Of a stretch of 64,000 bases of DNA, positions 1 through 64,000 are shown piece by piece. Every line of letters starts with the position of its first letter. Within the stretch, counting starts at the first letter, position 1. The notes under the pieces are model-generated. The model worked only from the letters and a program-made list of their open reading frames with translations, was not told the DNA's origin and searched no databases. The DNA comes from Cirrosporium novae-zelandiae. Lineage: Eukaryota. Location of the stretch: NCBI GenBank assembly GCA_026023565.1, contig JAPETS010000015.1, forward strand, positions 248,001 through 312,000, written 5' to 3'. The translations under genes and the position numbers were made by a program.

Positions 1-1672
1 CGCGAATGAGCTGATACCTTCACATGTTGTTGATAGATATTTCTGATAATAATGATTGGCAGGTCAAGGCGGGAATAGTGGAAGCCAAATCAAAACAGGG
101 AGTCAACGTAAAAGCAATATCTCCTCGAAACTCTCAGGGAAAATTGACCAGAGGTAGCTCGCCACGTCAGTCCTGTGGAGGCAAACATTTTGCTGACCTT
201 GACATGATTGGAATCATAACAGCCATTGTTAAGACGTGGTGATCGTGACCAAAGCGCAATCTGAAGCTAATCCTCCACCCGAAGGTGCTAGAATAGGTCT
301 AAGGCTGGGTACCGGAAAGACAACCGTGCGTAGCATAGGCATGAACTACTTTGAATTTCTAGATAGCGGGGTGCACTGCTTAAAGTTGGGGTAACTTTGA
401 CGAAACAGAATCAATCTGAGGGCAACTCCGACCGGGAAGACAAGGATATTTACAAGTATAGCTGACACGGGTTGCCGTTTCCTGGACACTGCAGCAAGGA
501 CAGATAAGGTGATCAACAGTCCAAAGGTTGGGTCCGTCGGAGTAGCGGAATCCGTGGGAGGACGCAGGAAGAAGGCATAAGCTGTGAATCATCTGAGCCA
601 ATAGTTCCCAATGCAAAGGCCAGATGGCCGCGAAAAGTGAAATCCTCGAAGCACTATCCCGTATATCAACGACGAAAAAATGTCAATTCTATTGGCGAAT
701 TGAACACTATTAGCTGCTTTCAGAAGGAGAATATGTTGATCCATAGGGAGGCAAATCCAACTGCTGTCAGAAAGAAATTTTTCATTGCATTTCCGAGGAT
801 ATCTGCGTCTTCCAGTCCAGTCAAACTCCCCCATTCATCCTTGAGCTGCTACCTGCAGAAACGAATGATGGTAGTCTTTCTGGACATGCAAGATAATCAG
901 GTGAAATCGAGCCAAACATCGGGAGAAAATGATTCCACGTGATGGCAAGTGGTGTAGTACTTGCATGAGCCTAGAAGGCTTGGAGGGACGGGATGGAAGA
1001 AATTGAACGTTAAGGCGCATCCGTCGACAAAAGTGAGGCATTTGTTGAGTCCAATGACTGGCTTCATTGCAAGAATTGATAGTCCGAGCGTTCTTTGGTA
1101 GCATCACAGAGAGAAACGGCTTGATTCAAAGCAGCTGAAAGATCCTAGGTGATATGCAGATATCGAATGTGTTGTAACACCGTTGATGAAGTTCAACAAT
1201 ATTTTTCAAAGCTGGTTGGAGGATAACGAGTGGGGTATCGGATCCAACCTTGGAGAAGAGGGAGAGGAATGTTTCTCGGCATTGAAAGAGTTGTTTTCAT
1301 TATCATGTAATGAGAATTGGGTGTGTCAACCCTAGGGAGAAGGGAGTCGAGTCTGAAACATAAATAGCCTGCTCGAGAACCTCAGGGGAAGCATATCCAG
1401 TCCTCATCTGCCTCAAACCCAAAGACAAAACCTCATCAGCTTCAGTTAGCAAACTTGGATTCACATCAATTGGATCAGCAGCCTTCCGAAGTAAGATATC
1501 CAACCCGACATGCTTCATGCCTGTTGCAGCCTCTAACATCTGATATCGTAGTCTGCGCTCATCAGCAACCCAACCTTATCCAAACCTCATCTGAAACAAC
1601 ACCAACTACACCAACCCTCAGTAAGTTTAATCATTATCCAAAAGTAGATGGGGACTAATAGGGTGCAAAGAA

Positions 1673-2008
1673 ATGTGTTTCTATGACCAACATCGATTTG
1701 CTTGCGGCGACTGGAAATGGGGACATTTCAAACAGCACTGCAACCGAGAATACAGAACAGGCGAAACATGCGGCATGAAGCTAGTGATGCAGACTTACCC
1801 GGTCGCACAGAAATGCAAGATCTGCGAGAAGCTTGACATCAAGCAGCGCAAGAAGAATCAAGAATTGGATAGGATCAACCGGTGGCAGCGGGAACCCCAC
1901 AAGTTCCGTGCCTCAATTGAAAAGGCATGGAATACAATTGCTGAATTGGAAAATGAAATCGCCAACTTGAACTATGAACGGCAAAAGCGACTCCAACAGA
2001 CCAAGTAA
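1673..2008 (+). CDS. Small conserved fungal Cys/His-rich protein with a C-terminal coiled coil, function unknown
   Basis: Single-exon 111-aa ORF, MCFYDQHRFACGDWKWGHFKQHC...CG...CKIC followed by a heptad-like helix; resembles a widespread Pezizomycotina hypothetical family. Confidence 0.8.
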   Translation: MCFYDQHRFACGDWKWGHFKQHCNREYRTGETCGMKLVMQTYPVAQKCKICEKLDIKQRKKNQELDRINRWQREPHKFRASIEKAWNTIAELENEIANLNYERQKRLQQTK

Positions 2009-2938
2009 ATCAAAGCAAGGATTGATGGATCAGGGGAATTCCAGGCAGAGTTTTGGTTTTGTTCGATGTTGAGGACAATCTTGGGCAAGTTTCGGTCTAT
2101 CCGGCACTTTGGCACTTTGGCACGAATTTGTCGTTGATTTTCAGCGCTTTCAATGTTTAAATGATAGGATTTTCTTGGGCATGTTTGCAGAGGAATTGGG
2201 CTGTTTGGAGGCATGGCGTTCAATTGGTTGATGAATGATGACAGCTTCTCCGAACCTTTCGTTTTCTTGGAAACCTTTGAGGCTCTGTTTAGGCCAAGTA
2301 CTTGAATTCAGACCAATCTTCTAAACGATTTGCTCGCAAAATGGATAAGCGCTCACTCTTAACACTGAAACTGCCCTTTGGTAGGTCGAACGTCTAGATA
2401 TATTATTAGCAGCGGTCAACTTCTCGGTCGCTAAGCTCAAGTCTCCTTATCCATCAGCATATCCCCTCTGTTCTCTCGTCCGCGTTAGGGAAACTTAAAA
2501 GTCGATGAGAGTGAGATACGAGATACATCTTGGGAAAATCCTGGGAATTGAAGACGAAGTTTCATCCTTGAACGTTGTTCAACATGTGGTAAAGAGGAGT
2601 TGTGATTGATCTGCTCTGGTTTGGAAACTTTGACGTGGCTTGTTTGGCGGGGTCTGTGACTAGAAATGCACCCGGGATGAGTCATCAATAAATCACGTGC
2701 GTCAAGTACCCTACCCTACTTTCTATATTCTATACCTAGCTAGGTCATTTACTTACTTCTAACTACGAGATAATTCATGTTGGATATGGAACATAGGGAC
2801 CTAAACTTTTGAACCATTTTCCATTGTTCTATACATATCTGCAGGGAGCTACCACTTGCAGACCGAAACGCCTTGCCAGGCATGTAATTGAGCACCGGTC
2901 AAGAGAACAATACCTACTTCCTAGTTGTAATTCATAAT

Positions 2939-3859
2939 TCATCCACTCTCAGGTTCTTCGGCCTTTGCAAGGCCATGCTCCTTGAGTAGCGTTGTAATTT
3001 CATCTGCACCCCAAAGGTGATGGTACACCTTACCCTCCTTCGTCTTGCCAACAGTGGCGAATTCAACTAGAATGATGGGATCAGTTGGGTTCGAAGAAAA
3101 TATAGATATAGTACTTACTTTTCTCGCTACTAAGCTTCGTAGAATCCATAGTCTTGCTAAGGACCTTCACGGCCATGCCACAGGCTTCCTTCAGATCACA
3201 ATCCTCCTTGTAATCTTGCTTGAGCAGACTCTGTGCACTCGCATTATTCGCTCCAACGCTTGTAGCCTTCCAGCCACCATAGTTTCCACTAGGGTTACTT
3301 TGATACAGTTGGAATTCTCGAAGGCTATCATAGCCAGCATAAATGAAAGAGACACCAAAAGGTCGAAGGCCACCGTGCTGAGTATAACCTTGCTTGAGAT
3401 CACATAGCCTCCTCACAAGCTGTTCGCATGGAATGTCTTCTCCGTACGTTAGCAGATATCGCTGGGCGGCTTGACGGGCATAATTGATCAGGATGTTGGC
3501 GTCAGCATTCATGCCCGCAACGGCGCAGATCATGTTACTATTTCCAGTTGGATTAGCTATCCAACAGGCATACCATGTTCTAGGAGAATGTTCCCTACTC
3601 ATTGATGATGTAGAGCTTCTCTGCAGATGTGTCTTGCTCTAACAGTTTGCTTGTGACCTTTCGCTCCGCAGCCAAAACGATACCATCCTTTGCTAATATT
3701 CCTATAGCAGTGCCGGCATGCGATATTGCCTCTAATGCATATTCAACCTGGTATAGCCGACCCTCGGGGGAGAAGATAGTGGTCTAGCACTTTAGTAAGG
3801 CTAGTATTTCTGGGTATTATTTTAGTTAAGCTTACCCTAGAATCATACCTCCTCGACAT
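2939..3859 (-). CDS. PRE9: 20S proteasome subunit alpha-3 (3 introns)
   Basis: Spliced translation [33 protein letters not shown]...[12 protein letters not shown]...[20 protein letters not shown]...IEFATVGK...EEPESG*; ATG at 3859, TGA at 2939-2941. Confidence 0.96.
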
Positions 3860-4220
3860 TTTGAGATATGTTGACTTTTGTCAAATGCGTAATCTAGGAC
3901 AAGAGGACTTGAGTGTTGGCTTCAAGGGTTTGAAGCGAAGGGTATGTTTGTAAAATGGACGTTGTAGCTATTTGTCGGGTCTAGCTCTGAGCTTCCGCCC
4001 AGGCAATCAACGACGCGAAGCTAATTAGGCAAATCCACGAGATCACGCTAAGTCCGATTTCATTTTCATTGTCTCTGTCCAATCTTTTTTGGACCAAGCT
4101 TCCCCACAACTATTATTAAATCTCTCCAAGCTTTCTTTCCTTAAATAATGCGTTGGTATTCGGGAGCATTTGAGTTACAATTCTTTTGAGAAATTTCAAT
4201 TTAATTGATGCTTCTGGACC

Positions 4221-5981
4221 ATGTTGAGATCTACTCACAGGCCTGCACCTGCCCCGCCGCCTTTACCACCAGGGTGGACCGAACACAAAGCTCCAACAGG
4301 TTTTCTTATACTTTCTAACAATATTATAGAGACCAGTACGCTAATTCGACATTCAGGTCATTCATATTATTATAATGCTACCACAAAACAATCTACGTAT
4401 ACTAGACCGGCTCCATTACCCCCGCAGCCTGCCCCGGCAACGAATCCCTATCCAGGCTCCTCATTTATTCCTCCGAATCCCAATTTCAACATAGGTCCTC
4501 AGGGCCAAATCAACCCTTCCGATTTTCAAAGCTTTACATCTTCGCGCGGCCGGGGAGACTTTCGTGGTGGACGAAGCTACCAAGATCGACGGAAACGAGA
4601 ACCAGAAGACCGCCCTAAGAGTAAACATCCAATTCCAAACTGCGAACCCTGGCTTTTAGTCAAAACAAAACTAGGACGACGTTTTGTTCACAACCCAGAG
4701 ACAAACGAGAGCTTTTGGAAGTTCCCTCAAGATGTATTGAAGGGTGTCGTTGAATATGATAGGATCGAGCGGGAGAGAAAAGAGAGACGAGAAAAGGGGG
4801 AGGATAGCGAGCCTGAGTTTGATGAGGCTGCTGCGGTGGCGGAACTTAATGCCAAAGAAGAAGGAGAGAAGTCGACTATGCCATTTAGACAATCACAACC
4901 TTTGGGGGATAGTGATGAATACGAGGAAGTTGAGGTCACAGATGATGAAGAGGAAGACACTAATCCAACAAAGCGACAGAGGACCGAAGAACCTCTCGAT
5001 AACCAGCCTGTGGAATTCAATGAAGACGATATAGCCTATCAACTAGCCGCTATGGGTCAAGACTATGGACTGGACCCTGGTGAATACGATACTGGTGAAT
5101 ATCAAGACTTGGAGGAAGGCGCAGAAGGTCTTCCGTTGACAGATGAAGATTCACATGCCCTTTTCAAAGATTTACTGGATGATTTTAATTTCAGTCCTTA
5201 TTCAACCTGGGAGCACATAGTTGAGGATGGCCGAATAATTGAAGATGATCGATACACCATTCTCTCCACCATGAAAGAGCGGAAGCATGTTTTCTCCGAA
5301 TGGTGTCGTGAGAGGGTTCGGATTCTTAAAGAACAGCGTGAAAAAGAAGCCAAGAAAGATCCTCGAATACCGTACCTCGCTTTCTTACAAGATCACGCGA
5401 CTCCAAAATTGTACTGGCCGGAATTTCGACGAAAGTTCAAGAAAGACCAGATGATGCGGGACTCACACCTTGGTGACAAAGACCGTGAGAAACTATATAG
5501 GGACCATATCAGTAGACTAAAAATGCCGGAAAGTACTCGAAAGTCTGATCTTTCCACGCTCCTAAAATCAGTACCTTTGAAGGAGCTCAACAGTTCCACG
5601 TCACTACACTCGCTTCCTTCAAGCATCTTATCTGATCTCCGTTATATTTCGCTCCCATCAAAAACCCGCGATCAACTCATTGAGACGTACATCTCCACAC
5701 TTACTCCAGCGCCAGAAAATTCCAGCATCATGTCTCCCGAAGACGAGGAAGCGGCAGCAAAGAAAAAATCGGAGAGAGAAAAAAGAGAGAAGGCGTTGCG
5801 GGAACGGGAGAGGAGGGTGCAAGAGGATAAGCGCAAGCATCTAGAGATGCTAAGAGATAGTAAGAGGGAGTTGAGGCAAGGTGAGAGAGAGATTGAAGAA
5901 GCAATGAGAGTTAACAGGGGCGGGCTGAAAGCGTACATGGAGGTTGACGAGTCTAGTGAAGCCGCTTCCAAGGGCGTGTAG
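4221..5981 (+). CDS. WW + FF domain pre-mRNA splicing/transcription factor (TCERG1/Dre4/Urn1-like)
   Basis: WW domains LPPGWTEHKAPTG|HSYYYN..STYTRP and W-L-V-K-T-K-L-G-R-R-F-V-H-N..SFW; FF-like repeats (FKDLL..PYSTWE..DDRY..RK.VFSEW); 57-nt intron 4300-4356. Confidence 0.85.
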   Translation: MLRSTHRPAPAPPPLPPGWTEHKAPTGFLILSNNIIETSTLIRHSGHSYYYNATTKQSTYTRPAPLPPQPAPATNPYPGSSFIPPNPNFNIGPQGQINPSDFQSFTSSRGRGDFRGGRSYQDRRKREPEDRPKSKHPIPNCEPWLLVKTKLGRRFVHNPETNESFWKFPQDVLKGVVEYDRIERERKERREKGEDSEPEFDEAAAVAELNAKEEGEKSTMPFRQSQPLGDSDEYEEVEVTDDEEEDTNPTKRQRTEEPLDNQPVEFNEDDIAYQLAAMGQDYGLDPGEYDTGEYQDLEEGAEGLPLTDEDSHALFKDLLDDFNFSPYSTWEHIVEDGRIIEDDRYTILSTMKERKHVFSEWCRERVRILKEQREKEAKKDPRIPYLAFLQDHATPKLYWPEFRRKFKKDQMMRDSHLGDKDREKLYRDHISRLKMPESTRKSDLSTLLKSVPLKELNSSTSLHSLPSSILSDLRYISLPSKTRDQLIETYISTLTPAPENSSIMSPEDEEAAAKKKSEREKREKALRERERRVQEDKRKHLEMLRDSKRELRQGEREIEEAMRVNRGGLKAYMEVDESSEAASKGV

Positions 5982-6492
5982 TGAGATTCGTTCAATTTAG
6001 CCATACTAGCTATTAGTTGAGAGAGTCTAGTTGAGAGAAGCTACGTAATTCCGTGCGACGTGTGGTAAATAAAATGATATCATGGTACTTTTGAAATAGA
6101 TACCTAGGTATACAGGAATAATATAAGACCAGGGTAGTGCAAGGATATAATGGTCTGTTTGGTAAGCTTAAAACAGTGGAACTAAAACTTGATCCACACA
6201 ATCCTTATCCAAACACAGAAACATTGCTTTTTCTATAAAAATACTATTCTTGGGCTAAAGCTCTTGCCACTGATCTAAGACTAGGCTTGGAGGATTTTTC
6301 AACCTAGTACAGGCTGTCAGCCATTGTTCTATTTAGTGGCTTGAAAGATGGGAGTTACTCCAGCCTTTGACAAACATCAGCGGCAATTGCTATATTACAA
6401 TGCGTAGGCGAGGGCATCCTTTTGAATTCCTTTATCTTAATTCCTTCTAGTTTCCCAGATTCTCCTCATCCTAAGTATTGCTTTACAACAAA

Positions 6493-8529
6493 ATGAATTC
6501 TTCTGCAGAAACTGGGTTACTCTTTCGGATTCCTATCACTCTCCCTGCCCTTTGTGGCATCCTCTCTCATATATTTCTTTGGAACCGAGGCGAATGGGAT
6601 GGCATATTCTGGGCAATTGCACTTGCTGTCATTGTAATGCACCATCTTATTATTCTCGCACAGTCCTGGTTTGGCCACGGCATACTTGACTCCAACCTCC
6701 GTCTGCTTCTCCTCGAAGCGTTCTATACTGCAAGCGTGCTTGGCAGCACTGTTATTTACAGAATTTTCTTTCACCCTCTTCGCAAGTTCGCCGGTCCAGT
6801 CTGGGCTAAAATCTGGGTATGGTATAGAGTGAAAGCTACACTTGCTTCAGGACATCGGCACGCAATGGTACTGCACGAATTACATGGAAAATATGGTGAT
6901 ATCGTGAGAGTTGGTATGACTTCTACATACATACATACATACTCCCTGGTTACAAATGGTTTTATGAAACAAATCAAGACAAGTTTACTAACAGAAGGTA
7001 GCTCCGGACCAGCTTTCTATCAATCTAACTTTGTACGTTGCGGGGGGATATCCCCACCAGCTTCATCAGAGCCCTAAGATATACTGAACGCGCCACAGAG
7101 CAATCCCTCTTGTTCATGGGTCCTCGTCAAGTTTAATAAAATCCGTGTGCTATGAAAATCCAATGGAGACATGCATTAACTGGGAGCGTGATCCTACATT
7201 GCATCGCTTACGTAGAGCGAGCTGGGAAAGTGGGCTTAATCATAAAGGTTCTACGAATCATGGACTTTTTACCAGGAATGTGTCACTTATGATTAAATTT
7301 AGCCTGTGCTACCTATTTTCCGCGGATTCTCTCTCTCACAAACCTTTTACTATTTCGTCTTGAGGAGTTGAATGGCGAGCCCACTCCAGCTAATAGATGG
7401 TGCCATTTCTACACTTTTGATGTGATGGGTGAGCTCGGCTTCGGACAAAGTTATAATCAGCTTGAGAAATGTGAAATGCATCCCACTATTCGCATCATCA
7501 TGAAGTATATGTGTGTAGGCGTCTATGCCCTGATGGTTCCTTGGCTGCATTGTATCATCAGCAGACTTCCTGCGCCTGGGATTGAAAAACCAGACTGGGA
7601 TTTCAGAGCATTTGCTGAAGAGGCTTTGGAAAGAAGAAAAAAGGTTAGTGCCTCATTTCTAGCAAATCTATAAAGCAGGAATCTATTCATAAGATCTCCT
7701 ACCGGTCTCTAGGCAATCCTAAAACTATACCGGTCGAAATGATCTATTACAAATACTAGTTATAGCTCCTTTCTGAAAATTATACTCACTAACCAAAAAA
7801 ATTCAGAGTATCCCCAGTACGCCCGATATAATAACTCATGTTCTTTCTTCAACCATTAAGCCTAGGTTGACTCCGAATCAATTGATATCTGATAGCCTCA
7901 TCCTTCAAGTCGGCGGCTCTGACACAACTACCTCTGCCTTTGTTCATATCCTCTACCACCTAGCTCGTTCTCATTCTATCCAATCGAAACTTTTCGTTGA
8001 AATCTCTAATATTGTCACATCTCGTGGGCAGATTACGTGGCGCGCAATATCTCGCCTTCCTTACCTTGAGGCGGTTATAAACGAGACGTTGCGCTTACAT
8101 CCTCCAGCGCCTAGTGGAATGCCTCGTCAGGTACCCACGCATGAGGTGTTGGTGGTTAATGGTATTACTATCCCTGGTGGCACCAATATCTCCACACCTA
8201 CTTATAGCCTCCATCACTCGCCGCTCTCCTTTACTTATCCCGAAGACTTTATCCCTGAGCGCTGGACCACAGAATCACAGCTTATCACGGATAAAAGTGC
8301 CTTCTGTCCATTTGGAATGGGACCTTATGGATGTCCCGGTAAGTATTTGGCGATGATGGAAATGAAGTGTTTTGTGGTAGGGGTAGTAGGCAGGTTTGAG
8401 GTGAAATTTCCTAAGGGGGTAGATTTAGAAGAGGTGGATAGGAGAATAGATCGAGAGTGGAAGGACTTTAATACTACGCAAGCTGCAGAGGTAGAACTTG
8501 TATTTATGGCAAGAGGAAATGAGAGATAA
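6493..8529 (+). CDS. Cytochrome P450 monooxygenase (4 introns, frame intact when spliced)
   Basis: N-terminal TM segments, FFHPLRKFAGP, I-helix GGSDTT, K-helix ETLR, PERW and heme motif FGMGPYGCPG; exons join in frame. Confidence 0.92.
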
Positions 8530-8572
8530 ATAGATTTGTTACTTCATAGAGAATATGAAGTAATTTAATTAT

Positions 8573-8699
8573 TATCTTTCCTGAGGCCTTTAAACAAAAT
8601 CAATTCTTATATATTCTAGGGCTTTAGGGAGGCCTTCAAATTGAATTGTTATTGAAGTTAAACATAGGTTTTGTTCAAAGGCCTCCACAGGAAAAATAA
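8573..8699. repeat. Imperfect inverted repeat (foldback/MITE-like relic)
   Basis: GAGGCCTTTAAACAAAA (8583-8599) versus TTTTGTTCAAAGGCCTC (8669-8685), 16/17 complementary, extended by TTTCCTG/CAGGAAA. Confidence 0.6.
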
Positions 8700-8987
8700 A
8701 TAGCATCCCACCCTCATCAAACCTTTATTCAAAAATATTTTATTCCTTGGTCTGATTGCTTTGGGCATGTTATAATTCTTCCCAGGCAGAGAATCCTACC
8801 TAAAGTAATCCTGCAAGACTAAATGTCCTAAGTGGGGTAGTCTATTCCTTGCAAGGGTTGCTGTTGCCTTGATTGACCATCTTGAGGCAAAATAAAGATA
8901 TAACCAACCCACCCCATCATGAAGAAAATAATGTTCTAAGAAATATCTCTCCCAAATTATTCTATTTATGTTTTCTCGTCTAAAATA

Positions 8988-10544
8988 ATGTCTATGTCAC
9001 TTACATCGTTTCCGGTCGAATTAATTGACCAAATTGTTGATGGTGTTGATAATCCCGAAAGGCTTGGAACCCTGAACAATTTTGCGCTCTGCTCTCATAC
9101 ATTCAATAGTTTTGTCACCCCTCATTTGTATTCCCATATCTCCCTCCCCTATACCAAGGGCCAGGAGTCCTATGATGATCTCCAGACGAATTTCAAACAC
9201 CTGAGACCTTTTACAAAGCTTATGCTTGAGAACCCCTACCTTGCTTCTTTGGTCCACAGCTTTACCTTACGACCTTACTTTTATACGCCCGAATATGATA
9301 TGTACGGGGAGGAAGACGAAGAAAAATCCCGTCGTGAAACCTCCGAGAATGAAGATTCCCCTCGTGTTGTAGTAGAGGACGTCTTCCGATCGGCAATCAA
9401 AGCTTCAGCACATTCGGAGAGAGAAGAGGCGGCATGGCTTCGTGCACTTGAAGACGGCTACAATGATGACGCTGTTCTAGCTTTGCTTCTCCCTGCTTTG
9501 CCCAACCTTCGGCGTTTAGATCTGATGCTCTCATTCCCATCAAAGTATTATTGGCGTATGCTTGAGCGGGCCGCCAAGAACGAAAAACCTTTCGATACTA
9601 ACCCCGCTTTCCCTGCCCTCACAGATATCATGAATACGGACTGGGACACTAAACACGGTATGAGTTGTGATGCGCTTGCGCGTTATCTTGCCCTACCCGC
9701 AGTCAAAAGTATATATGCCCACCTAGTCGGCGATTCAGGAGGCTCCGAGCTTGCAACTCTTCCAAGTGCCTCTAGTCGCGTCACGCACTTGGAACTGAGA
9801 GAAGCCGATGTCCCAGGTCCGTATGTCAAAGATATGCTCCGTGCAATTGCTACTCTTAAGACGTTCATCTACGAGAAAGGCTGGGGTCACTTTAGTTACG
9901 AACCCTGGACAATTCCAGACATCGAGACGGCGCTTGTCCCACACCGAAGCAGCCTGGAGAATCTCTGGCTTGACTGGGCCGATGATGATGGCTCTGGGAG
10001 GACGTACTGGGCAGCTATGGCCGAAGACTTATCACCCATCTCCCTGAATCATTTCAAGATCCTGAAGCACGTCAGAATTGCAATGACTTTTATATTCGAT
10101 TTAACCCCGGAAATGAATAGTGTAAATGAGGGTACTAATGAAACGGAAAAGGATTTCCAAAAGGAGGAAACCACCGCACTAATACAGCGCCTACCGCCCA
10201 CAATCGAAAAGCTCCACATTGCACACACTAACCAACATGTACGGCTCCTACTTTCCTCTCTCCGTCTCCTATTATCTCAAAGGGAGCAGCATACCCCTCG
10301 TCTTCGAGAACTTAGCTTCGATGCGGCGTTTCATGGAGACAGGTATCATTTTGGACACGATGTGGATGAAGTGGAAGGGCTGGCTGAGGAGAAAGGGGTA
10401 ATTTTGGAGATGTTTGATACGACGGAAGTGGTTGGAAAACTTGGATTGGGCATGGATGGAGACATCCCAATGGAGCTCGAGAGGGGTTACGGAACGTTGG
10501 CCTTTCAAAAAATAGAACCGAAGAGAAAAGATAACCGAGACTAG
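8988..10544 (+). CDS. F-box-like / leucine-rich-repeat-like protein
   Basis: Intronless 518-aa ORF; N-terminal SLTSFPVELIDQIV..L..FALCS..F...TPHLY (F-box-like), then repeated LPNLRRLDL, VTHLELR, LENLWL, LKHVRI and IEKLHI strands. Confidence 0.75.
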   Translation: MSMSLTSFPVELIDQIVDGVDNPERLGTLNNFALCSHTFNSFVTPHLYSHISLPYTKGQESYDDLQTNFKHLRPFTKLMLENPYLASLVHSFTLRPYFYTPEYDMYGEEDEEKSRRETSENEDSPRVVVEDVFRSAIKASAHSEREEAAWLRALEDGYNDDAVLALLLPALPNLRRLDLMLSFPSKYYWRMLERAAKNEKPFDTNPAFPALTDIMNTDWDTKHGMSCDALARYLALPAVKSIYAHLVGDSGGSELATLPSASSRVTHLELREADVPGPYVKDMLRAIATLKTFIYEKGWGHFSYEPWTIPDIETALVPHRSSLENLWLDWADDDGSGRTYWAAMAEDLSPISLNHFKILKHVRIAMTFIFDLTPEMNSVNEGTNETEKDFQKEETTALIQRLPPTIEKLHIAHTNQHVRLLLSSLRLLLSQREQHTPRLRELSFDAAFHGDRYHFGHDVDEVEGLAEEKGVILEMFDTTEVVGKLGLGMDGDIPMELERGYGTLAFQKIEPKRKDNRD

Positions 10545-11079
10545 AAAGTGATATGAAATTCACGATATATATATTCCTACAAGAAGGCCCCAATTATTAC
10601 GCTCCAATTATTACATTTCAAGCTGTATATACAAATAGATCTTACTACAATGAAGAGAGATTGATCCTCCAAACATATTAGCGGGTGATGCAAAGTTACA
10701 AAATTCCAAGTCTGAGGCATCGAGTTTCTTGCAGGTTTCTAATACAATTGGTTTCACTTACTTTCAATTATATTCAAACTGAGTGTCAATACCAAATAAA
10801 CACTTATTAATTATTAGCCAGCCATCCTGTGTGTGTGATACAGTCATACACCACTCAAGAACATAGACACGGTGAAGGGGTTCGGAGGATGTTTGTTGTT
10901 GGTTTCTAGGCGCATTTCTTCCTAGGCCCCTTTTGGGGCTACCGTGGGCCGCACCAGAACATCCAAAGGGCACCCAAAGACATCGGTTTGGCAAAAACAA
11001 TCAATATACATCCCTAGGACTTCCTAACCACCAAAAAATTATGCCTATGAACTCCTAGGGAGTCCAGGGGCGACTATCC

Positions 11080-11165
11080 TGCCTCCACGCGGATTCGAAC
11101 CGCGGCTCTTAGCATTATCACGTGATATGTACAAGTGCTACGCGTTACCCCTGCGCCATAGAGGC
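11080..11165 (-). tRNA. tRNA-Thr(TGT) with 14-nt intron (11116-11129)
   Basis: Minus strand GCCTCTA-TG-GCGCAGGGGTAACGCG-TAGCA-CT-TGT-A-[intron]-A-TGCTA-AGAGC-CGCGG-TTCGAAT-CCGCG-TGGAGGC-A; full cloverleaf, T6 run about 45 nt downstream. Confidence 0.95.
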
Positions 11166-11452
11166 TGGTTTGTTGAAAGTCTTGAAGGTTTAGTGACTAA
11201 TAATGTGGAATTCTCTTAGTGGTGTGAGCATTCGGTTACGGGCGGGTTTGTGCGGGTAACAAAGGCTACCTGTGGTTCTGCATCGTCCACTAGTATAAAC
11301 AAAAGATAAAGGAACCTATAACTATAGAAAACAAGGAAGATATTCGCTGTTAAAGGTATTATTATAATATCGAAATCTTTGTTTACAATATTGCGGTTTC
11401 GCTGCCACATGTCTAACCAGCATTATTTTTTAAGGTTAACTTATCCATTCAT

Positions 11453-11591
11453 CGAAATAATCCATTAGTACAAACTCAATCTAAAGTTTGCTTAACCATA
11501 TAAGGCAGCCACCATACTAAATATCGCCTAGTGATTACTTGAAATAGTTAAATTCCATGTGGAACCAATTTTTGTACTATGGATTATTTCG
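11453..11591. repeat. Inverted repeat (foldback/MITE-like relic)
   Basis: CGAAATAATCCATTAGTACAAA (11453-11474) versus TTTGTACTATGGATTATTTCG (11571-11591): complementary except for one indel. Confidence 0.65.
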
Positions 11592-13180
11592 CCTGTAACC
11601 ATAGTATGAAACTTGCATAAATCTTAACACAAGACTAGACATCCCGCCTACAGACATACAATAACCTCTACTTTACCCAGCCCTGCTTCCTTCACCATCC
11701 TGATCTCCAGTTTTCCTCCAGTGGTAAGCTTTAATCATACCTAGGAATCACTTCCTATTGTAAAGATTACTTTGGTACGAAGAAGGAATGGTTGCTTACT
11801 ACATATTTTCCTCTACAGAATTAATCCTTTAGAGTCCATTTTTGTTTGCTCTTTTTCGCATTCTTGATCAATATTATTTCTGACTTATTTCCTACCTAGC
11901 CTGTAAGGCCAGGGCTTTATCCCGCTACAACACTTCCCTAGGGTGACCCCAAGAGGCACTGTGTTCAGGTTTACATTCTGGTAGTACGAACGAATCAACC
12001 GACAAGGGTCATCATTGTGTGTTTTGCCCTGAAAAAAGAGTCTTCTTCTACCGGAAGAGAGACTCCGGAAAGCTTATCTATGGAAAGGAGCAAGAGATAC
12101 CAGAATACATTTTCAAGGAACCGATAATGGGGTGCAGTCCTGCTAGAGACCTTGATATGTTTGCCAGTATTCGCTATTCCAACAAATCACCAAGGCCCAG
12201 GGTTAAGTTATATGATAGAAATATTTGACTCCAACAGTAAACCCCCCTTGGCCGCTCGCTTCTCGGAGGACCTCCTCGATATCCTGCCTGCAAGTATGAA
12301 TTTCGAGCCAACACTCAAGTCGTCCTTGGTCTCTATTTTTCTTTGAGGAGGCCCTTATAGCCTACCCTTCTCATATGCAACAGCAGCCGAAAATATTCGC
12401 CGTAGAAATATCTGCTGTGATCATAAGAGAGAGACTATGTACGTGATTGAATGAGACTCAGCGATATCGATATTCCAGAGGATATTGAACCCCCGTCCGG
12501 CAGAGAAGGTGTTAAGATAGCCGATGCGTTGCTTGATATGCCAAAGTTATAACGTATTATACACTCGGAGAGACTCTACAAGCTTCACCCTTCTTACTAC
12601 ATCCATTACCACATCACTATTTTCCGTCATAAGCTTATAAGCGACATGCAGACACTAAAATACATTATCATCATCATTATCACATCACTAGATGCTGACT
12701 AGGTACTGTCCTCCCAGATCCAAATGAAAGATATCTATTCTGATATCGAAGCCCTCCTTGAACTATGACCGAAGAAACGAACTGAAATACTAGAATAATC
12801 AGGTACTACGTGCCGTGTATGACTAAAGCTAAGAAGAGGATGGAGAAGGCAGATTAAAAATGGAGAGAGATGAACATCTCTATATACTCCTCCTATTTTT
12901 TTCGATTTAAGACTTTTTATCATATTCTGTCTGAGGAGGCCTTCCCTCACTTTCACGAAGGCTATCTGAAGGAGCACATATCAGCTGATGAGCATGTTGA
13001 CACTGTGGGTGTCAGGCTAGTCCCCACCCGGGAGTATCAACGTGGTCAGAAAAGATAATAGGCCAGCAAACCCACCGAAAGAAGGGGGGGGAGGGGGTTA
13101 GATGCGTTAAGTACGGGGGTTCTAGGAAAGCAAGTAAATAAAAATCTGGAATAATTTAGTAGGTCGTGGACAGAAATTCC

Positions 13181-13225
<45 letters not shown>
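13181..13225. repeat. (CAT)15 microsatellite
   Basis: Perfect trinucleotide run; source of the spurious poly-Met ORF 13046-13228. Confidence 0.95.
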
Positions 13226-13227
<2 letters not shown>

Positions 13228-14469
13228 CAATTATTTATTTACCGAATCTACCTCCTTTGGGGAGGGGGTCCAGATAGCAGAGAAGGTCTTTCCTTTTTGT
13301 CTCTCCTCAATCTAATGAACTATTTCCCCAATACCATTCATTATTATCGCTGTTCCCTCCATAGCACGCATCACACATCTATCTACCAAATCCAATAGCT
13401 ACATTAATCCAAGCATAGAAAAGTAAAAGTAGCCACACCACAATGTCCAGAAACCCCATCCCATTAAAACTACTTTGCAGACCCGGACACTACTCTTGGT
13501 TTCCTATCTGCCTATCTACCTACCTACCTAGGTACTTATAAACAATAAATAAAAAAATAAAAACCGAAAGAAAATCGGATTAGATATAAATGAGTGTTTT
13601 TGTATTATGTAATGATGATGATCCTATATTTCCTGTCCCATATTTCTCAACACTTTGAACGAAATAGCAATTAACCTAACTCTTGAGTAATTTTTTTTCT
13701 TTTTTCTTTCTTTCTTTCTTTCTTTCCCCCTTATGTCTAGAAGATCATACAGAATAAAATACTTACATCGTCAAGTACTATAATGACATTTATTTATATT
13801 TATATTTATAACAGTCTGGCCGCTGTATGCATGACTAACTAACCCTGCCTAACAACTTGGTATATATGCACACATATATATATACACTATATCCCCTTCC
13901 AACCCCCCTCCTTCCCCCAATCCAAGAACCCATCCATCAACAACCCCCCCACAGAACTCCTCGAATATCTCTCCATCTATCCACCTTCTCCCTCCATCCA
14001 TCTCATTTTCCCCCCAACCCTAACTCCGAGGATTAACTTACTTATTTATCCCACTGCACTCACTCACACCCCCTCAATTCAACTCCCTCCTGTGCCAGCC
14101 ACGTGAATAAATAAAACTGGATAAAAAAAATTTTGTTGGTTTTTGTTTTGTTTGGTTGGTTGGTTGTTAAGTGTTTCAGCCTGCATTCGACACCTCAACT
14201 TCGGTAACCCATCACCGTGCCTCAACACCGTACAGTCCTATCTACTGAGTAATACCCAACCCTCCACAATAGTAATTACCTACAAGCAATCCCTCCCCCC
14301 AAAAAATATATACATTACTCCCTATCAATAACTCAAACTCCTCGCTTAAAAAAGAAAAAACCAAACCAAACCAAACCACACCAAACCACTAAAAAAAACC
14401 AAACCCCCCTCCCGGCCCAAAAATATAACTCCAGATGACCCCATAGGGATCATCAGGTGACCAAGCACG

Positions 14470-14555
14470 TGCCTCCACACGGATTCGAACCGGGGATCTT
14501 AACATCATCACGTGATCTATACGAGTGTTACGCGTTACCACTGCGCCATAGAGGC
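14470..14555 (-). tRNA. tRNA-Thr(CGT) with 14-nt intron (14506-14519)
   Basis: Minus strand GCCTCTA-TG-GCGCAGTGGTAACGCG-TAACA-CT-CGT-A-[intron]-A-TGTTA-AGATC-CCCGG-TTCGAAT-CCGTG-TGGAGGC-A; one C:U mismatch in the T stem. Confidence 0.92.
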
Positions 14556-14991
14556 AGTTCTGCTCGGTTGAAAGTTTGAGGAACTCAAGCAGATTATGAG
14601 GGAGATGGTTTTCTTGGTGGGGGTCGGGGATCGGGGACACGGGAGGTAAAAAAGTTTGGTTGGTTTGGTTTGCTGGGTGGGGCAGGCATGGAAACGGTTT
14701 AATTTTTTTGCATTTTCTTTCTTTTTTTTGGAATTGTTCTGTACATTGATCGTTATGAGCGAAGAATCTTATTTTATCTAAAGACCTGCCTCCCCACAAG
14801 GGTAGAGTAGTTATCTATTATTTTATTGCAATTGTTACTTTTTGGCCTATGGGTTTTAACAACAATCAACCATGGATTTTTACTTCGCTAGTTTGTTGGT
14901 GTAATTTGGGATACAACATTATAAATTATAATCAGGGAACCATTTCTCCATTGAATATCTATAGATATATCATTTTAGAGTCTGTTTACTA

Positions 14992-17895
14992 CTACGTCCG
15001 TTTAGCAAGTTCAATAACCTTCATGGCCGCATCCTCGAATTTGTCAAATGCATGGAGCGGAAGCGCACTATCGGCAATCTATCCAAGCCCACGAAAAAAA
15101 AATCGTTAACATCTGTATGAAAAACGAAACCATTGATCAATGATAAAAGTAGGAGACTTACCAATTTCTGGCCCTCTTCCTCGTTGGTTCCCCTTAGCCT
15201 CACCACAACCGGAACCTTCATCCCCAGATCGCGAAATGCCATTATGATCCCGTTAGCGATCATATCGCAAAGGGTAAGGCCGCCGAAAACGTTGACGAAG
15301 ATGACGCGCACACGAGGGTCGGAGAGGATAATGCGGAAGCTGCTTTTGACGGTTTCGGATGTGGCTTTTCCTCCCGTGTCGAGGAAGTTGGCGCAGCTTC
15401 CGCCGAGACGGGTGAGGTTGTCCACGGTGTTCATGGCGAGGCCGGCTCCGTTTACTGGGGAGATATATTAGATTGATGGGATAGGCGGTAAGATTAAGCT
15501 AACTGACCAAGAGTACCGATGCTACCCTTTCCTTCAAGCCTGGAAGCAAAATAAATATCAGAGCTGGCTTCATCGACCACTTAAAACACGAATTTCATGA
15601 AGTGATGGACTTAAATTGGAAAGTGGGCGAGGGGATTGAGTAAACGCGGAAGGCATTTTCAGTCATCTTTTTGTTTGTCCTTCCGATAGTTTATGTGCTC
15701 TTTCCAACTTGCAAATGACGGGGACATCAGCATCCATACCTAACATAAACAATTCCATCCTTCTCAGCCTCGACCTCTTCTGGAACTTCCTCCTTGGTAT
15801 CCCGCAAATTATGTATGTCGGCCTGTCTCTTGGAACCTTTAAATGCCGCATCATCAAATCCAAATTTCGCTCCTTGGACATGAATCTCTCCACCATCCGT
15901 GAGGGTACATTTTGTCTCTAGTACGAACGCTTCCTTAGCGACAAATATATGATAGAGGGTCTGGAGATGTTTCGAAATGATGGGAGCGGCTGTTAATGGA
16001 ATATCCAAATGAGTAGCAACTTTTGAGATTGTGGAGTCGTCAAGACCTTGAAGATAACTGAAGGGGAATCTTTTAGATTCTGAAAAGACCTGGCCAGGAC
16101 CAGTTGTACGAGAGGCAATAACGCATGGAGCACATAACTCTCGATCGACTGATATTGCTAAAAAATATTCTGGCGAACCTGACGATGGCATCTTCGCTGC
16201 CGGAATTCCAAATGTGTCGAGCATAGCCAAAGTTTGCTGTTGCTTGAGATATAGTGTTCGAACTCGAGTAAATGGGGCTGATGCAACGTTCAGTTGAGAC
16301 CGTCGTCTCATTGTATGGAAACTACGTCGCCGGTTTCCCATATTATAGCTCTGACAAGATGTTAGCAAGCAGTCTTTGTCATTATCTACATGCCAAGCTT
16401 GCCGTCTTTATGGGCTCTCTATTGTTTAATAGCCCTTTCATCCGGGGACCAAATTCCTCTGGGTGCCGGACCATTTGGACTCCTGCATTTTCCAACGTTC
16501 TGAATTTTGTTGTAATATCAGGTTCTCCCAGACTGACCCATGCACCAGCGTGGCCCATTACACGTCCAGGGACCGCACAAATACCCGCAAGCACGGCCAC
16601 AATGGGTCTGTAGCATTTGTTAGCCATTTTCAGTGGCTTTAGCTGCGAGATATACAAAGTCACCTACTTAGGATGTGGGGTTCTATTTCGGTAGTCTTTA
16701 ATCCATTCGGCGGCCTCAATTTCTGCATTGCCGCCAACCTCGCCAATCAATATGATGGCTTGTGTATCATCATCATTCTCAAATAGTTTGAGAGCGTCGA
16801 TGAAGCTGGTACCTGCAATAACATCCCCACCCATACTAATCGCTAAGCTTTGACCAACTCCAGCACGAGTCAGAGACCCAACAGTTTCATAACTAAGAGT
16901 CCCGGATTTCGCAACTATTCCTACATGGCCAGGTGTATAGCAGGATAGAGGCTGAAATCCAATGCGGCAATGGCCAATAGCAGAGATTATCCCAGGTGCA
17001 TTTGCACCCACCAATCTAGATTTGGATTGTGTTCGCAGAATTGAATGGATCTGGGAGAAGTATTAGGAACTTGATTTCTGTGGACGTGAAGATGAACCCT
17101 CCCACATACTCGAAGTAGCTCATGAAGCGGTATGTATTCAGCAACTGCCGCTATAAGAGGTATCTCGGCTTCGATTGCTTCCTCGATTGCTTGTGCAGCC
17201 TGGTGACCAGCAACGTAAACCGCGGTCGCATCTGGGTTCAGACGCTCTTTAGCCTTTGAACAATTCAGCTTTACATGCAGACAAGACTAATATTTAGAAA
17301 TATGATTGCATCCTTACTGCACGAACAGTAGGTAGTACGGGTAATCCAAGATGCTCTCCGTTTCTGCCTGGAGTTACTCCCCCTACAATTTTTGTTCCCC
17401 AAGCAATAGATTCTTTGGCGTTAGCAGTAGCCTGGAATACCGAGTTAGCAATCACTGCAAAGTCAGCCATACATCAAGAGAATCCGGTCATGCAAGGTGT
17501 TCGTCCCAGCTCAGTCTTCATTCAATAATGTATCAAGCGACTAAGATACTAAAGACCATCCGAATAGTGCATGTTACCATATCTCCTTCGCATAGCCTCA
17601 AGGGTTTTGTATTGTTCACATGCCTGTCTTCCTGAAGTACAATCAACAAGACTCATCTTATATAACTCCAAAGGGCTTGAAAAGGTGCATCCAGAGAAGA
17701 TAAGACAAGGATGTTACCTGTAAAGCCTTGAAAGATTACCCTTGTGTGGGAGCCAATTTTGAGATTGGGGATGGTATCCGAGTATGCAAAACAAGAAGAG
17801 CTGGTAGAGAAGCTTGTTGGATGGGGAAGACGCAACACGTTATTATAAAAGATAGAAATTGAACCCTTTGCAGCTCGACGAGAGAAAAAAGGCAT
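14992..17895 (-). CDS. Fused succinyl-CoA synthetase-like alpha+beta protein, probably mitochondrial (about 10 exons)
   Basis: Alpha part: [54 protein letters not shown], phospho-His motif MGHAGA. Beta part: [55 protein letters not shown] at 17895, TAG at 14992-14994; the model needs two GC-AG introns. Confidence 0.85.
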
Positions 17896-18517
17896 CGTGG
17901 TATAAGATGAATTGTCTATCAACTGAGTAGAGATGAAGTTGGGAGTCAAATGGTGTGCAGTATATCATTAGTTTAGTTTCATTCCCGGATTCCAAAATCG
18001 ATTGCAGCGATGTGCAAGATATAAAAGCGACAATCTTGAGTATTAAGTCGAGGAGGTAACATGTTATACCCCAAGCACTGGAATCTTACCCCAGGTTTGC
18101 GGGGTCCGATCCTTGGAAATGGTGACTCTCCTAAACAGCCTCGGTGCGTCATCCTGCGAGATATCGTGAAGAACCCAAAAGCCCCCCAACAGTAGATCGA
18201 TGCTGAATACTGAACGTCGGAGCAGTTAGTCTAACTAACTATTTTGTATTTTCGTCCAAGCAAAAAAGCAAAACTTGAAGAAACAATTGGTCACTTACGT
18301 GTTGTGTCTATCATGGACCTTTTAACAAGCTCAGCTTTGATTTCAGGGTTCATCATGATGCCGCCGTCTCACAAGCCCTTGCCCCGCCGATACTAAATTG
18401 TTCTGATTGCCAATACAATTTCACCAGAGACATTTACACACGCCCCCACTTACCAGCCCGCTACCTAGAGTATTGAGATAGTCGGAGAATTGGAGGACGG
18501 AAATCAAGTCCGACAGG

Positions 18518-19085
18518 ATGCCTTTAAATAAACCCAGTACGGTAACAAAACCCCGTTATTAAAGAACTATCTGGCCTAACGAATGTTCTAGTCGAAGTAA
18601 CAGAGAAATTGGGAAACCTGAAAATATTCGAAGATAAAACACACAAGCCCTCCACTTCCAAGCGTTCGCCTAGTCCTCCTGAACGATGGGATGACGAAGA
18701 AGAATCCGACAGCGGCCCAGAAGCAACGGAATCACTTACCGTACAAAAAATACCAAATCCACCTCCACCTACACCAGTATCACCAGATTCTTCAGCAACC
18801 TCACCGCGAGAGCAGCGGGAAGAATTTATCAGTCCGTATTCACCAAAGTCATATGGCCGAGAAGGCCCAAGATCTTCAGGTCGCCCAGACAAGCAGACAG
18901 CAGTCGCTGGAAGACTCATTGCTGGTGCTTTGGGACTAAAGGCTCCAAGGCGAACAGAAGAGCAAAGGGCATTCGATAAAGCGATGAAAGAAAAGGAAAT
19001 GAAACGCCGAGCCCAAAGCCGAGAGGAAGAGGAGAAAGCCAAGCAGGAGGAAGAGAAAGCAAAGCAGTCGTTTTGGGATGACTGA
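18518..19085 (+). CDS. Conserved fungal hypothetical protein (start uncertain)
   Basis: Motif RPDKQTAVAGRLIAGALGLKAPRRTEEQRAFD, coiled coil, C-terminal WDD; probable first exon MPLNKP joined by intron 18537-18591. Confidence 0.7.
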
Positions 19086-19701
19086 TTACGGAAATAAATA
19101 CAGAGCTTCGGAGTAATGACCTCTTACACACTCAAATACGATGGTATTTCTTAGTCCTTCACACTTCAAGCCCTTTGACTATATGCTGCAACTTAAAAAT
19201 TTTCAAGGACCTCCTGTATGTTGATTTATGAGATCGTAACTCGTACAAGCTTTTAAAATGGGTTATCATGAAACCTATCCAAGGCAAGAGAACGAAACAT
19301 TCCGAGGCATAACATATTCTACTACACCTAACCACTTATCGGATTCATGGGGGATACCTTCAAGAAAAAATGGCACAAACAGAGGAACAACCCCTGGTAA
19401 CGCAGCTTGAAGAAATGTATTGGGAAACCCCTTTTGCTACTGTAAAACCCCGTCCAAATAAAATCCGAGGTAAGAAATAACTCAGAACGTGGGTGCTAAC
19501 ATCCATCGGCCCATATTCATATATTATCTATGCAAGCCTCCATAAATCGAGAAACTCGGGATGACGCCAATAGCGCCACAATGCGTAGTCGTAAAAACAC
19601 CTCCGCTAATAATCGAAGACACCATCATCAAGATCTTGATTTAAACAAGCATTGTTGACGTGGTTTCCAGATCTCCATTCTCAGGTTCTTCCTCATAATT
19701 T

Positions 19702-20352
19702 TCAACAACCACCAATCTGTTCTTGATGTACCTCTAGAGTGTCTCCATCCTGCATCTCGAGCTATAGAAAGAAAAGGTCAGTTTCCGCACAATACCACTA
19801 TAACACTGCCAAAGAGCAACACTACACATCAAAAAACTGAAATAAAGCCGCCAAGTTCAATCAGTAGCTATATGGTTGTCTTGCCACTACGTCAAGTGAA
19901 GCAACTCTGAACTTCATATGTTGTATTTCACATACAAACGGGTCACGCTCACTATTCCAGCAATCAAGTAAAAATAATCATTTTTCCGGGCTTCTAGAAA
20001 AACGATTCCCGTTCGGTGGGCCCACATGGATAGGGTTCTCCTGTAAGTGAAATACGATGCAGATCGCAATGAAAGCCTAGTGGCATAGGGAAAAGCAAAT
20101 ACGAAGTGAAAGAGGTAATCTTACGCTTTCTGGAGAATCTGTTGGGTTCACTCTTGTTCCATCAAACAGAAATCGGACTGTCTTCATGTCTTTTCCCTGG
20201 CGATCACAGAAAGCGTCCATGAGCTTCTTCAGTTGTGTAGTTCTCTTGATTTTGAAAAAAACTTCATTATTGTTATCTGTAACTTTGATGTTTAAATGTT
20301 CAGTGGCTGGAGCCTCGGCCTTTCCTGTTGGAGAAGCATCGTTTTCAGACAT
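19702..20352 (-). CDS. SMT3: SUMO (small ubiquitin-like modifier)
   Basis: EHLNIKVTDNNNEVFFKIKRTTQLKKLMDAFC..RFLFDGTRV..PES|LEMQDGDTLEVHQEQIGGC*; 363-nt intron 19762-20124; probable 5'UTR intron about 20438-20516. Confidence 0.96.
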
Positions 20353-20815
20353 GATTGCCGTTGTAAAGATGGGGCTGCGAGAGAGTTGAGGTTGTAGGGT
20401 GGGGTGTAACGGCCGAAAAGCGTGTCAAACGAATAGCCTACTGCCAGTTAAATTGTCAGAATACCAGACACAAAATGAAGATACCAGAACCGTGTAATGG
20501 ATGAAGGAAAACTCACGTGGGATGTGGGGATGAAGAGGATATAGTGAACGCGTCTGGCGAGGCTGGGATTTTGAGTGGCGCTGAAACCGAGTTGAGGAAG
20601 GAATGAATTGTAAGAGAGAGGATGTTTTAAATGGACTTTTGGGGGGACTTCAAAGAAATCTAGTAACCATCAGGCTGGTGCCCCACGCTTAATCTTAGCG
20701 CCGCGGCAGGGCTGAACCTCTTTTGAATGGTTGCATTGGTCCGCTGGATGGATATTGTTAAACCACAACCGCTCCAATTCAACCAAGATTTATTTTCCCC
20801 AAATACCTAGGTATC

Positions 20816-21225
20816 ATGGTACGGTCACTTGATCTATATCTCAACCAACAAGACTAGCAGCTAATAGCCAGTGCCATCCAAGACTTTGGAACAAGACCTC
20901 AATCATAATCCTCCATGTCATCCTCTTGCAGTGAGTGTTCCAATTAAAAAGAGTCCATCATATTTTATAGCTAATTACCACTTCCAGTGTGCTATTCAAG
21001 GTGAGCAACGAGATGCTTCTAGATGATACGGAACTAATCAAGGAATTAAAAGATTGTCTAACTAAAAACTCCTACCAAGAACAAAAGTGTCAAGCTCAGA
21101 TTGATGCTCTATACCAGTGTTGTAATGCGCTCTATAAGCAAAAGGGCAACGATGCAAAATCCATCAGTTGTCCCAAAGCAAGCCTACTACGACTCAAGAT
21201 GAAACAAAGGGCCGAGGGCAAGTAA
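20816..21225 (+). CDS. CMC4: Cx9C-motif mitochondrial intermembrane-space protein (Cmc4/MTCP1 family), 3 introns
   Basis: Spliced M|PVPSKTLEQDLNHNPPCHPLA|CAIQ|DCLTKNSYQEQKCQAQIDALYQCC...SISCP; the first coding exon is the ATG only. Confidence 0.85.
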
Positions 21226-21900
21226 GTTTTGTCCTGGGAAACATGGTTATAGAAGGAAGAAGAGATAGATCATATCCCTGACCTCTTATGGTACACGAGA
21301 GTAATTATTTTATGTGGTATTTAACACTGCATTTCCAGCCAAGCCTTCAGGTCCCAGTAGAGAATCGGGTTGGAAAGTGTAGCAAGTGTCATTTACTCTG
21401 AGACAACCTTGAGCACGCAAAGGATCCTTAAAGGAATCGAACAAGCACTGATATTCGTAGTGAATGCTAGTTCCGAGACTCTAATGATTGCCTGTTAAGA
21501 CATTGATGTAGAAAAGAGAAAAAAGAACAAGAGAGAAAAATTTCCTCAGTTTTTAAAGTGGGAGCGCCTACGCCAACGCTAGTACTTTAATGCAAGCGAG
21601 CGCGTTTATTTTGGTTCACTGGTTGGCCCAATCCCAATACTGTCTGTCCCTTGGCGCATGAAGCTCCTCTAAAGTTAGTCTATCCGTAAATATACAAGAG
21701 AACTCGATTTCAATCCTAACAAAAACCTTGGATGGGATACCGGCGTAACTAATTATACTTATAGTTTTTTTAATTCAAGAAATTCAAAGTATTACCAAGT
21801 CCTTCATCCTAAATTCTCAACAGAACGCGACATCGGACAATCGTTAGGCTGTCGCATTGTTTTCGCAAAGCGTACCTGAGGTGCTAAGGTAGAGAATCCG

Positions 21901-24900
21901 ATGGCACCCATCACACATATGCCAAGGGCCCAAGTTAACACCATCTCAAAGGTACGTTTACGTTCCTAACGTTCTTCCACTTTATTCTCCAACTTCCCGC
22001 GTCAAATCGCCGCCAACTCAACAACTAACAAGTCACTTTACAGTTACCACAAGAAGGAAGCTGGGGATTTCACCATGTCAGTGTTTGGAGGCATTCAGTT
22101 TCATATCCAGCTCCAGAATAATCGGGGCTTTCCGAGTTACGGCCAGGTCGCTAATATACACCAGCAATCCGGAGAGACTTCAGATATTTCTCATGAGGAG
22201 GAAGGAAGCTTAGTCGAATTTGACATGGACACCGTTGATGAGATGGACCAGGAGGTTGAATCAGGTCATTATACTTTTATTTAGTTGCTCATAATTTTAA
22301 AGAGACTAATGTTTTCTCATGCGCAGATGGAGATTCTCCCGGTATGCTGATACCAGGTGATGTCAACGAAACCCTTTCTCAACTAGGACAAACCGCCGAT
22401 CGGGTCAGCCAGCAAATTGAAGAATTCGCAAAGAACCTCGACCAGCTCAACCCTATGAAGAGTAATGATATATATGAGAGACGCCGAAGTGCTCTGGCCC
22501 TGGTCGTGAAATATCGTCATGTCGCCGAGTCTGCATGGGACCACCTTCATCGAACAACACAGAAATTCAACCGACAAAGGCAAAATGAAAATGATGACAG
22601 TTCGGATGAAGGCAGGCAGAACTCCGAATCTCAGACACTAGAAGAAATGAACCAATGCACCGCTGAAATTCATACATGGAGACTATTTGAATACATGCTG
22701 GACCTTGAAGGCCTCAACTACCCTATAGTGGATGGAAAACCCGTATATCCTAAACAGGATGTCCAGATACATCGTTACAGTCCGGAGAATGACTTGTGGG
22801 TTGATTTCATGAATAAGAACCCAGATGCACGGGAGAGGCAGACAGTACTTCGGTGGCTTGAGGAGGTTGCAGATGAGACTAGGGAGGATATCGATACCGT
22901 TGTTGATCAATTGGAAGCTGGATCCGATAGGCAAGGCCTCTGGACCAATGGCTGGCTTTATACCAAAGAGGAAATAAAAAAACAAAAACGACTACGCTCT
23001 TGGCCCCAACCTCTAGAGCCGAATTCTCCTGGCATTAACAAAAGTCATGTCAGTCTAAACAACAAATCTGCTCTTGCAACGCAACTCGACCCTGACGCGG
23101 CTTCACGTCAACAGCATGCTCTCACAAAGGAGGACCAGAATTTTGAGAAGGCCATCTGGCTGGGCTGCTGGGAAATGCTACGACGCGGTAAGGGTTGGAA
23201 AGATGTCAGTGAATGGTGTAAGGAACGGGTGGAGGGATGGAGAGCCATTAGTATCCGGCCTTCATTCCGGGGCTTAAGGCTTTTGGAAGAATCCCTTCCG
23301 TCAGGTGAAGATAATTCGCCTGCACTAAACTACCAGTCCCGCACTCTTTGGAGACATGCATGCCGTGTTACGGCCATGGAAGGCACTTTCGATGACTATG
23401 AGAACGGAGTATATGGACTTCTTAGTGGAGACTTCCCTAGCGTAGAGAAAGTCTGTCGCAATTGGGACGACCTTCTATATGCAACATACAACTCCTTAGT
23501 TCTGGCACAGTTCGACTCCTTTCTACAATCAACCTATCCATCTCGCTTTCCTCCAACACTCAGGCAAGCAGATATTGCACGTGTTCCCATTGATCCCCAT
23601 ACAACTACGCCCAAAGTTATCTCAAGTTTAGCTGTACATGAAGTCGGACAGGAAGCTACGAAAGATCCGTTTAAGATGATACATGCCGCTCTAATAGGCA
23701 AATCATTTGCAGACTTTGCTATCAGGCAAGGTGCCATTATAGGAGAAGTCGCCAATGCGGATACCAAATCGAATATTATCCAGGAGATACCCAATAAACC
23801 GCCGGGATTAACACGTGATGATCCTAATGTTGCCGATAATGCTCAAACCCTTCGAATCATGGCTCACATGCTTCTAATACTTCAATCTGTATTAGCACAA
23901 CAAGTTACCAATGATCAACGCATCGCCATAGATAATGTCGTTGTTGCCTATATCCAATTCCTCAAAATATCCAGGAAGATGGAATTGATCCCACTCTACG
24001 CTTCGTTCTTGGATGAGGAGAGGAAGCGTACTGTTCTTGGTCGAGTCTTCATTGATGTCACCGACTTCAGCGAAAGGCAGGTCCTTGTGAAACTAATGGA
24101 CGAATTCAAAATCAATGTATTGGACGTTGTGACCACACAGTTACAACTACATAGGAATGATGCGTCCCAGAGAGAGGAGAATACCCATATAGTGCAGGTT
24201 CAATTCCTTGAAAAAAGGGGCGAGTATGTAATGCCTGTAGTCAAGAGCGACTTTATTGGAAACAAAGTCAATGACGATGCCGAGTTGATAATTCGCTGTT
24301 TTGAATGGTATCTTCATCTTAAGGGTCATTGGAGACAAACAATGAAAGTTGGAGCAATCTTATATCGAACGTTTTTTGGTATGTTCCCCTTTTTCTTTGT
24401 TTTCCCGGGCATTTGGCTTACTCCTTCTAGTGGCTGGACAACTTGCCGCGGCGAGACAGCTTTCCATAAGAGTACCTTTCTCCAAGATCTCAGAGACAAA
24501 AATGAAGCATATACTCGGAAGGCCCGTCAACCTAGCTCGGGGGTTTGATAATCCGGATGCTGACATCGAAGAGGAAATGGATGAAGATATGACTAAATCA
24601 ACTAGATCAAGACCAAGGCAAAGACGAAGTGACGATGAAATTGAACGAGAAAGAATGAAGCTACAAACTCTACAGCAAGAAGCGAAAACATACTATGAAC
24701 TTGAGTCCCTGATCAATGCATTGGATGCTCTAGATACCTGGAAAGATATCGAAGATCAAATTAACGCGTACGTGTTATCTTTGAATGTTTCCAAAGGCAA
24801 CAACTTATGCTAACTCGTGTGGTAAACAGAGAGGTAAAACCCAGCCACGAACGGTCATGGAAAGGAAAATTACAACGTGGTCTTGATGAAGTCATCTTGG

Positions 24901-25383
24901 CCGTGGAACCTTTATTGGGTGACTGGCTCCTTCACTCCGAAACTCGTAAGCTTTATCCCCCTAATCATACACAGCCCCAAACAATTAACAACAATATTCT
25001 CCACAGCCTATGAAGAAAAGCAACTTGGTAGAATCCGCAAGGGATTCCTACCTTCCATCACTATTGCCTATCTTGGTGTCCTATACTATGCAGGCCACTC
25101 CCTCAGCCGCGATCACCTCCTCCGTGCCATGGACCTCGCCACACGCATCGCAGCTCCGGGTTCCCCGGTTGCAGAAGCTTTCCTACAGGCAGGTCGGATG
25201 AGAGAACTTGTGGATGTGCTTGCAATAGCTAGCAAGGCTGTGTTGGCCGCGAATGAAGTTGGAGGCAAGGCAAAAGTGGGTAGGAAAGTTCGGAGAGAGG
25301 GCTGGGGGGAAAGAATCGATGTTTGGACTATTGGGAAGGACGCTATAGGGACAGAAGAAGGGAGTACGAGGATAGAGAATTAA
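21901..25383 (+). CDS. NUP84: Nuclear pore complex protein Nup84/Nup107
   Basis: Multi-exon; EIHTWRL, VLRWLE, LDPDA, WEMLRRG, WRAISI, YENGVYGLLSG, WDDLLY, LRIMAH and LIPLYASFL motifs typical of Nup84. Confidence 0.9.
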
Positions 25384-27144
25384 CTAACAAGGTTTGATGG
25401 TGGATGCGTACATGCGAGTATTTTTTATAAGGGGCAATCCGTACATTTGTCAATGGTTAGGTAGGCTGGTATGCAGGCAGGCAGGCAGTGACATTTTAGT
25501 TGGAGCTCGGCTTTATTTTACTTGTGTGTAGCAAGGCGATAGACTGATGATAAGACAACCATCAAAAAAAGGGAAGTGGATATTTCTTCCGTTAAAATGA
25601 TGCCTTGGGCTAATTAGCCAACAACCTAAATCATTATTGTGTTGTTGTGTGTTACAAATTGCTGTTTATGTTTATTTGATTGGCCATTACAACATAGCAC
25701 ATCATTTCTCACAGCCCATGATCCAGAGTATCTCGTCGATCCGATATCGAAGAAAACTAGAAAATCAGTAGCCACATTAGTTACAGCCACAGCCCCCACA
25801 GCCACACACAACGCCCCTGTCTCAATTCTCGTCTCGATCTCAACTCCAACCCTTTCCAGAATTCCAAGATCCACCTCTCTACATGTACGTAAATTCGGAT
25901 TTCGGTAAAAATTTTTTTCCGATAAGTTGAATGTTCTAGTTCATGCCCGGGGAAGTGGGGGTGGGGGTGGCTGTTTACAAATTGGTTACTTTATGGAGTA
26001 CCTTTTGAGTAAGTTAAGGGGTGAGCTTTAAACCAGATGGCTGAGTTGTACTGCGTACAGCTAGACTAGCACGCACGTGACTGGATAGGTAGGAACGGAC
26101 GGAGATTTTTTTTGAGGGGGAGGGGAGGGGAGGGGGTGTTAGGTGTTAGGTTGTTTTTATAGCCTCTCTAAAATTGTCCAGGGGATGTTCCTTATTTAGG
26201 GGGTCGGTATAAACTATTTGATGTTTTTTGTTATGGATGATTATTAGGTAGAGGGTAACGTGAGGTGTGTATATATAGGATATATATACCTTAGGTAGTT
26301 AAGTGTAGTTATAACATTGAAAAAAAAAGAAAGGAAACTAATTGATTGATTGGCTACTTTTATTTTAATGTCATGTCCTTATATCCTAAATGAATACCTG
26401 GATAATGAATAATTCTCCCCCTTAAAATCAACATCACTTAAGATATCTAGAGTACTTGTTATTTTATCTACGTAATAAAAAGTAATTAATTTCTATTTTA
26501 TTACATAGTTAGACTATCTAACCAGCACGGCAAATCCAAATCCAAATCCTCTCTGATCCTCTCTGATCCTACTTATCCCCATCCTATCTCATCCTATCCC
26601 ATCCCCCTAGCTAGCCAGCTTACCTTCATACATACATACGTGGTTTTGCATAACCCCGTGGTACTATAGTACTATAGGATTACCTGATCCACGCAATCCC
26701 CGCTGATGTGATATAAGCATATTGTTGCACGAAATATTTTGTTTGTTTGGACTATGGGTCCATGGTTATTGTTATTGGTATTAGTATTTAGTATCGACGT
26801 AGTGTGTGCGCCTTGTGCTTGATTCTTGATTGATGATGATGAGAGAAGAGGAAAGAAGAGGGGGGAGGAGGACAGGATGTTGTAAGCAAGGGAGTTTGTT
26901 GTTGTTGTGGTTGTGTTTGGGCTAGATTAACTAACTACCGTAGAAACCAGACTACTTGTTTTTTTTTCTCTTACTTGTGAGATCGAGGTGCACGTATGTA
27001 TGCATTGATTATTATGGAATAGATGGATATGGAATGGAATGGATTGTGAAAGAGGATCTGGGTGTGGATGTGGATACATAATCTCTAATGCAGTAGGTAA
27101 GAATAAGCAAAGCAAAGCAAAGCAATGAGCACCTAGGTACCTAA

Positions 27145-27233
27145 AACAATGATGATGGATGATAACAATGATGATGGATGATAACAATGATGATGGATGA
27201 TAACAATGATGATGGATGATAACAATGATGATG
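27145..27233. repeat. 19-bp minisatellite (AACAATGATGATGGATGAT) x about 4.7
   Basis: Four perfect head-to-tail copies plus a partial copy, no spacers. Confidence 0.95.
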
Positions 27234-28108
27234 AGGTAATTTGGCCTAAGGCACCAAGTAACTAAGTAAACAAGTAAGGTACACGTACCTTAACTCTCTA
27301 CTACTACTCCCACCTCACCACGTCTACCTACATATAGTATGACACACACACACACATAGCCTAAGAGAAACGAAAACGAAAAATGTAATACGTACACGTT
27401 TATCTACCCTGCATGAAGAGGTAAATGAGGTAATCTCCAAAAATCCCAATGTAGAGAGCGGGGGAAAACGAGGGGTTGTGTTATTAGGGTTTTTATGGAT
27501 TTCACGTTGGTTGGGCATCGGGATTACAGCTACATTTTGTCTTTTTTTTGCTTGGGATACTTGCTGCGCCTACCCTTCAATCTCTTTTTAACAATTTTTT
27601 TCCTCTTTTTTTCTCGTGTCATCAAAGTTAAGTGAGGGGGTTGTTGTTGTTGTTGTTTTTTCTTTCTACGCCCTTTGTTTGATTTGATTGGGCAGATATT
27701 GGATTTTGATGATTTTGGAATGTGAGAAATGACGTCGCATAATGAATGGTACTTGGGGTGTGGATTTGTGGGGTTTGTTGGGTGATGATGCATACCATAC
27801 GCAATTGTATAACCTGATGTATTTCCCCCGGTTCGCCCTTTACTTGACAATAGATATTATTACTGTCGGTATTACTGGGTTTTTTTCTTAATTGAGGGTT
27901 TAGGGAGTACTTTAGATTGGGTAGATAGATGGATGAATGGATTCGTGTGCAGCCGCTTAGAAAGGAAGAGAGATATAATATGCTCTTGCTTGGATGCCTT
28001 GAGCTCTAATTTCCCGAGAAGAAAACAACAACCACATCTCCTTTGAACTACTACTACTACTACTACCACAATAACATCAGCAACAAAATCCCAAATACTA
28101 GACTCGAA

Positions 28109-29000
28109 ATGGAAGTAGATCCAAACACGATCTTGATAGATGGCCTAGCACTTCATGGCTGGGTTCCAGCACTCCCGCGCTCGCTCCACTCGTCTCTGAA
28201 ACCTCAGTTTGCCCCCCAGCCCTCCGAGGCAGTGCTCCTGCCATCATCGCCATTGAGTCAATATGTTTTGGAGTATGCAAAGGCGAATCTTCCGCTACCG
28301 ACGTTACATCATTCGCTTCGCGTATTTCAGTATTGTCTTCTCGTCCTTCCCCACCTGCCTCCTCCTATTCCGTCCATGAGTCCTGAGACGGTGTTCGTGG
28401 CGAGCTTGTTGCATGATATTGGGACTACTGTGGAGAATATGACTGGGACAAGGCTAAGCTTTGAGTTTTGGGGTGGAATCAAGGCGGGCGAGGTTGTCAA
28501 AAGTGGCGGTGGCAGTGATAAGGTGCAGACGGAGGGGATAATGGAGGCGATTTGGAGGCATCAGGAAGTTGTAGGAGAGGAGGGATTTATTAGCGCGTTG
28601 GGAATGGCGCTGCAGATTAGCACTCTGTTAGGTAAGCTAACCTTTTTTTCCTGGTTCTAGGATCTACCTTTGCGAATTTTCTTTGTCTGGAATTAATGTT
28701 ATTTTGATGGTTAATTATCTTGTTGGTGTTTTCGGGACTGGGGTGTTTGTTCGCTTTGGTCTGATCAGCAATGCAGACAACATTGGCGATCATGCCGATC
28801 TTATACATCCAGATACCATAGCTGCGATTGTGAAGGAATATCCGCGATTGAAGTGGTCTCATTGTTTTGCGAAGACAGCACAGGCTGAGATGAAATTGAA
28901 GCCATGGAGTCATACAACAGTACTTGGAGAAGAATTTCCAAAGAATATATTAGCGAATAAGGTTATGAACCATTTCGAGGACGCTGAGGGCGACAAGTAA
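28109..29000 (+). CDS. HD-domain protein, cyanamide hydratase (CAH/Ddi2-Ddi3) family, 1 intron
   Basis: HGW..LPRS, TLHHSLRVF, LLHDIGTT..N..TRLSFEFWGG, EAIWRHQ, LQIST.L|DNIG, YPRLKWS.CFA, KPWSHT; intron about 28632-28777. Confidence 0.88.
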
Positions 29001-30981
29001 GAGCTGATGGCTATAACTGTCCTTGAACGGCATGGACATTGCGAAATAAACTATTCTCCTATATGCGTGTTTCGGATTGGAGTATCTGTTAATATCTTGC
29101 TCTTGAGCAGCTACAAATGATGAAAGAGAACCTGTCCTGTTGAAATGCCTAAGCAGACAAAGATTTAGGAAATATTGATGACATGAAAGGGAACGATTCA
29201 CCATTCCATAATGACAAAACGTGACAAGTGAGTGGAAGAAAAAAGCTGCGATGCTGTGTGTAGGCTATGTAGAGTCAATATGAGTATGTTCGTCACCGCT
29301 TAATTCAGATAGGAGAACCCAAGAGTCTTAGAGAGATCAAGCTTGGAAGTTCCCTGTAGAGAATTATGGGGTTTTGGGTCTGGAGCAACTTCAAACTTCT
29401 TCCATAGAAACGGATTATCTTGGTATATGAATTGCGTGTTGTTAAATGATCCTCCAACTGTCAACAAGCCACTATGGCCATGACATTTTCGTCACCAGAG
29501 GCTCGTGGTGTTATGGTGTTGCAGACGGCGCGAGAAACACTGCCACTGTCAAATCTCCTCGCAGATCTTGGCCTTATCTTTATAAGTTACAGTGGTAGAT
29601 TGATGATATCGAGCGGAGGTGATTCGAAGCCTTGACCACTCCTCAAAGGACCCGGGTGGGTTAACTAGATTTCCTGGGCAATGACCTGACTTAGGTACCG
29701 GAGAAAGGAGGTTTCGCAATTGCCCAGAGAAGGCCCAGGATTTGTGTGTAAAAAGCAATCTTTTCTTTCTGAGTTGTTTGGAACAGCGCATACTTAAGTT
29801 CAATAGTTGTTGTCGTTATTGCGTGGATATTGGTTGTATTGGGTTGTATCAAGTCCCTGTTGGATGGGCCAAGTCGTGGAAGCGCCCGACGAGGTTGGTG
29901 GTTCGGATGCCGAGAATTTTAAAATTGTGAAGTTTGTGGAGCGAGAGTATAACTGAGAGAGGGTTTTTATTGTATTTTACTTCGTTTCATTTTTCTTTGA
30001 AATAATAATAATGGACGAGAGAAGAACAACCAATAATAGTTACCTAGGTACCTAGGTACATGTATAATGCAGTACCTAGATATGGGTGTGGGAGAAAGGT
30101 GTTCTTCAGGCTTTAGGCTGACTTGGTGTAACTGTGGAAATGCTTTGATTTACCAGGGTTGGGGGGGGTCTCACGGGGGTCGGTTTCGGATATGATTCTT
30201 AGATTAATGGGCAAAGAAATTTATATATTTTATTGCTTCGGTACGTACCTATGTAACTAGGTACCTACCTGGGTATCAAATTTCCGAATTACTTTTATAA
30301 CATAACTAAGCATACAAAGTTATATAACAAACATAACAACATAAAAACGGTTTAGGAGATTTGATAGGTTTTCGCTCGGTATTCCTATCTTAGCTAGAAG
30401 GTACGGGAGAGGCACAACAAGTCAGAAATGGTCAGCTCACATCTCGCATATCTCATCTTCTTTTGATTTGAATATTCGCCTTCCAGTACCTAACTAGGTA
30501 GTTTGGAAGGGAAAAAAAGAAATAAAAATTTCCTAAGGGATGGGCCATGTTAATTGCTTTCCTGGTCCTGGTTTGTGCTCTGGGGTTCTGGGTTCAAACA
30601 CATATTTTGCCAAGTTTTTGGGTTGGGGCTGTGCAAAGAGAGACCCTTTTGTTCTGCCTTGTCCATATCCCTCCCCCCCCATACCACATACAGCTTGCCT
30701 CTTTCTCTCTCTCTCTCTCCCTCTCTTTTTTTATGTTTGATAAAAACTAAAATACTTTTGCTAATTCGTCCTAATTAACATATCTTGTCAATTCTCTCAC
30801 TCTTTCTATGGAGTATCTGAGAAATTTTGACTCTATCAATACTTCACCTTTCTAAATCAGATTTCCCCCCTTTCCCTTTTTACACCTTCCCTCACTTCAT
30901 ACTCGACACTGATGACTTAATTCTCCTAAACTCTACTTCCAAGCGTCTCTCTCGACTTGACGAAGATCGCTCAAGGTCATC

Positions 30982-33900
30982 ATGTCTAATAATGGCAATA
31001 ACAATAATGGCGATAGCTCTAATTCTTCACATAAGCGTCCAAGAGCCCCGACAATAAACATTGACACGTCTGCTGTCAACCCTCCAGCTGTCATACCTCC
31101 TCCAGTAGTCTGTGAACCTACGAATGAAAACGCACTTCCTCAAGATGACCATCAATCTCAATCTCAAGAAATTCACCCCGCCCCATCATTCGAAAGCCGA
31201 GAAAGTCGCCCTACTTCACCTCACAATGTTTCCTCCCCTTCAGCCAAATCACCAACAGCGAAATGGGTCGATCCCGCCCAGAACTTTCTATCCGTCCCCA
31301 ATGCCCGATCACGAAACAACTCTGTGGATTCCTCGGAATCTGGTGGTGATCACTCCCCAATTTCTTATGGTGGAGAGACATTTGTTCCCTCTACTCGTGG
31401 AACAGATTCAAGGAAACACAGCGTCTCCTTTATTGACCAAATAATCAATGATAAAAATGCGCTTAAACCTGACCCTGGGACCCAGAATGATTTTGAGATC
31501 GAGGACAACAAATTTGCTTACACACCGGGACATTTAAATAAGCTCATCAACCCCAAAAGCTTGAGCGCTTTCTATGCCATTGGAGGTCTTTCGGCGCTTG
31601 AGAAGGGCTTAAGGACGGATCGACATACTGGGCTCAGTGTTGATGAAACGATTCTAGAAGGTACAGTGTCAATGGAGGAAGCTAAATCCAACGAACGCCC
31701 GCCAGTCTCACGTTTCGACACTCACGGTACTACAGCCTCATCAAAACAGCACCGAGAACAATCCTACTACGATCGTAAGAGAATCTTCAAAGACAATCGG
31801 CTCCCTGAAAAGAAATCAAAGAGCTTTTGGCAGTTACTATGGATGGCATACAACGATAAAATGATTATATTACTTTCAATAGCTGCTGTTGTTTCTCTTG
31901 CTCTTGGTATCTATCAGACTGTTAACCCTTCAGACCCGGACGAAGCACACGTAGAATGGGTTGAGGGTGTCGCGATTATCGTTGCCATTTTTATTGTGAC
32001 GTTTGTTGGTGCTCTCAATGACTACCAAAAGGAAAGGCAATTCATCAAGCTGAACAAGAAAAAGGAGGACCGAAATGTCAAGGTTATACGTTCAGGCCAA
32101 TCTCGTGAACTATCCGTTCATGATATCCTAGTTGGAGACATTATCCACATTGAACCAGGTGATATGATCCCGGTTGATGGCATCTTCATCGAAGGACACA
32201 ACGTGAAATGTGACGAATCATCCGCCACAGGAGAATCTGACATCATTAAGAAACAGCCTGCAGATGTTGTATTCAAGGCCATTGAATCTCGTGAGGATAT
32301 TAGGAAACTTGATCCGTTTATTTTATCAGGAGCAAAAGTAAATGAAGGAATGGGCATCTTTCTCGTCACTTCTGTTGGTATCCACTCTAGTTATGGGAAA
32401 ACAATGATGGCCCTACAAGACGATCCAGAATCAACCCCTTTACAGTCGAAATTGAACAAACTTGCAGAATGGATTGCAAAACTTGGTTTGCTTGCTGGGG
32501 CTGTTCTATTTGTTGCGCTGTTTATCAAATTCCTTGCTACGACAGTGACAAAAGACAACCTCAGCGCTGATAAGAAAGGTCAACGGTTTCTAAACATTTT
32601 CATCACCACCGTAACGATCATCGTTGTTGCTGTTCCAGAAGGATTACCACTCGCCGTGACACTAGCATTGGCCTTTGCGACCACCCGGATGCTCAAGGAT
32701 AATAACCTCGTTCGACATCTACGTGCCTGTGAAACCATGGGTAACGCTACAACAGTGTGTTCTGACAAAACGGGCACTCTGACTCAAAATCAGATGACTG
32801 TGGTAGCTGGTACTCTTGGCACCTCAGCAGAATTTGATCCCAGGAAAATCCCATTGGTTGCTAAGGTCGGAAATGGATCTGATATTGCACCGATCAATAA
32901 AGATGCACAAGACCTCCTCAAAGAGGCCATCGTCCTTAACACGACGGCCTTTGAAGGGACAGATGAAAAGGGGAATGCAGCTTTCATTGGTTCTAAAACA
33001 GAGAGTGCTATGCTCACCTTCGCGCAGAATGCTCTTGGAATGGGGCCCATTGCTGAGGAGCGTGCGAACACAACTATTATTCAGCCTGTTCCTTTTGATT
33101 CAGCTAACAAATATATGGGTACTGTGATTAAGTTATCAAACGGCAAATATCGTGCACATGTCAAAGGAGCTCCGGAAATCCTATTGCCAAAATGCGGGAG
33201 GATCATTCAAGATGTAACCCAGGGCTGCAATGATAGATTCATAACTCAAGATGATCTTCAAGATGTTGTTAACACCGTCGAGAGCTTTGCTTCTCGCTCA
33301 CTACGAACCATTGCTGTCCTTTACAAAGATTATGAGCAATGGCCACCCCGAGGAGCCCCGGTTCAGGACGATGATCCCAAATCTGCAGTATTTGATAAAA
33401 TTCTCAAGGAATTTATCTTTTTGGGTATTGTTGGTATCCAGGATCCTCTTCGTGATGGTGTCGCGGATGCCGTCAAAACATGTCAGCGAGCTGGTGTTGT
33501 CGTTAGGATGGTCACAGGTGACAACCTGATTACGGCAAAAGCTATTGCTGCGGAATGCAATATCTATACTGAAGGGGGCATTGTTATGGAAGGACCCCGC
33601 TTCCGAACATTGTCAAAGACCGAGATGAAGCAAATCATACCCAAGCTACAGGTACTCGCACGCTCCAGTCCTGAGGACAAACGGATTTTGGTTAAGCGAC
33701 TGAAGGAGATGGGGGAAACCGTTGCTGTAACCGGCGACGGTACCAATGATGCGCCAGCCTTAAAGACAGCAGATATTGGTTTCTCTATGGGAATTGCTGG
33801 AACCGAAGTCGCTAAGGAAGCATCTGCAATCATCTTGATGGATGACAACTTTGCGTCAATTGTCAAAGCTCTCATGTGGGGCAGGGCAGTCAACGATGCT

Positions 33901-35118
33901 GTCAAGAAGTTTCTACAGGTTCGTAACCCAGACCATGATACCAACAGGCGAATACTAATCAAACTATAGTTTCAAGTCACGGTCAATATCACAGCAGTTA
34001 TCCTTACTTTCGTCTCCGCGGTGGCAAGTGATTCAGAGAGCTCAGTTCTCACGGCTGTACAACTACTTTGGGTTAACTTGATCATGGACACTTTTGCAGC
34101 TCTCGCGTTAGCAACCGATCCTCCATTGGAAAGTGTCTTAGATCGCAAGCCCGAACCAAAATCCTCCCCGTTAATATCCGTCAATATGTGGAAAATGATT
34201 GTTGGTCAGTCCATACTACAATTAGTAGTGACATTTATTCTATACTTTGCTGGTCAACATTGGCTTGGAATGCACGGAGACGATGATAAAGCTCATAGTA
34301 CTCTGGTCTTTAATACATTTGTCTGGCTGCAAATTTTCAACCAGTATAACTGCCGGCGACTGGATAACCATTTCAATATATTTGAGGGACTGCAACGAAA
34401 TTTGTGGTTCATTGGAATCCAGTTTATTATCATTGGCGGGCAGGTTCTTATAGTATTCGTTGGGGGTGCCGCTTTCTCGGTCACAGACCTGGATGGTACG
34501 CAGTGGGGTGTTTCCTTAGGACTAGGGTTCCTATCTCTCATTCTAGGAACCTTACTGCGCTTCGTTCCTGATCGTTGGGTAACGATGGTTGTTCCGCCTT
34601 CATGGTTCGAGAACAAAGTGATAGATGATGATGGAGAGAATGCGCAATTTGAATGGAACCCTGCGATTGAAGGGATCCGAGAAGAACTCAGTCTTCTGAA
34701 GAAGGTGCGAGGAGGACGATTATCGTCCCTAAAATACAAAATTCAGCATCCCAAAGAGATGCTACTTCCTCGTTCACGAAGCGGTTCTCGAAGCTCAAGA
34801 TCACGAAGTACATCTATTCCGCGGACACCGTCCAACGAGTTCAACGATACCAGTGCCCTCAGTTCCCCTGCACGAACTCCCGAATCTAGCTCACGATTAC
34901 GTGGGCGAAGTCGTTCGAATTCGGCATTCGGTGCTGCTGCTGCCATGGCAGGTGTTGTGGCTGGTAGCATTGCAGGCTGGTCGCCTATCGAGCGTGGACA
35001 TGGGCAAGAAAACGTATCATTTCATGAAGCAATTTCTCTTGAGTCTGGTGAGGCAGGTATAGAAGAGGGGCGCGATGAGCATGCAGAACATGAGCAGAAT
35101 GACGCCTCCAAGGTTTGA
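30982..35118 (+). CDS. PMC1: Vacuolar/PMCA-type (P2B) Ca2+-transporting ATPase, 1 intron (33919-33969)
   Basis: TGES, VAVPEGLPLAVT, CSDKTGTLT phosphorylation site, MVTGDN, VTGDGTNDAPAL, QLLWVNLIMDT. Confidence 0.96.
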
Positions 35119-38100
35119 ATGTTTCAAGGTTCTACTAACCGGCGTCGGGCGGAAATCTAATTCAACTGGTAAAGATATCCTAGATCGGGTGTATTGTTCG
35201 CATTTATACCGGAGAATTGAGGCGTTTTGCGAAAACCCACAATCGGTTTGGTATATATATACAATGGGGGGTTTAAAAAACAAATAGACTCTTTTTCCAT
35301 TGTTTGTTTACGTACGGGGGGCGTGTGGCAAAGATTTGATTTTGTATTTTTTTGGTCAAGGGCTCGCTCGAGGTGTACAACTCCTTTACCACATTATCGC
35401 CGCCACCATCTAATCCTCCTTGATCAACAACAGCGTCTTTTTTTTCTTGTGTATTTTTCCGTGTGTCATGTTCTAGTTCTAGAGTTCATGCACACTTTGT
35501 CAACCATCCAAACCCATGTTATCAGATCAAACAGGGAGGGAGAAGAAAAAGTACTTGAAGATTATTTTGGTCCCAATTGTGCTGTTGTTCAAGTTTCCAA
35601 CCGTTTTTTTCGTCCTCTATGCGAGCGAGGGAGGGGAGAAATCGGTTAGTTGATTTATAATTAACATCAACGGATATATATATATGTATAATGGATCTAT
35701 TATATACAAATAAATATCGTAAAATTATAAAATACCCAATGGATTCAGTGTGAGCTGTGGTTCCTATTTGTAGATTTTGTGGGTTTGTGGGCTTGTCTAT
35801 ATAGAGAGGTCTGTTTATGGAGGTGCGTATACATACATACATACATACATACATAGTCTAGTACAGACAGTACTGATAATACTCATGGGATGGATGCTTA
35901 CTCGGTTAGTTATCTACTTGCTTGCATCAAGCCCCTAGGCCGTAGGAGAACGTGCACATGAGTTAGGCTTTTCAAGGGAGAAGGACGGCGGCGTTCGGGG
36001 TTGGAAAGAGATTGTTACTGTAGCTTATTGAAGAATGAATGGTTAGAATAGTTAGTCAGTTAGTTTTAGAGAGATATATATTGTTTTTCTTAATACTTTC
36101 TTTGAAATAGCGTTTATAATATATAAACCAGGCTGCGTCATAAAAAAATGGGGTTTCGGTGTCACGTGTTAATTGGATTGATTGATTTCTTTTATGTTTG
36201 ATAGATAGATAGTTCTGAGTGTATATGTACTGTATGTGTGTATGTGTGTAATTATGTGTGAAGGTTGGATTGTGGTGTCTATCTAACCAATAGCCGGCTG
36301 GCTTGATGGATAGAGGAATGGATGGATGGAAGAGAGGGATAGGGATAGGGATAGGGATACAAGCCCTCTATTGGGGATGAACAGGGTTCGTTGACTCTGC
36401 TAGAAAAAACATTGATATCTTAGTTAACTCGCCCAAAACAATCTGGTCTTTGACTTGTTTTTCTTTGGTGTAGTCTTTTAGGTCAGGGCGTTCTGGTACC
36501 TGGAGATGAAATTTAAAGTCTGGTTTAAGGTTATCTGCCCTGCAGTTTTGTTTGCTTGTTTGCTTGTTTGGGCTGAGCGCGTATTGGTTAAGGATGAAGA
36601 GGAAGCTGTGGGGGGTTTCTCTTCGGCTTGTGATCGTGGTTGGGGATTTGGAGATTTAGTTAATCTGCTTATGCTGATTTATGTGTAGGACTCTCGAACT
36701 AGGCTATGATGATATTAAATATCTGCTATAAGTTATATTATCTCAAAGCATTGTAATGTGTCTAGGCGTTAGCTGCTCGGAGATCCCTTTGCTGTTACTA
36801 TCCTGCTATAGTATTTCACGGCCAAGAGAGCTACGGTCAGTAGGGTCACTATATATAGGAGCAGGGCAGATAAAACTTTTCACTGGTAGCTGCTTCAATC
36901 TAGCATTCTCCATGAACTATTTTGAGTGTTGAAAGTAAACTTGGCGCTCCCGTAAGGCGGTCCATTACCTGTTCTTATGATATGATTTCTGCTTCGTACC
37001 CTTGACCCTTATAGCTGTTGCACTACTTCTGTTGCACGCAAACTTTGCCATAATGGTCGTAGACCTATCCCATGGAGGTGACAGATCTTTGCTATCTTCA
37101 TACTTGAAACTTGTTGTTGGTATTCTTTTGGTTATTGTTGTATTTGCGGTAGACGTAACGGCATTGTGGGATGTTAAGAGGTGGTTGTTACGTCTAGTAG
37201 ACTAATGCTAAAAATATAATTTCCTTAATGGGCATTTCTGTTACTTATTTTAGTCAAAAGCCCCCCTAACATTATAAATGCGTGGATTGACTCCAATCAA
37301 AAAACTAATTTTAGTCAATGCATTGTCTTGTCTGAAGGCTTCCCCGGTGTGAATTGGTGGATTCTCTCGCTTTTAACATTTATTCACGTCCTTGGTTGTT
37401 TCATGCACGAGAAGATTAAATGCCAATAACACAGTATCAGAAAAGGCCAATTGTACAGCGGAAAATATGCCAGAGAACTGGATTTCAGAATTTAAGACAA
37501 AAAATTTAGGTGTAAAACTGTAAGAGTGTGATGGGAAGATGAGTGATGTGATTGAGTTGATCCCTCGAGTGAAAGGAAAAACAGGCCTAACTCCTGAGAT
37601 ATTGAAGTAATCATGAGGCCTCCTTCGGATGTTTACCAAGCAATGCAATTTCTAGGTACAGAAAGAGCTCGAGAGAGAAATCAGAGAATACTTTGTACCT
37701 TATATCAATTCCACATTGAAGCATTTCTACTGTGGTATCAGGTGAAATATTCCTTGTCGGATGCCATAAATACCAGGTTGAGTTCAATTCCCAGAGCGCT
37801 AGTGATTGGTCACACTGGTATCAGTGTCCTGCTTTCTTTAATGGTGGGGGGTCTCCACACCAAATTTAGTGATTTCACGAAGCTTTTAGGCGATACCTGG
37901 TATAGTAACTACCATATGCCATTTGTATGGAGGTGGAGTATAAAGTTGATGATCTCCTAGAGTGTCTTCCAATGTCGCACGCTAGCAGGGGTGTCATGTA
38001 AGGATTATAATAGGTCAGATAACTATTTTCAGGCAGAGTCAGGCATCAAGTTTTTTGATAAATAACATTGAGCCTCAAGATCTTATCATTAGACCAATAA

Positions 38101-40485
38101 ACCTTTCAGCATTACCCCCCCTGCTAGCGTGCCACATTGGAAGACGCTCTATGAGATAGGTAATATTTCGTATGATATTATAGTAAATTTGAAAGTATTA
38201 TTTGGGCCTGGCTTTAGGATCTTGGGATCCTTGGTACCAAGACGAGGACTCGACTTCGGAATCCGTTTCCAGACCTTCAGAAATTGAAATAGATAGATCT
38301 TTAGATCAGTCGCATTGCCAAGAAGGAAATCTGCAGCTCCACCTGCAGTGGGATTTGGTTGGTAGGGCTTTTGCAGTAAATCACCATAAATCTTAACCAA
38401 AGACATACAAGCCTCCAAGCCTCCTGAGAGCTGAAAAGCATTGAGTCATTTGGAATTTCAGCTAAATGTAGTGAATCATTCAAGATCCCAATCAAATATC
38501 ACACCGTCGGGATCGTGTTGCGTCTGAAATATGACGAGTGTTTGGACAGCATGCTTTAGAGAATGAAAGGATTCGATGACACTAATAGGCATCAGGCTGC
38601 CAGCGCCTTGAGAGGGGTTGCGGAGGACAGGAGTGGAGGGTAGATGGACTAGTTAGACATGTTAGCGAGAGCGGGCGAATATTCATACTTTGCCACTACC
38701 CGTCTACTCGAGTATAAGCGCAGTGGCTTGCCAGAGTGGTGAAGTATAACTGGGATGGGAAATAAAATATGCTTCTGATCTCCTTGGCACAACACGCTTC
38801 CATTTGACATGAACCTCCCTGTCAGAGATGGTGTTCCTAAGGAGCTGTTTCCTTGAATGCGGAGAAAGAGAAACATGTTTTTCAAGGCATCCTTTAGCCA
38901 ACATCACGGAGGGGTTTTTTCTTCTTGTTAGATGAGCGGCAATGAATTTCCAAAATCATTTAACGACGATGAGCTGAGGTTAGAGCGACAACTGCCATGC
39001 CTTGTATTCACATAAGTGGTGTTTGTGGTACTGTACAATGAGGGGTGGCTGTGCAGTGGTGGCCGTCAAGGCAACAAGATTAGATAGCAAAAGACTGGTC
39101 ACTGCATGTGGGTTACACGCGAGGGATTCTCTGTGGCTGAAAGAAAGGAGGGGGAAAATTAAAAGGACAAGAAGGATTTGAAGCCTGGACGGGGCGAGTG
39201 GTCAGGAGAGGATGATGGGTCGCTTTTCATATGGGATAGATGATTGATGTCCCTTGATGTCCCTTCTTAACGTCCTGAGGACCAGAGAGGGGTTTCCCAA
39301 AGACAGCCGGTTTATGATTGGATGAATGAATGTACTGTGATAGTGATTACTGATTGACTGACTGACTGATTGATTGATTGATTGATTGATAGTCATAGGA
39401 TTTTAAGCTTCACCTTCTCATTATTTTTAGTTGATGGGGGAGGAATTCCGTGAGGTTGGTATATCATGGTCGGGTCCGAGAGTTATCTCCAGGTACCGAG
39501 GTAATTACCTATTTAGGTAAATTAAAAAGCTTCTGGAGCTTTCTAGATGACAGGCACGACTTCAAGTACCGTACTCGAATATACCAAATAACTGTATTAT
39601 CGGATCGGAGGACTGCTAACCTCCTCCGTGGCCGTGCCCTGGTCCGTCCATCAGCGCCGTATCCGTGTTTTATTCACAATTACTCACACAAGAGTCACAA
39701 CTTTTCTCTCGGTACTGACGTCGTTGGAGCTTAATTACCACCCCAAATACCGCCCCACACCTCTTAAGGATTCTTTTTACGAACAGGCCAATCATATCAT
39801 CTTTGCCCTCCATCACCGCCTCTTGAAAACCTCTGGTCAATTGGGTTTTCTGGGGCTGAGTGATTTTGATAAGAATATCTGTATCTGCTGAGTATGTAAC
39901 ATGGGGCAGGTTTCCCTCTAGTCTCGTGTCTCTTCTCATTCGAATCAATCTTCTGCTGGCTTCGGTTCCTCCATCCCCTAACTTCTGTCCAAGGTTAATG
40001 TTAATGTAAAAGAGGGTACATAGTATGTACTGAGTACTGTATTATTCAATAGATGGCTAGGCAACAACAAAACTCCAAAGAATTAACCAGAAGCCCTTGA
40101 ACAACTGCACTAAAAACCAATTCTAACCAGACCATCGGTCATCGGAAGTAAATGGAATTGCGAGCTCATCATTATTTATTTCCTTCCCACATTTTCTATT
40201 CCAAGGCTTGTTACAAAACTAATCCACGGTACAAAGTTCCTTCGATTTCCGTTGTGGATCTCATTTTCTTTATTAAATGCTTGGAAGATTCAGGAGAGCT
40301 GTCGGTCGATTTTTCTCCGTATTGTTCTTGGATGGTTTGTATATTATACCCTTTGACTTCTGCCGGTATCTTGGGTAATTATATCCTCGTACTCGTACCT
40401 TATCCAACACATTCGCAAATCCCTTCGGCCTCCTTCTCCTTCTGGAAACCTATCGCCGTTTGAGGCTTGACATGATAACCTACCT

Positions 40486-42439
40486 ATGGCTGGCAAAGAC
40501 GAATTGCCTGATGCACCTATAAAGAGGTCAAGGGCGAGCAAGCCCAAGGTCAAGACCGGTTGCATTACCTGTAAGGTACGCCATCGACCCAATGACTGAG
40601 CAATACACTCTGGGCGTTTAAAGGATAAGCTCTCTGAATATCCGGGTTTGAACCAAGTCAACGGTGGAATCAGTCGCCACCTAATTATTACCCTACCAAT
40701 TGCTGACTCGTCATTCACAGATACGACGCATCAAATGTGATGAAGGAAAACCTTCTTGTTATCGATGTACTTCCACTGGACGGAAATGTGACGGTTATGC
40801 TATCATTCCAGATAAGCGGACCAGGGCCTTGACGCATGTCAGCAGGCGAGAAAGGAGTAACAGCAGTTCTCCAGCTCTCAGCGAATGCAGCTGTTCTATC
40901 TCATGCCCTAGCCATACAGAGCAGACTCTAACGAACATGTTCACCGTTTCTCAAGGAACCCCGTCAGAACGTCATGCTTTAGAGTTCTTCCAGTACTATA
41001 CTGTACCAGCCTTCTCGGGCTATTTCGAGTCTGTTTTCTGGAAGAATTTGGTCTTGAGAGTGAGTTCGAGGGAGCCTGCTATTCGTGAAGCTGTCATTGC
41101 CTTTGGTGCTCTTCATCGTGGGTATCAGTATGCTGGTCTCGCGAATAAGAGCGTCACCAAATGGCGGCAGGAACCTTCCTACTTGTTTGCCTTGCAACAC
41201 TATGGCAAGGCCATACATCTCCTTACCTTACGGATGAATGAGCAATCCGCAGATAGCCTGCAGCTTGCTTTGATCTTTTGTGCCCTCTGTCTCTGCTTTG
41301 AGGTTATGCATGGAAGCTATGTGGAAGCACTGGTCCATCTAATATCTGGTCTGAATTTGGTCCAACAGCGTCAAATGTCTCTGTCAGCGATGACATCCTC
41401 GCCTCACGAGATAGACCTGAAGGGTACAGATGATTATATTACCATTTTCAAAATATTCAATCAATTTGACAATCACGCATCCTCCTTCATGAGCGAACGG
41501 CCCACACAGCTGCCTATATCGGCGAATAGACTGAATAAGTTCGAAACCATCGAGCAAGCACGAGACCAACTTGAAATATTGACAAGTGCAATGTATGTCT
41601 ATAATCGCACCATGGCTTTTGGGTTGAGATATAAAAACCCCGATGAAATACCGATCCACGTTAGGACAAGGCAGGCACAACTTCAAGAATCCTTCCGTCA
41701 ATGGTCACAGATGCTGGATGAACTTCTGGAAGACAGAAAGCATAAACTTGATGTTCGATCAATCAAGGGTGCCATGCTATTGAAAATGCAACATCGGGTT
41801 AGTTATATGAATCTAGTATGGTGTCTTGCGAGGTCTGAAGGAGTGACGGCCAAATACTTTGAAAACCTCTTCGAAGAAATTGTTTCTTATGGAGAGACTC
41901 TCCTAAAGACCGCAGACGATGATGAAGTACCCCAATCAATTTTTAAGGCCTATACTGGAGTGGTCTATCCTCTTTACTTCTCCGCGCAGCGGTGTCGTAA
42001 TCCTTCTATTCGCAGGCGTGCCGTTGGTGCTTTGGCCCGTTCAACTCGAGAAGGGACGTGGAATGGACCTCTCCTAGCAAAGATAGTTGCAAAGTGTATC
42101 GAGATTGAAGAAGAGGGAATAGAGCCAGGCCAAGAAATTCCAGAATCAAAGCTACTTCATACATTCCACGCAGACTACCGATTTGAAGATGAAGATCGTA
42201 TTATTCTTAATTGCAGGCGGACTAACGACCCTAACTTTCAAGAGTGGGAGGATTTTGAAGACGTTGTCTATTTGGACCAGACGGATTGCCCGTCCATTGC
42301 TGGTACCCAAGCACCATCTATTTTATTTCCTTTTTTGCTGTACAATATTCACAACTGCGCGGAGCCTTCGCTAGGTTATTTTTTGGAGGAATATTCAAAA
42401 AGGGCCAGGTTGCTAGCCCAGGATGCAACAATGACTTGA
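40486..42439 (+). CDS. Zn(II)2Cys6 fungal transcription factor
   Basis: KVKTGCITCK|IRRIKCDEGKPSCYRCTSTGRKCDGY split by intron 40576-40720; C-terminal fungal TF domain (FW..LVL..S..EPAI..AVIA.GALH). Confidence 0.93.
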
Positions 42440-42706
42440 ACCTAGAGTTGGCCAGGTTGATCGTCTTGATTCTCTTGTGCCCCAAGAATAGAAGTTATGG
42501 TTCAAAGTTAGAATCTGTTAGGGGTTGGAACACCCTTCAACATTAGATTCAAATGTGCGAATTTGGGAACGGGAATAGGTTTTGGCGTTTTAGCATTTAA
42601 TGTGCTATATTGGATGCTTGTTCTGATGAGCTTGATATTGAATTGATGGCCCCATCTTTTTTTTGTCACGTCTCCGACAAAATCTACAGGGTCCAGGCTC
42701 TATTGT

Positions 42707-43720
42707 TCACCAGCTCTGATTCACTTCACCAGAAATATTCTGGAAGACTTTCAAACCCATTCTCCCTAACGCGGTTCCTACTGCGACAGCATTTGCGCCA
42801 ACACACCTCATTCTACGATACCCAGCAGCGTCATCAACACCACCAACGCCAATAATTTGGATTCCTTTCAACTCTGGATCCTTATCCAACATGCTCCTAA
42901 TAGTTCTCACATTCCCCAAGGCCAACGGATGCAACGATGTACCCGCCATCCCTCCAATACCGGTCCCGGTCTCGGAACCGAGTGCAGGCTCTTGTGTCGA
43001 AATATCAAGCACCAGGCAACCACCCAAGGTGTTAGTTGCGGTGATAAAAGATGTTGGCGTTGGAATGCCGTCCACAGCTTCTGTGGACTTGCGCAGTGCG
43101 CTGATCAACGCGTCGAACTGTCCTTGATAGGTGTAGGGAGGGGTCTTGATGCCGACGTTAATCCGGTGGTGGTTAGAACTCCATCTCTTCAGGATGCCCT
43201 TCTTCAAGGTTTGCAGATAATCTTCCAGCACAGATCCATCGTAAGCAGGTGGGGGTTTTCCAGAAATATTTGGGCAGGAAAGATTGACTTCCATCAATAG
43301 AGGGATTTGGAGGGTGATCTGCTTTTCACAAATCATGTCATAACTATGTACAACATCCTCGACGGAGCCAGTTACAGAAATAACCCAGGGTTTCTGCTTA
43401 ACGGGGCTATCGCCAGCTTCTTTAGAGATAGCAGCAATAATATCTAGATATTCATGTAACGGAACAGGACTGTATCCTAGGGTATTTAGACTCGATGAAC
43501 TTAGCTCAGGACCTCTCTGGTCATGGAAGGCACCAGTTTTACCATCAAAGAAGCAAAATTGATGGATTTTCTCATCTTGGGGAAAGCCTTTGCCGTAGAG
43601 ACTGGTTCGGACAGTCACGGCACCGGTGTTGGGGCAAGAGTGGAGAGCCTGGAGGTCTTCTTTGGAGCTACACCAAGGATTGGCTGAGTTGAGGAGAGGT
43701 GGATGAAAGTTGAGAGACAT
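42707..43720 (-). CDS. DHO1: Class-1A dihydroorotate-dehydrogenase-like FMN enzyme, probably dihydrouracil oxidase
   Basis: Intronless 337 aa; EVNLSCPNISGKPPPAYD loop, GIKTPPY, TATNTLG, GGMAG..LHPLALGNV, IIGVGGV, VGTAL; substrate motifs diverge from Ura1 (NSANPW, VRTS, LNTLGYS). Confidence 0.8.
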   Translation of the reverse strand: MSLNFHPPLLNSANPWCSSKEDLQALHSCPNTGAVTVRTSLYGKGFPQDEKIHQFCFFDGKTGAFHDQRGPELSSSSLNTLGYSPVPLHEYLDIIAAISKEAGDSPVKQKPWVISVTGSVEDVVHSYDMICEKQITLQIPLLMEVNLSCPNISGKPPPAYDGSVLEDYLQTLKKGILKRWSSNHHRINVGIKTPPYTYQGQFDALISALRKSTEAVDGIPTPTSFITATNTLGGCLVLDISTQEPALGSETGTGIGGMAGTSLHPLALGNVRTIRSMLDKDPELKGIQIIGVGGVDDAAGYRRMRCVGANAVAVGTALGRMGLKVFQNISGEVNQSW

Positions 43721-43780
43721 GATTGCTTATTATGGAGGAATAGTTGAGTTGAGTGGAAAGTAACATTGTCTTATAAGGAA

Positions 43781-43872
43781 GATAACAGAGATTGTAATTA
43801 TCAGACATTAGGATTCTCCTTGGTACCTAGATAGTTTACGGGATAACAATTCAAAAGTGATTGATAAGATAA
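43781..43872. promoter_or_regulatory. Cluster of GATAA sites (putative AreA/Nit2 elements) upstream of the DHO1-like gene
   Basis: GATAA at 43781, 43842, 43863 and 43868 on +, TTATC at 43798, plus AGATAG at about 43829, all 60-150 bp upstream of the ATG. Confidence 0.5.
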
Positions 43873-44238
43873 ATTAATTAATTAATTGGTGCCTGAATAA
43901 ATGCCTGAATTTTGCTAGGATCGACCTTTACCTAAACTGTCGGTAGACTTTGCACGGACCACTTCTTTTCAGTTTGAGCTTTCCCTTCGTAAAGCTCGCG
44001 CAACTCTTTTGAAGAACGCGACAGCCAGAATTTGCGACCATCTTTCTTCAACTCATTATTATAGAGACCCAAGTAAAGTGTTGATTGTAGGGGTGGATAG
44101 CTCCTCTTGAACTCTAAGAGATTCTTGTGTGTTAATTTCTCATCATCTCTCGAATTCAACTTACACACCTCATCGAAAGGCACGAAGAAGGATAACTTAA
44201 ATGAACAGCTAATAGCGGCCACCACTACCGAGTCGACA

Positions 44239-46225
44239 ATGAAAATGGATCGACCTCAACGCAGATTGAAGATGCCAGGCATTGGTCCTAAAAGCGCACC
44301 GCAGGCCTTCATGGCCAGCTATGCTCCACGACTTCGCACTTACGGCAATGCTCTCATGGCTCCAGTGATTCCAAATGCGACTCAGACCCCTCTAGTGAGA
44401 ATGACAAAGCGAGGAACGACTGCTATCAACTATGCAGAAGATGGATTTGATGATGAAGACTTTGAGGATAGTGATCGCCTCCGCAGACCAACTGGGTTAC
44501 GCAGTCTCCGACATGAGCAGAGTCAAGACAGACCGCACGCTACCGAGAAGTTGGGATTGGAGCTGAGAGGTCCTGTTGAAATTCAAGGAATATGGAGGGA
44601 TTGGATGGCGAAACCTAAAGTGTCAAGGTTAGATCCAAATAATTTTGTATAGGAGTGCTAATCTAAAGTTTGATCTGAAGAACTGAAAAACAACTTCATG
44701 CCCAAGACCAGCTGCCAGTCACATTAATACCTATCCGAATCGATCTTGAGATCCCGGCATTTATTCCTGAAAGGCCTATGCCACTGCCCCCAAACTTCAA
44801 CGAATTCGGCATTGACCCCAATAAACCTGCCTATAAAACCCCAGACCCAGTTCCCCAATATCGAATTAAGGATGTATTTCTTTGGAATCTCCATGAAACG
44901 CTGATGACACCTGAAGAGTTTGCGCTACAGTTCGTTCGCGATCTGGATTTGCCCCATCAAGGAAACTTGGTTGTTCAGATCAGCGACCAAATTCGCCAAC
45001 AACTGGAACAATATGCTGGAGTAGCTCTTCACCCTTTATTTCAGCATTCTACCCAAGGCAAAACTACCAGTGGAACTGCTCTACAGCCAGTACGTGCTGG
45101 ACTTTCGCGCACAGAATCTCGTATGGATTCTCGCACCCAGTCACGGGCTGCCTCGCGGACTCCTGCACGAACCCCTGGCCAGATTACAGACTTTGCAACA
45201 CCTCTCACGAATGGTCACCCCGAAACTAACGGTTCAACCTCTCCATCTGTTCTCCCTGATTCTATTACTGCAACTGCAGAGCCTCTCTCAGAGGTAAATG
45301 ACACCGACGAACTTAACCCAGATGATACCTATCGTTGTACAATCAACCTTACCATTAACCTTATTAACAAGCTGTACACTGATAAGTTTGAATGGTCCTT
45401 GCTCCATCCACCAGGTTTTGCTGAGCATTTTGCACGCCAGACCTGTGCAGATATTGGCCTTCCAGCTGAATGGGTCCCCGTGATGACACATGCTATCTAT
45501 GAGGCTGTACTACGCCTGAAGAAGGAAGCATGCGAAAGTGGTGGCCTTATTGCAGGTATCAGTTATGGCGGTGAAATGGATAACCAAGCTGCAGATCCTA
45601 AACTTGAAGCTGGTTGGAGGTACGATGACGAGAATCTATGCGAGGAGTGGAGTCCGTCCGTCGAAATCCTCAGTAAAGAGGAGATTGAAAAGCGTGAAGG
45701 AGATCGTGAACGTCAAATCCGCCGTATTCGACGTGAAACAGCTCGCTTCTCGAGTTCTGCTGTTATGAATCTCAATCTGGGCTGGGAGAATGGCATTGAT
45801 AGTAACGCGGAGACGCCTATGGGTCGTGGTGAACGTAGGAAGAGACGGCGCTTTAGGAGTGCTAGCCCAAATGCAAGAAGCGGGACTCCTATGGGAAGAG
45901 GGACTCCAGAGGGCTACGGTGGTGCTGGTGGAAACCTTACTGATTATGAGAGACAGACTTGGCGCTGTGCGCATTGTCTAGTTTGGGGTAACGCAGTGTG
46001 GGCAGTTAGAGATGGGCCGGCAGGGCCAAGGGTATGTTTTGATTTCCTTGACTTATTTCTTTGCTTTGTGGCTTGGTGCTTGAGAATATCGGCGCAAATT
46101 ACTGATATGTGTGACTTGTACAGACTCTTTGCAACAATTGCGGCCTAATATACGAGCGGGAACGGAAACTCCCCAGCTCAACAAAGGATCTACATCGTTC
46201 AGACATTCCTATTGTGCCTCGGTAG
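44239..46225 (+). CDS. SFH1: RSC chromatin-remodelling subunit Sfh1 (SNF5 family) with C-terminal GATA-like Zn finger, 2 introns
   Basis: PQAFMASYAPRLR, RGTTAINYAED, LIPIRIDL, IKDVFLWNL..MTPEEFA, YTDKFEWSL, RERQIRRIRRE, WRCAHC..GPAGPR|TLCNNCG. Confidence 0.92.
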
Positions 46226-47582
46226 ATACCATCAACTTGTCGCACGCCTTCCTCATTGCATTCTAGAAGATCTATCGAAAATATTTGGTTTATAATACAT
46301 ACGCATAATGCTAAATGTGGGGAATGGTTAAACAATGGATTGTTTAGGGGGAATTAGTAAGGTAGAGGGCAACACTATCCTACCAGACGAGAAGACAAAG
46401 TCCACACGCGATCTGAAATGCAATAGAGGCTGCTAGAAGCCTCCCGAGGAATAACGCCATTGGCGAATCATTGTCTTTGAGTGAAGGCTCAGATGATGAA
46501 CTTGATTTACCAGATGATCCAGAAGCTCAGAATTTGATTCTGTGTAACTTCGAAGGAGAATATCTCAATCCGCATCGATGACACGCCTTGATATTTTCCC
46601 ATAGGAGGTACATGCATTATCGACACACCAATCACCCTGGGGGTATATCTAACATTATCCCCGACATGAAAGAATTTAGTAAAGGGGAGGGGTTGATAAA
46701 ACTTGCGAAATTCGACAAAGACAAGGTCAGTGAGGTATTGATGCCTCCTCATCCACACACCATTACAACTATCATTATTATTTCTAACCCGCCTATTATC
46801 TCATCAAAAATATCGCCATATCTCTTCCTCACCCTCTTGATTCTCCTTCATTATTTCCAACAACTTCTTTAACAACAGCGGCATTTCCTCCTTGATATCC
46901 GGTAACTTTGACGAACTTCGCGCTAGTCGCAAAGTAAGTAAAGTGTGGCTTAGCTACCACAGATGTAAACATTGGAGGTAAGGTGTGACAGCATTATTAG
47001 CAGCAGCCGCAGCAGCAGTAACGAAAAGGTTTACGGGACAAACAACAAGCGAATGGGCAAGGGAAAGAATGGGCGTTTGGCATTAGCATCGGCATTAGCA
47101 TCGGTAGTATCACTCACGGTGTTTAGTTTAAGAGCGAAAGAGGGATGGAACGGGGACATAAAGGGAGCAAAGGAGTAGACTGGGGGTCATTTAAAAATTT
47201 GTATGAGTAGCTTTTTTTTGATACCACAGGTGCGAATTCGGAGAAATATATAATAATGGGTTCTTTGCTAAGCATCTACTAATTTAATACCTTTTTTTTT
47301 TGCTGGATTGGATTGTGGCTATGATAGGTAGGGTGTTAGGGTACTTTTTCCCTTTTTTGTTGTTTATTTTCAGGGGAAATAGGGTGGGTAGTGGTCTTAT
47401 TCCTCCCTTCAATCCATCTTCCTAAATGCCTTTCTTTGGATTGGTGACTAGTCGGTTAGTTAGAGATGTAAGTTCTAACTAACTCGTGCGACTGGTCATC
47501 GATGAGTCCCCAGGCACACTACATACACCACACCAGTCAGCCAGCCAGCCCCTCTCTCAAGAGCATCGGCGAGTGAGTACGT

Positions 47583-49882
47583 CTAAACGTCCCTCTCCAC
47601 ATAACTCTGAATCAGCCCCTCGCATGTGGGTTCATATTCCTTCAAAACCACCTTATCCCCTTCAACAATAGTATTCGCCTGGACAAACACCTTCCGGGGG
47701 ATCTTTTTCCTCAACACCACAGGGCGCACCTTATCCGCCCACCACGCATCCACGTCTGTGCTCTCATCATACAGCTTCTTGCCGGCCTCGTAGTCGGCCG
47801 AGCTCTTAAAGATGTGCAGTTTCTGCAGGTAGGATTCCACGGCCTTGCGGCCGTGCGTTAGGATCTTGCTGCGATCGAGATGGATTTCGAGATCCGAAAA
47901 ATTGGGTTGTGAGGAGTGGAGTTTGAGGAATTCGGGGCCCGCGGAGAGGAAGGCCTGGAGGATAGAAAAGCGCGCTTGCATGTGCGCTTGGCCCCACTTG
48001 CGGGACTTAGGGTCCCAGTATTCGATGGCGCAGATGCCGGCGCGCGCCATGGTTAGGTAGCTGGAGTATAGGACGTCGCCTGCGGGACCGTCCATGTCGG
48101 GGGAGCCGGAGCCAATACCGAAGATGGAGAGGATGTCGAAGTCGCAGCTTAGCACCATGGAGACGCATTCTGCGCGACATTCCTCATATGACGAGGCGAT
48201 CGGTCCGAAGAGTGACGACCATGTTTGGCCTGGCTTGTACCATGTGCTGATGGGTTTGTTGGTGATGGGACTGATGGGTGGGTTCTTGATGTCGAAGTTG
48301 TATTCCCCCGGGGAGGTTTCCTGGAGCAGTTTCCCCGTGCCGTGGCCTAGGAGCTCGTGCAGGCCAACTTGAACTTCAAATGCGGCGTCTGAGTTTTTCC
48401 TGTAGATGGCGAGGTCCGATTCACGGATGAAGGAGACGGGCTCGTTAGGGGATTTGGCTGTTAGGACGTTTCCCAGGGACACGTTTTTGAAGCCGAAATT
48501 TTGGCGGATGTCGTCATAGTTGGGGATGTTAATGCCCACTGGGAGGCCCGAGGTGCAGAAGGTGAGGACTTCAAGGGAGGTGAAATCGGGGCTGAGGAAT
48601 TTTTCTTTTTCGAACGATTTCGGCCATGGGAGCCGGGGGATGAAGTTTGGAGCTAAGGAGACCAGCTTGCCAAAGGCTTTTGTGCGTTCTTTGTTTACCT
48701 AGAAGAAGATGAGAACTAGGGGCTTGAAATCATAAGGAGAGTACTCCCCCAAACTATCCATGCTATACGACGTCTAGCTTGGGATGATTAAATTGAAAAG
48801 GCCTTACCATTGCTACAAACCCTTCCCATTCTCCACGAACGCCGTGAGGATCTCGGTAGGTCTCTATAAATCCTATATCTGCTTCGACCATGGGTCCTTT
48901 ATCCTTAATCCAGTATCGCTGGCTCTCCTTGTATGCCTCCAATGAACCTGTACCAAATGATTTGGCATATTCCTCGCACATATATTTCTCGGTATCATTA
49001 TCAGAAAACTCCGTTGCTTTCTTGATGTTCACTGCAATATCTGCCATCTGATCTATGTGATCACCAAATGTGAGCTTGAGAACTTTTCCCTTGAGTTTTC
49101 CCTCGAGTGGGAGTTCGGTGGTATCTCCCAGGTCTCTATCTTTAGCTGGAGGATTTGACATCCCTGATGCTATAAGAAGCTCATATCCCTTTGATGTCTT
49201 CCGCAACCTAGTATTTTCCAAGAGAAGTTTGTTCTTCTCGCATACGTCTCCGATTAAGCTAATTTCTTCCTTTGTGATAGTTGGGGAGTCTGGATAATAC
49301 GACGTCATATGGCCATCTTCTGTGTATCCCAGATGCATCAACTTTGGCTCCTTTGTGGCATAGATGCCTCCTCCACTCTCTTGGGCCTTTTTAAACAGCG
49401 CCCTTCCCTCTTCGGAGAATGATGCAATCTTTTCGAACGCTTCAGGTGTTGTCCGTGGAATGAACTTGGAATCACCAAAAGACTTGTAGTTGCCGCCGTT
49501 TCCCAGGAACTGCGCTGCATATTCAAGAAAGTACTGAAGGTCATTCTTACTGACTCCAGTCTTCTCCTGCACCTTTTTCCAATCGCCATTGCATGCTTTA
49601 TAGAGGGTGATGATTAGGTCGTAGATGGGTTCGGACTCGGGTGATATTTGCCGGAGTACAATTCTGGTACCTAGAAACGAAGTCCTATCTGGGGATAAGT
49701 CCGAAATTGAAAAAGACAAAGAGTACAAAAAAGTGAGAACAACTGAACTTGACTGACCTACTCAAGTAATGAGCATAATGTTTCTGCGAGTCACTCAAAG
49801 CATCAAAGTGGGGTTTGATTGGCAATTGAACGACGGTAGGGGGCTGATCAGCATAATACTGGGATAAAGAAGCTTCGTCCAT
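47583..49882 (-). CDS. DPP3: Dipeptidyl peptidase III (M49), 2 introns
   Basis: GNYKSFGDSKF, IGFIETYRDP.G.RGEWEG, GINIPNYDDIRQ..GFKNVSLGN, zinc motifs HELLGH and EECRAE, WGQAHMQAR. Confidence 0.96.
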
Positions 49883-52574
49883 TTTGTGATATTCCTATGA
49901 GATGTCAATCGAGAGGAGTATACTCGAGTACAAGATTATTTTCAGAAGGCAGTTGCTCAACTTCCTAACGAGACTTGGGGGATGTTGGTGTGAGACGTGT
50001 CCCGCGGGGCAGGTTAGCGTGGTAGCGCGGGGAAAGCTCCGGGGTCAACAGCCGATCAGAGAGCTCACTTTATTTCCATACCTATCTATTGTTTCATCCA
50101 GATGTTCATTTACATTTACAGCAAGACTTCCTGATTTTCTAATTTACAAGTCTTTCAACTCGCCATCACAAGCCTCTTGGTCGCTTTACAACCAGTTCAA
50201 TCACTGCGAGTGACAAACTACAGTATACCAGCGTGATAACCCCGATATCATTTCTTTGAAAATAGATATCTACTAATGAGCCCGATCCAAGTTTGTCGTC
50301 CTTCCAACATATGGAAAAAGGAAAAAAACCAGACATATTCGATATTAAAAGGCGCTGATGGCCACTGTATATGACCCTCCCCTCCAGAATTATCATTGAT
50401 TTCACCAACCACCCAATCATCAGTCTCAATTACCGAATACCCTATTGGACACCCTCCCGATTACTCTCCTGAATGACTTACAGAATACCCCATCGAATTC
50501 TTACTGGGAGTTCTTCTGAATACCCGAATATTTGCTGAATGTTCCGCTGAATGCCTTACTAAACGCTCTTTTAGGCACCTTTATATTGTGGTAGTGGGTA
50601 AAACCCCGACTTTTGATAAAATAACGAAATTCTACTTTATAAGTAGATACTGAAAACTGGGTTGACCATGCTAAAAGGTCGGCCCAGGATCTAATGACAG
50701 ATTTCATTGAATATGCACGCTGTGGTGAAATGGCCCAATCGCCTTGGCCATAACATTCCTAAAAAGCTCTTTCCCCTAGAGCATATCGTGGACACTATCA
50801 AACAAAACCGCGTCGAATATATTCCGGTGGTACCTTGGGGGCTACCTCGTTTTAATCAATTGTTCTTCTCAAACGCTGCGAGGATTGTACCCAGAAACAG
50901 GAGGTGGCAAACTCACAACAATATCAGAGGGTGTTAGCGCCAGCTACACCTACAAAAATCTTTAGTTAATTAATCGTTAGGAATTAATAACCCTAATTAA
51001 GAAAATAGGGATATGTGATACCCATGTGCAGCGCTAATCTCTGACGTACGTATCAAGGTGCTGTAATCATCTGAGACGGACCTATGCTTGATATTATCAA
51101 CGACCATCATCACAAGTATAGAAAGTGCAAAAAGCAAAGGCTGCTTCGATTAAGGAATTATCATAGTGTATAGACAAGACGCCGGGTGAGGGGGTCCTAC
51201 TCAATACAAAAATTAAATCCAAGAGCCTTCTACAATCGTTACACCAAAACCACATAACCAGAAGATATCCATAAAGACAAATTCCAATGCGCACAGACCT
51301 ACTACATTAATTACCAGATCAGTGTCTCACCAATAGTGTATTATCACGATCCTGATTGTTTGCCTATGGAAAAGATGCCAACCAACTACCAGCAAAGGAG
51401 GAACTAGCGTCACAAAAAGTACGAGTACGGTCCCGAAGTATTGCCGACTCGAGGGGACTATATGGCGGAGAAGACGGCTATTGAATCATCAAGATCGGAG
51501 GATATGCATATATCGGCATTATGGTAACGTTGGAGGTCGTTGATGTCAGTTAGATCCAATAGAAAGATGTTACTATAGCATTCGGTCAATCTCAGATATC
51601 TTAGTATTCCTACTCAGATCCATAATTGTCGGCACGTGTAGAATTATATGGATAGTATACAGGTATCTAAGGCCCGAGAAGGGGATTGAGAGTCACCGGA
51701 GCTTTGGACGAACGACGGATCAATGCAACCACGGAGGAAATGGTAAAGGTCAATTGGACGAAGAGTAGATAGATGGAAGATTTTCACTATCGAATTCATA
51801 GGCATGTGCGGCTGCCGTTAGTAGGAAATTGACAGAAGGAGCTAAAGTGCCAAGTACAAGTGTGGAGAATTTGAAGGGGTTGAAAGGCCTTCAGGGCGTT
51901 AAGAAGCTGGAGATGAGAAAATCATGGGGATGGGAGGGGGAAATGTGGGGAAGCCAAAAAATCCCCAGTTTGCCCATCACCAGATGCTTTTACGACCGTA
52001 ACAAGATACGGAGCAGACTAACCAAAAATATAAATGACCATGAAAATTACCGTAATCTCCATACAACCACAAAATTAATTTATCCAAACCTGGCCCTCTC
52101 CCGATATTAAATTACCCTTGCTACACAAATGTACACCAAAGAGGGGAAGAAATGGATAATAACTCCACATCCATCCATACAACTATGAGTAATTGAATCT
52201 TATACCAGCTCAATGGTCTGCTTTTCTTTGATTGATATGGTGATCAATGGCACTTGGTGAGAGAGAAATCATGGTGGCTCAGGCACGAACCACACCAACG
52301 CGGTATAGCGCAAGGTGCATTGAGCTCTTCACCTCAGGTGTAGTGTCAGTATCTGTGCAAATTCATCTCCCCTGCCATGGCTCTCGTTTCTTTTATCCAA
52401 AAGTCACACGATACCCTCCATAAAGTCGGATAGTTTACTGTCCAGATCGGGGGGATGTATCCGAATCTACCGAGGAAGAGGCATATAAAGAGGTTACTGA
52501 AGGCCCCTCAAGATAGCCAACAGCTCAATTGATCTCCAAGGTCGAGTAAGCTATTCACATACTAGCTAAGGATC

Positions 52575-55380
52575 ATGGCTATCCAGCAGCTGTTGGCTTT
52601 GTTATCTACTGTTGCCTTAACAGGCGCAGCCTATACCAATAGTTCAACAGGATATTCAAGTCCGGGAGTGTACCCTTCTCGTGAGTGACGAGCACAGTCT
52701 TCAACTAGATTGATACTGATTATTCGGTTCTGTTATAGCCAACATCACCGGTGCTGGTGGTTGGGCAGCTGCTTTGGCGAAAGCTGAAGCATTTGTTGCT
52801 CAATTGACCCTTGAAGAGAAAGCATATCTTTCAACCGGAGTCTCAGGCCCTTGCACTGGTGCAATAAAACCGATTTCTCGCCTTGATTTCGACGGCCTCT
52901 GCATGCAAGATGGTCCTACAGGTTGCATATTTCCTCCAGGTTCAATAGTATATGTGGCTAATGATTTTTAGCGATCCGGCTGGCTGATTTCGCCAGTGTT
53001 TTCCCGGCGGGTCTCTCTGTGGCTGCCAGCTGGGACGTCGATCTAGCATACCAGCGTGGAGGAGAAATGGGAACCGAGTTCAAAGAAAAAGGTTCTCATG
53101 TTGTCCTTGGGTAAGTAAATCCATTCTATGGGTGAAAGCGTTAATACACCTCTCTTGTCGAGATATGAACTGGATTTCCAGCCCAGCCCAGAGAATAAAA
53201 TAATCGAAAACGCGATAACAATCAACCATTTGTTTCCAGGGGGCTCTCAAGAGCGAAATTGAAAATAAAAATATGACTTCAATTGAATCCGATTTCTATA
53301 TCAGATATCAAGGAGACCTCTCCACAAATTAGTTATCGCAGTTTCAATTATTTTGTTCCATGGTCGAGGAAGATATTCAGTGGCAAAGTAGTCCCTCTAA
53401 GCTTTCACGGAGAGGTGTTTGCAACTTGATCATATTTTCTAACAGTTTAATAGACCTGTAGCAGGTCCCTTAGGGAGAAATGCGCTTGGAGGCCGGAATT
53501 GGGAAGGCTTCTCTCCCGATCCCTATCTTACAGGCAAATTATTTGCTCTCACTACTGAGGGAATCCAGGATGTCGGTGCTCAAGCTTGTGGAAAGCATTT
53601 TATCGGAAACGAGCAGGAGACCCAACGAAACCCAAGCACAGTAGACGGAACAACCATCTACGCCGTCTCGTCGAATATAGATGACCGAACAATGCATGAA
53701 CTGTACCTTTGGCCTTTTGCTGATGGTGTGAAATCTGGTATGGCATCAGTCATGTGCAGTTACAATCGTGTCAACGAGACGTACTCGTGTGAGAACTCGA
53801 AGATTTTGAATGGTCTCTTGAAAGAAGAGTTGGGTTTCCAGGGCTACGTCGTGTCCGACTGGGGTGGGACACATTCAGGTCTTCCTGCTATCCTGGCCGG
53901 TCTTGATATGGACATGCCTGGATCCATCTCATGGTCCGGTACTAACCTAGACTCTTACTTTGGAGGAAACATCACCATCGCTGTGAACAATGGCAGCTTG
54001 TCTGTCAGTCGTTTAAATGATATGGCAAAGAGAATAATGACCCCTTATTTCCAGCTCGACCAGGATTCAGATTATCCCTCAGTGGATCCATCTTCGGCTG
54101 AAATTAATTCTTTCGACGCTTCAGAAAGTAATTATAATTTCACCATCACGGCACCCGCACACCGTGATGTCCGTGGCAATCATTCTGCTCTCATTCGAGA
54201 GTTAGGTGCTGCAAGTGCCGTTCTTTTGAAGAATGAGGGTGCCCTACCCCTTTCAACTCCCAAGACCATCGGTATCTTCGGTAACGATGCTCCTGCCCCC
54301 GTCGACGGTACCAATGAGCCATTCTATGACGAATCCAGCTCCAATATCGGTGCTCTGTATTGTGGTGGCGGTTCAGGAACAGGACGACTGAGCTATCTCC
54401 ACTCCCCTCTCCGCGCTATTGAAACTCGCGCTGAAGAAGATGGCACCATGCTTCAATACATATTCGAGAACAGCGAAATCGACAGCTCCTTTTCCCACAT
54501 CTATCCGATCCCCGAGGTGTGCCTCGTATTCCTCAAAACTTACGTGACCGAAGGCGATGACCGCACCTCCTTCGAGCTGGATGATGACGGCGACACCGTC
54601 ATTACCAACGTCGCTAGCCAATGCAACAATACTATCGTAATCACGCACTCCGGCGGTATTAACATCATGGACTGGGCCGACAACGATAACGTCACAGCCA
54701 TCATCGCCGCGCACCTCCCCGGCAACCAAATGGGCAACAGCATCGCAGATATCCTGTACGGAGACACCAATCCCTCGGGCAAACTCCCCTACACCATCGC
54801 CTACGAGAAGAGTGACTACAACACCGCCGTCGCGAACGTTTCTGGCACAACCACCGACCCTGAAGCCTACCAATCCGACTTCACTGAGGGTCTCTTCATA
54901 GACTACCGCCACTTCGATAACCAGAACATCACCCCGCGGTATGAATTTGGTTATGGCCTCTCCTACACCACGTTCATCCTCTCCGACCTCTCCGTCTCCG
55001 CCTCCTCCTCCGATCTAACCACCTACCCTGCCAATGCAACCACCGTCCCAGGTGGGAATCCAAACCTCTACACCACAGTCGCAACCGCCTCCGTCACGCT
55101 CTCGAATGCGGGCTCCGTTTCCGGCGCCACCGTCGCACAACTTTATCTCTATCCGCCATCGTCTGCGCCCACTGGCACGCCCGTGAAGGTGCTCCGGGGC
55201 TTCCAGAAACGGGAGCTTGCTGCAGGGGAGAGCGAGGAGATTAGTTTCGAGCTCACAAGGAAAGATCTTAGTTATTGGGACGTTGTGGCGCAGGATTGGG
55301 CTTTGTATAGTGGGACCATGACTGTAGGGATCGGATTTAGTAGTAGAGATATTAGTGTTACGGGAAGTTTGAGTCTATGA
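52575..55380 (+). CDS. Secreted GH3 beta-glucosidase, 3 introns
   Basis: Signal peptide MAIQQLLALLSTVALTGA; QLTLEEK, CMQDGP, GPVAGPLGR..GGRNWEGF, KHFIGNEQE, VMCSYN, VVSDW nucleophile, PSGKLPYT, FGYGLSYTTF, FnIII-like tail; TATAAA at 52484. Confidence 0.95.
53146..53418. mobile_element. Degenerate foldback/MITE-like insertion in intron 3 (53111-53453) of the GH3 gene
   Basis: Terminal ACACCTCTC (53146-54) / GAGAGGTGT (53410-18); inner arms 53197-53219 versus 53332-53354, 20/23 complementary; TA at the left end. Confidence 0.5.
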
Positions 55381-55732
55381 ATGTTGAATACGTGATGGGG
55401 GGGTTGGTTATATGTGTGAATGTCAAAAAAAACCATGAATGAACAAATGAACAAGAAATAATTGTGAGATGAAGTAGACCAAATTGTTACCTACCTCGAT
55501 AATGCTACAAGGAGAGAGGTCCCAAAAATCCATCTTTCCCAAGTATAGAAATCCAAATCGATGACGACTAGAATTTAATATTTAATATTTCAGATTCCCT
55601 TTCACCAAGAAAAAAAGGTACGTGTTGTCTTACAAATCTTCCACAATAAATCAATCTTGCACACAAGAGCCTCGAAGCTAAACCAAATAAGCTCGCAAAC
55701 AGCTCCAGAAACAAAAGAAAAACACCACTCTA

Positions 55733-57290
55733 CTAAATTTTAAACTCCGTCGCCCCTTTCTTACTCACGTTATGCATCTCCTTCCCAAACCCAAGCGAAC
55801 ACACTGCTTCACACATCCCTTTCCAACACTCGTGTCTATAAATACAGTACGGGTTATGGCAGTATAATCCACTCTTGCATGACTTTTTCCTCAATTGTTC
55901 TCTCAAAGCCAGCAGTTCGGGGTTTGACAAGAGCGCATGAGAGAATCTGTAACTGTGTTGGGGTACGTAACGACCGATTAGGTGAAATGAAGTATAAGAT
56001 TTTGGTTTTCGAACATTGAGGGATCTGAAGGCGGCTTCGGTGGGCCGAGGGGGAGGCTTGTCGAGGCGGTGGCGGTCGGTGTTTATTAGGATCGTTGGCT
56101 GGGAATTGGTTATGATGGGCTTGGAAGGTTGAGGGGTGGTGATCATGTTGTTGCTGTTCGTTTTCGCAATTGTTGCCCAGGACACGGAAGCTCCGTTTGC
56201 TCCTCTCGCGTCTCTTACTTGTCGTTCTCCGGGAATCCGAGAACTGGAGCAGGATCTATCCACTGCATCCAGCACTGTCGTTGTTCTAAAGATTGAGCCT
56301 AGCTTGGTGCTTCTGAAAGGAAGCGATGCAAACTCTCTGCCTGTCTCAAACGACCCGATGAGAGTCAATCGAGCACATGTATCAGGATCTCGGGCAAACC
56401 CTTCAAGCTTTCGAACGTATCCGTTATCATGGCAGGCTCCGAAGATGATATGCTTACACTGTGGTGCTCCCAAAAATTGGTCGAATTTTCCTACCAGTTA
56501 ATCATATTTATGATCACCATTCCAACCGAACCTTGCTTCGGGTGTCTACACTTGCCTTTGATCTTGCTGTCTACGGTTTCCTTGCCGCTGCTTACACAAA
56601 CAAAGTCGATTAACGGGTCAGCCTGAGAGAACCCTCAGATAAACAACGGAAACTTGTCCACAGCTTCTAACATGTATGCCCGACGAAAAACACTGAGAAG
56701 GTTATCGAGATTGGCATACGCTCGGATTACGATGGACGAACTGCCCAGGTTCAGGGAAATATATGTCAAATATACACGCAATTCTCTCTTGAGATCCTGT
56801 GCGGCCTCGAATCCTCCTTTGATCCCATTCAAGATATATTTCTCGTTGAACTAAGAAGGACAATTAGAAACATGTACCGAGGCTAGCTCCAGTTATACGT
56901 ACAATATATCCATCGGTATCCCCATCAATTAGAACGGCAACAAACGAGTTTGTCTCCTAAAAAAAGAAGAGAAGCAAATGTCAACCAAGTTAAGGGAACG
57001 TTCAAACCAGCCCACTTACTAGGGAAGCCTGGACGGCGTTGTACTTGTGCTGCAATACCTCTTCTCGCTCTTGCGTTGACCTCCGGACATCCTTTTCGCT
57101 TTTCAAATCATGGCAAACCTCTTTATATTTCCGGTAAAGCTCCACTTGTTTCGCATTCATCTTCTACAACCTTGGTTAGACCAGTCGTTATGCAGATTTG
57201 ATGCTCGATGTCCATTTATAATACCTCCAACCACATGCTCTTCTCCTCATCTTGCTCGCGAAACTCGGCAATCTTGGACTCGAAATCCAT
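55733..57290 (-). pseudogene. Probable pseudogene of a coiled-coil + NYN/PIN-like (DUF7923-type) + tandem CCCH zinc-finger protein
   Basis: FVAVLIDGD, GGFEAA..L, IRAYANL, DFV.V..GKE.VDSKIK and CKHIIFGACHDNGY motifs; in-frame TGA at 56635-56637 inside an exon; the first CCCH finger has Tyr at all three Cys positions. Confidence 0.8.
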
Positions 57291-58372
57291 CGCCGTTTTT
57301 CAACTGCTTATTATGCCAACGATGAAGGGAACAGGAGGACATGATAAGGACCGAGGACGCCATTCATAAAGACGTCGATGAATAACAACGAAAATTTGAA
57401 ATATAGGTCAAGGGGAGCACGAGAAAGAACTGGAAATCCCATACAAGGCCTACAAGCTGAATGATTAATTGTAGGAGAATATGATTGAGATGTATATGTT
57501 TGAGACTATAACGACTGAAATATGTATGTAGCATGACTACACTATACTCCCCTAATCCAGGGAATAATAAAGAAGCAATAACAAGTCTGATCGACCAAGA
57601 ATTAATGTATAAAGAAGTGTCAACATCTTGCATCTCAGATAGACTTTTCCAAAACAGGTCTTTCAGAATATGAATTAAAAATGGGTACATACAAATTCCG
57701 TATGTTCTTTGAAGGCAACGAATAGCAGTTGTTAATTAGTCTTCCTCTGGTACCCAAGCATGAAATGATGAATATTCGATCACGACAACGGCCCGGAAAG
57801 GTTTGAAAACGGAGACCAGCATATTGCAAAACAGAAGATCAAAAAGAACCAAAAGGACACCAAAAAAACATACAACAGTTGGGATTCGCTGGTCGTCACC
57901 GACCCAACTACTAATCAACCGGTCCGCAGGTTATGTATGGCAGAGCGGACGGGATGCCCAGTTCTCTGCGGCCTATGGTCGTATGTGCTGGTTAATAGTT
58001 TGGAAAGAGTATATGATGAAGAAGGAAGCCACAAGAAAACAGGCAGAGAGCTGAGTTTGTCGGGGAGTAAGTATCACAAGGAACGAGATTAAAAAAAATC
58101 AATAATATAATATACTTTCTTCTAGTATATATATTTAATGCAAGAGAGTTTCCAGCAAATAAGACGAATGAATAGCTAAGGGGGTTTAGAAAAAAGGATG
58201 CGCTTGTGATCTTGCATAATTTGCTTTAGTATTTTAGTCCTTTTTACTCGAGGGGTCATGTTACGTGAAATGCTGGAAATGTTGGGACTGGGAAAATGGG
58301 AAGGTGGGGTGGGTTCAAAGCAGGATGACTCTTTTTGGTTCCACCATCCTTGTCATAACCCATAATTAACAT

Positions 58373-58453
58373 GGCATAGCATAGGCATAGCATAGGCATA
58401 GCATAGGCATAGCATAGGCATAGCATAGGTATAGCATAGGCGTAGATAGGCAT
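58373..58453. repeat. 11-bp minisatellite (GGCATAGCATA) x about 7
   Basis: Five perfect copies then degenerate ones; followed by a pyrimidine tract and A21 at 58536-58556. Confidence 0.9.
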
Positions 58454-59010
58454 TAGGTACCTTGGATGAACAATAACATCATCTTCTGCTTCTTCTTTTT
58501 TCTTCTCTTCTTCTCTTCTTCCTCTCTTCTACGATAAAAAAAAAAAAAAAAAAAAATAGATATGCATATCATAATTAGAGAGTTGAAACTAACGTATCGA
58601 AATGATTTTTAAATAAAAAAGGCTGCATGTCATATTCAAAATGATTCATGATTCCCCGCAGTTTATCAAGTAATTAACTTAGATGTACATGTACAGTACA
58701 TACAGTAGTCGAAAAAAGTGACCCGAAGTTCAAGACACACACCGCCTTTAGCAGTCAGGAACGGAAGCCTACAAGTCCAACAAAGCTAACTCGGAGGAAC
58801 TAATCCATTGAAGGCTACAATTGACCCTTCAATTCGCCCATTCTTTCAAAATCTGAAACTTTGACTTTTTTTAGTCTCAATTGGTTCCTCCCACTAACCT
58901 ACCTGCCATAGTTTTATCCGACTATTCCCATCTGCCCTAAAGCAATCAATTCAAGAACCCACCGTTCGCCAGCCCATCGTTATCACATTCATGTTGATAC
59001 CTATCTAACC

Positions 59011-60894
59011 ATGCCGTCCTTTCTGCAGAACTACAAAGCCCCTCCCCCTCCACCTACCCCTCAAGTGAGACTCGCCGTCGCCGTCACCCGTTATAAATTT
59101 TATATTATAGCTGGTGTCTGCGTCCTGACCTTCACTGGCGCCTTGTTTTCCCTCTTCAGAAGTAGAAAGCCGGTTCAAAATGCCAAAGATGGAAAGAAGA
59201 AGAATAAGGATAAAAATCCTGTCAAGAATGCAACCAAACCCCCTGTGAAGGCTGTACCAAAAAGTGCAAAGGTCGAGTCCAAACCGGAATCGTCAGCCAC
59301 ACCGCCGAATCCGCCTCCGAAACCCAAGAAGCTTCTCCCGTCGCCAAGTTTCTTAGAGGAGAATCCACCAACCTCCCCTCCCCCGGCATACGAACAGGTC
59401 CCATCAAAGGCCCCGACAAAAGCTCACTCCAAGGCTACGGAAAAGGAAACCAAAGCGGCAGAAAAGGCCCAGGCAAAGGCTGCAGAGAAAGAGGCAAAGG
59501 CCGCGGAAAAGGCTGCGGAAAAAGCCGCTGCTAAAACTGCAGAAAAGGAAGCAAAAGCCGCAGAAAAGGAAGCAAGAGCTGCAGAAAAGGCTCAAGCAAA
59601 AGCCGCAGAAAAAGCCCAAGCAAAGGCTGCAGAAAAGGAAGCAAAGGCCCAAGCAAAGGCTGCAGAAAAAGAAGCGAAAGCTGCAGAAAAAGAAGCGAAG
59701 GCTGCCGAAAAGGAAGCAAAGGCAGCTGAAAAGATCCCGCCGCCGCCACCTCCTCCTACCACTTTGTCTTATACTTTTGATAATGATGCCGTCACCTCGG
59801 ACAGTGCGGATTCGGTTAGATATGCCACCACTGTAATGCCCAGCAACACATCGCCCCATCCAGCTTTTCGCGTCACCCGCTCAAACGGCGGTATCTTTTC
59901 GGCTTCTTCTCCCCTTTATGATATCCAAGCCAATCTTGCAGACCCGTCCTCTGGTCTCCTATACAACCTACGCAGTCAGATCAATAATGACCCCGCTCCC
60001 CGCCCACATCTCCAATTCCGGATGAGAATAGGAGACAAAGGTCAAATTAGCTATGAGGTTTACCACGTGAAAACGAAGACATCTCAGACTGGTGGTGTTG
60101 AAGAGATACGCGGGAAACTTCTTCTTAGTTCCGATAGCCCTCACGCACAGAAATCCGGAAACGGTCTTTCCGATCGCGTATGGCGGATCCACGATGATCA
60201 TAAAAAAGAGCAGTCCAAGGGAAAGAAGATTGCAGTGGAGAAGGAGGATGGCATCATGACAGAGGACCTTCCTGCCAGGCTCGAGATACTCGATTCAACT
60301 ATAGATGAGAAAACGAAGGATGTGGTTTTGTGCTGCTGGGTAACGGGAATCTGGCTGAAAGATCACTTCATGGAAATGGAGGAGGAAAAGTCGTCCCTGA
60401 GTACCAGATCAAAGTCCGGAAGGAAGAAGTCGAAGAGCAAGAGTCATTCCAAGGAACGCCGCCATTCTAGGGAACATAGAGATGATGAGGAGCATCATCA
60501 TCGTTCGAAGAAGAGCGGCTCTGTAATCGATGACGGCGCTTCTGGTATGTTTTGTTATATTTTCCTTGAATGATTTTGCCTCTCGCCAATCTTTAATCAT
60601 CCAATTGAGTCGACCAGCGCTGACATATACCCCACCATTTTTAGTCGCCGAGAGTACCGCCTCATCCTCCAAAAGTGGCCGCAGGCATCGCCACCGCGCT
60701 CCAAGTTCTTCCACATCCACAAAGAGCGACCATAATAAACATCACCGTCACAGCAAAAAAGAAGGTACCTAACTCATATTTACCCTAAGCCGCCCCCCCA
60801 ATTAAAATCTTATTTAACTAATCTTTCACTTCTCACACCAGACTCATCTCGATCGGGCCTCTCACACATTAACCCGTTCTGGAGCCGCTCCTGA
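59011..60894 (+). CDS. Hypothetical membrane-anchored protein with a KAAEKEA-repeat helix and basic tail (2 introns at the 3' end)
   Basis: 520-aa ORF extended by introns at about 60545-60644 and 60765-60841 to TGA 60892-94; hydrophobic segment aa 30-49, Pro-rich linker, about 14 K-A-A-E-K-E/A-A/Q repeats, beta-rich domain ending in the helix KTKDVVLCCWVTGIW. Confidence 0.75.
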
Positions 60895-62239
60895 ACAAGT
60901 ATCGATCTAATAACAGATACGAACAATTAGAAGGGATCAAAATCTCAATAAACTAGGCTTCAAACTCCTCTACTTCGTTCCATATATTGTTTTTGAACTT
61001 CGGGAAAAAGTGCCTCTTTAACCCTAGTGTTATATCGGGGTGAGGTGAGGTGGGAGGGAGGGGGGAAACAACAGGCAAACAACAACAGGAAATAAGACAC
61101 GTCCCATGATATGACAGGAGATGACGTCGCTTATGGTTATGAAATTTTTATATCAGGAAATGTCTTTTGGTATTTTTTTTTATGGAAGACTGAAATCTGA
61201 AATCTGGAAATTTTTTAAAGTCTTGGTCTTTTTCCTGGGAAAATGAAAACTGGAAAAAATGCTTGTTATTGTATGTATGTACGCGCATGCGTTTTTTACA
61301 TTTTTACGTGATTGAGGAATATAGATTTCATCATGCATATTATGGCTCGCGTCATTGATGCCCCCCCCTCTTATATGCCGTAGTTGTTTTTCAATCGAAA
61401 CTAAAATGAAAAAATTGAAAACGATGATGAGTGAGCCTCTTATAGGAGTCATAATACTCCAACTCTAGGCGCTATAACACATCCAAATATCCAATATACA
61501 CATACAGAAAGATGCAGAAACACTTTCCTCAAACCATGATTATGAAAAGTAATTAATTATTCATTATCTGCTCCACCTATCTATCTAATAAGGGTCTTTC
61601 CTTTACACTTAACTTAACTTCATCCTCATTTCGATTTCTATCTTATCTTATCCCCCCTCGGGCTTTCAACCTAACTACTCCAAAAAAAAGGAAAAAGGGA
61701 AAAAAAGGAAAAAAAATAATAAGAAAAACATGTAGACACGGGTACTGTGCGGGTGGTTAGGTAGAGGTAGGTGTAGGTAGGTATCCTAGAAAACTTATAG
61801 AAAAAAAAACAATCAGCCGTACATACCATACCATACCATCATGGGTATTCATTCCGTTCCGTTTCCATTCCCATCCTGACCTAAAAAAGAAAAAAAAGGG
61901 AATAAACGCCACAAAGAAAGAAAAAAAAAAGTAGAGGATTAAAAAAGGAGATATAATAATTCAGGGGGTGAGCGACTTCGTCGTTTTTTTAGCTGTTTGA
62001 GTTCGTACGTAGTCATGAAGCCCCGTCAGTAAGTAAAAGAGAGAGAGAGAGAGAGTGTGTGTGTGTGTGTGTATAAAGGGTTTGGAAAAGGAAAAAAAAT
62101 TGAAATGGGTTTTCGTATAAGGTAAGAGAGGTGGGAGATAGAGGGTATAGGTGGTAGGTCTAGGTGACACAACACAGCAAAATCGTAGTATGCTGAACTA
62201 CTTCTCTCTTCTTTCCTTCTTTTTTTCTTCTTCCTCAAA

Positions 62240-64000
62240 TTACCTCCCATCACTCCTCTTCTTCGTGACAACCGTAGTCCAATCCTCCCACTCCTTGGCA
62301 ATTTCCATCAACACCTCTCCCATGACTTTTGCACTAGCCATCAACCCGTGACCCTCACCCTCTAGGATCCTCACCTCACACCTTCGCATCGTGCTGCCAA
62401 GCCATTTTACGTTTTCAGCAGGAACTCTGGTGTCTTTGGACCCGTGGTGGATAACTACGGCACGCGTGATATCTACGTATCGGAATCCGATTGTCTGACG
62501 GCGTTCCAGACAGATAATGAGATCGACGGCGGGGTTTGCGTTTGTGGTTGCGAGATCCCAGATTTGATGGGTGAGGGTCATGTCGTAGATTGCTTGGCGT
62601 TCGCGGGCTGCGGCATCTGCGGCCGCTTGTGCGGCCATGGCTTCGGTGGTGAAATCTCTGGTGGAAATTCTGTTAGGGGCATGGGTGAGGGGGCTATCTT
62701 GATCATCGCGCTGAAGATCGGGATATAGAACGGAATCCCGTACTCCTGTGACGATTGGTGGTTTGGGGGTGGCTTTTCCTGTTGCTAAAGTATCCCAGCG
62801 AATATTTGTTGGATTAGCCTCAGGTCCTACGCTCTTTCGTTTTACACGTCGAGGTGACTTGGGGAGGCTGCTTGTAATGCTAGCGCTAGTTGCAGACATA
62901 AAGCTAGAGTTTGCCGCTTTAAGGAAGGGTGTAGGAAGTGCTCGAAGTATTCGCTGAGAGTAAGGGAGATTCCCCGCAGGGTGGGAATCCTTCTGAGATC
63001 CAAGAACAGACATTTGAGATGGAGGAATCCAAGGGGCGAGGAGATGAATGCGGCCTCGGATTTGTTGGGGCATCCGAAGCGCTGTTGCCAATGCATATAT
63101 GGCTCCGGCTGAATGGGCAAGTAGAGAAAATTTGCTTATTTTCAAGTATGCGCAGACTGTTGCAACATCGTCTATCAAGAAGTTGTTAGCATTTAGACGA
63201 TGGGTGGCATGGACCAGAACACACTCACCTGGCCAATTCAAAGGGGTCCCTGAACCATCTGCATATGGCTGGCTCTCACCAACCCCTGGTCTGTCCAAAG
63301 TAATTAATCTCAGTTTGAGAGTTGCTGCAAGTTCATCATAAAATGCCATAAGATATCTTGTTAAGCCCATTCCCACACAACAAAAAACCACAAACCCATT
63401 CGGATCCCCGACTTCAGAAAAGGCTATAACTCTACCGGTGTTCGGGTTCCGCACTTTTTGGGATAATCTAGGAGAGCTGAGGTATATATCCACGGCTTCA
63501 TCGATTGAGTCCCCGCTGGACGGTCGTTCTTCAATTGGGGGTGAGAGCGGGTTCGAGTAGCTCCTTCTGTGCCTTCCTGGTAATGGGCTCGGAGTACTTT
63601 TGTTTCGAGAATTTGTTCTCTTCATACCATGCTCACGTGACATAGGTTTAGAAGAGTCCATGGTTCCAGTAGGTGATATCAAAGGGCTTGAAACCGATCT
63701 CGACCATATATCCGGACGGTGTCGTCCCTGAGCAATGGATGGGCTTGGCGCACTCTCGTCAACCCACAAGGATAATCCTTCACGCGACTGCCGACTTTTG
63801 GACCTTCGACCTCGTTTTGACCGGTCAGTTCTATTGTGTGTTCTAGATGATCGTTCTGCCACTAGTTCGGGTGCAAACTCGGGTGGCACCTCATCCCTTC
63901 TTCGCTTTTGTTCCTTTAACTCTCTTATTCTTCGTGCAACACCATCTTCCTCATGAGCAGATTCTTCACGGTCGCTCCTTTCTCTGCTTGCACTCGTCAG
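62240..64000 (-). CDS. Alpha/beta-hydrolase family protein with long disordered N-terminus (5' end outside the window)
   Basis: GRVIAFSEVGDP, LITLDRPGVGES, nucleophile elbow AHSAG, HHGSKDTRVP, GEGHGL; intron about 63176-63227. Confidence 0.88.
   Translation of the reverse strand: MTSASRERSDREESAHEEDGVARRIRELKEQKRRRDEVPPEFAPELVAERSSRTHNRTDRSKRGRRSKSRQSREGLSLWVDESAPSPSIAQGRHRPDIWSRSVSSPLISPTGTMDSSKPMSREHGMKRTNSRNKSTPSPLPGRHRRSYSNPLSPPIEERPSSGDSIDEAVDIYLSSPRLSQKVRNPNTGRVIAFSEVGDPNGFVVFCCVGMGLTRYLMAFYDELAATLKLRLITLDRPGVGESQPYADGSGTPLNWPGECVLVHATHRLNANNFLIDDVATVCAYLKISKFSLLAHSAGAIYALATALRMPQQIRGRIHLLAPWIPPSQMSVLGSQKDSHPAGNLPYSQRILRALPTPFLKAANSSFMSATSASITSSLPKSPRRVKRKSVGPEANPTNIRWDTLATGKATPKPPIVTGVRDSVLYPDLQRDDQDSPLTHAPNRISTRDFTTEAMAAQAAADAAARERQAIYDMTLTHQIWDLATTNANPAVDLIICLERRQTIGFRYVDITRAVVIHHGSKDTRVPAENVKWLGSTMRRCEVRILEGEGHGLMASAKVMGEVLMEIAKEWEDWTTVVTKKRSDGR

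Follow-up and report, generated by a model that had tools for sequence, protein, structure and literature searches.

Succinyl-CoA synthetase (SCS) is encoded by two genes, one for each subunit (SUCLG1 with SUCLA2 or SUCLG2; E. coli SucD and SucC). The same domain types occur in a single chain in ATP-citrate lyase (ACLY) and in the ADP-forming acyl-CoA synthetases (ACD). Tandem organization of another kind is found in composite mitochondrial precursors: Arg5,6 is cut by MPP at an internal R-2 site (RSY) within an MTS-like stretch (PMC8734313, available part), and Atp25 undergoes three cleavages by MPP (PMC5063612, available part). The known composite precursors named in the available part of PMC8734313 are Arg5,6, Atp25, Etp1, Rsm22-Cox11, SPAC22A12.08c and rice RPS14; an SCS-like fusion is absent from this list. 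In the literature searched, no published description of an SCS-like alpha-beta fusion was found.

The window analysed here, a stretch of 64,000 nucleotides from Cirrosporium novae-zelandiae, carries on its minus strand a gene whose predicted product contains, in this order, a presequence-like leader, SCS alpha, a basic linker of 35 aa and an SCS-beta-like part. Its alpha part is a near-complete match to SCS, its beta C-terminal domain and second ATP-grasp half match SCS at E ~1e-52, and the phosphohistidine loop, E208alpha and N264beta are common to both. Unlike SCS, it is one gene with the order alpha to beta; SCS has a complete ATP-grasp fold with N199, D213 and G-I-V, whereas the fusion lacks ~80–100 residues of this fold, replaces N199 and D213 and reads G-L-T. 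ACLY runs from beta to alpha and has a full ATP-grasp fold and a citrate-synthase-like module, whereas the beta CoA-ligase domain is the last part of the fusion protein, which has no citrate-synthase-like/citryl-CoA lyase module. The domain order of ACD differs as well, neither ACLY nor ACD has the internal presequence-like linker, and their sequence similarity to the fusion is far below that of SCS; the corresponding structural matches are ACLY, with Z 28–30 on the alpha part, and PH0766, with Z 14.7 on one domain.

With Arg5,6/arg-6 and Atp25, as the available parts of the sources describe them, the fusion shares a presequence-like N-terminal leader and, at the junction, an MTS-like internal stretch bearing an R-2 motif. 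Those proteins are cut internally by MPP, whereas cleavage of the SCS-like fusion is a candidate event read from its sequence. The fusion further differs from Arg5,6 and Atp25 in that its halves are two subunits of one enzyme and that the presequence of the downstream subunit seems to have been kept as its internal signal.

Gene structure and fused homologues

We re-derived the gene model and obtained the start and stop of the preliminary description (14992–17895), with 10 exons, 9 introns and 684 codons plus stop, corresponding to a predicted product of 684 aa and 73.9 kDa. The features are as follows.

17895–17718, 17631–17624, 17431–17318, 17253–17110 and 17050–16668, minus strand: exons 1–5
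16607–16403, 16350–15740, 15539–15508, 15454–15162 and 15078–14992, minus strand: exons 6–10
17785–17895, minus strand: presequence-like leader, residues 1–37, no acidic residue
16403–17784, minus strand: SCS-alpha, residues 38 to ~344, exons 1–6 (Pfam CoA_binding, Ligase_CoA)
17624–17631, minus strand: 8-nt micro-exon encoding the R-Q in GFTGRQ; the next intron has the predicted GC donor GCATGT
16550–16552, minus strand: codon of His295, the phosphohistidine equivalent, in the MGHAGA loop
16351–16402, minus strand: predicted GC-donor intron that brings the frames of alpha and of linker/beta together
16246–16350, minus strand: presequence-like linker, 35 residues (345–379)
16300–16332, minus strand: motif 1, 11 residues, candidate R-2 site S354/F355, boundary between 16321 and 16320
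16243–16266, minus strand: motif 2, RVRTLYLK, candidate R-2 site T376/L377, boundary between 16255 and 16254
15740–16254, minus strand: beta ATP-grasp remnant, residues 377 to ~548
14992–15539, minus strand: beta C-terminal CoA-ligase domain, exons 8–10 (Pfam Ligase_CoA, E 1.2e-22)

Pfam recognizes CoA_binding, two copies of Ligase_CoA and a partial ATP-grasp_2 in the 684-aa product. The model aligns colinearly with 84 full-length homologues from fungi, with zero indels at exon junctions and a top identity of 64% (to P0025), and no in-frame stops were seen in its exons. The reading frames of alpha and beta differ, and the unspliced alpha frame hits a stop at 16384; a single fused frame in this genome needs the predicted, rare GC-AG intron 16402–16351. 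Among 12 frame-compatible GT/GC-AG candidates at the linker, none of those with a GT donor preserves the conserved C-terminal helix of alpha, and a conserved stretch of 18 residues is retained with GC donors only; GT-AG introns were rejected here because they delete conserved alpha residues. The remaining donors are GCAAGC at 16402 (intron of 52 nt) and GCATGT at 16393 (43 nt), both sharing a branch point (CTAAC) and an acceptor (CAG at 16351). The micro-exon position holds exactly two residues in 71 of the 84 homologues (RQ in 65, KQ in 6), and a GT-AG alternative at exon 2 was rejected since it adds 23 unmatched residues. In total, 2 of the 9 introns require GC donors.

The protein homologue search gave 201 matches; among the 120 listed, 84 are full-length sequences, bearing out the earlier supposition that fused homologues exist in other moulds. 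Residue counts below refer to these 84, composition and leader counts to 71 family members. A separate representative search returned 183 matches, most of them exon-sized fragments, and contributed divergent family members; a full ATP-grasp fold within the fused architecture was present in none of the 13 members read. 'Short' database entries start inside alpha (MGHAGA...) and continue via the linker into beta. We regard the fusion as real because a related metagenome contig, L001, carries the same junction in one uninterrupted ORF that includes His loop, linker and beta; read frame by frame, L001 is a fungal-type fused locus. It belongs to the best 80 of 597 metagenome stretches confirmed by tblastn. 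A linker motif scan of these 80 loci gave 0 matches, L001 included, where the second motif differs, and the other loci look, from their match spans, like ordinary sucCD-type loci. The gene for this putative tandem mitochondrial precursor is conserved across filamentous ascomycetes.

The fused proteins are named 'succinyl-CoA synthetase alpha subunit' in the database, a misleading label. Longer database models join the homologue to a carnitine acyltransferase (Penicillium) or place adenylylsulfate kinase alongside it (A. fumigatus). These two partners differ and are probably merged neighbouring genes, and we rejected them as functional clues. In the window, the flanking genes encode a P450, an LRR protein, a SUMO-like protein, Nup84/107, an HD-domain protein, a P-type ATPase, a proteasome subunit and an FF/WW protein; no metabolic cluster was found among them, and the neighbourhood thus gives no functional hint.

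Leader, linker and the two R-2 motifs

Leaders of the family (71 sequences) contain 0.8% D+E, 18.8% K+R and 24.0% S+T. Residues 1–38 of P0025, the equivalent of the leader, have pLDDT < 50, and in the superposition the pig SCS-alpha chain starts (residue 1) at P0025 residue 39, which places the end of the leader at the N-terminus of mature alpha. Upstream of a YxDT motif, at a distance of 9 residues, is a conserved F-S-T-S element, with F in 68 of 71 sequences. The leader in the window has no Arg at −4 or −3 before the YxDT motif, positions at which Arg occurs in 52 and 20 of 71 sequences, respectively. This counts against internal cleavage, because internal cleavage requires a strong N-terminal presequence (PMC8734313, available part).

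The linker was found where the preliminary description had placed it and with the make-up described there: its 35 residues include 0 D/E, 8 K/R and 7 S/T. At the D+E content of the folded domains of the family (11.8%, with 10.1% K+R and 11.6% S+T), 35 acid-free residues would arise with p ~0.012. The linkers of the 71 family members hold 2.1% D+E (with 22.5% K+R and 22.7% S+T), so the lack of acidic residues is not a matter of chance. As a home-made composition proxy for presequence likeness, we used a log-odds score of leaders versus domains of the same family; by this proxy, the top internal 21-aa window falls within the linker for 64 of 71 proteins, and an internal MTS-like stretch is present at the alpha-beta junction and conserved among the fused homologues. 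In AlphaFold2 models, pLDDT falls below 50 over exactly the linker (P0025 residues 345–380, P0023 residues 67–101), and the linker is predicted to be disordered.

Both linker motifs fit the R-2 rule that the available part of PMC8734313 gives for internal cleavage of Arg5,6 by MPP. Alignment of homologous linkers, proposed earlier as a check on whether the Arg motifs are conserved, yields R(−2) in 83 of 84 homologues for each of the two. At motif 1, position +1 is F in 35, L in 23, Y in 19, M in 3, I in 2 and V in 1, followed by H(+2) in 83, T(+3) in 79 and R(+5) in 80; the motif is retained in more divergent family members too. The known MPP rules do not demand His at +2 or Thr at +3, and the near-invariance of both hints that something else reads this motif, for example a second peptidase, or that it serves another function. 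Motif 2 has L(+1) in 82 and Y(+2) in 76 homologues. RTLYL was said to sit where mature SCS-beta begins, and the structures agree: the Leu that follows RT in motif 2 corresponds to L104 of P0023, which overlays the first residue of SCS-beta from both E. coli and pig, as well as residue 53 (entry numbering) of human SUCLA2. The beta fold thus begins at this Leu, at the canonical mature beta N-terminus.

Loss of the nucleotide site in the beta part

The alpha part comprises the CoA-binding domain, the CoA-ligase domain and the His loop. Alpha of P0025 matches human SUCLG1 at a phmmer E of 1e-85, with TMt 0.92 in Foldseek and Z 40.2, rmsd 1.8 and 303/306 residues aligned in VIA, and its fold ends at residue 345–349, coinciding with the last residue of pig alpha. 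The equivalent of His295 (His246alpha) is His in all 84 homologues and that of E208alpha is kept in 83, whereas the C123alpha equivalent is Ala in this gene, as in 5 of the 84.

The preliminary description had a leader, a complete alpha subunit, the linker and the beta subunit encoded by one gene. The fusion and the complete alpha stand, but beta is without ~80–100 residues of its ATP-grasp fold. The remnant consists of the first strand and helix and then resumes in the fold's second half: the Pfam ATP-grasp_2 match covers only profile positions 106–196 of 202 and, at 21 bits, stays below the cut-off; residues 59–203 of the exon align to SCS-beta 107/112–253/259; and of the 234 residues of an isolated ATP-grasp fold, only 132 superpose (rmsd 2.0). 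From the beta N-terminus to the xxVDR motif there are only 28–48 residues in the homologues versus ~110 in E. coli. The TMt of beta is ~0.66, with ~295 of 385–395 columns aligned. The full-chain VIA search gave alpha-type matches only, and beta was compared there via a model starting inside alpha; because the domains are arranged differently in this alpha-less model, the whole-chain beta rmsd is ~12 Å, and we used the aligned ranges and the ATP-grasp-only rows.

The deleted stretch spans E. coli SCS-beta positions 46, 53–55, 99 and 102, which we take to be nucleotide-contacting. N199beta and D213beta, presumably the Mg ligands of the E. coli enzyme, correspond to K and G in the window; N is found in 1 and D in 7 of 84 homologues. 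Of the residues that we take to form the substrate site of SCS-beta (N264 and G321-I322-V323, E. coli numbering), the N264 equivalent is N in 84/84, and the loop reads G-L-T in 84/84, with G321 kept, I322 replaced by L and V323 by T. As judged from alignments and models, the beta nucleotide site is gone, the His loop is intact, and the CoA/acid site appears to be so. Since the nucleotide-binding half of the ATP-grasp fold is deleted and nearly all members have other residues in place of the Mg ligands, the product would not be an ordinary nucleotide-forming SCS, and the earlier view of an acyl-CoA ligase-like enzyme does not hold up in its simple form: an ordinary 'ligase' is unlikely.

Proposed processing, alternatives and possible function

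The best reading of sequence, predicted structures and analogy is internal cleavage by MPP of a tandem mitochondrial precursor made of a leader, an SCS-alpha paralogue, a retained beta presequence and a truncated SCS-beta paralogue; we give it a probability of roughly 0.55. The precursor would be imported into mitochondria via its N-terminal leader, which MPP would then remove; the linker would be cleaved by MPP too, at either or both of its R-2 sites (between RS and FHT and between RT and LYL). An alpha-like chain of ~34 kDa, a basic peptide of 22 residues and a beta-like chain of ~33 kDa would result in a 1:1 ratio, and the released alpha-like and beta-like chains would pair as in SCS alpha-beta.

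A tentative but serious competitor is a single-chain enzyme that stays uncleaved, in which a disordered linker of ~40 residues could simply tether both halves and contains no cleavage site, its presequence-like make-up being kept for help with import (receptor or chaperone binding) or for another role. The predicted disorder and a length of 28–48 residues, sufficient to span the heterodimer, agree with such a tether, as does the His/Thr pair of motif 1 that MPP rules leave unexplained. Fused enzymes of the SCS superfamily (ATP-citrate lyase) are among the structural matches, and since ATP-citrate lyase and the fused ADP-forming acyl-CoA synthetases are single chains functional without cleavage, assembly does not need it. 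A pure tether should, however, drift and gain acidic residues, in contrast to the 2.1% D+E of the linkers against 11.8% in the domains, and it would account neither for two Arg(−2) motifs each kept in 83 of 84 homologues nor for the position of the second exactly at the mature beta N-terminus.

Two products could also arise without proteolysis, if retention of the GC-AG intron gave alpha alone (stop at 16384) and beta were translated from the ATG at 16341, with the linker as its own N-terminal presequence; read from this ATG, the linker is a textbook leader. The alpha-frame stop sits 43 nt upstream of this in-frame ATG of the beta frame, and GC donors are weak. We nevertheless consider this route improbable: branch point and acceptor of the linker intron are good, the junction is free of stops and introns in L001 and in the ORF-type database entries, and downstream initiation on a single eukaryotic mRNA is unusual. 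The Met is, moreover, not conserved, homologues having none before motif 1 and 52 of 84 having one after HT, and an internal start codon was rejected as a conserved feature. Least credible of all is a decaying pseudogene or an assembly or annotation artefact in which the GC donors are errors and not real introns. The need for such donors in two introns speaks for it; every exon is nonetheless free of in-frame stops, identity to the homologues reaches 64%, colinearity with them is complete, and all catalytic and invariant family residues are retained except the C123alpha equivalent.

Under the preferred reading of a cleaved tandem precursor, the enzyme would be limited to site-I chemistry (acyl-CoA + Pi ⇌ acyl-phosphate + CoA, with formation of phospho-His), as site II, the ATP-grasp cleft, is missing. 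With site-I chemistry only, a nucleotide-independent acyl-CoA/dicarboxylate enzyme follows as the best guess, either a Pi-dependent CoA transferase or a thioesterase, and we would guess that the product is not an enzyme of substrate-level phosphorylation. The complete scenario, a self-stoichiometric precursor that MPP cuts three times by way of a fossil beta presequence to yield an SCS free of a nucleotide site and using site I alone, for example as a phosphate-dependent dicarboxylate CoA transferase, is doubtful as a whole.

If the internal cleavage is true, the fusion would be a widespread addition to the few composite precursors known, from the available part of the source, to be cut internally by MPP. 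It would be the first composed of two subunits of one enzyme and the first with an internal signal traceable to an ancestral presequence, and its clean, conserved junction would make a good natural substrate for studying the choice of internal sites by MPP. An SCS paralogue that has the catalytic His and the CoA/acid site and is without the nucleotide cleft raises the question of what site I does alone, and the fusion may be a lead to an acyl-CoA reaction of fungal mitochondria that has gone unrecognised.

Gene model and splice junctions

Six-frame translation placed SCS-alpha-like and SCS-beta-like pieces (SCS, succinyl-CoA synthetase), split by short introns, on the minus strand. The ten-exon model predicts a product of 684 aa (73.9 kDa) with single-exon Pfam matches to CoA_binding, Ligase_CoA (alpha), weakly and partially ATP-grasp_2, and Ligase_CoA (beta). 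It is colinear with 84 full-length homologues without indels at the exon junctions (top identity 64%, P0025), which bears out the alpha-linker-beta fusion in one gene claimed in the preliminary description.

Exons of the fusion gene and linker
17895-17718, minus, exon 1
17631-17624, minus, exon 2 (micro-exon)
17431-17318, minus, exon 3
17253-17110, minus, exon 4
17050-16668, minus, exon 5
16607-16403, minus, exon 6
16350-15740, minus, exon 7
15539-15508, minus, exon 8
15454-15162, minus, exon 9
15078-14992, minus, exon 10
16350-16246, minus, linker [35 protein letters not shown]: 0 acidic, 8 basic, 7 Ser/Thr residues

The 8-nt micro-exon restores GFTG-RQ-AT, and exactly two residues occupy its position in 71/84 homologues; intron 17623-17432, which follows it, is predicted to use the GC donor GCATGT. 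At the alpha/linker junction, the unspliced alpha frame meets a stop at 16384, and the linker/beta frame, open from 16407, differs from it. A search of every GT/GC...AG pair uniting the two frames without a stop gave 12 candidates, five of them with GT donors (16480, 16471 and, three times, 16449). These five were ruled out because each would lose the helix conserved at the C-terminus of alpha, [14 protein letters not shown]332, M335, L338, invariant in the homologue alignment A1. All candidates retaining this helix through GLL use GC donors, and the 52-nt intron agrees with the other introns of the gene (53-200 nt).

GC-donor junction candidates
16433, minus, GCTATT; helix retained only through [11 protein letters not shown]
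16415, minus, GCCCAT, poor match; 67 nt, acceptor at 16349
16402, minus, GCAAGC; 52 nt, acceptor ...CTAAC...CAG at 16351
16393, minus, GCATGT; 43 nt, acceptor ...CTAAC...CAG at 16351

Predicted GC donors thus occur in 2/9 introns (17623-17432 and 16402-16351, GCAAGC, or GCATGT at 16393), an unusually high number for a single gene of a fungus, which may point to regulated splicing. That the fusion exists can be seen without either intron: the fungal-type metagenome locus L001 has the His loop (GRIMGHAGAF), a linker (...QRRLMHTSARR...EQRRNISL...) and all of the beta-like part within a single uninterrupted ORF, and all 'short' database entries (370-470 aa) start inside alpha and continue across the linker into beta. 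The database model of P0043 (Penicillium lagena) has 16 extra residues (YGCSTSQ...) where window intron 15739-15540 begins ...YGC*; from its sequence, this is an intron left unspliced in annotation after ...VYV(R/K), so that the intron position is common to both genes.

The linker and the predicted mature ends

A stretch equivalent to the linker is present in 83/84 homologues; the gap in the exception, P0103, is probably a gene-model error. Composition was compared in 71 sequences passing motif filters (14 skipped: 12 without recognisable N-terminus, P0018 and P0103).

Residue composition
Linker (71 sequences): D+E 2.1%, K+R 22.5%, S+T 22.7%
Folded domains (71 sequences): D+E 11.8%, K+R 10.1%, S+T 11.6%
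N-terminal leaders (67 leaders): D+E 0.8%, K+R 18.8%, S+T 24.0%

By a log-odds composition score trained on leaders versus domains with the linker kept out, a crude proxy for TargetP/iMLP, the top internal 21-residue window falls in the linker in 64/71 proteins, with mean scores of 0.51 (linker), 0.58 (leaders) and 0.28 (top window elsewhere).

Among the 84 homologues the linker holds two near-invariant islands, separated by a freely variable spacer of 9-20 residues. Motif 1 (candidate R-2 site S354/F355) has R(-2) in 83, G69/S9/A3 at -1 and F35/L23/Y19/M3/I2/V1 at +1, followed by H(+2) in 83, T(+3) in 79 and R(+5) in 80; an exhaustive search found [RK]-R-x-hydrophobic-H-T retained in more divergent members. 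Motif 2 (RVRTLYLK, candidate site T376/L377) has R(-2) in 83, S30/T29/N16 at -1, L(+1) in 82, Y(+2) in 76 and K(+4) in 78. Homologue leaders carry F-S-T-S-x-R-R nine residues upstream of YxDT (F in 68/71, R(-4) in 52/71), whereas the window leader (17785-17895) has no Arg at -4/-3, where most homologues do. This leader motif resembles F-H-T-M-R-R of the linker, a likeness on which we place no weight.

The AlphaFold2 model of P0025 (70 aligned sequences; mean pLDDT 81.2, pTM 0.81) has just three stretches under pLDDT 50: the leader (1-38), the His loop (294-301) and the linker (345-380). Its alpha part superposes over the full length of pig and human SCS-alpha (1euc_A: Z 40.2, rmsd 1.8; 303 residues aligned, model 39-348 with chain 1-306), which places the end of the leader where mature alpha starts and the start of the linker at the alpha C-terminus. 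The model of P0023, an entry whose start lies within alpha, has mean pLDDT 84.4 and drops under 50 in the linker (67-101) alone, so that the linker is predicted disordered in both models. In the P0023 model the beta alignment starts on three references at residue 104, the Leu after R102-T103 of motif 2.

Counterparts of P0023 residue 104
Residue 1 of E. coli SucC, 1scu_B: Z 27.7, 288/388 aligned
Residue 1 of pig beta, 2fp4_B
Residue 53 of human SUCLA2 (entry numbering), 6g4q_B

SUCLA2 residue 53 is the first past the annotated transit peptide. Cleavage following R-x in motif 2 would therefore recreate the canonical mature beta N-terminus, and on these models the linker is best read as a presequence retained from a once-separate beta gene. 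The preliminary description had reported a linker free of acidic residues with RTLYL at the usual mature SCS-beta start, and had proposed aligning homologous linkers; both features hold, and the alignment shows Arg at -2 in 83/84 at both motifs.

A beta-like part without the nucleotide cleft

The alpha subunit is complete, as first described, but the beta subunit is not full length: ATP-grasp_2 is matched at profile positions 106-196 of 202 only (21 bits; cut-off 29.5). Residue 59 of the window's beta exon aligns to SCS-beta residue 107-112, and only 28-48 residues separate the beta N-terminus from the xxVDR motif in 84/84 homologues. Only 132/234 residues of the isolated SCS ATP-grasp fold 6no5_B superpose (Z 18.1, rmsd 2.0), with TMt ~0.66 for the whole beta. 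SucC positions 46, 53-55, 99 and 102, which contact ATP according to database annotation, fall in the deleted segment. At the annotated Mg ligands of SucC the window has K for N199 (homologues: R29/K23/Q21, N in 1/84) and G for D213 (homologues: G53, D in 7/84). The phosphohistidine (84/84), E208alpha (83/84) and N264beta (84/84) are conserved, and for the substrate loop the homologues invariably have G-L-T, versus G-I-V in E. coli. Together these deletions, replacements and retentions indicate that site I (CoA/acid/phospho-His) is kept and site II (nucleotide cleft) lost, which sets the beta-like part apart from SCS beta and makes the earlier term 'ligase-like' probably wrong in its usual sense.

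Proposed maturation and relation to known enzymes

Internal cleavage of the precursor by the mitochondrial protease MPP is the likeliest reading, plausible and well motivated. The leader would drive import; MPP would remove it and then cut the linker at motif 1, motif 2 or both, giving products of ~34 kDa (residues ~37-354) and 33 kDa (377-684) and a 22-residue basic peptide (355-376). An excerpt of PMC8734313 describes such cleavage in Arg5,6, within an MTS-like stretch conserved among fused homologues; the internal site is of R-2 type and its +1 residue is aromatic (RSY). The SCS-like fusion has a comparable stretch, in which the two R-2 motifs are candidate sites.

It is possible, on balance doubtful, that the linker instead serves as an uncleaved tether or import helper. 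That intron retention in this organism yields alpha alone, with an ATG at 16341 starting beta with its own leader, is improbable: relatives have no stop and the Met is not conserved. A pseudogene or artefact is hardly credible given exons without stops and every invariant residue kept, save the C123alpha equivalent, which is Ala here and in 5/84 homologues. The original observation is confirmed, and its overall interpretation as an MPP-cut polyprotein partly supported.

Predicted members are numerous in databases, where they bear names that are generic or mislead ('succinyl-CoA synthetase alpha subunit, putative', 'CoA-binding domain-containing protein'). We found no description of the fusion, linker or truncated ATP-grasp in full-text searches covering few subscription journals, so a description may exist elsewhere. 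In the Penicillium models P0037, P0092 and P0093 (1460-1492 aa) the homologue is continuous with a carnitine acyltransferase domain (PF00755), and A. fumigatus models P0124, P0125, P0128 and P0133 are longer (890-903 aa), with adenylylsulfate kinase in the same cluster; all are probably merged neighbouring genes, whose partners differ between genera. Fungal P0269 (662 aa) and P0215 (608 aa) carry an SCS-beta-like part without alpha, after an N-terminal domain that looks, by eye, hotdog-fold/MaoC-type hydratase-like. No metabolic cluster surrounds the gene in the window, where neighbours are of housekeeping types.

Neighbouring genes
3081-3638, minus, proteasome subunit
7777-8529, plus, cytochrome P450
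20077-20424, minus, SUMO-like (Rad60-SLD)
22260-25383, plus, Nup84/107
30961-33969, plus, P-type cation ATPase

Few composite precursors are known, according to an excerpt of PMC8734313, and Atp25 is cut three times, according to one of PMC5063612. We rate the gene as combining two known kinds, SCS and MPP-tailored composite precursors. Its alpha-like and beta-like halves would pair as in SCS, and our best guess at the chemistry is a nucleotide-independent reaction based on acyl-CoA + Pi <-> acyl-phosphate + CoA and on phospho-His, for example Pi-dependent CoA transfer or thioester hydrolysis.
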